Of a DNA stretch of 64,000 nucleotides, positions 1 to 64,000 are shown piece after piece (position 1 is the stretch's first letter; the number at the start of each line of letters is the position of its first letter). The notes below the pieces were generated by a model. That model made no database searches. It was not told the DNA's origin and was given only the letters and a program-made list of their open reading frames with translations. This DNA comes from Selaginella moellendorffii. Its lineage: Eukaryota; Plantae; Lycopodiophyta. Position numbers and translations under genes: made by a program. The stretch is taken from NCBI RefSeq assembly GCF_000143415.4, contig NW_003314315.1, positions 124,001-188,000 on the forward strand, read 5' to 3'.

Positions 1-1
1 C

Positions 2-292
2 CTTAGGCGCCAAGAAGAGGAAGCAAAAGATGGTCAGGAAGAGGTGTTTATGTTGGAGCTAAACCCAGTATCAGATCCAGTAGAAGAAGACGATGACGAC
101 AACAACGATGAAGAAGAAGAAGAAAAAGACGATGACGATGAAGAACTACTCCCAGGCTCGAGCGATCGACACTGCAAGGCTCGGAAAAGGACGAGGACAT
201 ACAAGACCGGCATCTATCCGTGCAGCATTTGCGAGCGAGTTTTCAAGTATAGTTGGCACCTCAAGAACCATCAGCTCGTCCACTCCGATGAG
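2..292 (+). CDS. Partial exon of an acidic C2H2 zinc-finger protein (5' part outside the window; downstream exons not resolved)
   Basis: The frame is open from position 2. An acidic D/E tract is followed by YPCSICERVFKYSWHLKNHQLVHS (C-x2-C-x12-H-x3-H) and then a GAG|GTAACT donor. Confidence 0.6.
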
Positions 293-2005
293 GTAACTTG
301 CCACTTTGCCTCGGAATTTAACACTAATCTGATGGTGTTGTTTTGGACTCCCCCTTGGATTGTCATTCCTCTCTTTGAGTTGGGGGAGTTGGGCGGACAG
401 GGTGAGAATCTAATGAGAGATTGCCCAGGCTTTGAGTCCACTTGCTTTGCATCTTCCCCTTCTTTCTTCCATTTTCTTCTCTTCTCTTTGTGCGATCGAT
501 CGAGTGATGATCGTCGCGTGGAAGGAAGGACCAGAGTGAAATTGGAGAAATCGGCAGCGAATGTGTCAACGCGAAGATAGAATTTGATAGTGGGGCTTGA
601 CTGCTAGCTGCAAGAGGAAAAAGAGATCCACTCCATGGACAAGGAAGAGCTAGTTCCTTTTGGAAGCCCCTCGCTCTGTTTCTACTCAGAGGAGGTAGCG
701 ATCGATTGCGAGGATCAGGACGAGAAGACGCTCCTGGAAGTAGACAGCTTCGTGTCATCGTCTCTGGTGCTGGGCGAGGCCGATCAGGCCGAGGATTCGC
801 ACATCCAGCCATCGCCCACGTGCCAGCTCGCGGATTCCCCCATTGGGTCGGCCAGATCGGGCGGGATCTCCAGCGATTCGGGCAGGAATTCCAAGATCTA
901 GAGGTATGCTTTTCAAATGAAAAGCATATTCCCCATACACTCGGACATAACTGATTCCATGTCTCGAGTTTCCTGGCACGAATATGATACTAAACAAAAA
1001 CTTGAAAGCAGCTACGCTCTTGGTTCCTCTTCAACAACACCCCAGGATGCAGGATCCAACCTCATCACCACCAGTTTGTCTCCTCTTGATCTTTCAAACT
1101 CATAGATCGCCTCCAGAAAACGAAAGTAGAATGTCAGTGCATGAACACTCGAAACTGAGACGTCTTCTCGAGTTTCCTGGTGCAGACATCTGTCAAATAT
1201 GATCCTAAGAGCTAGCTCGCATAGAACACGCACCTCCTCTTAGCAATATGACGTTCTTGGACCGCTCCAAGGCACTGCTTTCGGTCAGCGTGCCGTCCAT
1301 AAACTTGATATCAATACTAGCAGCGATCCATTCTCGAAGTTGTCATCTCGTCCTGCTGCCAGAAAGAAAACTCGTGACATTGCAAAACTAGACAAATAAT
1401 TCTCCAACCTTGAAGCTCGGCCCTGGTGGAGGCCCCATCAGATCAAACACTCTAGGAGGCTAGTGACAAGAGAAGGATGAGCTTCTCAATTGCAATCCCT
1501 TTGCAATGTTTGAGGTTTTTGTTGGATGTGCTAAATGTTTGAGGCATTGCATCAAGACACCTAGCTGTGTAGAGGCGCTCAACAAGCAGAGAAATTTTAA
1601 CAACTTATTAGGTCAAGATTCATAACAATTTCTTTGCAAAAAATTTCCAGTAATTCAGAAGGAAATTCAAGTGCCTGGTAGCAACAAAAATAGGAACCTA
1701 GCAGTTCACCATCATGACCATATATGCTAGTGGCAAAATTGAAGCTATAATAATGACCAAAAGTGTATGCAAGCAAGATCAAGACCAAGAACAAAGTTTT
1801 GGGTAGTTGATACTAGTTTCATATGCTTTTCTCATCATCTCTCCATGTTCATCATCTCAAACTAACTAGGCATGATTCAGGCTTAGATCAGCAACTTGAT
1901 TATGAGTTGGGCATGTTAAAAGGTAGAGATGATATGGCATTTAATTATGCCCATGTGGCAGTAGTTTCTATATATCATCTATATACAGTTGAGATACAAA
2001 GTTTT

Positions 2006-2135
2006 TTTGTCCTAGTGTGCCCATCTCTCTGCTATTTTCATTTCATTCTTTTATCTTTGTGTGCGTGTCTCTTTACTGCTTTCGTTTCATTCTTTGTCCT
2101 TGTGTGCACTTTTCTCTGCTGCTTTCATTTCATTC
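2006..2135. repeat. Degenerate tandem repeat, ~43 bp x3
   Basis: The unit tttgtcct(a/t)gtgtgc...tttcatttcattc recurs three times. Confidence 0.6.
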
Positions 2136-2427
2136 ATCTCTCAAGCAACACAGCAAGCCACTAAAAAGACAAAGCATTCTCCTATCCTCGTTGAGCTCAA
2201 ACATGAACCTTGATGTGTTGTTAGACTTGCAGCAAAAAGTATCTTTCAGACCAAGCATCCAGGCTCAAACAACATCTTTGCAAGGAGTTCCTTAACTTGC
2301 CACAACATTCCAGATTGTGAGCAAAGATTAGCAACACACCCATTGATCCTCCATGGGTATTAGACCAAAGTTCATCAAGCAGCAAGCCCATAGCTTAAAG
2401 CCCAGAGGTTCCAGCATATTCAGATGT

Positions 2428-3813
2428 TTAACAACTATAATGAGACCCCTTTAGTTTTTGGTTCTGACAGACCTCCATCGGATACTGCATCTTTCGCAGA
2501 GATGGCTTCGCGACATTGTTTATCCACATTTGGCCTGCTTCTCCCATGATATTCTTCCCTGCCTTTTCAACGATCGTGGCATCTAGACTCCGTGGCAAGC
2601 AATAGCAGATCTTCCAATGCTCAACAGCAAGCACACAGTTAAGTGGCTGCTCGTCCAAGAAAGGCCATCCAAGCACGGAGACTCCAGCAACGATCGTCTC
2701 CAAAAGAGAATTCCATCCACAATGAGTGAGAAACGCACCCACGGAAGGATGCTTGAGAACCTGTGTGGACGGCATATTCAGCAAGAAAAAGAGGTAAAAG
2801 AAGAAGCTTACCTTGAGTTGAGGAGCCCAGGAAACAAACTTGCATTTGTCATAACTTGGATCTTCGAAAAGTTTTTGAAGCTCCTCGTTGTCTGATCACG
2901 AGTCCCGAATAGAGTTGCTTGATATGGTCAGGAGAAGCACTGGCCAGGCTTCCAAAGGAGATGTAGATGACTGTGGCTGCTCGTCCAGCCAGTCGAGTCA
3001 GCTCATATCTTCCGTCCAAAAACCACACCTCTCCCTCCCCTGCTCGACTTCGTCCACTCCAACCTGGCCGTCGAATGCAAATGATGGGAGCAATGGACCG
3101 ATTGGAACGAACACTGGATTGTCTCTAGCAGGCTGGTCGAGCTGAGATGTTTCCAACTCGTGGAAAGAGTTTATGAACACCCATTTTGTATGATCTGGTT
3201 CGTGCTATACCAGGTAGAGAAGTCGGGATCTAAGGGGTGGACTTCTTGAATTTGCAAAGTAAAATCCCGTCCAGCAATTGGAGGGAGGCCGGGTACGAAA
3301 TCAATGATCCTCGAAGTGCCTAAAAAATAATTTAAAGAAAAAATCAACCCAGACTGGAATAAAAGAAAAACATACCTTTTAGCGGCAAGAGTCCATTTTC
3401 CTTGAGCACAAGATGACCATTCTGGATGCTAAGCCACGAAGCAGAAAATGTTGAAAGAGTCACCTTGCAAATCCCGAACTGGCGAGCGACGTCTTGAAGG
3501 CTAGTAATTACTACATCGGTGAGCATGCAAGACACTCTAGCCAGAGAAGCATCTGCCATGACATCTTGAATAATTTCTAGCACCGCCAATTGAGATTTTT
3601 CTCCAGAATAGCAGTAAACTCGAGCAGAACCGTACAAAGTGCTGGCATTAGCTCGTTGCTCTGTAGCTAATTCTCCCTTTTGTGTGAGACCAAGAAAGTG
3701 ATGAAAAATCCACTAGATGCAAGCCTCTTACAAAGTTGAAGCATAGGATTCATGTGGCCTTGAGCTGGGACTGGAACTGCTAGCAAGTGTGGTCGCTACT
3801 TCATCTCCTCCAT
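2428..3813 (-). pseudogene. Family-1 UDP-glycosyltransferase pseudogene
   Basis: The N-terminus [32 protein letters not shown] has in-frame stops. Also present: FINSFHELE, FVPIGPLLP and a PSPG box (QVLKHPSVGAFLTHCGWNSLLETIVAGVSVLGWPFLDEQ). The frame is fragmented. Confidence 0.9.
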
Positions 3814-4064
3814 AGCTAGACTCCAATGGACACACGTTGTTGTTTCTTAGTTGGTAGTACACAGAACTAAGAAACAAACTAGTATTGGTAGTTGGTCAGA
3901 AGTTTTGAATTGCTGCTAGCACATAAAATTAAGAGAAATTGGTAGTTAGTTAGAAGTTTTAAATTTATTTCTATATGGATATTCTATGTTATATAAAGTC
4001 TAATAATAAAAGTTTGCTGATTATTATTATCATTATTATTAAAACAATTTCTACGTGTTGCATA

Positions 4065-4340
4065 TACCAATGCTTGGTTTGCTTAATAGTAGTTTTATTA
4101 TTACTTATTAATCTAATTTAAAAATAAAGTTTATAATTATAAGCATGTTTGTAATTTATAAACACAAGATTAATCTTATTGCATATAAACCATTAGATGA
4201 TAGAATAAAAAATAATATACTAGAAAAGGTTTAAGAAATTTTATAAATTATAAATATAAAATTAATCTAAATGAATAACAACCGTTAAATGGTAGAATAT
4301 CCTAGAATATCCAAGCATATTTTAGGTATATCTACCATCC
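4065..4340. repeat. AT-rich dispersed repeat; inverted relative of ~45550-45800 (probable non-autonomous element)
   Basis: gcttaatagtag...ggtagaatatcc...ttttaggtatatc matches the reverse complement of 45550-45800. Confidence 0.55.
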
Positions 4341-4736
4341 CAGTCTTTCTACAGGTTTGCTTAAGCAAACCAAAAAATTATATATCTAAAAATAATGTAA
4401 TTAATATAAATATTGTGTTATTATAGTAAGTAGAAACATGTAAAATTTAAACAGAAATTAATGAAATAATTATTAACTACACTTTATTTATCAATCAAAG
4501 GAAACTTTTAAAACACTAATGCACCATATTATTTAAATAAAATTAAGCTTTTTAGATCACAGCCATTATGACTACAGAGCTTTTTAACTAATAAATATAT
4601 GAAATAGGTTTTCTTTGTCAATTTATTTACAATCTGGGTTTATTTATGTTACCTTTAAAGATTTTATGGTATTAGTTAAACTAGTTTGTAAATGACAAAA
4701 GCAATCACTTAATTTCTATTAAACATAGTATATTAT

Positions 4737-4798
4737 ATACACACACATATACACACACACACATACACACAGATATATATATATATATATATATATAT
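4737..4798. repeat. (CA)n/(AT)n microsatellite
   Basis: Seen directly in the sequence. Confidence 0.9.
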
Positions 4799-5000
4799 TA
4801 GGTCACAACATGAATACTCACATAATAACTTTATAGACGTATGTTTCTTATATTTTTAATATGTTTATCTCTCTTTCTTCCAAAACCAAACCAACGGAGT
4901 TATTTATGTGACTGGGCTGATTTGATTATTTTCTCAAGTGGTGAAGCCTTGTAGATAGCCTCCAGGGTAGCTCAGATCCCGGCTAGTTCAAGTTTGAATT

Positions 5001-6769
5001 TTACATGGAGGCCTTTTGTCTAATCTCTGTGGAGGAGAGATCCACACGAAAAACGTTCTCTGGAAGGGACGAAAACATTTCTTTCACTTCTTCTGGAACA
5101 TTAACATCCAACATTGTCTGCGAAAAGAATGCATCAATAACGATCATGGGAACAATAAAACTTTCACCTTGAAAACGCCATCGACAATGCGTCCCGCAAC
5201 CATGAAATCACACCCGAGTCTCTGTACGTTCAGGAGAACTTCCATCATTCTCTCCCTGCTTCCACCATAGTACTTCTCCTGAAGAGATCAATTTTCGTGA
5301 AAGTGATGCGAGCAATGATATATAGCTTACATTGACAAGTCTCATCGCTGTGTCAACGCCGACGAGAAACGTACTGTCCGGGAGAATTTCCGCTTTCTTG
5401 TAGAAGAAAGGCTGGTTGGTCACTATCATAGTCTTTCCTGGCGAGTTCACAAAACATTGTGAGAACAGACCTCCTAGAATTCTCTCTCCATACCTCTTTC
5501 CACGAACTGCTTCACTCGCTGCTTGATCTCATGAACTGGAAGCGCTGGCTTGTCTGCGTTAATTGCTGATAGCTCGAAACACGGACTGCCGCCTTGCACA
5601 AGGCTGTAACTTGCGTTAGATCAACAAAAACATTTTCTATCAGGAAACTTACGTGCATGCCGTGCTCATCAGTGTAAGATGACCTTCATGCAATGGATTA
5701 AAAGCACCGGAAAGAACGACCCTTCTGCCGGTTCTACGATCTTTGCTATCTGTATCACAACTTATGAAAAAACTAAGCACTGAGCAAATTTCGAAGTACC
5801 TTCACCGGGATAACGGACCATGCAGACATTTCCATGTATTAGCTGCTCGAGCTCTTCGTCCTCTGCGTAATTCAGCCTCGACTCTCGAATTTCTTCCTCA
5901 GGGCTCTTCAATTCTACTGGTACCGCATTTCCAATCTCACAAACGTCAGCCATAGCCTGGACATAAATCAAAAGTTTGAGCGAACTGAAAAGCCTGGTCA
6001 TGAAAATCAAAACCTTGATCAGGAGCTGACTGGATAGACAATCCTCTCCAAAACGATCTCTATATCCCTGGAGATGAGATGAGAACAATCGATAAAATTC
6101 GTTGCTGTAAATATACAAGACCTTGTAAAGAGTGAGGTCATATCTCCAAAGAGATGAATGCGTTCGAGCAGATATGTGGCATCTGGAAAGAAAAAATGAA
6201 AATAAAAATCTTCCACGAAGAACACGAAAACAAAGTCACCTGTGATCCCCTCGCTTGGGACTCCCAGTCGTCAACGCACCAGTGACTCCAAATCCAGCCA
6301 CCAGAGTGCCTGCACTGCATTCCAAGAAAAAATCCGCTCACTCGATCGAGAAAAAACTCTAGTAGAAATCACACCTGGTAGCGAGAGAGTAAGAGCTCGA
6401 TTGTAAGCAGCGGTAGCCATCTCATCGGCTACTTCACGACTAGCATATTGCTGTGGAGCCTAAAATCCAAAGATCTTTCTTTGTTAGATCGAAGATATTC
6501 TAGCCTACTCTTCCAAGGAGCTGGATCATCGACGCGCGCGTATAGGGAACTGTGGCTTCCAGCAGCGTCTGTGAAGCTCGCGGCACCGACAGCAGCCACC
6601 CGAGCGCCTAGAATCCATAGAAATCCCCGATAGCAATCAAGCTAGGAATCGATCGATCGATCCACACAATGCGGCTGCTGACCTGCGATGCGCCGCCGGC
6701 GAGGTGAAGAACAGCGTGCGTTGGCGAGGAGTGGATCGCCTCGATCGCCGCCTTCATGGCCGAGTCCAT
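5001..6769 (-). CDS. Nucleotidylyl/cytidylyl-transferase superfamily protein (At2g01220/At3g27610-like), multi-exon
   Basis: Exons read MDSAMKAAIEAIHSSPTHAVLHLAGGASQ|ALGWLLSVPRASQTLLEATVPY, then the HxGH motif SGAFNPLHEGH, then NQPFFYKKAEILPDSTFLVGVDTAMRL, ending FRVDLSSTEIRQKASM*. Confidence 0.88.
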
Positions 6770-6794
6770 CGAATTGGAAGAACCCTAAACTATT

Positions 6795-7061
6795 TCACTC
6801 TATCATGAGCAGGCCAAGGCTCGTCGTCAAGCTCGGATGCTCCGGCAAGGAGTACATCACTCCTGATCCGATCGCGCAATCCTGGGACCCTGTCGGACCG
6901 ATGATCCCGTCCCAGGAGCATCGGCTATCAACAAACAGTCGGATCGCTTGCGGCAGGAGATGGGAGGCCCTGATCAATCGCCTCCAGATCATGAGCAGCT
7001 CGCCAGAGCTCGTGCAACGCTTGCTTCGCGATAGAGACGATGGTGATAATGTCACTGGAGA
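6795..7061 (+). pseudogene. Deletion-riddled remnant of the UFL1 5' region
   Basis: Ordered blocks gctcgtcgtcaagctc, ctccggcaaggagtacatcactc, ggatcgcttgcggcaggagatgg and gatagagacgatggtg..aatgtcactggagag match 18600-19349. Confidence 0.85.
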
Positions 7062-7346
7062 GAAGAAAGAAAGAAGGAAAGCTCGAGAAGAACTAAGATG
7101 ACGAAAATGGAAGAAAGCTCGCAGCAAGAGATCAAGGCCGCGAGCTTCCAGCCGCGAGTGGAAGGAATGGTAGCATCCCTCCGGATGTGGAAGTGATCTA
7201 CGTCCCGCACGAGATCAAGAACAAGGACTCGGGCCTGAAAATCGGCCGGAGATTGGTCAGGAACTAGACTAGGCAGAGTGTGGAGATTTTTCTCGTATAG
7301 AATGTGAGCTTCTTTCTATCTATCTTGTATTGTTCTTGCCTGGATT

Positions 7347-7625
7347 TTGGGCAATGTACGCGGAGTGTGGCTCCATGGTGGAGCTCATCGCGTGTTTGAG
7401 AGGATCCGGGAGCACGATCTAGTGTCGTGGAATACCATTATCCTGGGCTATGCGGAGAATGGAGAGTGTGGTGAGGCCTTGGAACTTTTCTCTCGCATGG
7501 AGGACGTCGAGGGCCTTGCTCCGAATCGAGTGACTTTCCTCGCAGCGATCAAAGCCTGCACTCGGTTTGCTGCGAGAGAAGAAGGGAGGAAAGCTTGTCA
7601 AGCTAAGCCTGGACGACGGCGATGA
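7347..7625 (+). pseudogene. PLS-class PPR fragment
   Basis: AHRVFERIREHDLVSWNTIILGYAENGECGEALELFSRM...PNRVTFLAAIKAC. Confidence 0.8.
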
Positions 7626-9030
7626 TCACGGGCTATGAGGAAAACGGCGAGAGCAGCATTGCTCTGGAACTCTACTCGCGACTGGCCGAAGGCCGCTGCG
7701 CTCAGACTGCGTCACCTTTGTCGCTGTTCTCTCAAGCCCGCTGTTCACACTCATGTCTCTTCCTTTAACCAAGAGCTCCGGCTTGCGAGCCTCGTTTCTT
7801 ATTGGAGCACTAGCACAGGCCTTGAGAACCGCAACGTAGCTTTGAGCGTCTGGTAGAATCCTGTCCCTTGTTTGCATGCGGCCGAAGAGCTCGAGAGCTG
7901 ATTCTCCGTCCCCGTTCTCGGCATAGCCGAGAATCATAATGGTCCACAGCACCAAGTTGCGACCCTTGATCCTGTCGAAAGCTTGACGACCATACTCGAT
8001 GTTCCCACACTTTGCGTAGGCGTCCACCAGGCTGCTTGCGACGAAAATGTCTTAGTCGAATCCAGCATTTGCAGCTAGAGAGTGTATATCTTTCACTCTC
8101 TCGAAACAACAGCCTTGATTCCCTTCCACCACCTTTGCTACCACGCCTTTAAGGCTGCAAGATAAGTCACGCGATCTGGAGTCCACCCTTGTTCTTGGAT
8201 TCTCCAAACAGCTCAAGAGCTTCTCGGCATACCTTTGAATCAGTGCACTCCACGAAGCTACGTCTCGCGTCAGCATCTTGTCAAACACTCGCTGAGAATC
8301 CGTCAAGCTTCCGTAGACGAAGATCAAACTGTTCGCCAGGAAGTGATCCAACATCCAACCGCACTTCATTGCCTCCGAGTGAAGCTCCAAGCACGTAAGT
8401 TTCACCATCTTTCCACCGATTTCCTTTAGACTGTCCGTTGTATCCGCTGTACAAGCCGCACAAGCTTTTACGGTCGCAAGGAAAGTAACTCGATTCGGCA
8501 TGAAGCCTTCGCTTTGCATCCCCACAAATAACTCCAAATCCAGCCCGCCTTCACCATTCACGGCATAAGCTAGAATCATCGCGTTCTAGGACACCAAAGT
8601 AGGCTGGATCAAGACTCCGTTGGCGTCGACTAAACTTCCACAACCGGCGGACATAGCGATCAGCGTGTTGGCCACCGAAGAACCGAATCCACACCCACCT
8701 CGACCAGCCAGAGAGTGTATTGCTAAAACCTTCTCTCCAGGCACTGAACCTTCACAGCTCTCCCGTCTATCTTTTCGCCTCTCTCCTTCTCTGCCAAGTC
8801 CGAGCAAAGTTACCGAGACGGGAACACAGCCATCTTCTTCGCTTTGCATGCTCGAGAAAACGTCAAAGACGACTGCCCGTCACCAACCCATCCTGTCAAA
8901 CACGGCCCAAGCGTCCACCATGCTTCCATGCGTACATATCCACCAGAGTGCTGGCCACGAGTTTAACCCACTCCTCACAGCTCGAGCGTGAACCTCTCGT
9001 CCAGGCTCTAGCGCTACGAGCTTGACAAGC
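7622..9030 (-). pseudogene. PLS-class PPR pseudogene (frameshifted, with internal deletions)
   Basis: Several P/L/S motif pieces in different frames (DAYAKCGNIEYGRQAFDRI, SLTDSQRVFDKMLTRDVASWSALI, VASTLVDMY). Confidence 0.85.
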
Positions 9031-9057
9031 TTTCCTCCAACTTTCCTCCAACTTGTG

Positions 9058-10312
9058 GGCCGTGCAGATTTGGCTAAAGTTCCCGAGGTGAAAGAACGCG
9101 TAGAGAAAATGCTGCAGAAACATGTCGAGACTCAAAGTGAGACAGCAACGGGGTTAGCTTTCGATCTTAAGGTACTTAACCAGGCGCTCGAGCAACAGGT
9201 GCAGGACGACTTCGAGCGTGCTCCAGAATACTACAAATGGTTCGGAGGCGTTGTGTGCTTGCTTTGGTCTGATGACTTCCAAAGGAAGAATTCGTGAGAG
9301 ACTCGTTGTCTAGGACGGACCTCGGCCAGCTATTGGAGTGCTTCAAACAGAAAGCTCACGGGCAGAAAATATCTTGGGCTCTATTACCTTTCCGGAAGCC
9401 GGCTGCGAGCTCTTCATTCCGTTGCGAGCTCTTCATTGTTGCTGCAGGTCGATGATAAGCACTGTAGCAAATGTAAATCGCGTGAAGATCCTTCCCGAGG
9501 AAAATACCGAGGAAAGTGGATTGTATGCGATGTTTGCCAACAGTGCTACAACTTTAGCTGTACCAGAGTTACTAAGAAGCAGGAGCTGGAAGTATTTTGG
9601 CAGTGTTCGTCCTGTAAGAGCATGAAAAGAGAAGAGCATTTGGAACCAAGGCGGCTGTTGCGATATTACGAAGGAGATCTGAAAGCTGCTCTACTGGAGG
9701 CCGGTGAGTTAGCGCTGACATCAGTTAACATTGGTTAACATTGGTTAACATAGTTGGCGAATGATGGCAGGTGCTGATGCTATCCAGTATGTTTGGAGGC
9801 CATTGATCAAGAATGATGGGGCTGTGGGCTACACTATTCTTCCTAGGACTCTGGCGCAACCAACTATAGCACCACGCCATCCAGTATCGGCAGAAGCTCT
9901 TAAAACACATATCAGTGCTCTTCGTGCATGGAACGATATCTATGGCGGGACTAGTAAGCCGGATGAGTTTGTACTCTGCTTCTTCCTGGCGGAGTCGAAC
10001 TATGACGGGTTCAGAGCTACTGCGACAAGTCCCACTAAACAAGCTGTGAAAGGTTCGTTATATATCCGTTTCATAGCTGCTCATACTTATGGAATGAACA
10101 ATGCAGGTATTCGCCAGTGCAAAGTGTTGCTGCGGTACGATGGTGAAGTGTGTAAACCTAATTATTTTGATCCTGTGGAAGACGTCCTGGGTGAGTGTGA
10201 ACAAGAAGGGGAAGTTTGCTTTCTGAATCCGTCTTGGAAAGTTTTTGTGTCTGTACTATCGCAAACTTTAATGCCAAAGCAGAAAAGCATAGGGTGCTAT
10301 TGCTCCAGATAG
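9058..10312 (+). pseudogene. 5'-truncated, degenerate copy of the Crinkler-type NTPase-PHD-REase gene
   Basis: Inverted copy of 16061-17566. It lacks the P-loop, has frameshifts and deletions, PHD His->Asn (CYNFSC) and REase Asp->Gly (GAVGYTIL). Confidence 0.85.
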
Positions 10313-11474
10313 TCAGAAAGTCTCGATGGAGAAAGGCAGGCTGCCTTTTTCCTGTGACAAAAAAGAAAAGCCAGCGTTGTTATGGAGCATTCCTGCTAGC
10401 AATTTCCAGGAATTTTTTTATTTTTTTCTTTTTTTTTTCCCATGAGATAGCTGAAAATTGAACAGAAAGCTTGCTCCGTAGCAGCACTTCACCTCAAGTT
10501 CTAAACACGAACAATTTCTCCTCCTCTCGAGCGCCAAATTGTGAGCTTCACAGACTCGTAGTAAAAAAACAGTCGTTCATGAACTGTATCAGATATCATC
10601 TTCTTACAAGGATCATATTTTTAATTAAGAATTAAATTTTATTGTATTTATAGTTATAATAAAATATTATACTTATAATTATATCATTTAAAATTTTAAA
10701 ATAAAAAATTAGTATATTTTTATTTCAAGAGTAATTTTGACAACGTTTTTATTTTAAAATGAGTTATTGGCATGTTTTCATGTTTTTCTTACCAGTTCTA
10801 ATGAATATTGAAACCCTGAGAACTGAAACCAATATTTGCGAGATTGAGTAATGAAATTATATACAAAGTGGTTCACACTAACTTATGGAGCATATTCTAT
10901 GTTTCTACACGTTAAAGGTTAAAAAAAATGACTCTATTGCGTTGTTTATGTTTGTTCATATATTGCACCCTTACAAAAGACTGCTTCACCTTGATGCTTT
11001 AAGAATCTCATCACTAGCTTTTGATGATGCATAAACATTCTTGGCTTGGCAACCCAGTAGCTGCTCCAATTAGCCATCCAGCAGATGCCCTTTAACACTA
11101 AGACCTCCTCTCTGCATGTTTGTTTAAATCAGCATTAAAATGTGTACAAAAGTGGTAGCAATGTTCTTATGCTTTCAAGAAGATAAACCGGAGCCTTACC
11201 GGGACCACTACCAAAAGGCTGTAATAGGCTTGAATTGCCAAGAAGAGGAGAATTTTATTAGCACATGGGATTGCAAGACTAAGAGAGTTATAACCAAGTT
11301 TGTGAGCTATACATGCAGATGCAAAGCTTCTTGAAGAGGAGCCATGTTTATCAAAACAAGGTCCAATTTCTTGCGTATTTTGTGATTGCTACGAAGCCAT
11401 GTAATTATCTGGTCAAAATTTTAATTCCATAATGCAAGTTTTCATTTTTTTTCTTTTTCTCACTTTTAAGGAGT

Positions 11475-12194
11475 TTAATCCCTTTGCCATTCCTTAATCA
11501 CGGGTTCGTACGCCTCCGCCACGTCTACCGTACACGACTTGATCCACACGTTGCAAATCGGGCACTTTTTCTGGATCGTCGCCATTTGCACCGCGCACTC
11601 CTCACACATGAGATGGTGGCACGGCACCAGTGCTTTCGTTCTCGGCCCCTCCCCACAGACACTACACTTGGGATCCATCAACGTACTTATCCTGTAGCTG
11701 GCATACGGCTTTGGTACCGTACAGCGTACGACGAGCTGCCACCCTTCCGCCATAGCCGTGACCTTGGCCCCGAGCACGTACTTGATGGGAGGGAAGCCGT
11801 CTCTCACCGCTTCCAGCACGAGCCTTCCTTTGAAATTGCCCAAATCCCCACGGATCGTCGTGAGGATGAGATCCACTGGGGAGCCCAAGTCGAAAAGCCA
11901 GCTCCTGCCCATGCCCAAGACCGTGACCTTGGGATACTGGGGTGACGAGATTTGGAAAGAGTTGGCCGAAAGATTGTTGATGTCTTGTTGTTGTTGCTGC
12001 TGCCAGACGTTTGCTGCTAAAGGGAAGTTGTTTGAGGCGCTATTGAAGAAGAGGCGGGGGCTGTTGTGAGGAACTGGATTGCCGCTATTGTAGCCCAAGG
12101 AAGCCAAGGTCGCCTTAACTTCTTCAAAGAGAGCTGGTGGGAGGCCCGGAGGACACACTGTGTTCGTAGCACCGTTGCACCGAGAAAACGCCAT
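11475..12194 (-). CDS. Intronless C3HC4 RING-finger protein, 239 aa (copy 1); putative E3 ligase
   Basis: C-terminal CSVCGEGPRTKALVPCHHLMCEECAVQMATIQKKCPIC; TATA box at 12233-12239. Confidence 0.8.
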   Translation of the reverse strand: MAFSRCNGATNTVCPPGLPPALFEEVKATLASLGYNSGNPVPHNSPRLFFNSASNNFPLAANVWQQQQQQDINNLSANSFQISSPQYPKVTVLGMGRSWLFDLGSPVDLILTTIRGDLGNFKGRLVLEAVRDGFPPIKYVLGAKVTAMAEGWQLVVRCTVPKPYASYRISTLMDPKCSVCGEGPRTKALVPCHHLMCEECAVQMATIQKKCPICNVWIKSCTVDVAEAYEPVIKEWQRD

Positions 12195-12652
12195 TGAAAA
12201 TGAGTGAATACCTAGAAAGCTCTCGCCCCTGTTTTTATAATGCTGCGTACCTTTTCCCTAATCTTTGACTTAAATCAAAATTAGTGTTTATTTACATTTT
12301 CCTTTAATGTTGTGATTAACTCAACTAGTCTCCTAGATTTTGCTATCATTTCTTCGCTAACACTGGGGTTTTATGCCCACCAGGTTGATGATTTGTTTGT
12401 TTACGTTTTCTTTGTTCAATCATTCTATCTCAGGTACCATCAGCTTGATGCTCGAATCATGGCAATGGCTGCTGAGCGTAACTTCATCCAGGAAATCGAT
12501 AGCATCGCTTGAAAAAATGTATAAATATTGGTTCTAGAACCTCCCCGCAGCCGCATAGATAGTCAAGCTCCATATTCTTCCACTTCACACACGCCGCCAG
12601 CACCGCCATCGTCTTGAAGAGCTCTCTGCCTCGTTCGACCAGTCCGGCGTGG

Positions 12653-14060
12653 CCGGTTGTGGAAGTTTAGTCGACGCCAACGGAGTCTTGATCCAGCCTA
12701 CTTTGATGTCCTAGAACACGATGATTCTAGCTTATGCCGTGAATGGTGAAGGCGGGCTGGATTTGGAGTTATTTGTGGAGGCTTCATGCCGAATCGAGTT
12801 ACTTTCCTTGCGACTGTAAAAGCTTGTGCGGCTTGTACAGCGGATACAACGGACAGTCTAAGGAAATCGGTGGAAAGATGGTGAAACTTACGTGCTTGGA
12901 GCTTCACTCGGAGGCAATGAAGTACGGTTGCATGTAGGATCACTTCCTGGCGAACAGTTTGATCTTCGTCTACTCGGAGTGTGGAAGCTTGACGGATTCT
13001 CAGGCTATGTGAGAACGAGGTGAAGCTGCTCTTGAGCTGTTTGGAGAATGCAAGAACAAGGGTGGACTACAAATCACGTGACTTATCTTGCAGCACTAAA
13101 GGCCTGTTTAAGCGTGGTAGCAAAGGTGGTCGGCGAACAGGTGGAAGGGAATCAAGGCTGTTGTTTCGAGAGAGTGAAAGCTATACACTCTCTAGCTGCA
13201 AATGCTGGTTTTCGTGGCGAGCAGCCTGGTGGACGCCTACGCAAAGTGTGGGAACATCGAGTATGGTCGTCAAGCTTTCGACAGGATCAAGGGTCGCAAC
13301 TTGGTGCTGTGGATTCTCGGCTATGCCGAGAACGGGGACGGAGAATCAGCTCTCGAGCTCTTCGGCCGCATGCAAACAAGGGACAGGATTCTACCAGACG
13401 CTCGAAGCTACGTTGCGGTTCTCAAGGACTGTGCTAGTGCTCCAATAAGAAACGAGGCTCGCAAGCCGGAGTTCTTGCTTAAAGGCAGAGACATCCACTC
13501 CAGAGCTGTGAACAGCGGGCTTGAGAGAACAGCGACAAAGGTGACGCAGTCTGGAGAGCAGCGGCCAGAGTTCCAGAGCAATGCTGCTCTCGCCGTTTTC
13601 CTGATAGCCCGTGATCATTGCCGTCCAGGAAACTGTGTCTCGCCTGTCGAAAACTTGGCGAGCTTCTTCCAGGCTGCCACACTTGACGTACATGTCCACC
13701 AGGCAGCTCGCGACGAACAAGGCTTGTGGAAGCCTCGCAGCTATGGCAACAGGCAGAGAAAAGATCCGCAGCGCTCGACTCGACACGGACCCTTTGGTGG
13801 ATTTCTACGGCAAGTGCGGCAGCATGGTGGCAGCCGAGCGAGAGTTTGCCAGTCTCACTGACAGCAGGATACAGCCATCAAGGAAACACCGGCAAGGTGT
13901 TTGAATCGTTCGAGAAGCAAGCCGGATGCTGTGACTTTCCTCTCGGTTCTCACGGCTTGCAGCCATGCCGGACAGGTCGAACGAGGCAGAGAGCTCTTCA
14001 AGACAATTTGGATGGCGGTCCTGGCGGCGTGTGTGAAATGGAAGAATATGGAGTTTGACT
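12653..14060 (+). pseudogene. PLS-class PPR pseudogene in the spacer of the inverted repeat; 12653-13620 is an inverted copy of ~7622-8647
   Basis: FVASSLVDAYAKCGNIEYGRQAFDRI, LVDFYGKCGSM and KPDAVTFLSVLTACSHAGQVERG, with frameshifts. Confidence 0.85.
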
Positions 14061-14327
14061 ATCTATGCGGCTGCGGGGAGGTTCTAGAACCAATATTTAT
14101 ACATTTTTTCAAGCGATGCTACCTGAGATAGAATGATTGAACAAAGAAGACGAAAACAAACAAATCATCAACCTGGTGTGCATAAAACCCCAGTGTTAGC
14201 GAAGAAATGATAGCAACATCTAGGAGACTAGTTGCGAAGAAATCGAGTTAATCACAACATTAAAGGAAAATGTAAATAAACACTAATTTTGATTTAAGTC
14301 AAAGATTAGGGAAAAGGTACGCAGCAT

Positions 14328-14334
14328 TATAAAA
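14328..14334 (+). promoter_or_regulatory. TATA box of RING gene copy 2
   Basis: TATAAAA lies ~40 nt upstream of the ATG at 14373 and is mirrored in the other arm. Confidence 0.55.
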
Positions 14335-14372
14335 ACAGGGGCGAGAGCTTTCTAGGTATTCACTCATTTTCA

Positions 14373-15092
14373 ATGGCGTTTTCTCGGTGCAACGGTGCTA
14401 CGAACACAGTGTGTCCTCCGGGCCTCCCACCAGCTCTCTTTGAAGAAGTTAAGGCGACCTTGGCTTCCTTGGGCTACAATAGCGGCAATCCAGTTCCTCA
14501 CAACAGCCCCCGCCTCTTCTTCAATAGCGCCTCAAACAACTTCCCTTTAGCAGCAAACGTCTGGCAGCAGCAACAACAACAAGACATCAACAATCTTTCG
14601 GCCAACTCTTTCCAAATCTCGTCACCCCAGTATCCCAAGGTCACGGTCTTGGGCATGGGCAGGAGCTGGCTTTTCGACTTGGGCTCCCCAGTGGATCTCA
14701 TCCTCACGACGATCCGTGGGGATTTGGGCAATTTCAAAGGAAGGCTCGTGCTGGAAGCGGTGAGAGACGGCTTCCCTCCCATCAAGTACGTGCTCGGGGC
14801 CAAGGTCACGGCTATGGCGGAAGGGTGGCAGCTCGTCGTACGCTGTACGGTGCCAAAGCCGTATGCCAGCTACAGGATAAGTACGTTGATGGATCCCAAG
14901 TGTAGTGTCTGTGGGGAGGGGCCGAGAACGAAAGCGCTGCTGCCGTGCCACCATCTCATGTGTGAGGAGTGCGCAGTGCAAATGGCGACGATCCAGAAAA
15001 AGTGCCCGATTTGCAACGTGTGGATCAAGTCGTGTACGGTAGACGTGGCGGAGGCGTACGAACCCGTGATTAAGGAATGGCAAAGGGATTAA
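14373..15092 (+). CDS. Intronless C3HC4 RING-finger protein, 239 aa (copy 2)
   Basis: Protein identical to copy 1 except V->L in ALVPC/ALLPC. Confidence 0.8.
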   Translation: MAFSRCNGATNTVCPPGLPPALFEEVKATLASLGYNSGNPVPHNSPRLFFNSASNNFPLAANVWQQQQQQDINNLSANSFQISSPQYPKVTVLGMGRSWLFDLGSPVDLILTTIRGDLGNFKGRLVLEAVRDGFPPIKYVLGAKVTAMAEGWQLVVRCTVPKPYASYRISTLMDPKCSVCGEGPRTKALLPCHHLMCEECAVQMATIQKKCPICNVWIKSCTVDVAEAYEPVIKEWQRD

Positions 15093-16060
15093 ACTCCTTA
15101 AAAGTGAGAAAAAGACAAAAATGAAAACTTGCATTATGGAATTAAAATTTTGACCAGATAATTACATGGCTTCGTAGCAATCACAAAAAAACGCAAGAAA
15201 TTGGACCTTGTTTTGATAAACACATGGCTCCTCTTCAAGAAGCTTTGCATCTGCATGTATATCTCACAAACTTGGTTATAACTCTCTTAGTCTTGCAATC
15301 CCATGTGCTAATAAAATTCTCCTCTTCTTGGCAATTCAAGCCTATTACAGGTAGTGGTCCAGGTAATAAGAACATTGCTACCACTTTTGTACACATTTTA
15401 ATGCTGATTTAAACATGGATTGTAAACATGCAGAGAGGATGTCTTAGTGTTAAAGGGCACCTGCTGGATGGCTAATTGCAGCAGCTACCCAAGAATGCTT
15501 ATGCATCATCAAAAGCTAGTGATGAGATTCTTAACAAGGCCTTTTTAAGGGTGCAATATATGAACAAACAAAAACAACGTTATGTGGTCATTTTTTTTAA
15601 TCTTTAATGTGTAGAAACATAGAATATGCTCCGTAAGTTAGTGTGAACCACTTTGTATATAATTTCATTGCTCAATCTCGCAAATATTTATATGATGTAG
15701 GGTTTCAGTTCTAAGGGTTTCAATAGTCATTAGAATTGGTAAAAAAAAAAACATGAAAACATGCCAATGTATATACATTTTATTACTCATTTTAAAATAA
15801 AAACGTTGTCAAAATTACTCTTAAAATAAAAATATATTATTTTTATTTTAAAAAATAATACGCATTTAAATAATATAATTATAAGTATAATATTTTATTA
15901 TAACTATTAATTAAAAATATGATCCTTATATCTGCATCCAGACTTTCTGACGATCTGGAGCAATTAGCAGCCTTTAATCTACAGTACCGTAACGACATCG
16001 GTCAGGCTAATCTTTTCTGCTTTGGCATTAGTACAGACACAAAAACTTTCGAAGACGGAT

Positions 16061-18349
16061 TCAGAAGGCAAACTTCCGCTTCTTGTTCACACTCACCTCC
16101 TCGTATCGAAGGACGTCCTCCACAGGATCAAAATAATTAGGTTTACACACTTCACCATCAAACTTGCACCCCTCGATGTCATTGACCATCTCGACACCCT
16201 TGGGAATCTCCATCTCCTCTGCACATGGAACGGGTGCAGTGTACCGCAGCAACACTTTGCACTGGCGAATACCTGCATTGTTCATTCCATAAGTATGAGC
16301 AGCTATGAAACGCATATATAACGAACCTTTCACAGCTTGTTTAGTTACCCTACGGGACTTGTCGCGGTAGCTCTGGAAGCCGAACCCGTCATAGTTCGAC
16401 TCCGCCAGGAAGAAGCAGAGTACAAACTCATCCGGCTTACTAGTCCCGCCATAGATATCGTTCCATGCACGGAGAGCACCGATATGTGTTTTAAGAGCTT
16501 CTGTCGATACTGGATGGCGTGGTGCTACAGTTGGTTGCGCCAGCGTCCTAGGAAGAATAGTGTAGTCCACAGCCCCATCATTCTTGATCAATGGCCTCCA
16601 AACATACTGGATAGCATCTGCACCTGCCATCATTCGCAATTAGCCAAACAATGTTAAGTGATCTCAGCGCTAACTCACCGGCCTCCAGTAAAGCAGCTTT
16701 CAGATCTCCTTCGTAATATCGCAACAGCCGCCTTGGTTCCAAATGCTCTTCTCTTTTCATGCTCTTACAGGACGAACACTGCCAAAATACTTCCAGCTCC
16801 TGCTTCTTAGTAACTCTGGTACAGCTAAAGTGGTAGCACTGCTGGCAAACATCGCATGCAATCCACTTTCCTCGGTATTTTCCTCGGGAAGGATCTTCAC
16901 GCGATTTACATTTGCTACAGTGCTTATCACCGACCTACAGCGACAAGACTTTGTAAATGTAAGAAACTAACAGTAACTCACCATAAGCACCACGGTATGC
17001 GTAGCTCCGTGCAATACATAAGCAATGGAAAGCTCCTCAAAAACAAAGCCTCGAAGCACCCCGTATTTAGGAATGTCCGACCAAGTCCGCATGAAGAACT
17101 CCAGGTCTATTGCTTTCATCCTCGTCAGAGCAAGAGTGAACTGGGCCTGGACTTTAACACTGCAAAAGTCAAGGTAGTACTCACGGAATGAAGAGCTCGC
17201 AGCCGGCTTCCGGAAATGTAACAGAGCCCGAGATATTTTCTGCCCTTGAGCTTTCTGTTTGAGGCACTCCAATAGCTGGCCGAGGTCCGTCCTAGACAAC
17301 GAGTCTCTCACGAATTCTTCCGGGTTCAATCTCTGGAAGTCATCAGACCAAAGCAAGCGCACAACGCCTCCGAACCATTTGTAGTATTCTGGAGCAGCTC
17401 TGACACGCTCGAAGCCGTCCTGCACCTGTTGCTCGAACGCCTGGATAAGTACCTTAAGATCGAAAGCTAACCCCGTTGCTGTCTCACTTTGAGTCTCGAC
17501 ATGTTTCTGCAGCATTTTCTCTACTCGTTCTTTCACCGCGGGAACTTTAGCCAAATCTGCTGGGCCAGCAAGCATGATACTTGCTCCAAAGTCGTATTCC
17601 ATGTTTGCCCACTTCTCAAGACTGCGAAGCGTTTTCTTCAGAGTTTCCAGCTCACTCGCAAGTTTCTCGTAGTGGATCCTCCACAAGTCCACCAACGCCG
17701 CGTACTCATCTTCCTCCCACGGGTACATGTACATGACAGTCTTCTTCCGATCGGGTTTGGCAGCTTTAACGTTTTCCTCGGCTGGCGAAGCCGCAAGTAA
17801 TACAACGGGTCCGATAGCACCATCTGTGGGGACTTTCTGATTTATCAGATGCCACGACGCTTTGGCAAACGTGGCCGCGGTGAAGCTGTCGCGCTTTGCC
17901 ACACGGACCGCAGTGCCTTTGAACTCCCATACGAAGCCAGCAGACTCGTAGAGAATGTGCAGCTCCAGCTTGACTTTGGAATCTCTCAACTCTATAGCGG
18001 TTCTGATGATGAAGTACCAAAGGAACGCTGACTTGCCCACACCCGAATTCCCGTTTATGTGGCAAATCCAGTCGTTGGCAGAAAACCCAGACTCTGAGCA
18101 GATCTGGCAAAATAAGGAGTCAAACATCCTCCTTACGTACAAGCTGGACAGTCTCTTGTCTGCCGAGACCGAGATGGGATTAAACATCTTGATAACCTTG
18201 CCCGCTGCAATGTCCTCCCGCTTCAAACTCCAGACATAGCTCCACCAAGACTGTAGCGATTCCAGCTCTGCGGCGAGCGCACACAAATCAGGCAACGAAC
18301 ATAGCCCAGCTACACTCCACTTACCGTCTGGCCCCAACTCAGCGCTCAT
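16061..18349 (-). CDS. Crinkler/RHS (CR)-type P-loop NTPase plus PD-(D/E)xK-like REase protein with an inserted PHD finger. Exons 18349-16982, 16934-16679, 16623-16061 (probable in-frame 54-nt intron 16273-16326; 3' end uncertain)
   Basis: NTPase region: LYVRR..F, GNSGVGKS (Walker A), YMYPW, WFGGVVR, SRALLH..YYLDFCS, GVLRGFVFE. PHD exon: CSKC..WIACDVCQQCYHFSC..WQCSSC. REase core: WRPLIKNDGAVDYTILPRTLAQPTVAPRHPV..FVLCFFL. GT-AG introns of 47 and 55 nt join the frames correctly. Confidence 0.8.
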
Positions 18350-18452
18350 CCTGTGCCAACTTCAAAGTTGATTTGACCTGTTGTTAGCTTTAGGGTTTGT
18401 TATAAGACGCATCTTTCTAGAATCTAGGGTTTAAAGAGACGATAGCGGAAGA

Positions 18453-18532
18453 AATCAAGCTAGGAATCGATCGATCGATCCACACAATGCGGTTGAGGTG
18501 AAGGCGTGGATCGTCTCGATCGCCCCCTCCAT
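18453..18532 (-). pseudogene. Deleted remnant of the nucleotidyltransferase gene's first exon and intron
   Basis: aatcaagctaggaatcgatcgatcgatccacacaatgcgg and gtggatcg.ctcgatcgcc are shared with 6636-6770. Confidence 0.8.
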
Positions 18533-18563
18533 CGAACTGGAACAACCCTAGAATATTTCAGCT

Positions 18564-21500
18564 ATGGATGCCGAGCTCCGGGAGCTGGAGCGCCTGTTCG
18601 AGGCGGCGCAGCAGGCCAAGCCGACCGCGCGGCTCTCAGAGCGCAGCGTTGTGGAGCTCGTCGTCAAGCTCCAGCAGCTGGGAATCCTCGATGCCGATCT
18701 CTTGCACACCGTCTCCGGCAAGGAGTACATCACTCAGGTATGGCTCCTCATCCAAGGATTCCTCCAATCCGGAAATATTTCGGCAGGATCGCTTGCGGCA
18801 GGAGATGGAGGCCGAGATCAATCGCCTGGGCCGTGTCTCGCTCGTGGATTTGGCGTCCTTGGTCGGCGTCGATCTCTTCCATTGCGAGCGCCAGGCCGAC
18901 CAGATCGTGAGCAGCTCGCCGGAGCTCATGCTCGTGCAAGGCGAGGTGGTCTCGACCAAGTACTGGGATAATCTGGCGGAGGAGGTGAACGAGACTTTGC
19001 AAGAGGCCAGCCAAGTCTCTCTCGGAGAGCTTGCAAGACGGTATGGTGTTGGAGCGGAGCTCTTGACTGGGATGCTCTCGTCCCGGATAGGTACCATTGT
19101 AAGAAGCGTGTTCTTGGATTTTTGGTAGATCATCTAAGGCTGGAACTTTTTTCTTTTCTTTTTTCTCGATAGATTCACGCGAAGTTGGAAGGAGGCCAAC
19201 TCTATACTCCAGCATACGTTGCTCGAGTGAAAGCCACGGTTCGCGGAGCTTTGAGAGCCATCACAGTGCCTACGTCCTTGCAAAGTGTGTGGAACCTTTT
19301 GCAAGGTTTGCTTCGAGATAGAGACGATGGTGGTAATGTCACTGGAGAGCACAGCTTGTTTCATATGGTGTTGAACGAGCTTGTCGCGGAGGAAGCGGTG
19401 AAAGGTACTCTTCGTGGATCAGTCTGGACACCAGCGGTAAGAACACTCTTTTCTCTTTTCAGAGATTAACTATTCTATGGTGTCAGGTGTTCGCTCACTC
19501 GCAACGTGAAAGTGTTGAAGCATTCTATTCTCAGGTGCTCTGCTTGGTTTGTCTCTCTTTATACAAGCTTATTCATGTTTGAGTTTCAGAACTCCTACAT
19601 TACTTATGATGCTCTTCAGAAGCTTAACATCTCTCAGCCCAGGCAATACTTGCAGGTAAGTTATCTCACATGTCCTTTCGCTTATTAATTTTGCTTCAGA
19701 CTAAATATCCAGAAGGCATCGCTTTGGACAATGTATTTGTTCACAATTCCTTCATAAGTTTGCTGGATTCAGCTGCGGAAGAGTCAGTCAAAGGGGGAGG
19801 ATGGTAATTCGAATTCGGCTAGGCTATGTACAAATGAAATGGTTCTTTCAGGTTGGATGCCCTTGACGTCCTTCCATCAACTTTTGGATGCTCAGATTCT
19901 GGAAAGCTGCTACTTTTGTGCCCATTCGTACAACGAGCGTTGAAGGTACATTATGACTGGGAGCCTTATTTGGAGTTTACATTGTATATGTCGATTTACA
20001 GGATTCAACAGCGACCCTTGTGGCCGAAACATGCATCGTCGGTACAGGCTTTGTAAAGGTCTCTAGTTAAGTGGCTGCCATCATTTTCTAACTCGATGAA
20101 TTTGGACAGGCACTGCTGGAAAAGTTTCAAAATATGTTACGAGAGATTCAAGACAAAACATTTTCGACGCTTGAAGTGAAACTCGAAGCGGAACCTGAGC
20201 CTGAGCTGGACGAGAATGAAACAAAGCCGTTTGCTTCAAGATCGAAGAAGAACGACAAGAAGCAAAAGGATAATAGTATCCGAAAAGAAGAAGAAAACGA
20301 AGAAAAGTCGGGGAAAAGTAAGAAGAAGACAGCAAGACACAAGTCAAGCAAGACACCATCTGTTAAAGAAGCAGTGCCTTCAAAGGCGAGAAAGGGCTCT
20401 CCTGCGGACGAGATGGATCTTTTGGCTGAAGAGAAGCTATCAAAGAAAATCATCGAATGGTATCCAGACCTTGAGGCTGATGGAACAGGTATCGTCCATC
20501 TGTAAATCCACTTCTAACTCTGACCGAGCAACATTGTGTGCAGAGGATGGCGATACAGGTGTTCTTGCAAAATGTTTGGCTGATCAACTGCGACCACAGT
20601 TGATCTCATACATGACGTCCCTCAAGCGTGCTTATCTTGGAGCGAACACAGAGGAGAGGAGAAAACGGATAGATGCACTGCAGCGCAAAATTGATGAGGT
20701 TGTATTTCTGTATGTTTTGGAAATTTCTGATATATCTGCAACAGGATTATGCTAATCTGCAGCTGTTCTCAAAGGCAATAGAGCTGTTTGAAGATGACAA
20801 GGGAATGGAAGTCGGTATTGCTGAGCTCTTTTATTACAGGCTAACAATAGATATTTGCAGGCTGTCTTGCACAAGCATCTGTTGCGTTCAACTGCTTCCG
20901 AAATAGCGGATGTTTTCCTAGAAACACAGGTTTTACCGAAATTCAATTGAGCACTTATGATTCTTATTGTATCCATTTGCAGGCTTTGGAACATAGGATA
21001 GAAAATGCCGAAAGTGCTGGAGCTCAACCTTGCAAGCCATTTTCGATGGCAGTGAGGATGTCCCTGGTATGATAGTCCCTGTGGTGACACTGACTCATCT
21101 TATCTTATCAGGCCAAAAATCTACCTGAACCTCTCTCCTCTGCAGCAACTGAGATGGTGGCGTCTCTGGAAGGAAAGGTGTGCTTTAATATCTACCATAT
21201 CCATATCCGCTGTCACTAACACGAGAGAAATCTTCCTAGAACATTGGAGCATTTGATTCTGCTCTTGAAGCGAGCGTCACGGAAAGGTACGCAAACTGGG
21301 CGAATTATAAATGCTAAATGCCTCCAGTTGGGTGTTCTTGTAGTGGGCTACGTGTGAGAAAGCTTGACAAGAAGGGAGAACGATCATTGTTCTTTGCATA
21401 TCGAAAGGTTAGCGATATGGTTGTAGCAAAATTGGCAACGACAAGTCCTTTTTATCCAGAGCCTCTCAGAACAAGTGAACCAAGAACAAGATCCCATCGC

Positions 21501-21935
21501 TCTCCTGCCAAAAGTGGTCGCTTTGCTATACGTCCAGGTGAATATTCCCCACTTTCTCCAGTCTTACAAATTCTAGTACTTACTTTGAAAGGTCCACGGC
21601 CGCGCCCTCCAAGCTCCCGGTCGAGCAATGTCGTCGGCGGTGTCTCGACTAAAGGTACGGCCTTTGATTAAAGACTGTTTCTTCGCGGCTACATAACTCG
21701 CCGTGACTGTAGAGCGCAATCCCTGACAAGGCATTTAGTACACTGGATCAGTATCTTTCGGAAACAGTCTCGTTGCTATCCAGCAGCGCCACTGATGTAC
21801 GCTATAATCTTCCAGCTGGTCCACTTTCTCACACCGCTGTACCTGCAGGATTCCAAAAAGGCTCGTCTCGCGGAGCGCATGGATGAGCTGAGAGCATTAA
21901 CTCGCACCACCAAAGACACCAAAGATAAGATATAA
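18564..21935 (+). CDS. UFL1: E3 UFM1-protein ligase 1, multi-exon
   Basis: MDAELRELERLFEAAQQAKPTARLSERSVVELVVKLQQLG..LLHTVSGKEYIT|DRLRQEMEAEINRLGRVSLVDLA, then EGGQLYTPAYVARV, VHGRALQAPGR, and a stop at 21933-21935. Confidence 0.93.
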
Positions 21936-22542
21936 ATGGCGACGCTACAAAGCCTGATTTACGAGTTTTCCTTCGATCTTAAAGAAGGTAAGCTCGTTTG
22001 TTACCTGTGAGGACAAAGTAGTAGCTGTGTGATTGATTGATTTGTGGCTCTTTTAGCGCAGGCTCACAGAGAGAAGAGGAAGGAATCTATGTCCAGTTTT
22101 TTTATCGCGTCTCCCAGAAAAACGAGCGATCAAATGCGATCGACCGCGCTCTCGTTTTTTTCCTCCGAGCCAAGCAAGCGCCAGACCAGGAAGCTCCTCT
22201 TTGACGAATTTAATTCTCACTTGCGAGCTGGGCTGGGAAAAAAAGAAGAAAACATCCTTGTCTCCAACCGCATTAAATGTACCAGCAAATGAGAGATTCC
22301 GGGATTGTTTGAATCCTGACCGTCGATCTTGTGAACTCTTCTGGAACGGAATGTCGCGGCTGCCGTAAATTCCGGCGCGAAATCTCAAATCCCGCCGTTA
22401 ACATTCCATTCCAACTCTCAGAGATATAAATTTGGAATGGGGGGAAGCGTAGAGCAGTGGCAGCGAGGGCGATAGCGGTAACGATCGTTCCAAAATCTCG
22501 ATCGCAGTCCAGGGTTGGAGTCTGATTGGAGAGCTCATGATC

Positions 22543-23944
22543 ATGGGGCTTGTGGATCTGGTCACAGGGAGGAGGGGTCCGAGCGGCTTTGGATCCTCCT
22601 CCACTGCCGAGGATGTCACCAACGGAATCGACGCCAGCAATCTCACTATCCTCATCACGGGTAATGGTTTCTCGTCTGGCCAGGATGGAAATTTCCACAT
22701 CCGTTGCTCCATTGCGTGCTTCTCCAGGTGGCGCTAGCGGCATTGGGGCCGAGGCATCTCGTGTTCTTGCGATGCGCGGCGCCAGGGTTGTGATCGCCGC
22801 CAGGAATCTCACCGCGGCGAGCGAGGTGAAGAATGCGATCTTGGCGGAATATCCCAAGGCCAGAATAGAATGTTTGAAGATCGATCTCAGCTCTTTGTCG
22901 TCGGTGAGGAGCTTTGCGGCGGAGTTCTTGGCCACGAAGCTGCCGCTCAACATTCTCATGTAAGTTCCTTTGTTTCGAAAATTCCTTCTTTGTTTCTTTA
23001 ATATGCTTGTTCTTTTCCTCCTCCTAGAAACAATGCGGGAATTATGATGATTCCTTACGAGCTCTCTCCCGACGGCATTGAAATGCAATTCGCTACAAAC
23101 CATCTGGGTATGCGCCATGGAATTTTTCGGGAGTCTTGACTCTTTTCTTTTCATTTGTTTGTGATGTCTAGGCCATTTTCTTCTCACAAACTTGCTCCTG
23201 GACAAAATGAAGGAGACCGCCAAGGAAAGTGGCATCCAGGGAAGAATTGTCAATCTCTCGTCCATCGCGCACATCGCCTCTTACAGCGGTGGAATCCAGT
23301 TCTCACACCTTAATGACAAAGCCTGGTACACCAAACGACTCTCTTTTCTCGTGAGCTTACATTCTTCCTTTATTCTTCCAAAAGGTACTCCGACACTAGA
23401 GCATACAGTCAATCCAAGCTCGCGAACATCCTCCACGCCAAAGAACTGGCAATGAGATTCAAGGTATTCGTCTAATGCTTTGAAATCTCTCCCACCTTTC
23501 TCTTTTGCTGATTAGGCCGAAGGAGTTGACATCACAGCCAATGCTGTTCATCCAGGGTTTATAATGACGCCTTTGATGCGGCACACATTCTACATAATGA
23601 GTTTGTCTCTTTAACTCGTCATTGTTTTCGGTTACTTATGGAACTCTGATCTTTTTGCAGGGGTTCTCAAGTTCTTCTCCAGCTTCCTTTGGAAAAATGT
23701 GCCGCAGGTAAGAAGAATTCTCCCAATTATCTGGAAGTCTTTTGTGACTAATACGTGATCGATCTCTCAGGGCGCTGCTACGACGTGCTACGCGGCTCTA
23801 CATCCAAGCCTCAAGGACGTCACCGGACAATACTTCGTGGATTCCAACAAATCGAACTGTAGCGCTTATGGCAGAGATCCCGAGCTCGCTCACAAGCTAT
23901 GGACCTTCTCCCAGGAGCTTATAGACAAGCATTCTCCTTCCTAA
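22543..23944 (+). CDS. Short-chain dehydrogenase/reductase, TIC32-like, multi-exon
   Basis: [41 protein letters not shown] (YxxxK) and [12 protein letters not shown]. Confidence 0.92.
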
Positions 23945-24058
23945 AGGCAAAAGGCTGATGGTGCTAGAGAGCGAGCGAGCGAGCAAACGAGGACAACTCG
24001 ACAGTGGTTTGTGGATAGACTGTATTTACTCTTCTCGAAAGCTCGAGCTCGAGCTTGA

Positions 24059-26072
24059 TCAAAAGTAAGACGCGTTGCCTACATTGCGCATGACTAAAAC
24101 TTTGGTTTCGAGCATGTCGTCCATCGCGTACTTGACACCCTCTCGTTGGATTCCAGAGTCTTTGATCCCACCGTATGGCTGGCTATCAACGCGCATGCTT
24201 GGCGAATCGTTGAGGCAAACTCCTCCAGCCTGTGAGGTGATCAAATAATCATCAAACAATCGATCAATACTTTCTATATCTCAAACGCAAAGCTACCTCT
24301 ATGTGCTCAAATGCATAGAAGGCCTTGTTTAGATCACGCGTAAAGACGCCGGCTTGGAGACCGTAATGCGTGTTGTTAGCTTCCTTCACGGCTTCCTTGA
24401 AATCACTGCGTCACCACCGTTTTAGTTTAGAGAAAGAAAAAAGGAAGTAAAGAAGAACGTCGCAACTTTGAGAGCTTACTTGTATGAGTAGAGAAGGATC
24501 ACGGGACCGAAAATCTCTTCCTTTTTTGCGTCCGTGTCAAAGGGAGCGTCTTCCAGGATCGTTGGCTCCATGAAAGCTCCCCTTCGCTTACCACCAACCA
24601 GAAGTTTGGCGCCTGCCTTCACTGCCTCGTTCACGCTCTTCTCCACAGTAGCTGCCGACGACTCGGATATCATGGGCCCGATGGACGTGTCGTCTTGGCG
24701 AGGATCTCCACCTTTGAGTTTCTTAACCGCAGCGATCAATGCGTCCTTCACCTACACAACCAGCACCAGATACGTTAGATCAAAGCTCGATTTGAGAACA
24801 AAGAATACGATAGAATTTAAAGACGAGTGTCGGATACCTCCTTGTAAAGGCCACCTCTCACGTAAAGGCGCTGCATGTGAATGCACGACTGGCCGCTTTG
24901 ATAGAATCCCCCATGGACCAACCTAGCGATTGTGCCTTCCAGGTCTGGAACGAGATCTTCCACTATGCATGGAGCATTGCCTCCCAGCTCCATAACCACC
25001 TGTAAGAGGAATCAAAGAAGTTGAAGAAAGCGAAGCTCCATCTGAAGGAAGAAAGCGAAGGAAAAAAAGAAAAGAAAAGAGCCGACGAACCTTCTTCTTT
25101 CCGGCTCGAGCTTTCATATTCCAGCCAGCCATGCCAGAGCCTGTAAATGTGAGAAGCTTGAAGCGATCGTCGGTTGTGAAAGCATCAGCTTCGTTGCGAG
25201 TGGTAGGGAGGATGGAAAAGGCACCCTTGGGAAGACTGTCGCACGATGCTAGAATCTCTCCCAGGAAAAGCGCCGAGAGTGGAGTCCGACTGCTCGGCTT
25301 TAGGACAAACGGACACCCCACAGCAATGGCCGGTGCCACCTTGTGTGCAACTAGGTTGAGCGGGAAGTTCCACGGGCTTACCATCGAAACTGGCCCAATA
25401 GGGAACTTCTTTACAATACCCTGCACCAAGCGTTCTTCTTATAACTTGCTAATAGTTGACCAAAAAAAAAGAGTAGCTTACCTCTAGACCTTTGTTGCGT
25501 GCCGAGATATCCAGTGGAAGAACTTCCCCGTAAATTCGAGTAGCTTCCTCGGCAGCTACTTCAAAAGTGTCGATGGATCGCTGAACTTCACCCCTTGCAT
25601 CCTTGATCGGTTTCCCGGACTCGGTGGTTATCAGTTGAGCAACCTCCTCGGACCTTTTTTCGAGCTCCAAAACAATCTGGCAAGCATCAAGAGTCAGTAA
25701 GTGAGAAGGAAACAAATGAAAGAATGGAAAGAATGTGGATGTTTTCTAATGTTTTCTACAAAGAAATTTGGAGCTACGAGAGATGAGAGCGATGCAAAAA
25801 TCCATACCTTTCTAAGCACCGCCTTGCGCTCGTAGGAAGGTAATGCCGCCATCGCCGGCGCCGCTTTCACGCATTCCTGGATCGCCTCTTCGATGTCCTC
25901 GGGAGACGCCAGCGGCACCTTGGCGGCTGGAAAATCCCCATCGCAAATTTTTGAGCGAAATATTTCGATCGATCACATACATACCCGCTTGCCCGGTGTG
26001 CTTGTCGATCACATCCAGGTAATTCGCCGATTGATCCCTGGCGCAGCTCGCAACATACATGGGAAATTTCAT
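24059..26072 (-). CDS. ALDH21: Aldehyde dehydrogenase family 21 (NADP+-dependent SSADH type); start may extend to ~26160
   Basis: PLDISARNKG, IVKKFPIGPVSMVSPWNFPLNLVAHKVAPAIAVGCP, MELGGNAP, catalytic QSCIHMQR and RVDSQPYGGIKDSGIQREGVKYAMDDMLETKVLVMRNVG match moss ALDH21 as I recall it. Confidence 0.88.
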
Positions 26073-26290
26073 CCTGGATCCTGCCGTGGATGCGAAATAC
26101 CTCTCTCCGATCGAAGGAAACTCGACCTAGATAGCCAGCTGCTGGCTTAGATGGCAGCATTTCAAGCGCTCAACGTGTCCCACTCAAAGGCTCTCACTCT
26201 GATAAACCCTAGAAAAGAAGATACGAATATCCGTTCAAAGAATATGCTTTTACAAAACTTTTTCGTTGATACAAGCGCGCGAGGATAATG

Positions 26291-26908
26291 CTAAGCTTGT
26301 CCCAGCCATTTTGCGCGATAGCCAGTTCCTTTGCATTGATCGCAATCCACAACACCCTGGAAACTACCACTCGTTAGAACCGATCAAACGAGAAGAGGAA
26401 GAGATGATCGATCGATCGATCGCTCACCTTTCCAGCGCAAATGTAGCAGCTAGTGTTGTGGGACGAGATCTCGCACAGGACATTGTCGCCGAGGATGAAG
26501 AAGCCCGTCCCTTTGCACCACGGGCACTCTCTCTTGCCGCAAGCTTGGCACCGAGAACAAGCCACCGGCCTGGGTTGCTGGGATCAATCGATCAAACGCG
26601 ATCGCATTCTTCGAAGAATCGCAAGAGGAAAGAATTGCGAAGAGAGGGAGAGATCTTACCTTGGAAATCAGCCATGTCTGCTCCATTCTCTTGATAAACC
26701 CGGGCATGTCCCCCTCCTCCTCTTTGGCGCTGTCCGATGGCCCCGCGATCACGCCCGAGCTTGCTACTACGCGAATCCTGGATGAAACCACTCGATGCCT
26801 CCAGATTCTACTGTGAATCCCCGGCGCTGGAACCGCATCGAAGCTACAGGAGCAGCCGCCACTGGGCGCCGGACCAGCGCCGACGATGATCGCTCTCGAC
26901 GATTCCAT
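26291..26908 (-). CDS. DnaJ/Hsp40 cysteine-rich zinc-finger protein (At5g17840-like), probable plastid transit peptide
   Basis: KRMEQTWLISK|QPRPVACSRCQACGKRECPWCKGTGFFILGDNVLC..TSCYICAGK|GVVDCDQCKGTGYRAKWLGQA*. Confidence 0.88.
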
Positions 26909-26990
26909 TTACCCTAGATTCTGAGCGAATATCCTTACACTTGAACATGACTCTCGTGTTCATGGGGCCTAGGGTTCTTCCAGGTTTTCC

Positions 26991-29683
26991 ATGGAAGATG
27001 GAGCTCGCATCGATTTGGCAGAGCCGCTGCTGGATGGGAACAAGCCCGGCGACCTCCAGCCGGGCGCATTGGATAGCTTGAATTACGAGTAGCGATTCTT
27101 TCTCTCCTCGTTTCCTTCAATGTTCTTGAGTGATCTCTTCTTTTTCTTGCAGAATCGTGGAGAATGATCTGTATCGGCAAGACTGGCGATTAACTTCGCG
27201 ATTCGGCATACTCCATTACACAATCTGCAAGTGGATCCTGGTATTTCTGGTTGGATTTTGGACCGGCGTCGTGTCTCTCTTGATCAATGTGGCTGTGGAG
27301 AACATTGCTGGGACGAGATTTCTTGCGACAGTCGATTTGATGGCTTCTAACAGGTATGATTTCTTTCGTTTTCCGCAAGAACAGTATCAGTATCTAGAAA
27401 AAATAAATCTTAGAGATGTCTCTTAGAAGTGTTTTTTCGTTTGCTAGCGACTTGTGATTCTTTGAAATAACTGGTCCATTTTTTTCTTTTTTTGTTTTTC
27501 GGGCTCAGAATCGCTATGGCTTTCGCTGTCTATGCCGGAAGCAATATCGTGCTGGTTCTACTATCGGCTTTACTTTGCATTTACGTTGCTCCAGAAGCGG
27601 CAGGATCCGGAGTTCCGGAAGTCGAAGCTTATCTCAATGGTGTCGATTGCTCCTCGGCCTTGAGTTTCAACACATTTTTTGTCAAGGTTTGCGTTGTTTC
27701 TTCATTAAATCTTCATCGATGAAGGTGCTTTCGTGTTCGATCTTTTGAGTTTGATCTTCCAGGTGGTAGGAATTGTTGGTGCTCTTTCGAGCGGTCTTAT
27801 GTGTGGTAAAGCTGGGCCTTTGGTTCATATGGCCGCTTGTATAGCGGTTTTCTTCGGGCAGCCTGGTTTTACACATCGTTTGCTGGGTTTTACGAAGCTA
27901 GATCTTCTTGACAACGATAAAAACCGTCAGGATCTCGTCGCTTGCGGAGCTGCCGCGGGGCTTGCTGCGGCTTTTCGAGCACCCATCGGTGGAGTTCTGT
28001 TTGCTTTGGAAGAAGCTGCCTCATGGTAAGAGTGAGGGATTTTCTTCTACGCATTATCTTTCTCTTGATCGTTAAGCTGCATTTCTGGCTTCGCAGGTGG
28101 AGAAGCGCGCTGCTATGGAGGACCTTCTTTACAACTGCAGTCGTCTCCTACGTCCTGAGAATCGGCATTCACTGGTGCCGCCATGGTCACTGTGGAAGCT
28201 ACGGAAAGGGTGGCTTGATACTTTTCGACGTAGGAGACGCGCGAGTAAACTATGGTTTGCTCGAGCTAGTTCCAGTCGCAATTCTGGGTGTTATAGGCGG
28301 CACACTGGGAAGCTTGTACAACCATCTTCACGCGCATTTCTTCTTGTTCAACACAAAGTGGCAAAGCAGGTACTTTTTCAAGTTTTTTCTTCTCGCGCCT
28401 ACTTATGCGTGTTTATTTGGCTGTAGAAAAGGAGTTTTTGCCAAGCTCTTTCATGCTGCGCTGGTAGCGTTTATCACTTCTATCTGCAGCTTTGGCCTTC
28501 CTTGGCTTGCCCCATGCCGGCAATGCCCCCCAAATAACGAAGAATGCCCGACTCACGGACGCGTTGGAAACTACAAAGCTTTCAACTGTCCTCCTGGTCA
28601 CTACAACGATCTGGCCGGGCTTATATTCAACACCACCGAGGACGCGATACGAAACCTTTTCAGCCTTGGTACGCCCTTCGAGTACAACTATATCACGCTG
28701 CTGATCTTCACGGCTTCGTCCTATATGCTCGCCTTGATGACTTACGGGATCCTCGTTCCATCGGGGTTATTCGTTCCGGCAATTCTCTGTGGAGCAACTT
28801 ATGGCCGGCTCGCTGGCATGGTGATGGTTTCGATATTTGGACACGACCGTCTGGACGAGAGCATGTACGCTATCATCGGTGCTGCTTCTTTCCTCGGTGG
28901 CTCCATGAGGATGACGGTCTCTCTCTGCGTCGTCATTCTGGAGCTCACGAACAACTTATCGATGCTTCCGCTGGTGATGTTTGTGCTGCTCATCTCCAAG
29001 GTGGTCGGGGACTGTTTCAACAATGGGATCTTCAAGCTCCACATCGACATCAAGGGGTTTGATTTTCTCAAGGAGGCTCCTCCTCCGTTTAGGTCCCAGC
29101 TTACAGCTCGTGATGCCATCCTGACGCCTCCAGTGACACTGTACCGCGAAGAGAAGATTGGGAGAATTCTTGACGTCCTCTCCGCCTGTTCCTACAACGC
29201 CTTTCCGGTGCTGGATCGTGAACCCGACGGCAAGGACAGGTTTTTCGGGATGGTTTTGCGAGCTCACATCCACGTCCTCCTGGAGATGAGATCCGCGAAC
29301 TCGCCGAAGAAGATCGCAGTGAAAACCGTGAGAAAACACCCGGCTGCTCAACGATCTCTCTCGGGGAATTGTTTGGAGGTGGAGAGCCTGCTCGATCTAA
29401 CTCCAGTCGTGAACCAGTCGCCTTACACGGTGTTAGAGACACTGTCACTGGCAAAGACGTACTCTCTCTTCCGGCAGCTTGCGTTGAGACATCTTTGTGT
29501 TCTTTCCAAGAACAAGGAGGTATGTATGTTTCTCTCTCTTTTTTCTCTCTTTTTTTATGCTCACTTCCTTCACAGGGATCTCCCGTGGTGGGAGTGTTAA
29601 CGAGGCACGATTTTATGCAAAGCTCTCTCTGGAAGAAGCATCCACAACTGGGACGTTTATCTTCTTTCCGGATTTTGGAGTGA
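26991..29683 (+). CDS. CLC: CLC chloride channel/transporter with CBS domains
   Basis: LDSLNYE|IVENDLY, GSGVPE, GKAGP, FRAPIGGVLFALEE, VPSGLFVP, GGSMRMTVSLCV and C-terminal CBS domains. Confidence 0.93.
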
Positions 29684-31570
29684 TGATGAACGACGGAGCT
29701 GGATTTTGTTTAGTCCGACGGCTGCGATTCGCGATCAACTTACTCTCAGATCAAAACTAACCTCTGTTTAATACAAATAAGATCTTAGTCGACACTGATT
29801 TCTTCGACAGGGCCGCCGAGAATGCCACTCTTGCCTGCGCAAGATCGATCCTCCATGTCCGGGTGCCTGGAATCACTCTGGAGATTGTCTGCTTTCTCAG
29901 GTTTTGAAAGGTGGCAGAAAATTCAAGACTGCCATCCTTCAGAATGTCGATGACGTCTGTGCAGCAGCAGTTGGTCTCAGCATGCACGTCGTTTCCCGCG
30001 ATCCGGCAAACACCGACTCGATCGTCTTGAGCTGCGTCAAGGAAGCTCAAACCAGCGCCACCTCTCGTACGTTTCCTCGAATGACAGAGTCAAAAACACT
30101 GTGTATATGCTGTTTTTGATAGTCTCGCGGTGCCCAACTGGAAGCATGAGAAGAAGATAGGATGGACCGGTGAGTGGGTTAGGCCACCAACGAGGACGCG
30201 AAAACGATAATCCAACTTACGCTTTTTCATCCATGGGAACACTCTCGCTGCATTCATCGCAATGACACCACCAGAGCAGCTCGCAGCCGCGAAGCATTTC
30301 GCCAAATCTTGCCGCTCCCCCTGCAATATATAGTGCGAGTATGGACAAGTGGAGAGACGTGTGGGATCAGGATATGGTGCAGTCGAGCCTGATGGCTCCA
30401 ATCGTGCGGCTACGGACATGAATTCCCGAAATGAAAGTGGGGGACAGGGACAGGCTCAGAGCGGATGTACGAGTTTCAAAAGCATTCACAGGTGCAGAAA
30501 CGTGCTGCATTTTTCAAAGAACAAGTTGAAGCTGTGGAGCCACAAAAAAGTTGGAAGTATTGGAATTGGAGCCACCCCTTCCGCCATCCAAGCAGGCCCT
30601 GGATTGATTGCATGGAGGGTCTGGCTCGTCCTTATTTCCCTCCTGCGGCTGAGCTGGACGAGGAATGGAACTCGGGGGACCGCCTCCATACTCTCTGCTT
30701 GGCGGGGAGGATTGGGACGAGTCGCCAGCAATCCCAGCGACGCACAGCTTTGAGGCGGCTAGCCTTTGACGACTTCCAAGAGACTGTCAACAAGAAGTGC
30801 ATGGCTAGCAGCTTTGGCTTCTCCTCAAACAGGCGCGTCGCCCTCCTCCGTCAAGGACGCTTTGAAGAGTTTGGCCGAGCTCATGATGCGCGAGGAAGCT
30901 CCGACTCGTACCACTTCGTCGAGAAAGAGAAAGGACGCTACCACTACCGCTGCTGCTGCTGCTGCTACAAAAGATGGTGGTGGAGTCCAAGAGAAAGAAA
31001 CCGAGCAATGACATCTTCACGCTGTGGGAGAACTTCAAGTACGGGAATCAGCCGGCTGCTACTCCACTTCTCTCAACTTCCAGAAGCTTCAAGAGGCCCT
31101 CGAGCTCCATATTCTCTGGGACAGAACAACAGTTCCACTTGCAGAGGAGGAAAGCGTGCAAAACGAACCATGATTTGCCCACTTGGAACAGAACTTTGGG
31201 AACCAGGTTCCCGGGATCTCTCTTCAAGCTCACTCGTCTCTTTACAGAGGTTGCCAGAAAACAAGCCACGCGGTAGAGAACTTAGACAAAACTTTGAGAC
31301 GAGGTTCCAATTACCAGGTTCGACTTCGAACCTCCTGTGTTGTACAAGCCCGCTTTGTTTTACACAGGTCTCGCTAGCTAGACGTAAAGCCTCCTAACTT
31401 ACCACTTTACCATTCGCTCGTCGGCCAGCTTCGCAAGTACTACGTAGCCTCCACTTCTCTCCCATTTTACAAGTGTTTGTCTCTCGCCGAATACCCACTC
31501 TATACTCGTAAACCTGCAAGAGAAGAAGATTGACAGAGAGAAAGAGAGCCAAAGGATCACAAACCTCTTT

Positions 31571-31619
31571 CTATTGCATAACAACAACTCCACCCGTTTT
31601 CTGCTGCTGCTGCTGTTGT

Positions 31620-31657
<38 letters not shown>

Positions 31658-33763
31658 CTGAATTTGTTGCTGCTGCTGCTGTTGAATTTGTTGTTGCTGC
31701 TGCTGCTGCTGAATCTGCTGCCGTAGCTGCAGCTGCATCTGCTGCTGTAACATACAGGCATGGTACATGTCCATTGTCATGTTTAGTGGCTGCCAAAGAA
31801 ACAAGACAACACAGAAGTCCACGTTTTATAAGAGCAAACCTTTCAACTGTGAGTGGAGGAGCACGAGGTAAAAGAACGAGGAGAGAAATATGGGAACGGG
31901 CTTTGCTTGCTTACCATGGGGCCGCTGGTTAAGGGTCGCCCGGCGGAGTCCATTACTCCCATTCCCATCACTCCCATCCCCATACCCATTCCCATCCCCA
32001 GCGTTGGCATCTGCGGCATTTGCAAGTGCTGCATCCCCGCTGGGATTATCATTGGTGGTAAGCTCAAGCCGGTCCTCATAGCCATCATCTGGAAGAGACC
32101 AGGAACACAAAGAGAAAGCTTGTTACAATGAGACTTTGCTGGATCCAGGTGAAAGTACCTGGAGTTGGAGCTGGAGCATCTTGAGATACTCGATCGCTTC
32201 GTCCAGCATTGATGCCTTGTCCGTCTGGTAGAGAAAGTGGTGTCTCTCAGCGGGAGAAAGCTTTGAAAAGAGCTTACCTTGTTGGAGTTTGGTATAAGTT
32301 CTTGCAAAGCTTTCATCTTCTCGTTTATCCGGTCGCGCCTTCTCTGCGATCCAGGAGAAAAAAACGTTCATGATGCAAAAACGTTTGAGAACAACCGAGA
32401 CGACGTACCCGCTCGGAAAGATTGTGCACCTCGGCTGCCCTGCTTCGCTTGGAACTCGTCCGCGCGGGCGGGGCCTTCTTTACATCAACCGATTCTCCTT
32501 CCACGTCCTAGATCCGACACAAAAGTTCAAGACACCACCAAAGAACAACCACTTACTTCGCTTTGGCAGTCCGCAGACTCGTCCACACTCTTCACCTTCC
32601 TCTTTCCTTTGGCATTGCTTCCCTTGGCTCCGTCCGCGCTGTGACCGGATCCACCCGAGGACGAAGTTAGCGTCTGCTCGTTCCCATCAGCAGCAGTCGC
32701 ACTGGAGCTCGGCTGACAATTTCCCCTTGTCCCTGCCGCCTCTTTCCTCGACGTGCAACTTATCAGTGATGGCAAGCTCGACTGGCTCACGCTCTGCTGC
32801 GCCTCCGAGCTCTGTTCTTGAGCAACTGCGCTCCTCTGCGTGGGAGCCGAGCCAATCGATCCTTCGACAACACCGTTGGACGCAGCCGCCGGTGCCACTG
32901 CTACCGCAGCATCGTTCTTCTTAAACTGCATCTGCAAATGGTTCGTGATGCTCGTACTACACTTCCCGAGCGTGTGCAAACTCGCCTTCGCGATCACGGC
33001 CGGTCGAGAAAAGTGTGAGAAGTTGAGCGACGAGTTGACTTTGTGAGCCTTGGGTGGCAGCATGGCAAGATGACGAGGCTTTTTCGCCGGATCGGCCCAC
33101 TGTGACGCCCCTGCCGGATGAATCCCAACACCATCTGTAGCTGAGTCCCTCGACCCTGTTCTAGCCATCGTCGGAGCTCCGCTAGAAGCCTGTTGTTGCG
33201 AATCACGGGGAGCCGCCTGGGTGGCGCATGAGGACTGATCATGCAAAGCCTGAGTGCTGAAGATGTCTGAGCAATTGTTCTTATCCAGATTGTCGTCCGG
33301 ATACTGCAACCAGGAGATCAATTCATCATCTTCGTAAGCAGCAGCAGCAGCAGCAGCAGTAGTAGCAGCCACGGTCTCTGTCCCGACCGCGCTGATCACC
33401 ACAGCATCCAAAGTTCCATCTTTTATCCTGTTGTCGCTGGATGGCTTGCTACTCGAGGGTGCCAATCGATCCTCATTGCTGTGCCTGTTGTTACCCCAGA
33501 ATCCTGAAGAGACCCACTGCGAATTCTTGTTTCCGCCGACTTGCATCACGCCCAAGCTCCCATCGCTCGTCCATATCAACTCGGAGAAATCGTTCTCGCA
33601 GCTGCCATGATAGTGGAGAGTGTAAGCATTGTCAAGAACAACACCAAAAAAATAAAATAAAATCTGGAAAGAGCACTCACAACTTTGGATTGTTCTTTGC
33701 TGCTGGCGATTCCTGAGATTTTTCTGTTGGAAATTCATCGCATTCGGGAACACAATGATTCAT
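31571..33763 (-). CDS. PIF: Phytochrome-interacting factor (PIF)-type bHLH with APB and APA motifs and a C-terminal poly-Q
   Basis: Starts MNHCVPE. APB-like NDFSELIWTSDG, DELISWLQYP, APA LNFSHFSRP. bHLH KRSRAAEVHNLSER|RRRDRINEKMKALQELIPNSNK|TDKASMLDEAIEYLKMLQLQLQ. Confidence 0.9.
31601..31746 (-). repeat. (CAG/CAA)n poly-glutamine repeat in the last PIF exon
   Basis: ORF 31571-31822 translates to QQQMQLQLRQQIQ9IQ8IQ21K-like runs. Confidence 0.9.
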
Positions 33764-35696
33764 GCCTGCAATCGACCGAAATTTCCAGTGAATGCAGGTG
33801 TGGGATCGATGATACCTTGCGAGGCAGCTCTGGTAGACCCAAAATCGAATCCGACGATCACTCTCCTGGATCCGCTGGAAGCCTCGCGCCTCCAGCCGTC
33901 AAGCCGCAAAAAACAGAAAAACCCTAGCCCCCTGACTGCGAGCTTCCTGCTCTAAGCTCCATGAATCGAGCACTCCTAGAACCATCGATCGTGGCGATGG
34001 ATACAAGATCTCCGGCGAGGGATCGTCAGGATCAGATCGCCCCAAGAAGCGCAAGAGAGCAATTTCTCAAGTCGATTCTAGCCTCTACTCCTAGAACAGC
34101 CAAGCAATCAGCGACATCTTTCGTGATAGATCCGACGGCCAGGATGGAGCATTGCCCGCCAAGTGCGCAGATCTTTCCCGGAATGATGCTCGCAGCGGAA
34201 TGGCGACTCGATGGCGCAACCTAGACCGTTTGATGTTTACCTTTTATCTCATGAGATTCCCGCTCAAATTTAAGTTCTAGGGCTTTGTGGGTGAATAATA
34301 TTTCACGAGCGGATCGATCGAGCGAGGCGCGGCGCCAGGTTCATCCTAGATTTCTTCCACCTGGAGTGGATCTACGCTTCCTTGACGCTGGCCCCGGGAT
34401 GGAAGCCATGGCGGGCAAGCATCGCCAAGGAGCGCGCGTCATTAGACGATCGATCGAGATCATTGTTTTTTCATCCTCTCCAGGTGGGCCAATCTTTGCT
34501 AGGCCAATCTCCACAGTAATCGCGTGGATTGGATTGATCACTTTCATAGTTTGTCTGGGAAATTGATTGAGCTGATTGTTCTTCCCCTCTTCCTCGATTG
34601 ATTAGTCTTTTTCCCGTTTATTTTTCACTGTCAGGTCCTCCACATGCTAAGCAGGGGCCCATACCTCTGGCCATGAAATATTGGCTGCCACTATGAAGAT
34701 TTGGTTCATTGTCGGTATAAGGTAATGCCAAGCCAGTGATAAGCCTTACGTTTGCAAGTAAGCCTCCAAAGGCCTAGTCGCTGTCAGGTGGGATAATTTT
34801 TGCTTTTGCTGCCACACTTTGATTGACAAGAAAACGATATTTGTTGTGCAGCAAACTCAGAACTGGGTTGTCGAGCTTGGCTTGGTGTGCGAGACTAAAA
34901 AATTTTGGTGGCAAGTGTGGAGCGAGTCTTCAACACTCCCGGGTTTTATATCGTAAACGTGCTCCGGAAATTGGTAACTTTGGCCCGAACGTCGTTAATT
35001 CTCGTTTTCTTATAGGCCATCAACAGGAGACTTTTCAAAGGGCATCTTAGTTGGACCTTGGCTGCTATCAATCACCCCAATTTGGATGCTTGCACAGGCC
35101 TATTGCTACGCTTGGCAACGAGTGCTCATTTTGTCAACGAGCGCCGTGGGTGATTTGCAATGTTCCGTCCGCTCGGAAAAAAGCAAGGACAGTGTTTTTC
35201 CGGGAGCGCTTCCGAAGTAATTATCCCCTTCTAGTACTGCATCCCTTTCTACTTGGGCTCCACCGGGAAAATCCTGCTTGCAGGTTCGAAAGTGTCGCTT
35301 TTTCTCTAACTTCGCTCCTGTTGCAGAAGATTCAAGCTGCAAGATGCTCTTACCACATATCGTGCTCACGACATTCAAGAGCTCAGGGACAAAGTGCGCA
35401 GCAGCGAGCACGAGGGGCATTGTACTGGGACTGCTCCTCGGCCACCCGTTCCTAAAATTCGTCAAAAGTGAGTGATGCCAAACTTCATTGGCTGTCATGC
35501 CTCGACGTTTCTCACTCGGGGGGCTTTCAGTTGGAACGACGAGAGAAATCCGGTGCGAAGATTGCTCCCGCGTACGCTCCACTTGCTCTGAGGCGTAACA
35601 ATCCAATTCGTCGCTTAAAATCGTTTTAAGGTGATACCATTGCTATATTTTGATTTTTGTTTGTTTTCCAGGCACCATTTTAGGGTTTTGGGAATT

Positions 35697-38600
35697 ATGG
35701 CGTTGGCTCCCACTATCGCTCGAGCTTACAACTTTGGATCTTCCTGGGAAGAGGTAAGCCCTTCTGCCACTGCCCCTGATTCGGAATTTTTCCAAACAGA
35801 ATGCGCCCTTGAGCGACGAGCAACATGCCGCCATAACTGCATTGGCTCAAGTCGCATCAGATCGGCCCTTGCCTTCGCATCTTACCGGATCATCTGGAAA
35901 GGAGGTGAAGTTTAGCTGAACTACCTTTTCTTTACTCGCTTAAACTCGATGCCAGGATGCTCCTCACATCGACGAGCAACTGGGTCATGCAGCGGCAGAT
36001 TTCTACAAGTGGTACTCGGATCTAGAGTCTGCTATGAAATCTGAGGTAAATTTTGCTTGTATGCATTGTTCGCTTTCCAAACGATGCTTGTTTAGACTGA
36101 AGAAAAGTACCGCCAATATGTGAACACTCTCACCGGCCATCTGAACACTTGTGATGGTATTCTTGAGCAGGTAAATTGTTTTCCATTTTTTCATGGGAGG
36201 TTCATAGGTGGAAATGTGTGAGCAGCTGGATGACACCTTGCTTCTTTTCGACGACTTGCAAATGCAACATCAAGCTGTGGCCACCAAAACAAAAACTCTT
36301 CATGATTCTTGTGATCGGCTGGTTTTGGAGAAAGATAGGCTTGCTGAATTCGCAAATACACTTAAAAGCAAACTCGTCTACTTTGACGAACTGGAAACCG
36401 TACGTTTAAGCTCTTTCTATCTCTCTCCCTCTCTCTTTTCTTGCCTCTTTTCTCTGATCTGTTCAATTTTCAGATTGCTACACAGTTCTATTCAGCAGCC
36501 ATGAGCGTAGATAATGAGCAGTTCCCTTCGCTACTCAAACGTCTGGACGACTGCATAATTTTCATAAGCAGCAATCCGCAATATGCCGACTCTGGTGTCT
36601 ATCTGCTAAAATTTAAGCAGCTACAGGTGAGCCGTTTCTTTGAAATATGCGGAGATCAGCCGTAATAGTTTTTCAGTCAAGGGCAATAGGAATGATGCGC
36701 TCTCACGTCCAATCTGTGATGAAGAAAACAACAGCGCAGGTATTTGTGTTTGTATATTTTTGAGGTTCTTACCGACGAACAGGTGCATGCTGCCCTCAAA
36801 GAGGGGACTGCTTTATCCGAAGGAATCGAGACCTCTGTTCTATATGTACGCTTTAAGGCAGCAGCAAGTGAGGTGATTTTTTTCCTTCGTTCCAGCTAGG
36901 TGTTCTTCATTGTCCTTAACAGATGAAGCCTCTCATGGAAGCGCTTGAAAGCAGAACGAAACTAACGGAGTATGCGTTATTCCTTTCGGACTGTCAAACA
37001 CTTTACTGTGAACAGCGCTTGCTCTTGGTTCGATCAGTGTTTGGTCGACTTGAAACACTTTATGCTGGCATTTTTGTCACAGGTGCAAGGCGTTGTACAA
37101 CAACGGATTTCGGAATACGCTAAAAGAGAAGAATTACCACCTTTCACTAGATCGGGTTGCGCATACCTCATGCAGGTCTGCGTTTTGCATATTGAACGAC
37201 CTGACTTGGTTTGTGCTCCAGGCTTGCCAGTTCGAGCATCAGCTCTTTGTTCACTTCTTTCCATCCTCGTCATCCGAAGCTTCAAAACTTGCTTCTCTTA
37301 CTGAGCCTTTGTAAGTTCTCTATTTCTAGCTGTTGTTGGGGAAAACATTCCGATGTTTATTGGTAGATGCACCGTCCTATATGATGCATTGCGGCCTAAG
37401 TTCATACACGAGACAAGAATAGATCTCCTCTGCGAGCTAGTTGATATCTTGAAGTTTGAAGTTCTTGAGGAGCAACTTAACCGAAAGGGAGATCCTGTTG
37501 CCGGCCTCAGACCAACAATAATGCGAATCCTAGCTGATGTTCAAGAAAGGCTTACATTTAGAGTGCAAACCTACGTGCGAAACGAGGTAGGCCTTGAACT
37601 GCCGGTGAAGATGTCCCCGTGCTGATAACTTTTTATCACGTAGGTTGCGAACTACTTGCCACTGGCAGAAGACCTCGACTATCCTGCAAAACTAATGAAA
37701 CAAAGTGAATCCAGCGCTTCAGAGGTTTTTAAGTTTTTTTTTATACTTTCATCTTATTCTCTGACGACAGGAAGGAGCCATATCGGAAGGAATGGACGGT
37801 CTTTACCCTCCTCTGGTGAAGACCTTAGCGTGCCTTTCAAAACTTTACCGGTGTCTTGAACCTACAATATTTACTGGGCTCGCGCAGGTAATGCTTTTCT
37901 CATTCGTGTGAGAAAATGGCAACTCAATTATCTACAGGAAGCTGTGGGAACCTGTACAGCGGCAATTCAGGCATGAATGCTACTTGATCTTAAAAAACTC
38001 ATGCACTTGCTATCTCTTTCAGCGTGGCAGCAAACTCGTTGTCAAGAAGTCGTCTGAAATGGATGGTCAGCTTTTCTTGATCAAACATTTGTTAGTACTG
38101 AGAGAGCAGGTGCGTTAGATCCTTAAGTTTTGCATGACTGATCATCTTGGTTACAGATCACTCCATTCGATATTGATTTTGCCGTAACTCACAAGGAGCT
38201 TGATTTTGCACACGTTCTCGTGAGTATATTGAAAGAAACTCTTGTAGGCTTTTTTTCTGAAGGTGCCTGTTCATAAGGACCATTTACGCCGTATTCTCAG
38301 AGGCCAAGCATCAGTCTTCGACTTCACAAGTAGAACAAGTTTGGCCCGCACATTTTCTCCTCGAGTCCTGGAAAATCAAGTGGATGCCAAAAAGGTTGTG
38401 TCCGTTTGCCTTGCTGCAGTGTTTTGCTGACGCTTTCCATGTTACAGGAACTTGAAAAGGGTCTCAAGCTTACTTGCGAACAGTTCATCATGTCCGTAAC
38501 GAAACTTACTGTCGAGCCCATGCTGTCTTTCGTGACTAAGGTGAGTTTTTCTCCAGTTGCAATTTTCGTCGATCAAGGGGGCCTATTACGAGCAGGTCAC

Positions 38601-39029
38601 AGCCGTAAGAGTTTCTGTCTCAGCGAACAGAGCTCTCAAGGATCAGGCATTTGCAACGCCTGAAAAGGTTGCGGAAGTGATTTCTAAGGTATCCCGTCAT
38701 TACATCTGAATTCTTTTCTAGATTCTCACCTTGTCTTATAGGTGGACTGTTCCCTCAAGGAGGAGCTACCAAATGTGATATCCAAGATGAACCTTTATCT
38801 GCCAAATCCATATACCCGCTCCATTCTTTTGAAGCCTATGAAGTAACCTATGCAACAAGCGTTCTCCATGCTTTGTGCTAATGAGCGTTAACTCTCCAGA
38901 TCCAACGTTGTGGAGGCTTACTCTCAGGTGCTTAACATCGTCGAGGCAGAGTATAGTCAAGACGATATCAAAACTTCCCCTATCATCAGCATTACAGAAC
39001 TGCAAGCTCACCTCGACTCCCTCGGCTAA
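35697..39029 (+). CDS. COG3: Conserved oligomeric Golgi complex subunit 3 (Sec34-like), multi-exon
   Basis: [10 protein letters not shown]|[67 protein letters not shown] and [18 protein letters not shown]. Confidence 0.92.
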
Positions 39030-39351
39030 TTTCTGTGCGTAAGTTCTTCACAAAAAATTATCGCTTCTAACTCAAGCCCTTGATGTGCAGGATCAGCTCT
39101 ATGATTTTCACGCGAAGTTTAATGAAAGTGAAAAGCTTTTATGTCATGCTCATGTCAGGAGAACCCGTCTTTACAAGCAAAGCGTGAGCTCTTGGGTGCT
39201 GAGAAGGATCTAGAATAGGTGGTGGTGTTCGAAGCGTCAGTGAGCGAGTTTATAAAGGCCGGTGATATTCTAAGCTTGACCACTGGAGCGACTGGCCCTC
39301 GTCCAACAAGTAAGGCGCTCTCTTTCTTTTCCTACTATTTCAATCGAGAGA

Positions 39352-40154
39352 ATGAGCCAAGTGGTGAGATTTGTCACGGCAGGAGCTAGGATCCCCAGCA
39401 GCAGCAAGAGATTTGCATCGACAACCACTGCTGCGGCGGCCATGGGAGGCGGAAATCTCAAGATGATCGCCGTTTCCGGGTCTCTGAGGAAGGGCTCTTT
39501 CAACAGTGGTCTCGTACGCGCAGGTAAGATCTTTGTTTTAGCTATGTTGGTAATTGTGTTGCTGCTTGTAGCACGCGAGATTGTCAAGGAGAGCTTCGAA
39601 GATGTGGAGCTAGAGCATGTGGACATTTCCCAGCTCCCTTTCCTCAACACGGACTTGGAGCAAGACGGGCGATTTCCGGGGGTCGTGGAGGATTTTCGAG
39701 CTAAAGTCCTTGGGGCGGACGCTGTGCTGTTTGCAAGCCCGGAGTACAATTACTCCATCACAGGTGGAACTTTTCTTTGCGCTCTCACCGTTTCTCTTTG
39801 TCCTCCCTCTTGATTTCTTTCCGCATTTTATGTTCTTGTTTGTTGCTTGCAGCTCCACTCAAGAACGCATTGGATTGGGCGTCGAGGAATCCAAATGCGT
39901 GGGCCGGGAAGCCAGCCGCAATCGTGAGCGCCGGGGGCGGGTTTGGAGGCGGCAGAGCCCAATATCATCTGCGACAGGTGGGAGTTTTCCTCGACCTCCA
40001 TTTCATCAACAAGCCCGAGCTGTTTGTTGCGGCGTTTCAAGCGCCGCCAAAGTTCGACTCGGACGGGAATCTCGTGGATCCGGACACTAGAACCCGTCTC
40101 AAAGCGCTTCTTCTCGCCTTGCGCCAGTGGACCCTCAAACTAAAAGAATGCTAA
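39352..40154 (+). CDS. NQR: NADPH:quinone oxidoreductase (flavodoxin-like FMN reductase); alternative ATG at 39442
   Basis: AVSGSLRKGSFNSGL, LFASPEYNYSI, PLKNALDWASR, GGGRAQYHLRQVGVFLDLHFINKPE. Confidence 0.92.
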
Positions 40155-41094
40155 CAGCCATAAACATAAAACTCCCGAACTGAAGATATCTGTTTAGAGT
40201 TTAAGAAATATACCTAGAATATTCATGAATATTCTAGTGTTCAATGGCTTTTAGCATTTCTTTAAAACACATACAAATAACTTCAAAATCAAGGTTTATT
40301 TCGCTTATTACTAACTAGTATTGCAGTGGAATTAGTTAATAAAAAATGATTATTATTTTAAACGAAAAGGATATTTTTATTAATTTTTATTATCTTGATT
40401 TTACAAGAGATATGTTAAGCCATACTAAAAGAGTACACTACTAAACCAAATATTATATATAGTACACATTAAACAACACCAAGAATAATAATTCTAAAAT
40501 AAATTTTGCAGGAAAATGTAGGTCACTACCCAGACCTATACAAAAGTAATAAATAATTACTAAGAAAAGTTGTTTATCAATTTAAATATCTACCAAATCC
40601 TTGAATCAGCATTGATTGAATATTTAGGAAAATAAAATTTATGTGATACAAACATTTTATAATATTGAAATTACTCTTTTCATGAGTAGCATGGAAAGAT
40701 CTAAAACAATACTACTTAATTCAAAAGTATATTTTACCCAGACTCAGAATAATAACATTATAAGTTTTTGTGTTAAAATAATTTATATACTATCCATACC
40801 CAGAAAAAAATGTGTCAATATAGTTAAATTTACTTTAAACTAAAGTAATGTTTAATTAGGCAGCAAAGCTTGCTCTGTCGCAAAAGAATGAACTTGGTTT
40901 ATAACTAATGTAACCAAGACAACATTCTCCATCCTAGGGCATGGCAACACAATGCTAGTGTTTACTTAAATACTTTGTTGTTTACAAATAATTCTATCAA
41001 AACTTGGATTTAGTTAAATATTATACTTTTGATACATATTTTATTTCTCTGGGTTCATAACTCATTGTAGAAAGTTAAACAATATTGTTGTAGT

Positions 41095-41096
<2 letters not shown>

Positions 41097-41132
<36 letters not shown>

Positions 41133-41152
41133 GTATATGTGTGTGTGTATAC
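41097..41152. repeat. (CA)n/(TA)n/(TG)n microsatellite
   Basis: Seen directly in the sequence. Confidence 0.9.
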
Positions 41153-41867
41153 ATGAGATAAAATTGATTATAGCTTATATTGTTATAAAATATATTAAAA
41201 ATAATAACATTTAAAGAACACCAATGTATTATTACTTAGACCCAGACTAAAGTAAAACAAATATTAATAAGAATAATTATTATATATTTTAAATAAAAAT
41301 ATTAGTATTTACTTGGAAATATGAATATATTTAGATATTACCATCTAGACCTACACTAAAAAATAATATTATTAATATTACATTCAAAGTTTTACTTATT
41401 TGGAAATATGAAAAATAAATATTGGAAAGATAAAAACAATTAGTAAGAATAATTATTACTAATATAAATACTAGAACTGTGTTATTTTAATTGGAATATT
41501 AAATTTATTCTTAATAATTGATTGTGAAAAGATATATTAGTAATAGTAATAATTATTCTTAGTTAGTAATATATTAATTACTATTTCTATATTTTTGATT
41601 TCCTCCACGTCCTTAAAGATCATCTACGTTGAAAACTTTGGCATTAGCAACCTAGTTCCAACATTTCAAGGAACTGATACATTGACAAAGTAGCAAATTC
41701 CAGATTGCTCATGATCTCCTTGATGAAGAAAGCAAGCCAGAAGCCATGCAAGGAAAAATCACGCTGGCACATGAGGACTTGGCTTAAGATTTGAGCCACA
41801 CTAAGATCAAGTAATAAGCAAATTGTATTCACTTTCCAGCTCATGGCTCGGGTGACACAGCTTCCAT

Positions 41868-41940
41868 GATTGCCACTGTTCCATTTTCAAACGAGAATGG
41901 AACAGTGGCAATCGTATTTGAGAATGGAATTGTGGCAATC
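41868..41940. repeat. Perfect 18-bp inverted repeat plus a tandem copy of the right arm
   Basis: gattgccactgttccatt-N10-aatggaacagtggcaatc, followed by aatggaattgtggcaatc. Confidence 0.85.
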
Positions 41941-43057
41941 GTGGCCCGCATAAATCTGAACCTCAGGTCATATCCCTTTGCCCAACCCACAAAGCCACTG
42001 GGGGTTAAGGATTCTTGTTGTTTTGGAGGTAGGAATGCAAAGCAATGGATAGGTAGAATTAAAAGAGGGATTCTGCACCTGAGCGCAGACATTTGTGAAC
42101 GATTCTAGAGAATATTCTCCCACTAGAGAAAGTACTTTCCTTCTCCCTTGACATTATTCTGACCCTTCTTATATGATTTCCTCTGGATGAGGAAGATTTA
42201 CCTGGCTTATTTCTGATGTGAACCTTCAGGAAAATAAAGTACATCCTTCAGATGGATAGAAACTCTTGTGTAGCTCTCCCAGAGGGATTTAAAGTTCTGC
42301 AAAGATGGTGAAGTGCTCATTGCACCATTCTCTTCTGGTTAGTCCATTTCCTTTGCATGAAATTATCTCTTGAAAGCGGGAAGCTTCATCATTCAACCTC
42401 CTACATGAAATGCCCAAGACTGGAGCTACTCCTCGAGGCACCTGATCGCGGACAAGCATCTAAAGCACAGATCTCTTCGCCGCATGATGGTATTGCTACA
42501 CTTCAAAACCCTGAAGGTTGAGGTTCTTCATACCTTCGTCAACAGGATCTGAAAGGTAAGAGAATGCTTGTAATGCTAGGTGCGCGACACAGGAAGCATA
42601 ATATCCGGAGGGGGACCTAGGAATGATCTTTGCCACAATCTCCCCACCCTGTTCTTCGTTATGTTCGATGGGCTTTTTCAAAAGGAATATACTAGTCTCT
42701 ATTTTCTTTTGCAATGCATGACTAAGATGCCAATGAATAGCTTGATTCTTCGTCTGTGATGAAACTATTAATTTTTCTTGCCGTCACATACATGATCATC
42801 TTCAAACGGACAAGATCGATCGATTTAAAGGCCTTCTCTCATCTCTCGTACACATAAGCAGGACCTACAGAGGCGAGATCTTCAAGTATAACGCAATATT
42901 CTTATCTCATTCACGTGTAGCAGAGCTTTTAAAACTTTGTTAATCGATAAATAAAGTTTGATTAGTGTGAGATGACAGACTTCACAGCATTTGTAAGGGT
43001 TATAAGCAAGGATCCAAGCTCAGAGTTGGAAAAAGAAGTCTATAGAGGAGAGAAAGA

Positions 43058-44640
43058 ATGAAGAGTTTCGTCACGTTTATTCTTGTTCTTGCTGTGATCT
43101 CCAGCGTTTGCAATGCGCAAGACTTGAGTTTCACAGCTACGACTCCCGGCCTCACCAAAGGCAAGCCGAACACCTTCATTGGAACCACTGGCGATGAGAT
43201 CGCGTCGTCTCTTCTCGCATCAAAGACTCCCGCAATGCTTTGGGGCTCGGTTCCTGCAATCACCAACGTCTGCCAGAAGATTACCCAGACTGAAGGCAGG
43301 AATACACTGCCAAGATAGATGGCGACTGGGGAGGATCCGAGGACCTCAAGCTAAAGGTCACAAGTACCTTGGTTTTTTCTCGTGCTGACGACTGGAAAGA
43401 TGGTCGCAACCAGTGGCTCCAGATTCATCCGGGACACAGTTCGTGTTCACAGACAACTATGGCCGCAAGAGTGCTGTAAGTTTAGTGAGCTCCATGTGAT
43501 TATCTTGCAGTAACAAAATTCACTGACTGCTTACCAGATTGTTTGCCCAAGTAACGCTGGAGGAAGTGGCTGTGGCGTGTACATGACCGGGAGTGACGTG
43601 GACAGTATCTACAACAAGCGCTTGGAACTCGTCTTTTCCTCGCAAACGCTTCCAGCGATCAGGTAGATCAGGCAGCTCGAAGATTCTTGCTTGGTGGCTG
43701 CAAAGAAGAAGCAGGGAAAGGTACCTGAGGATGATCCATAAGTTCTTCTCGTCGACTCCGTTCCTTCCTTTTGCAGGAGCAATAGGAGGTGCAATCACGG
43801 GTGTGTTGGGAGCTGGAGGCTACTCGGGACTGGGACCATTGGCACCTTTCTGCATCATTGGTGTTATGGGAGTGAGTGCTGGGCTTGGCGCGGCTGCTGT
43901 GCGTGAGGGCGTGCTTCCCACGCGACGCAACGGTGCATACTTCCACGGGCGAGACGAAGATGATGAGCCAGCTCCAAATCGGTGACAAGGTATCCATACT
44001 GATCACCGCTTCCACCAAACTTTTTTCTCTGGTCCTGTCGTGAAGGTTGGGACGCTCAAGAACGGGAGGCTCGACTTCAGTGAAATCTACGCTTTCGGGC
44101 ACCGAGACAGAAGAGTGACTTCGTCAACCTGGAACTATCCCACTCAAAGACCATTGAGCTCTCGCGCCTGCATTTCCTGCCAACGCTGCTCAAAGCTGGT
44201 TTGTGTCAACCAAACTGACGAACCATCTCTAGGTGGTGGAGTCCAATTCAAGCGTGCGCAAGACGTTCTCGATTTTGATGGCTCCCCTCCCAGTCACACG
44301 AATTCCCGGCCTCTTCAATCCATTGACTCTCCAAGGAACTATCGTCGTCAACGGAGTCGCCGCCTCGGTCCACAGCGATTGGTTCCTGGATACCCTGTTT
44401 GACACGTTCGGCCTCACTGCTTACCTCCCAGCAGCATACCAGGCGATCCTCTCCCCCGCGCGATTGCTCTACACACTCCTCGGCCCCAATTCCTACCTCG
44501 CGCTCTACAAATGGATCGACGCCAGGATCAATGTCGCCGAGTTCGGCACTGACAATGGCGGCAAGATTGCAGCGGGGGCGCTGCTCGCGTGTGGAATCGC
44601 GTCCCTGCTATCACTCAAGAAGACCCCGAATTTCGCCTAG
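43058..44640 (+). pseudogene. Secreted Hedgehog-type Hint/Hog-domain protein gene with several frameshifts
   Basis: Signal peptide MKSFVTFILVLAVISSVCNA. Hint start CFPRDATVHTSTGETKMMSQLQIGDK|V at 43912. Then FSEIYAFGHRD, IELSRLHF, GLFNPLTLQGTIVVNGVAASVHSDW, an SRR-like YQAILSPARLLY and a hydrophobic C-tail. Confidence 0.85.
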
Positions 44641-45549
44641 AACAAAACGTCGGACAATAATAGCTGACTTGTTTAATGGTAAAGTGCCGCGGGTGCTCGC
44701 TCCTCAGATCGCTCCTCAGATGATCACCCACATAGAGGTGACTATCCTATCATAAATGTTCCTGATCTCATCACCACCTCTGTCAGGTCGCATTTTTTCT
44801 ATGGCCCACTCTAGCGCTGACTGATTCTTGGAGAACTGATTAAGGAACGAGCATCTAGACGCTGCTGCTAGATCAAGATCTATGTGCCTCGTCTGGATCA
44901 CACTAGCCCCGTTTTGTCTATGGCTTTCTAACATTGCAAATAGGAGTTTATATTGCTTATTTTTTTCCCTAAGAACAGAGACATGGCCTCCATCTCCACA
45001 AGGAGAGGCTCAAGGAATTCTATCAGCTCACACTGTGTTAACCGAGGAATAATATAAATAAAATGGTATAATAATTTTAAAATAAATATGATAATATTAT
45101 TATAAAATTATATAAATAATAGATTACTTATGAAGTTAATTTTATAAAGACTGAAACTACAAAATCCCCATTGCAGCTTAGGGCAGTAAAGTATCTTATA
45201 ATAATTCTTTTCTGTCCACAATCTACTCTTTAATATTATTATTATTAAATTTTTTTTGAAGGTCTTGCAGTGCAACCTACTGACATTATTATTACAACAT
45301 GTTTAAAGATCACTAACACTCAACTAGACACAATCCATAACCTCAAAGGACAAGAGCCTATTTGTATGACTTTGTAGGATTTCAGTTCTAAGGTTCATTA
45401 GAATTGGTAAGAAATACACAATGTATTATTTTCAGTAAAACTATAAAAAGAACAAAATTTATTCAATTCTATGCTTGATTATTTATTATTTATGTACTAT
45501 AGACTGAAATAATATTTTTAATTGGAATTATATAGCACTAAGAGAGCTA

Positions 45550-45800
45550 GAGGTGGATATACCTAAAATATTCTTGTATAGTCTGGGATATTCTACCATT
45601 TATTGTTATCAAGAATAATCTTATATTTATAATTTATAATTCTTAAGCATTTCCTTGTATATTCTAGTTTATTATACCATCTACTGGTTATTATATAGTA
45701 AGAAAAAGTTTTTTCTTAAAACTTATAAAAATGTTTATAATTATAGATTTCAATTGGATTAATAAATAATAAGCACTACTATTAAGCAAGCAAAACATTT
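45550..45800. repeat. AT-rich dispersed repeat (relative of 4065-4340)
   Basis: Reverse-complement similarity to 4065-4340. Confidence 0.5.
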
Positions 45801-46049
45801 CTGGTAGCAATTATTATTTCTTACTTTAAAGTAATATTACACAATACTTTAAAGTTTGCATATATGTCAATTATCCTTAATAAAAATATGCCAATATTTT
45901 GATATTTTACAACTCATGAGTTATAATATAAGATGTTATAACTAGCTTATAAAATAAATATTTATAAAAGACTTGTGTTTGATAATTACCTCTGGTAGTT
46001 TAATAGTTAGATAAAATATACTAAATTTGGGTGCCTAATTAAATTTAGG

Positions 46050-47330
46050 CACTATGAATATGGAAATGAAATACAGAAATTTGCATATCAATTAGCCCAA
46101 AAACCCTAGCTTATATACAGGAGTGAGTGGTCTAAATTAAAACCAATCCGATAGCTATTAAAATCCCATTAGGCTAATGTTCTTATACAATATTATAGCT
46201 ATATACTTGGACTTCACACCATCCTTTATTCTCGGAATGATGGAAAGTTATAGTTCTCTAGTCAATGGGCCAGGATCTAGAGGAACATTAGGAGGAGGCA
46301 TCAATACATTTATAGATGGTGTTAGTTGTTCTAAATCACTTTATACAAAGTGTTTTAGTTGTTGCATATACACAATTTTTAAAGGATTAGCCTATTGAAT
46401 GTCATATTGAACCTTATAAACTTATGATCCAACTTGGCATAACACTTGATATGGTCCCTTCCACTAAACAAAGAGCCCTTTAAACAAACCACATATTATA
46501 AGATTGGGAAAATGCATTAACAATAAATCACCCATTTTGTACTTCACAAGTGGATGATGATGAGAGTTATAGCACTATTCTTGTCCCACTTATATGCTTC
46601 TTTAGTGTTTGGTAGACTCTGCTCAAACTAATAGAAGAATATTTGTCAAATACTAATCCTAAAATCTAGCATTAGCAGCTCGTGGCAATCGTGAAAATAA
46701 ACTTAACTTTATTGGTAGTCTCAAATCATGACTATATAAAAGTTTATATGGTGAAGCACTAATAAAACTCTGCACACTTGTGATATACGTATACCAAAGA
46801 AATTGCAAATAACTATTTGAATTCAAATGCTAAAACTTGATGTATTTCACAATTATCCCTTTGAAGGTTTGAACCAGCCGTTCCACCAAACCATTTGACT
46901 ATGGATGATAAGCATTTCTGAAAGTATGGTGTATCTCTAATCAAGATGTTAAAACGTAAAATGCCTTAGCCATAAATGCAAGATCATTATTGAAAAGAAT
47001 TTGCACCGGATAGAAATGTTGGAATACTACTTGATTAAGAAATATCTAACAACAATTACAGACACACTAACAAGAGCACTAACTTCCACCCAACAAATTA
47101 AGTAATTAGAAGCAATGATGACATACTCATTACCAACAATCGACCGTGGAAAAGACCCCATCAAATTAAATGCTACTAACTCAAATAGATGGGAAATTGC
47201 AATTGACTTCAATTGTCTTTCCACAGCACAAGGAAGAGTATTATAAATTAGCACTAAACACAACTACGCACATATTGGATAATATCATGTTGCATCTTTG
47301 GCTAATAAAAAAACTTGTATAGCTTCTTAA
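46050..47330 (-). mobile_element. Ty3/Gypsy LTR-retrotransposon remnant (integrase, PPT, start of 3' LTR)
   Basis: FELVAFNLMGSFPRSIVGNEYVIIASNYLICWVEV integrase remnant; homologous to 56830-58020 in inverted orientation. Confidence 0.8.
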
Positions 47331-48269
47331 TCACATGATGATTTCTATATACCCATATAGAATAAAAAAATTATAGTGGACATGGAGAAAGTGTGGAATA
47401 AAGATCAAAGATACCACTAGCTATAAATGATCATTATAATTGTCTCCACAAAATAAAGAAGATTATCCTCAAGGGGATATTAAAAATATAAATACCTAAA
47501 TGGCAAGTTATAAATAAGTGATGTAGCAAGTGATATAGGATTTCAAACCCATTGCAAAGCCTTCGGATCTATTATTTAAAATTTTGAGCATTACGAACTT
47601 TGTTAATGGAAGGTGAATTTTTTGCTCCACATCTTGTACATATTGAACATCAACTACAACAACTATCGACAACATGGAATCCTTTTCCAAAAAATCCACA
47701 AATGCTAAAACAATAGGCTAATCAAAAACATGATAAAAAAGTGAAGAAGAAAGAAGAGCTTGAGAAAGGGTATCATATCAACCATAGAATGTTAGTGATG
47801 AACAACATTAAAATCATGTATTTGAAATTTTAAAACTCACCAAGCAATATAATCAACTAAGTTTTTTTACTTCATTAGTGAAGTAACTATAGCATAATCA
47901 CCTTTTAAATATCTAAGAACCATGTAAATATGCATGAAGTTTCTCGAAACCCCAAACTACTACTAAACCCTCCTTTTATGTCGTAGAGTAGTTCACTTCC
48001 GTTAGTTGTAATGTACGATTGATATATACAATACGATGGCACTGCCCAAGCACACTTGGGCTTTCTTGTATCGACACACCTCCAAGATTTATATAATAAA
48101 TATTAAGTGCGAAGCATCTCCAACAACAAACTTGTGGACCCTTCCATCGATCTCGATCATGCTTACTCCTTGCAGCTTGGCCAGCGATCATTGCTTCATC
48201 ATGCTCCCCACTCGAGCAGTGTCATTGTGCCTCCCGGCCGTAGCATAGATGCTAGCCAGCATCACGTAC

Positions 48270-48433
48270 GGGACCGAGCTCTCGGTGGTGAGCTCCAAGA
48301 GTTTGTCAGCGATCTCTGCCGCTCGAGCGGCGTCGCAGTAGATCTTGCACGCAAGAACAAGGAGATTTACGAGGAGCTACGGAAGATCCACGCCACAATG
48401 GTGGAGCGGGGCTACTCTCCACGTGTGAAATAA
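48270..48433 (+). pseudogene. Fragment of a PPR E+/DYW-region C-terminus
   Basis: KEIYEELRKIHATMVERGYSP resembles the E+ consensus EIYAEL..L...M...GYVP. Confidence 0.5.
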
Positions 48434-49409
48434 AAGGTTGAGTGTAATTAGGATATGCCAAAATTGGAGAAGTCATTAATAACTATTTAAGATCCATAAA
48501 TGCCTATTCACAATCCATAGACCAGATGAAAGATGATATTGACAACTTTAACATTATTTATAATGGTGTAGTATGATAAAAAATATGATTTATATTCAAC
48601 TATAAAAAATTAGTTTAAAGCTGAAGTAATCAAAGTGTGTGTTTGTGTCCAAGGACACCACTTATCTTAGGTACCATATGAATGATGTGTAGTACTTTTT
48701 AGGCAAAGTTGTGAGACATAAATTTATAAACCCCAAAGTGAAGCCAAAAATGAAATTGAAGATTTGCCAAAGTGTTTGTGATAGAATTTTCCTTACGTAG
48801 GAAGCCTTGTTTTTAACCCTTCATTATTAACCTTGAAGAAGCTCACAAGAAGAACCACCTCTTCGAGAAGTCATCAAAACTAATAAACTTAAAGGAAGGT
48901 CATATATGATACCATCACTTCAAACTTTTAATCCTTGGCAAGAATCATCTTACAAGTTTTAGGGATGAAAAGAGTCTCCTTCACCTTGCTAGAGCTCACC
49001 ACTGTCTATGGAGTATGCCTCCAAACCCCAAAAAGAGAACTGTGGAGTAATGAAGGACAAGTCTAAGCAACAAGCTGAGGACTCAAATACTTAGATCTCC
49101 TTCCTCCGCCTTATGAAATTCTAAAGGCATAATCTCTATAATCAAATTTAACTTTTCATCAACGTGATCTTGAAACAAATGCATCAACTAGGAGAACCAA
49201 CCACTTGAACTTACATTAGACTTCACTTGCTTGAACCATAAAACTTGAGCAGACAAATTTTGCAGCCCAGCCGTTAGATCTTTGTGAAACCTTGTAGGTG
49301 CAATCTCCCTAGTGTCTTTTAGCTTCTCACTAAAGTGATTATGGCACATAAAGCAGCCACAATTGACAATTTTTTGCCTCAAACCTTAGCCTACCTAAAT
49401 ATATCACCC

Positions 49410-51410
49410 AGAACCATTTGTCTAGTGGTGTCCACATCCATTCCCAAGTATCTACCTCCCCTTGCTTGCACAAAAAATGCAAAATCTATACTTCTTTCTT
49501 AGCTTTTTCTAGACTATTTCACCCTCCTCTCTTTTCCAATTGTAGGATATGAGCTACTACTGCAGTAATCATTCTAGTCCATAATCGTGATGCTACCAAC
49601 TTTGGCCCTTTATGTTTATCGTTGAAGATTCTGTTACACTTGGCTTTCCAAATTTCCCATAACATAATACCTCATAACAAGTTTACTAACTCTGAAGATA
49701 CTCCTTTTGTGTTTATTCTCATTGTGTTGAGTTGGTCAAACCATGGTACCCCTTTTTGTGTTAAAGACCACTTCCAAGAGTTTATTCCATTTGCATTCTC
49801 GTGGTAACTTTGCCCCACATTGCCGCTTTTTACATGAGACACACTTGTCTTTGGGAATGCTAATGCAGCAACTAGCATGTGCTTCTCCACACATCTTATA
49901 CATTCTCACATTCCTAAAGTATGTGTCTTTGTGTCTCCTTTACCCCATATTTATCACATGATTGGTTTGGGAAATGTATATTTTGTTTAGATGGCAAGTG
50001 ATCTTGTATGACCAACCACATAAAGTATCATGTCTTTGCCACTCATCTTCCTTTCCATAACCCTTTTAGTGTAGCCAACTATATCATATTTTGTATATTG
50101 GTGCATTTCATTCTTGTTATCAATAATGAGTCACTATTTGGCTAAATAAGTCATCTCCCCAATTTTGTTTCATATGTAAATAATTCTTCCTTCTTTTTCC
50201 CTTGCCAATTCCATTTTACTTGATCCCAGACCAACTTACATTAGTTTTGTTGTCTAAACCAATACAATCTGGCTATAAAACCTTCCATTATTGTTGGATC
50301 CATCATTGCCATTTTCTTCTCCATCCTTATTACTTGGATTGGTTCTGCTTTTGACATATCTGATTTTAAACTTTTTGTGGGAACTTTGAATGGTAGCAAT
50401 CAGTCAACTAAGCCAATGTCAAAACTAACACATTTATCCTAATCTTGAGTTGCTATATATATCCTTTTCATTCACTATCCACTATACTAACATCATTTTT
50501 CTAACTTCCCTAATGCTTTGGTTAAAGTACTTTTGTGTTGCATCAAATACTATTTTGAATTTTTTTAGTTGGTATGCCAATATTTCCAGTCTATAGAAAG
50601 TTTTTAGCATGTCTTTGTTTCTTTCCATTTCCCCCACTTTTAATATCAAGTCAGCTTCTGCGAATGTTCTCATTCCGGCATGCTTTGTTTATTCCTTTAT
50701 CTTATGTTTCTCCCAAGCATTTCCCTTTATATTAGAACAATTTGTTGAGAAAAATTAGTTATTAGTCCAACTCATAACTATTTGTCAGTTTTCTCTTTTT
50801 TATCTTCCCCTTGAATTTTTTCCATAACCTTAAAAGCTTCTCTGAGAAAGTATTCATTTTAGCATCTTTAAAGTGTAGTCAAAGAAGAGCCACCTTTCAT
50901 CTTTTCCTTAATTTTACCTTGTGTGCTTTAGTCTATTGGGGATGACCTTTAATAGTTGGTGGTGTAATAGTATGGTTGGTTTCCATGGTTGGTTTCCATA
51001 CATGTTCATATAATGAAAGACTTTGAATAACAAAATCTTGTACTACTCTTTTATATCAATTATATTTATCCCTCCATCCTGTTTTGCTCTTGTGATCAAG
51101 CTCCACCCAATCTTGGCACCTCCTCTTGAGATTGTTGCTATCCCCTTCTATACGTACATTCTAATTAGCTTATTCATGTCTTCCAAAGGTTTTTTTTGTT
51201 TAAATTCCATGATGCTGCCAAAAATCATATTGCCTCTAACACAATATTATTTGCCACTACATATCTTGCCAAAAAAGACAGCTTTCATGATGCTTAGTAT
51301 TTCAATTAATTTCCAAGCTTGTCAACTATTTTTTGATTTTATGGGAGAGGGTCATATTCTTATCCCAAGTACCTTGTTGTTTCATCTTGTTTCAACCACT
51401 TGAAATCTTG
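49410..51410 (-). mobile_element. Degenerate L1-like LINE ORF2 3' portion
   Basis: RYLG..KLSFFGK..KLIR..AKIGWSLITRAKQDGGINIID (RT thumb region) and IMLWEIWKAKCNRIFN (LINE C-terminal motif), with many stops. Confidence 0.7.
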
Positions 51411-54009
51411 TTTCATTTTTGTAAGTTGTGGCAATGGAGCTGTCTTGTGCTTAGTTGGTAGGGGCTGTTTAGTCCTGGGGATAGCTCGACTACTAGGATG
51501 GTTAGAGGTATTGGACCAGTGTTAGTGCTGACCGAAAAATGTGGTGTCAGCAAGGTGAGTTGTGGGGATCCCCTTTGTTGGAGTGGTGTCACTAAGCCAT
51601 AGGGCACTCCATCAATGGTTTGTTCTTTTAGTAGGGCCTAGATGACTTAGTCCCTCTGCTTCATGTTCACAAGGAGGTCACTACCCATGGGAGAGGGGGC
51701 ACAGGATTCAGGAAGTTGTCCTTGGGTCTTGTTTGTGCCTTTGTCCCCATAGGTGCCAAATCCTTCCAACATTGGGGAGGGGTGGTATCTTGTCCGTTGA
51801 TAGTATTATAGTGGATCTCATAGCTAATATTTGTCGGGATGAAGATTCACTGACTCCTTCTTTCACTAACTTGGCTTTCTTTGCAACTGGCTTCTTCCTC
51901 AAAGCTTTGATAGTGTCCACTAAGAATGTTGGGTAGAAACTAGATCGCTCACTATTGGGGCTTTGTCTGTTGCCTTCTCTAAGTCCCAAGGTGTGGGGTA
52001 CATCAAGCTTTGGTGGTGGGGGTGGGGGGTGGGGGGTGGGGGGTATGGATACCTTCGTCCGTGGATACTCCACACAAGAGGAAGGACGTACGCATGGATG
52101 CCCAATACGTACGATTTCAAATTTAGGGAAATCTACACAATGGAAGGATTGGTAGATTGAGTGCGAAAATGGAGGTGCTGGTTCCCCTTGGCTCAGTAGG
52201 GGTTGCTAGTCAATAATCAATGAGGACATTGACATCTTTGAAGGGGGGGTGAGTGTAGTGCATGTGATCATTCCATGTGCTGCGTCAATCAAAAAGCCAA
52301 GCATAATGAAGTTATACTCAACAAGTGATCACTAAACGATCCTCCATGAATCCATCTATAGCAAGACGTAATGCACTTTATAGCAAGCGCAAGATGAATC
52401 ATCAATGATTGATATATCTCAATTCAAACCTAACAAGGATTCAATCACTTCAATATCAATCACTAACACACTATAGTGGGGGGGAGCTTTTGATGGCGAT
52501 TAGGTAAGGTGGGGGATTGGCAAGAAGCCATATGAAGAGTGGTGTTTGAAGAGCAAGGTAGAGTCTGGGAGAGGAGGTGGTTGAAATGAAGTGGTGGAGG
52601 AGTATAGGGGGGTAAGAGGGGGGGGGGGGGGGGGAAGGTATCAACTAGAGTGTGTAGAGAGATGAAGACATAGACCTTAGTGTTGATGTTATTTGTTGTG
52701 TTCTTGTTCCTTTAACTGCTCAGCATTGTGCTCCCACTTTGGTGTTGGTGGAGTGAATTATAGGCTTTTTTCGTTGTGATGAAAGGCAGAATTTTTATTG
52801 TTGGGAATGACCAGATAGTGATGGGGTATGTGGAGCTCTCTAAGGGGGGGCACTTATCAGTGTGTGATTGGTGGCCCATGGATGTGGCTGTCAATTGAAT
52901 TGTGTTGACATCCTCCCTCTTTGGCTGCTATGTGCAAGAATGCCTCGATTTTGTAGAAGTGCTATTAATGATTGGCAACTCGAGGCAGCGCATAAGAACT
53001 CCCAAGGTATATTGTCTCATGGAGGCTTAAATTCTCTTATTTACTTTGTGAAAGTGATGGCTCCACCACTCGATCTAAGTTGTTCATTGGTAGAAAGAGT
53101 GATCATGGCCATCAGTGAGATTTGGATAAATTTGTTCTTTCATGTGCATGTTCGTAGCTTGTCTAGGGGGTGTTCCTTGCTCAAGCTCTTTTGAATGTGC
53201 TTGCTAATGGTGTTGATGTCCAAGAGGTAAAAAGGTCATGTCAGGACATACTTACTTTGCTTCTTATATGCTTTTGCCTCTTTCTAGTGCTTCAAACATC
53301 CTTGCCCTGATCCAGCTTGGTGTGTTTGCTTTTGTGTTCATGATGTGAAGGATAGGGAGAGGAGTTTTTGTTGTCTCCACACTGTGGTCCTTTTTTAACC
53401 TTGCAGGAGAGTGAATTGTATGGGCATCAATCCTATTGGTCTTAGAGGTCTTGAAACGATCCCTTCACTACCCAAATGGATCCGTGCAAATCAATTGTTG
53501 AATAGAGCAAGCTTGAATTAGGGGGGTCGAGTGTAGATCTAGTGAGAGTTGTGAGAGAGGGAATGGTGGAGTATGCACTTTTAGGATTGCACCAGATTAA
53601 GGGGGAGCCAAGAATAACTAAGACCTTAGCACTTCCACAGATGGACAAGATTGCCAAGCATGTATTAAATATGCCTTGGAACCAATGAACCCCAAGGGAA
53701 TCAACTACAAATCCATAGCATCGAGCAGAGGAGCAAGCTTAGATGCTATGGGTGTGAAGAGAGTGAGTGTTTAGAAGGAAAGCACTACTCTGCTACGGCT
53801 TTCATCCCTTGGTCCAACTTTGTCTCTAGTCCAACTTTTTTATATAAGGCGTTTTATTTACTAGTAAAACACCAAAAAACTGGGTATAATTTTGTTGGGC
53901 ACAAAACTAACAAAGAGCCTTTATTTAGGGGGACCTATTATGAAAGTACCTATGGAGAGAGTGGTTGCCCATGAAGTGGATCCCAAAGGTCTGCCCAAAT
54001 GTGTCATCT

Positions 54010-55085
54010 AGAACCATTCATCCAGTGGTGTCTATATCCATTCCTAAGTACTTACCTCCCCTTGCTTCCATAAGAAATGCTATATTTATGCTTCTTTTTT
54101 AACTTTTTCTAGACCATTTCACCTTCTTCTCTTTTCCAATTGTAGGACACGAGTTACTACTATAGTAACCATTGTAGTTTACACTTGTGACACCACCACC
54201 TTTGGCATTTCATGTTTATCTTTGAAGATTTTATTGCACCTAGCTTTCCAAACCTCCCACAATATAATATTTTGCAGCAAATTTACTAATTTTGAGGATA
54301 CTCCTTTTGTGTCTGTTCTCATTGTGTTGAGTTGGTCAAACCATGGTACCTTTTTCGTGTTGAGGACTATTTCTAAAACTCTGTTCCATTTCCCATTCTT
54401 ATAGCAACTTCACCCCATATTAGCACTTCATATGTGAATCACACTTGTCTTTGGGAATGCTATTGTAGTAACTAGCATGTGCTTCTCTACACATCTTGTG
54501 CACTCTCATATTCTTAAAGTATGTGTTTTTGTGTTTCCCTTGCCCTATATTTATTGTATGATTGGTCTAAAAGATGTATATTTTGTTTAGATGGTAGGTG
54601 ATCTTGCATAACCAACCATATAAACTATTTTGTCTTCGCCACCCATTTTCCTTTCCACGACCCTTTTATTGTAGACAGTTGTATCATATTTTGTATATTG
54701 GTGTGTTTCATTCTTGTTATCAACAATGAGTCACTACTTGGCTGAATAAATCATCTCCCCAACTTTGTCTCATATATAAAGAATTATTTCTTCTTTTTCC
54801 CTTGTTAATTAAATTCTGCTAGATCCAACTCACATAATTTTTGTTGTCTAAACCAATATAACTTGGCTATGAAACCTTTTATTATTGTTAGATCCATCAT
54901 TGCCATTTTTTTATCCATCTTTATTACCAAGATAGATTCTGCTTTTGACACATCTAGTCTTATACTTTCCTCATAAACCTTGAATGGTAGTAATCAGCCA
55001 ACTGAGCTAATGTCAAAACTAACATATTTAACCTAATTTTGAGTTGCTGTATATATCACCTTTTCATTCACTATCCACTATACTA
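54010..55085 (-). mobile_element. Second LINE remnant; direct repeat of ~49410-50485
   Basis: Colinear similarity (gaaccatt..agtggtgtc through cactatccactatacta); ORFs 49622 and 54222 are homologous. Confidence 0.75.
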
Positions 55086-55394
55086 GTGTCACTTGTCTGA
55101 CTTCCTCAATGCTTTGGTTGTAGACGATAGGTCAAATTCAAAGAGGTCGGTATACTCCTTTATAAGTTGGTCGACAATTGCAACACAAAAACTATCGAAG
55201 GGATCTGAAAAGGGAATAAAGGAACATGATAAAAATATAGGAGGAAATAATGGGGAGACAAAAGTGATGGAAAAAAAGGTAAAAATAGAGAAATAAAGAA
55301 GAAACAAAAGTGAAGAAATGAAAAAAATATAAAAAGTATAAGACAAAAGGCAGAAACCTCAAAGTCACACTTGACATAATTAAGTGCAACTAAT

Positions 55395-56011
55395 TGTAAG
55401 CTCCCTGAGTTGGACTTCCCGGGAGGTCACCCAGCCCAGTACTATTCAAACCCAAGGACGCTTAACCCCAAATATCCCAAGACCCTTAACCAATTGGAAA
55501 AGGGGGTGCACTCTTATTCATGGGCCCTTTCCCTCTATATTTGAACCCCATGGACCGTCTCTCAAGTCGTTCTCTTTGGTTGCTTACAATCCACCACGCT
55601 TCCCTGCAAGTTCACGCCCTCGTGAACGGAAGCTGAGAGCCGCAGCTCTCCCGAGAGCCCCGCTCTCTTGACACCCTACCCCTCGGGTCGAGCCCAGCGG
55701 GAGCAAACTGGACCAGCCAGATGTCAATCAACATGTGGTGTGATTCCCCTAGCCAACCAACAGAGTCGGACCCGAGACCCCCTCTGATACCAAATGTAAG
55801 CTCCTGAGTTTGGACTTCCCGGGAGGTCACCCAGCCCAGTACTATTCAAACCCAAGGACGCTTAACCCCAAATATCCCAAGACCCTTAACCAATTGGAAA
55901 AGGGGGTGCACTCTTATTCATGGGCCCTTTCCCTCTATATTTGAACCCCATGGACCGTCTCTCAAGTCGTTCTCTTTGGAGCTTACATTAATGTAAGCTC
56001 CTGAGTTTACA
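55395..56011 (-). mobile_element. Cassandra-type TRIM retrotransposon: LTRs 55395-55588 and 55795-55987, ~206 bp non-coding internal domain
   Basis: Near-identical LTRs with TGTAAGC..GCTTACA termini. PBS TGGTATCAGAG (tRNA-iMet) at 55782-55792 on minus. PPT-like GTGGTGGAT next to the left LTR. 5S-like core in each LTR. TSD ctaat at 55390-55394 and 56012-56016. Confidence 0.92.
55412..55466 (-). ncRNA. 5S rRNA-derived Pol III internal promoter (A box, IE, C box) inside the LTR; second copy at 55812-55866. Not a full 5S gene
   Basis: The minus strand reads GTTAAGCGTCCTTGGGTTTGAATAGTACTGGGCTGGGTGACCTCCCGGGAAGTCC, versus plant 5S GTTAAGCGTGCTTGGGCGAGAGTAGTACTAGGATGGGTGACCTCCTGGGAAGTCC. Confidence 0.85.
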
Positions 56012-56355
56012 CTAATCTATACTAAGGATAAAATGAAAATCTTGACTAATGATTGTAACTCAAGCTTGAGATCACCCATATGCATAACTAGATCTGCTTC
56101 ATCCCATGCACATGCATGTAAATGGCCATTACCATAAAGAATGAAAACTAACTCTAAGGTACAACACAAATATAGACAATAATATGTGGCAATATGCCAA
56201 GCAATAAAAGATAAGCTTGAGCTTATATCAACTAACACAGAGAGAATAATAGAAAATTGCTTGTTATAAAAACAAGCTTTGAAAGTAAATACTAGATGAA
56301 CTAATGTTAAATGAACGTCTTGATAATACTCTCAAAAGAAAAATGGAAAATATAA

Positions 56356-56445
56356 ACAACCAAAGGGAATGACTCGAGAGACAATTTATAAGGGTTCAAT
56401 TATAAAGGGAAAGGGCCCATGAATAAGAGTGCACCCCTTTTTCCG
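56356..56445 (+). mobile_element. Older degenerate Cassandra LTR fragment in the opposite orientation (further fragments at ~58065-58105 and ~58230-58270)
   Basis: agggaaagggcccatgaataagagtgcacccc and gtggtggattgtaaacaaccaaagagaa match the LTR and PPT. Confidence 0.7.
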
Positions 56446-56829
56446 GTGTCCTGAAGCAAGTGTTGCACTCAAGGCTTGGGATTTAGAGGGTCCCATGATC
56501 AAGTTTTATTGTACCAAGGGATGTTAGGAACCTAGAAGCTTAGTGTGCTTGGCTGCTTGTGCATACGGGGAATGTAACCAAACATTAAGTCCAGTCTAAC
56601 TTGGGGAAGGGGATTGGGAAAGATTTAGGAATCTGTAGATGGATGGCTAACATTCTGTTGCTCGTGCAGTGAATAGCTAAAACCAAGTAAAACCAAGTAG
56701 GAGCTGGTACAATAAACAGGAACCTTGGCAAGAGAACTTAGCAAAAGCCAAGGCAGTGTTGGTCAGATAGATAAGGTAAGTTGGCAAATTGGAAAGGAAA
56801 AATTTATGGCTTATAGGAAGTTGGTGCTC

Positions 56830-58020
56830 TTGTTAGTGCTTCTGCAATGACTGTTGGATATTTCCTCCTCAATCGAGTAGTGTTTTAACATTCTTGTCCA
56901 GAGTGAATTCTTTCAGATAATGGTCTCGCATTTATGGTTGAGGCATTTCATGTTTTGACGTTTTAGTTGGGGATACGCCACACTTTCACGAGTGCTTATC
57001 ATCCACAATCAAACAGTTTCATAGAATGGTTTGTTCAAACGTTCAAAGAGATAATTGCAAAGTATGTGAACTTTCAGCATTCAGATTGGGATGGTTATTT
57101 GCCGTCTCTTCGGTATATATATGTCACAGAGGTGCAGAGTTCTATTGGTGCTTCACCAAATAAACTCCTATATGATCATGATCCAAAATTACCAATGAAG
57201 CTGAGTTTACCTTTGCGATTGCTATGAACTGCCAATACTAGATCATGGGATTAGTATTTGATGAGCATTCTTCCACTTGTCCAAGCAGATCTGCTAAACA
57301 CTTAGGCCGCATACAAGTGGGACAACAATGGCACTACAATTCTCATCATCGTCCACCTGCGGAGTACAAAGTGAATGACTTAGTGTTAGTTTGTTTTCCC
57401 TATCTTGCGGTATGTGGTTTATTTAAGGAGCTCCTTACTTAGTGGAAAGGACCGTATCGAATGTTGCAGCAAGTTGGACCACAAGTTTATGAGGTTCAAA
57501 CTCAAAGATCAATAGATGGACAATATCAAAGTCATAAACAATAATATCTAAGAGACTTAATTATCAGTGATTAAATCTTAGATTAGAACAATAAGGTATT
57601 TCAAAGTAAGTTATCATCCAATAAACTAGTATTGTAGGATAGGAACCACCAGTATGACATTCAGTAAGATGATCCTCCAAAGATTGTGCATGTGCAGTGA
57701 TTAAAATGCTTTATACAAAGGGATCAAGAACAGTTAATACCACTTACAAATCTGCCAATGCCTCCTCCTAATGTTCCTCCAGATCCCGGCCCATCTACAA
57801 GAGAACCTTGATAGTCTTCCATTATTCCGAGAGGAGGGGATGATGTGAAGGCCAGGTGTATAGCTACAATGTTGTATATTAATATTAGCGAAGTGGGATT
57901 TTGGCAGTCGTTAGATTGGTTTCAATCTGAACCACTTGCTTTTGTATATAAACTAGGGTTTTTGGGTTAATTGATATACACATTTTCTGTATTCCCTTTC
58001 TATATTCCATGCACTCACAG
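56830..58020 (+). mobile_element. Ty3/Gypsy remnant (integrase C-part, PPT at 57829-57840, LTR from ~57844)
   Basis: SDNGLAF..RHTFTSAYHPQSN..DWDGYLP..WKGPYR; purine tract gagaggagggga followed by TG. Confidence 0.8.
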
Positions 58021-59217
58021 TTTGAATAATATTGGGCCCATTACTACTCAAATCTGATATATGATCTATAAGGGTTCAAATTTAAAAGGAAAGGGCTATG
58101 AACAAAAGCCTAAATCTAAAAATCTTGTTAGTATTTGAAAAATTTAGTCAATGTGATACTATTAAAGTTTTATTTGGCTAAAAATAAAATTTAGATTAAA
58201 AAAAAGAAAACATTTAGTACTAGGTTAGTTGAGTGTGGTGGATTGTAAACAACCAAAGAGAATGACTTAAGAAAAAATCTATAAATAAAATTCCAAATCT
58301 AAAAATCTTATTAATATTTGAAAAAGTTGTCCAACATGATACTACTAAAGTGTTATTTAGCTAAAATTAATTGATAAAAAATCAAGAAAATAAATTTAGC
58401 TTAAAACTTATATACTTCATGTATTATTTTAAATAATTCAATTAAAATTATATATTGATGCAGGTAATAAGTTAATTATAACTTTATTAATTTCTCCAAA
58501 GTCTTATACTCATAAATATATCTAAGATTTTTATTTATATTAAAAAAAAATTCCTTATTGGCTTAACTCAATGAGTCAAAAAGTTTCAGTATTAATATTG
58601 TTATTAACTTTAATCCATCTTTAAATCGTTTATATAGATAAAATTGTTTGGGGTTGCAAAAATGCAATATCTGCATCACAAATATACTTTCTAATCTGAC
58701 TTTCAATAATTTTTCAACCAAAAAGAATTTTAAAAACTATTCAATCATAGTAACTTTAAGCTTATTCTAAATTAAAGTCCCAAATCAAACCAACTATTGG
58801 AAATTAAAATCCCAAATAAATCCTTTAGCAATATAATATTAGAAGCCTAAATAAAACCTTGAGAAAATACAATATTAATAATCTCAAATGGAAGCCCTCT
58901 TTATATCTTTGTAAGTTTTAACAGCAGACTTCCAGATTGCTCTTACAATATGATATATCTTTAAAATCCTAGAGTTTCTAAATTATTACTATAAAGCTGA
59001 TTGATGCATAAGCTGTCTTAAAGTGGAAGTTTTATATTATTTTATATTTTTCCCTTGAGCTAACCTTTCCAATAATTCATTTCGTGATCAGTCTAGGAGA
59101 TGAGAAGAAAATAGTAGGAAATTTAGAATTAAACTTGACTACAAATTAGAGAAAGTTCGTGAAGATATTCCAGAATACACTTAAGACTCTAGGTATATTC
59201 CTAATCTTTAACTAAGT

Positions 59218-60440
59218 TTACGTTGCAGTGACGAGCCTGGCAAGGTTCTGCGTATTCTCCATCAACACCTGGAACAGAGAGCTCGTTAGATGAGAGGAGG
59301 GAAGAAAATCGTGTTACCTCACGCATGTACCGCGCTGCAGCTTTCGCTCCCTCCGCCGCAAGTTGGAAGACGTTCTCAAAGTGTTCCAGAGGCAGCTTAG
59401 AATCCATTTGCAGTAACGAGACTTTGTCCACCTTGGGGAACAATGCCACAGTCACGTCCGGGCCACCACCACTGTCCTCGACGTAATTCAGATCTAAACC
59501 AAGAGTAACTAGCAAAAAGCCACAAAGAAGAGAGAAGCTTGTTACCCAGCAAAGGCGTTCCATTGAGGTAACCGGCAGCGCAGGATGCAACGAGATCCCG
59601 CATTGGAATGCCTGCTTCCGCTAAAGCCAGTGCTGCTGCATTGATACATGCTGATCGTGTGCCTTCAAAACAAGAAAAGCAAATTATTTGGAAACGATCT
59701 CCAGAGATTTAGACATCCTTACCTCCATCGGCCTGGAGAACTTGAACATAGATATCGATCTAGTAGAACAGTGGTGAGAAAACTTAAACATCAGTGCAGC
59801 CGCGTACCTGTGATTTGGGCATTAGATTCGTAAGAATTGCCGCTTCTAGGGTCTGCCGGATGACCAGTGATATCTCTGTGGAGCGCCTATCCAAGAAAAG
59901 AGAAAAACGAGTCTTGCGGGATTTATCTCGAGTGGAAACCATACCTGTTTCCTTTGCCTTTCCTTCGGCGATCGCCAGTGCTGAATGCGGCCATGCTATA
60001 TTCGCATCGTACCTATAGTTTTCCTTTCTCGTTTAGAAAAAGAAGAAACGAACAACAAAACGAAGAGCAAAAGATCTTACAAGAGCCCGATCCCAAAGCT
60101 GCTGTGAGCGATTATGGACCTAATAGAAAATCCATTCGCTTGCATCGCTTCCGCAGAGAGGGAGAGAAAGATTACCTCGTGAGGACCATAAACAGCAGCA
60201 ATCACCTTCGTGTTCCCCATCTCAAACATTGCCGATCTGCGTGTAATCGCCAGAGTCAAGAACACCAGAAACTCCAGCTCACCCATTCGCATTCTCCACA
60301 ACGCCGAGCTCCGCGTGGAGCTGCCGCATCTGCGATCCATCACATCAATCAACGCTTGCAGCGAATGGCGCCGCCGCCGTCCCTACCTCCAGCGGCCGCC
60401 GCCCATCGAGGCGCAAGCCTTCCGGCCCCACGAACTCCAT
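59218..60440 (-). CDS. RRP41: Exosome complex exonuclease RRP41 (RNase PH family)
   Basis: [18 protein letters not shown]|[50 protein letters not shown] and [16 protein letters not shown]. Confidence 0.93.
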
Positions 60441-60466
60441 GGCGAATTTTAGGGCATACGCTTAAA

Positions 60467-60536
60467 ACACGTCACACGTAAGCCCTAATATATTGTACCC
60501 TATTTTGAAGTGAAATTAATGGTGTCAACACGTGGC
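60467..60536. promoter_or_regulatory. ABRE/G-box cluster in the RRP41/PP2C divergent intergenic region
   Basis: ACACGTGGC at 60528-60536 plus ACACGTCA and CACACGTA at 60467-60480, upstream of a clade A PP2C. Confidence 0.55.
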
Positions 60537-60979
60537 GCCCGCGCAACAGTGGGCCCGTAGCACGCCTCGTGGACCAACGAGAAGAGCCCACATTGCATTG
60601 GAGAGTACACACAGGTGTCCGCTTGTGGGGCATGGAGGGGCTGCCCGCCTGCCCGAGAGGGCTGCCCAGCCCTGCCCGGGGGTGAGAGAAGAGAGCGAGG
60701 GCGTCGAGGCGCGAAAGAAAAAGGGCAGAGGACTCATGAGTGACGCGCGTTCCTGGTGCCAATGGCGGGCGAGGAAGGCAAGCAGCGCCTAAATCTCCTG
60801 TGCTGCGGCCTCTGGTGTGGATTCATGTGGTGGGAGGAGCGGCGTGTGACCTGATCGTCATAGGGATCGCCTCTATTCTCGCTACGGTACGTTCACTCCT
60901 AGATTCACGGTCCTAGGGGAGGAATTCTCGCATTCATCGGCCAGATCGGGCAGGGCAGGGGCTTGCGTTGCTCTAGATT

Positions 60980-62728
60980 ATGGATTCTTTGGACACGGCG
61001 GGGACGACGACGACGACGACGCCTCCCCGCTCGCTCAAGATCCGTGGCTCTCCAGGGGCTGTAGCACGCCGTAGACGCGCCGAGATCAGGAGGTTCCGGG
61101 TGGTCGCCACCAAGACGAATTTGGTGTTCCCAGAGCCTGTGCACAAGAGGCCTCGATCATCCTCTCCGAACGGCCGCTCCTCTTTGCCATCCAAGAGGTC
61201 TTCTCCGGCGGCGGCCACGACCAACTTTACCATCACGGTGTCTTGCCACCAGAGCATGGACAAGCATGGGCTTTCCAACGGGTGGCAAGGAAGCGGTGGC
61301 GATGCTGGTGGTGGTGGTGACGAGCACAGCTTCTCCGGATCGATCAGCGCTCCTAGCTTTAGTTTTGGTAGTGATAGCAGTAATAGTAGTGGGACGGGAG
61401 TTTCCACGGTCACGACCGCTGGTGCCGGCGGAAGAACTTCAAACTCGACTCCAGAGAGTAGCGAGGAAGAGACGGTCGATGGTTCTTCCAAGGATTTGCC
61501 AGCGGCAATGCAGCTCCTGGACGGGATGGCTGTTTCGGGCACTGGTTGCAACAGGAGCACCCGCTGCATCGCCAGCGATACGTGTCCCCCGCATGGAGCC
61601 GTATTCATATGTGGCAGGCGCCGGGAGATGGAGGATGCCGTCGCGGTAGTGCCCTCCTTTATGACGGTGCCGTGCGGTACTGTTGGAGGCTGCGAGTGTA
61701 AAGGTGCCACGCTGCCTTCCTCGGACGTTGGCATGTCCACGTTACACTTCTTCGGAGTCTATGACGGCCATGGCGGGCCTCAGGTAACCAACTATTTGCT
61801 TTGACTATACTGTTCCTCGTTGTTTCCTCGTAATACCTTGCTTCTTTCAGGTTGCTGGCTTCTGCAAGGAGCAAATGCATCGCGTCCTCGAGGAAGAGTT
61901 TAGTGGCGTTTTGCCAGGCATGGGTGACAGAGAGCTGGAGGCACATCTTCAGAGAGCAATGGTGGCGAGCTTTCTGAAAGTGGATGCGCAGGTGGGAGGC
62001 TTCCTCGAGGGCAATTTGAGTCCGTCGGCTTCTCCATTCATAGCTCCCGAGACAGTCGGCTCGACTGCTGTGGTAGCCGTGCTGGGACCAAACCGGATCA
62101 TCGTCGCCAACTGTGGTGACTCGAGGGCCGTCCTTTCGAGAGGGGGGCGAGCCATTCCTCTCTCCGTGGACCACAAAGTGAGTTTTCTTCTTCTTCTTGC
62201 TTTGATTTTGTTCTGATTTTGTATGCGCTTGTTTTGTTTTGCAGCCAGATCGAGAGGACGAGCTGGCCCGAGTTGAGGCTGCCGGAGGGAGGGTGTTTTT
62301 TTGGAACGGTTATAGAGTCTTAGGAGTTCTGGCAATGTCGAGAGCAATTGGTACGTTATGCAGCAGCCTTTGTGTGTTTTTTCTCGTTGTCTCGGAGTTA
62401 CTCGACACATTTTATTAATCTTGTTTTCATCACAGGTGATAGATACCTCAAGCCGTTTATAATCCCAGAGCCGGACGTTACTTGTACAGAGAGAAGTTCG
62501 GAGGACGAGTGCCTGATATTGGCCAGCGACGGCCTGTGGGACGTGCTCACCAACGAGGTGGCGTGTGACATTGCACGGAAGTGTCTCGTTAGGCATCGAG
62601 CTCGGCAGGGCGGCGAGAGTGCCGCAGACATGGCTGCTGGATTACTGACCAAGGTCGCGATTGCCAAAGGCAGCACTGACAACATCAGTGTGGTGGTGGT
62701 GGATCTAAGCTCATCCTTGCGAAGGTGA
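60980..62728 (+). CDS. Clade A protein phosphatase 2C (ABI1/PP2CA-like)
   Basis: [53 protein letters not shown] (conserved Trp at 62302), [22 protein letters not shown] and [10 protein letters not shown]. Confidence 0.93.
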
Positions 62729-63651
62729 CGGGAGAGACTTTGGTGTATTTGAGAAATTTTTTCTCTTTTCTTCCCTCTCTCTCTCGCTCGCTCTCTCCAT
62801 TCCTTTCTCAAATTTCGTCCTCCCAGCTATCTGTGTTCTTCTTGCCATGCAAAAGAAAAAAAATTGTTATACACTAGAGGAAGTCTATTGAAGTTTTTGA
62901 GGGATAAGAAAAGGACTGCTCTAGAATCAACATGGCAAGAACACCATTCTCCAACATGGCAAGAACTATGAGGGTTCAACATGGCATCGATCGATCGATT
63001 CAGCAACTAGACTACGATAGATCGATGCCGAAGCTTTTGTCGGGATTTGAACTTGGGCTAATATCAAAGTGTCGGGATTTCTGTTTTGTTAAACTTTTGG
63101 AAATATCACAAGTCTTTTGGATTGCATCATCCTCAAACTATATAAAGTCGAGGGGTGTTGTCGCCTGGATGTGTGGTTCCATTCAAGGGCTTACACATGG
63201 CGCACACAAAGAAGAAAAAAAGAAGAAAAAGAGGGAAGCTTAGCATCTTTCACGTGGAGCACTATCTCCAGACAAAATCTTTGGCTTCATATCACACTAC
63301 CACGGTCATGGCTGCTCTGTCATTTGCAATCTAAAAATCAATAACACGGTGCAGCGATTCATTTCACGGGGATGGCATACAAATTTAGCCATTGTTCACA
63401 GTTCTTTTTCCATAAAAGGTAATAATAATTTAGATTCAACTTCTGGAAGCTGCGGATTGGCATTTACAGCTTTTTTTTTTGTGTGGAGTGGTCATTGGGA
63501 ATTTTGTAACCACGAACACACTTTTTCGTTGGCAAAATTTTCTTGGATATATGGAAAGTAAAAGTAACCATTCAAGAATCTTATCTCTAAAGCTAATATT
63601 TATTCGACCAAATGCAACTTATCTGATTCGCTTTATGGAATGGAATCAGCC

Positions 63652-63751
63652 NNNNNNNNNNNNNNNNNNNNNNNNNNNNNNNNNNNNNNNNNNNNNNNNN
63701 NNNNNNNNNNNNNNNNNNNNNNNNNNNNNNNNNNNNNNNNNNNNNNNNNNN
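63652..63751. other. Assembly gap (100 N)
   Basis: Run of N. Confidence 1.
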
Positions 63752-64000
63752 TTCCCCCCCCCCCCCTTAAAGTTGCATAGTTGCTGCCCTCGAGGTCCAG
63801 GTATTCCGACGAGAAAGCTTACGCAGCAAAGGTGCGAATATAAACCGTGGCGAATGTTTGTGCGTCTCCCTTTGGCCGGATGGGTTGATTGATCGATCGC
63901 ATCAAATCGAGCAACAGTTGAAAAACAAACATAGAAAGGTAAAAAAACGAATAAAACTTTCCATGCTAAATCAAGAACACCAAGGTCGTGCCATTTGGTA

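Follow-up and report, generated by a model that had tools for sequence, protein, structure and literature searches.

In a window of 64,000 nucleotides from the genome of the spikemoss Selaginella moellendorffii, the minus-strand gene SELMODRAFT_421858 encodes a protein homologous to the NTPase-nuclease core of Crinkler/RHS-type (CR) proteins, with a PHD finger inserted into the nuclease-like part of that core. The CR combination of an ATPase with a nuclease-fold module is known in fungi, oomycetes and trypanosomes, and such NTPase-nuclease modules have figured mostly as pathogen weapons in discussion so far; in this spikemoss the module constitutes a vertically inherited and expanded plant family, carrying a histone-reader type of finger within its nuclease-like domain. 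The interpretation that we favour, and consider reasonably probable, is that the gene belongs to a header-less, nuclear-type branch of the CR module whose PHD-inserted products would be tethered to chromatin and gated by NTP, with a probable role in genome conflict. The copy present in the window is itself probably impaired or re-purposed.

Gene structure and transcription

The uninterrupted open reading frame at 16967-18349 of the minus strand comprises 460 amino acids, and joining exons 18349-16982, 16934-16679 and 16623-16061 yields an open frame of 728 codons. The two introns of the original prediction were recovered with their lengths and phases: a 47-nt phase-0 intron (16935-16981; GTGAGT..TGTAG) and a 55-nt phase-1 intron (16624-16678; GTGAGT..GGCAG), each beginning with GTGAGT and ending in AG. 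The JGI model of the gene (P0001) contains the identical pair, and a RefSeq-annotated paralog sharing 34% identity (P0053) has introns at both homologous places, flanking its PHD exon.

Two further introns are probable. The first coding segment, initially read as a 456-codon exon, is open throughout, but is probably interrupted by a 57-nt in-frame intron (18268-18324; GTAAGT..CAG) that is removed in the JGI models P0001 and P0002; we regard this stretch as intronic because its equivalent at a paralogous locus, L001, carries two stop codons. A short exon 1a (18325-18349), bearing the start codon at 18347-18349, would then be spliced as in P0001 (MSAELGPD|ELESLQ) to exon 1b (16982-18267), which encodes the P-loop NTPase, a helical insert and the GGxxR/winged-helix region, followed by the nuclease-like domain's N-terminal half, in which SxxLLH, YLDFCS, the GxxFE helix and the first strand are placed by alignment and predicted secondary structure. 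Exon 2 (16679-16934) encodes the PHD finger (Pfam PF00628), with model residues 148-206 resembling PHD fingers, followed by a strand and helix, LLRYYEGDLKAALLEAG. Exon 3 is likewise open, as predicted, but rather than forming a single exon it probably contains a 54-nt phase-1 intron (16273-16326) that is skipped in P0001, P0002 and P0004; the counterpart of this stretch has a stop codon in L001, and an intron occupies the corresponding position in P0053 (AVKG|I). Exon 3a (16327-16623) supplies the core strands of the nuclease-like domain (WRP..N..VD..LP..LAQPT..HP), a helix and an FVLCFFL strand, and exon 3b (16061-16272) continues to the stop codon at 16061-16063, encoding a C-terminus, EEVSVNKKRKFAF, that is kept at L001. 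Within this tail a basic KKRK (16073-16084), also conserved at L001, may act as a nuclear localisation signal. With both extra introns removed, the likely product is about 691 amino acids long.

Two other features of the JGI models were set aside. A 33-nt "intron" that deletes VRRMFDSLFCQ was rejected because the family-wide YVR motif would be lost with it, and a 3' intron at 16096-15955 is doubtful because the read-through tail is kept in a paralog.

The few RNA reads obtained lie on exon 3, in the orientation expected of a minus-strand transcript, at a depth of about 1-2 as compared with about 30 (roughly twenty-fold) for the neighbouring gene. Three RNA-seq runs and one contig set contained no splice-junction reads at a depth too low to test the junctions, so that the proposed introns were neither confirmed nor refuted by RNA.

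Homology to the CR core and the predicted nuclease-like fold

Run exhaustively against 1.84 billion representative sequences, phmmer returned 51 matches; every PHD-bearing match that we looked up was from S. moellendorffii. Outside Selaginella a transcript from a hornwort ranked first (E 2.6e-17), and proteins of fungal and metagenomic origin came next. In three relatives the Pfam Crinkler N-terminal domain (PF20147; 69-92 bits) precedes the common core, the header-bearing relatives having phmmer E-values of 2.7e-6 to 4e-4. When rows from Selaginella were compared with those from fungi and other organisms by hhalign, the two profiles aligned end to end over 452 columns (probability 100, E 9.8e-47). 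The phmmer matches, the PF20147-bearing relatives and the profile alignment bear out the CR-type homology first proposed from motif order. Two relatives match Pfam RHSP at 5e-4, and four give weak matches to nSTAND3; RHSP (PF07999) had no match to the window protein at E<=1. Exons 1 and 3 have no Pfam match, and the N-terminus pairs directly with the core, leaving no counterpart of a header, in keeping with the prediction that neither a header nor a signal domain is present.

In the tree every Selaginella row falls into a single clade (100/98), whose sister is the hornwort protein (100/99). Selaginella paralogs share 34-63% protein identity, and signs of gene conversion were observed in the family. 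When a word index was queried with the family profile and the hornwort protein, the only additions were Selaginella sequences or the query itself, and neither exon 1 nor a C-terminal profile retrieved anything meaningful by sequence from the PDB. The query used to search free of the PHD finger was a single PHD-less paralog.

Conserved columns were called from an alignment of 22 family proteins (A5), whose common motifs are YVR, GxxGxGKS, hhhhD, SP, YxPW..E, GGxPR, SxxLLH, GxxFE and PxxxNxxxxDxxxxPxxLxQxT..HP, the series expected. Walker A reads GNSGVGKS (18029-18052, minus strand) and falls on an invariant GxxGxGK[ST] column. At the Walker B position, where A5 has a nearly invariant Asp, the gene has an Asn codon (17840-17842; WHLINQ), as had been noticed at the outset; this substitution is limited to the window gene and P0002, the other Selaginella paralogs reading HLIDQ. 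The GGxPR motif takes the form GGVVR (17357-17371), its two Gly and Arg columns being invariant. In the nuclease-like domain, the Glu of GxxFE (17036-17038), nearly invariant in A5 and located in helix 116-136 of the predicted model, is the candidate first acidic residue. The Asp of VDY, whose codon had been correctly placed at 16565-16567, starts the second core strand and is nearly invariant in A5 and A6 and invariant in A8; in strand 257-261 of the model, Q-x-T (LAQPT; 16529-16537), with both Q and T invariant in A8, stands in place of the (D/E)xK triad. The Lys of that triad is Thr in all family members aligned, and catalysis is only putative. The window copy keeps the Glu, Asp, QxT and His of this domain; paralogs P0004 and P0064 lack the Asp and Gln.

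A single-sequence AlphaFold prediction of P0001 was unusable (pLDDT 33), and we used an AF2 model of residues 282-668 (pLDDT 70.4, pTM 0.68) built on an alignment of only 32 sequences. Its elements run from the GxxFE helix through a strand, the PHD finger, a strand and helix, and the D and QxT strands to a helix and further strands, a predicted order that is the alpha-beta-beta-beta-alpha-beta of the PD-(D/E)xK core. Of the 24 VIA-align rows other than PHD fingers, about 18 were PD-(D/E)xK nucleases, whose matches span model residues 95-350, across the PHD; their best Z, 4.8, lies below the method's own caution level of 8. Foldseek against the PDB with the same model gave no match at E<=0.001. 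The nearest ESM Atlas clusters were Crinkler-header and RHSP proteins (TM 0.44-0.64 together, 0.5-0.64 for the Crinkler-header clusters), then Mrr_cat and McrBC (TM by row 0.3-0.5), both when the AF2 model was the query and when the Atlas's own prediction for the PHD-less P0002 was used; RHSP clusters were also among the nearest neighbours by language-model features. The REase fold originally assigned to this domain gains from the enrichment of PD-(D/E)xK matches, but with Z of 3.5-4.8, TM<=0.5 and Thr for the triad Lys, the model points only weakly to a true REase fold.

The PHD insertion and the standing of the window copy

Exon 2 matches the Pfam PHD profile at 29.2 bits (cut-off 24; E 9.6e-7), and all eight C4HC3 zinc ligands expected are present between the first and last Cys (16767-16919, minus strand). 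The predicted segment superposes on solved PHD fingers with an rmsd of 2.5-3.5 over 47-55 residues. Alignment, model and hhalign agree with the original placement of the finger within the nuclease-like domain: it comes behind the strand that is next in order to the GxxFE helix, precedes the strands with the conserved Asp and QxT, and corresponds to a gap in the non-plant profile. The insertion also recurs, the NTPase-PHD-nuclease design being repeated in about a dozen S. moellendorffii paralogs, and, judged from their sequences, the insertion appears to be exclusive to Selaginella among the hits looked up. At the ostensibly PHD-less locus L001 the PHD exon survives in a decayed state, broken by deletions and stops. 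Database labels for the PHD-insert proteins are automatic only ("PHD-type domain-containing protein"), and a literature search, which left out Zhang et al. 2016, found no paper describing this architecture.

The His region of the finger reads CYH in the window copy and WYH in P0004, P0005 and P0007; LOC9650130 and LOC112341278 are examples of paralogs that combine WYH with a Walker B Asp. In PHD fingers of the BPTF and ING type, which read H3K4me3, the aromatic cage includes a Trp at position -2 relative to the zinc-binding His; Cys occupies that position in the window copy, and with the cage Trp absent its finger does not qualify as an H3K4me3 reader of this type. The closest solved PHD sequences include AIRE PHD1 and PHF21A, fingers that read unmodified H3K4.

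As we read it, the gene is a member of the CR module, in which a P-loop NTPase is joined to a helical/winged-helix region and to a restriction-endonuclease-like domain, and belongs to a land-plant branch that expanded in S. moellendorffii, the PHD having entered a variable loop of the nuclease-like domain before that expansion. The finger, together with the SAP/Rho_N DNA-binding tail of other paralogs, would tether the module to chromatin, and the NTPase would gate an activity that the nuclease-like domain directs at DNA, probably in genome conflict, for example against invading or mobile DNA. A bolder form of this proposal, to which we would assign a low probability, casts the intact paralogs as host-encoded, NTP-gated nucleases addressed by chromatin marks, the PHD coupling the state of the H3 tail to cleavage or nicking in a spikemoss-specific genome-defence or chromatin-editing system derived from a domesticated Crinkler-type module.

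The window copy is probably impaired or re-purposed in view of its Asn in place of the Walker B Asp, its Cys in place of the PHD Trp, its very low transcription and its want of a DNA-binding tail: paralogs carry a C-terminal SAP/Rho_N exon, and none was found downstream of the window gene when sought. Its surroundings also contain SELMODRAFT_421855 (9052-10332, plus strand), which tblastn, blastn and open reading frames identify as a decayed, truncated, inverted duplicate of the 3' two-thirds of the gene, about 6 kb away and 82-93% identical by blastn; it keeps the PHD exon and introns and lacks the GxxFE region. P0008 lies on the same contig. Elsewhere in the genome there are many dispersed fragmentary copies, some fused to PPR-DYW genes in gene models.

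Such features might mean that the window locus is losing or has lost its function and is on the way to becoming an expressed pseudogene, within a family whose design is nonetheless real. This is a possibility that we take seriously while judging it rather improbable. It would be in keeping with the Asn confined to the gene and its sister P0002, the CYH of the finger, the missing tail exon, the low RNA depth, a sister locus (L001) already without a functional PHD exon, and the fragments and decayed duplicate just described. Against it, all exons lie in open frame with canonical GT..AG at every junction, no zinc ligand has been lost, nor any of Glu, Asp, QxT and His in the nuclease-like domain, and the C-terminal KKRK tail is shared with a paralog; moreover dN/dS relative to the nearest paralog is 0.42, not about 1, a value averaged over the pair, of which the other member has lost its PHD, and suggestive of only moderate constraint.

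It is also conceivable, if unlikely, that the family are non-catalytic adaptors binding chromatin or DNA, in which the nuclease-like domain serves as scaffold and the NTPase as a STAND-type switch. The replacement of the triad Lys by Thr in every member, the further loss of Asp and Gln in P0004 and P0064, the nSTAND3 matches and the binding character of the PHD and SAP/Rho_N modules are consistent with such a role, but an active site is favoured over a scaffold because very distant members still share Glu, Asp, Gln, Thr and His with little or no variation, and a published review (PMC5289972) assigns toxicity to the REase domain. That the gene is a transposase-like component or cargo of a mobile element, as had first been suggested, is very improbable: the same review relates a proposal that the CR NTPase-REase module stems from prokaryotic transposons, and dispersed fragments, fusions to PPR-DYW models and a partial duplicate exist, but no terminal inverted repeats or long repeats were found framing the gene, which sits tightly between host genes (a RING-finger gene and a UFL1-like gene), no near-identical copies were found among paralogs 34-63% identical, and the duplicate in the window includes flanks of the neighbouring genes, a pattern of segmental duplication.

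Significance and comparison with known systems

For the chromatin-tethered CR module that we favour, the window locus is itself of smaller value, being a weakly expressed and partly degenerate member, and it mainly documents the birth and death of the family: its sister has shed the PHD, a decayed duplicate lies nearby, and there are signs of gene conversion. Should the intact paralogs prove active, they would represent a natural nuclease whose catalytic domain holds its own chromatin-addressing module, and would provide a tractable system for the biochemistry of the NTPase-REase core.

The closest known counterparts are the CR effectors, exemplified by the fungal proteins P0023, P0042 and P0043, whose core is homologous end to end and displays the same motif series. 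Those effectors are pathogen proteins with a Crinkler/Ubl header, whereas the window gene is a host plant gene whose product has no N-terminal trafficking domain, a PHD in its nuclease-like domain and a long helical insert between the NTPase and GGxPR. The kinetoplastid retrotransposon hot spot proteins (RHSP, PF07999) are alike in language-model features and predicted shape only; their RHS_N domain is absent from the window protein, and the PHD insert is absent from them. PD-(D/E)xK enzymes, among them Mrr_cat (PF04471), McrC, N.BspD6I, SdaI and the FokI cleavage domain, have an order of elements like that predicted for the window protein, in which the first helix bears Glu, a core strand begins with Asp and the following strand has a polar triad, in structural matches that are weak but recurrent (Z below 5); the window protein differs in having QxT for (D/E)xK and a large insert, composed of the PHD plus a strand and a helix, that separates core strands 1 and 2. 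According to the review (PMC5289972), CR C-termini are mostly of NTPase+HTH+REase composition and occur also in land plants, where eudicot CR proteins have Myb-type HTH headers (Zhang et al. 2016, as described there). Compared by description, these eudicot proteins resemble the Selaginella family in being of land-plant origin, apparently intracellular, and joined to a chromatin- or DNA-binding module; in the eudicot proteins, however, the DNA-binding domain forms an N-terminal header, whereas the finger of the window protein lies inside the nuclease-like domain.

Structure and expression of SELMODRAFT_421858

A word-index search with exon 1 retrieved SELMODRAFT_421858 itself (protein model P0001, 684 aa, labelled "PHD-type domain-containing protein") together with three paralogs. 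Its open reading frame, on the minus strand, starts at 18349 and extends as far as a GTGAGT donor at 16981, and in silico joining of 18349-16982, 16934-16679 and 16623-16061 gave 728 codons without interruption. The two introns removed, of 47 nt (phase 0, between 16982 and 16934) and 55 nt (phase 1, between 16679 and 16623), have exactly the lengths and phases of the original prediction. The best available support for this splice structure comes from P0053, a RefSeq-annotated paralog only 34% identical, whose PHD exon is bounded by introns at the same two positions (TL/IDNKHC and LLAAG/RNA).

Two further in-frame segments on this strand, previously read as coding, are probably introns as well: 18268-18324 (57 nt, GTAAGT..CAG), which is removed in both JGI models and contains two stop codons in L001, the locus of the nearest paralog P0002; and 16273-16326 (54 nt), which is absent from the P0001, P0002 and P0004 models, contains a stop in L001 and corresponds to a P0053 intron at the identical AVKG/I. 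The product is likely to be ~691 aa long, terminating at the predicted stop, 16061-16063. Of other JGI features, a 33-nt "intron" looks wrong, as it would delete the family-wide YVR motif, and the last intron is doubtful, the read-through tail EEVSVNKKRKFAF being kept in L001.

Three stranded RNA-seq runs, ~12% of each sampled, yielded a handful of reads on exon 3, all oriented as minus-strand RNA; none crossed a junction, and they were too few to settle splicing. Depth over the adjacent UFL1-like gene was 20-34 in the same samples. This gene, beginning at about 18564, and a RING-finger ORF at 14373-15092 are ordinary host genes. RNA reads over the 5' end of the UFL1-like gene (18426-18600) carry two variants, T>C (18493) and A>G (18545), and omit 2 bases at 18479, each change being present in roughly one-third to one-half of them; allelic or haplotype differences are the simplest account.

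Relationship to the Crinkler/RHS module

An exhaustive phmmer search of 1.84 billion representatives with residues 1-612 of P0002, a paralog lacking the PHD, gave 51 matches; every PHD-bearing match, and every close or fragmentary match looked up, came from S. moellendorffii. The top match outside Selaginella (E 2.6e-17) was a PHD-less transcript of the hornwort Nothoceros, followed by Mortierellomycota and metagenomic proteins. Three non-Selaginella matches have the same core preceded by a genuine Crinkler N-terminal domain (PF20147, 69-92 bits). Pfam searches of exons 1 and 3 returned zero matches. Alignment of 22 proteins revealed a motif series common to plants through fungi (YVR, GxxGxGKS, hhhhD, SP, YxPW..E, GGxPR, SxxLLH, GxxFE, PxxxNxxxxDxxxxPxxLxQxT..HP, FVVP, Q), and profile-profile comparison of Selaginella with fungal and other rows gave probability 100 over 452 columns (E 9.8e-47), with a gap opposite the PHD on the non-plant side. 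The motif series, this profile match and PF20147 in three relatives sustain the proposed homology to the Crinkler/RHS (CR) module; language-model features independently indicated retrotransposon hot spot protein (RHSP) and Crinkler clusters. A summary of Zhang et al. 2016 in PMC5289972 describes the module as NTPase, HTH and REase, and extends CR proteins to land plants. The accompanying leaning towards a transposase was not borne out, no transposon hallmarks being seen at the window gene; this was the sole wrong part of the interpretation.

Between YxPW..E and GGxxR, Selaginella rows only have a helical insert of ~80-110 residues, longest in P0002 and the window gene (17400-17700; residues ~215-320 of the read-through protein).

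The PHD finger and the nuclease-like domain

Exon 2 encodes the PHD finger that had been recognised earlier, scoring 29.2 bits against Pfam (cut-off 24) with every C4HC3 ligand present. Between GxxFE and PxxxNxxxxD, PHD-less relatives have 42-65 residues and PHD-bearing Selaginella proteins ~118, a spacing by which the insertion point is firm on sequence grounds and falls, as proposed, inside the nuclease-like domain.

An AlphaFold model of P0001:282-668 (32 family rows as input; pLDDT 70.4, pTM 0.68) proceeds from a helical/winged-helix part through the long GxxFE helix and a short strand to the PHD (residues 148-206). After it come a strand and helix (LLRYYEGDL...), the strands on which WRP, the conserved Asp and QxT are found, another helix and, finally, the FVLCFFL strand and one more. 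The predicted order is the alpha-beta-beta-beta-alpha-beta of PD-(D/E)xK cores. The first helix bears Glu, a core strand has Asp at its start, and the strand that follows carries a polar triad. Foldseek found no significant match to the model; in a VIA-align search of 48,161 chains, with modest scores, PD-(D/E)xK enzymes dominated the list besides PHD fingers (Z 3.5-4.8; N.BspD6I, R.BspD6I small subunit, EcoT38I, SdaI, SfsA, SgrAI, LlaBIII, FokI, Cfr10I, Bse634I, HindIII, LmuA, Can2), their alignments spanning residues ~95-350, across the PHD. Shape searches of the ESM Atlas matched the model to Crinkler-header and RHSP (PF07999) clusters (TM 0.44-0.57) and weakly to an Mrr_cat cluster; with the Atlas's own PHD-less paralog model as query, these CR clusters came first (TM 0.52-0.64), followed by four Mrr_cat clusters and an McrBC cluster (TM by row up to 0.50). 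Convergent but moderate support, short of proof, thus points to the predicted REase-like fold. Catalysis stays putative because the Lys of the canonical triad is Thr in the whole family. Solved PHD sequences nearest to that of the window gene include AIRE PHD1 and PHF21A, which are readers of unmodified H3K4; histone guidance, like nuclease chemistry, is putative for this protein.

History and condition of the locus

In a maximum-likelihood tree all the Selaginella rows make up a single clade (100/98). Its sister is the hornwort (100/99), a placement qualified by the long hornwort branch, and the fungal rows stand apart. The PHD occurs in each of the three Selaginella sub-clades, and in L001 the PHD exon is still recognisable yet disrupted by deletions and stops; it follows that the insertion is older than the expansion of the family and that P0002 lost its PHD secondarily.

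Divergence from L001:4073-6157 is uneven along the window gene (dS 0.59 in exon 1, 0.17-0.18 in exon 3), a pattern that points to gene conversion, or else a recombinant origin, for the 3' part. A decayed, inverted segmental duplicate (9052-11567, plus strand, against 15000-17572, minus strand; 82-93% DNA identity) copies the 3' two-thirds of the gene together with the 3' flank, has lost the GxxFE region (16947-17182), and was modelled by JGI as SELMODRAFT_421855. Short UFL1-like fragments (6632-7062) lie near it, with PPR-like ORFs (7347-8579) between. Just 3' of the gene, 15790-15940 is very AT-rich, with several short perfect palindromes (TTTTAAAATAAAAA and similar), and is copied in the duplicate as well. 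Elsewhere in the genome are many short fragmentary family models (scaffolds GL377575 and GL377576; P0009-P0018); SELMODRAFT_409847 is a chimera of one with a PPR gene of the DYW type, and 409318-409326 form a tandem cluster. Another family locus, L002, contains a second partial copy, placed head to head (9008-9829).

Walker A is intact in the window gene, as are all zinc ligands and, in its nuclease-like domain, Glu, Asp, QxT and His. The Walker B Asp is Asn, as originally noticed, a change that in the 22-protein alignment it has in common with P0002 alone; Cys replaces the Trp that stands two residues ahead of the PHD His (WYH in paralogs P0004, P0005 and P0007), and the SAP/Rho_N tail of several paralogs is absent. 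Overall dN/dS against the P0002 locus is 0.42. A functional but diverged gene is somewhat more likely than a dying one.

The original observation is confirmed, and its interpretation was right on homology and architecture. The CR NTPase-REase module is known; what is new is a plant protein that has no header and whose nuclease-like domain contains a PHD, a design of which this locus is a modest representative.
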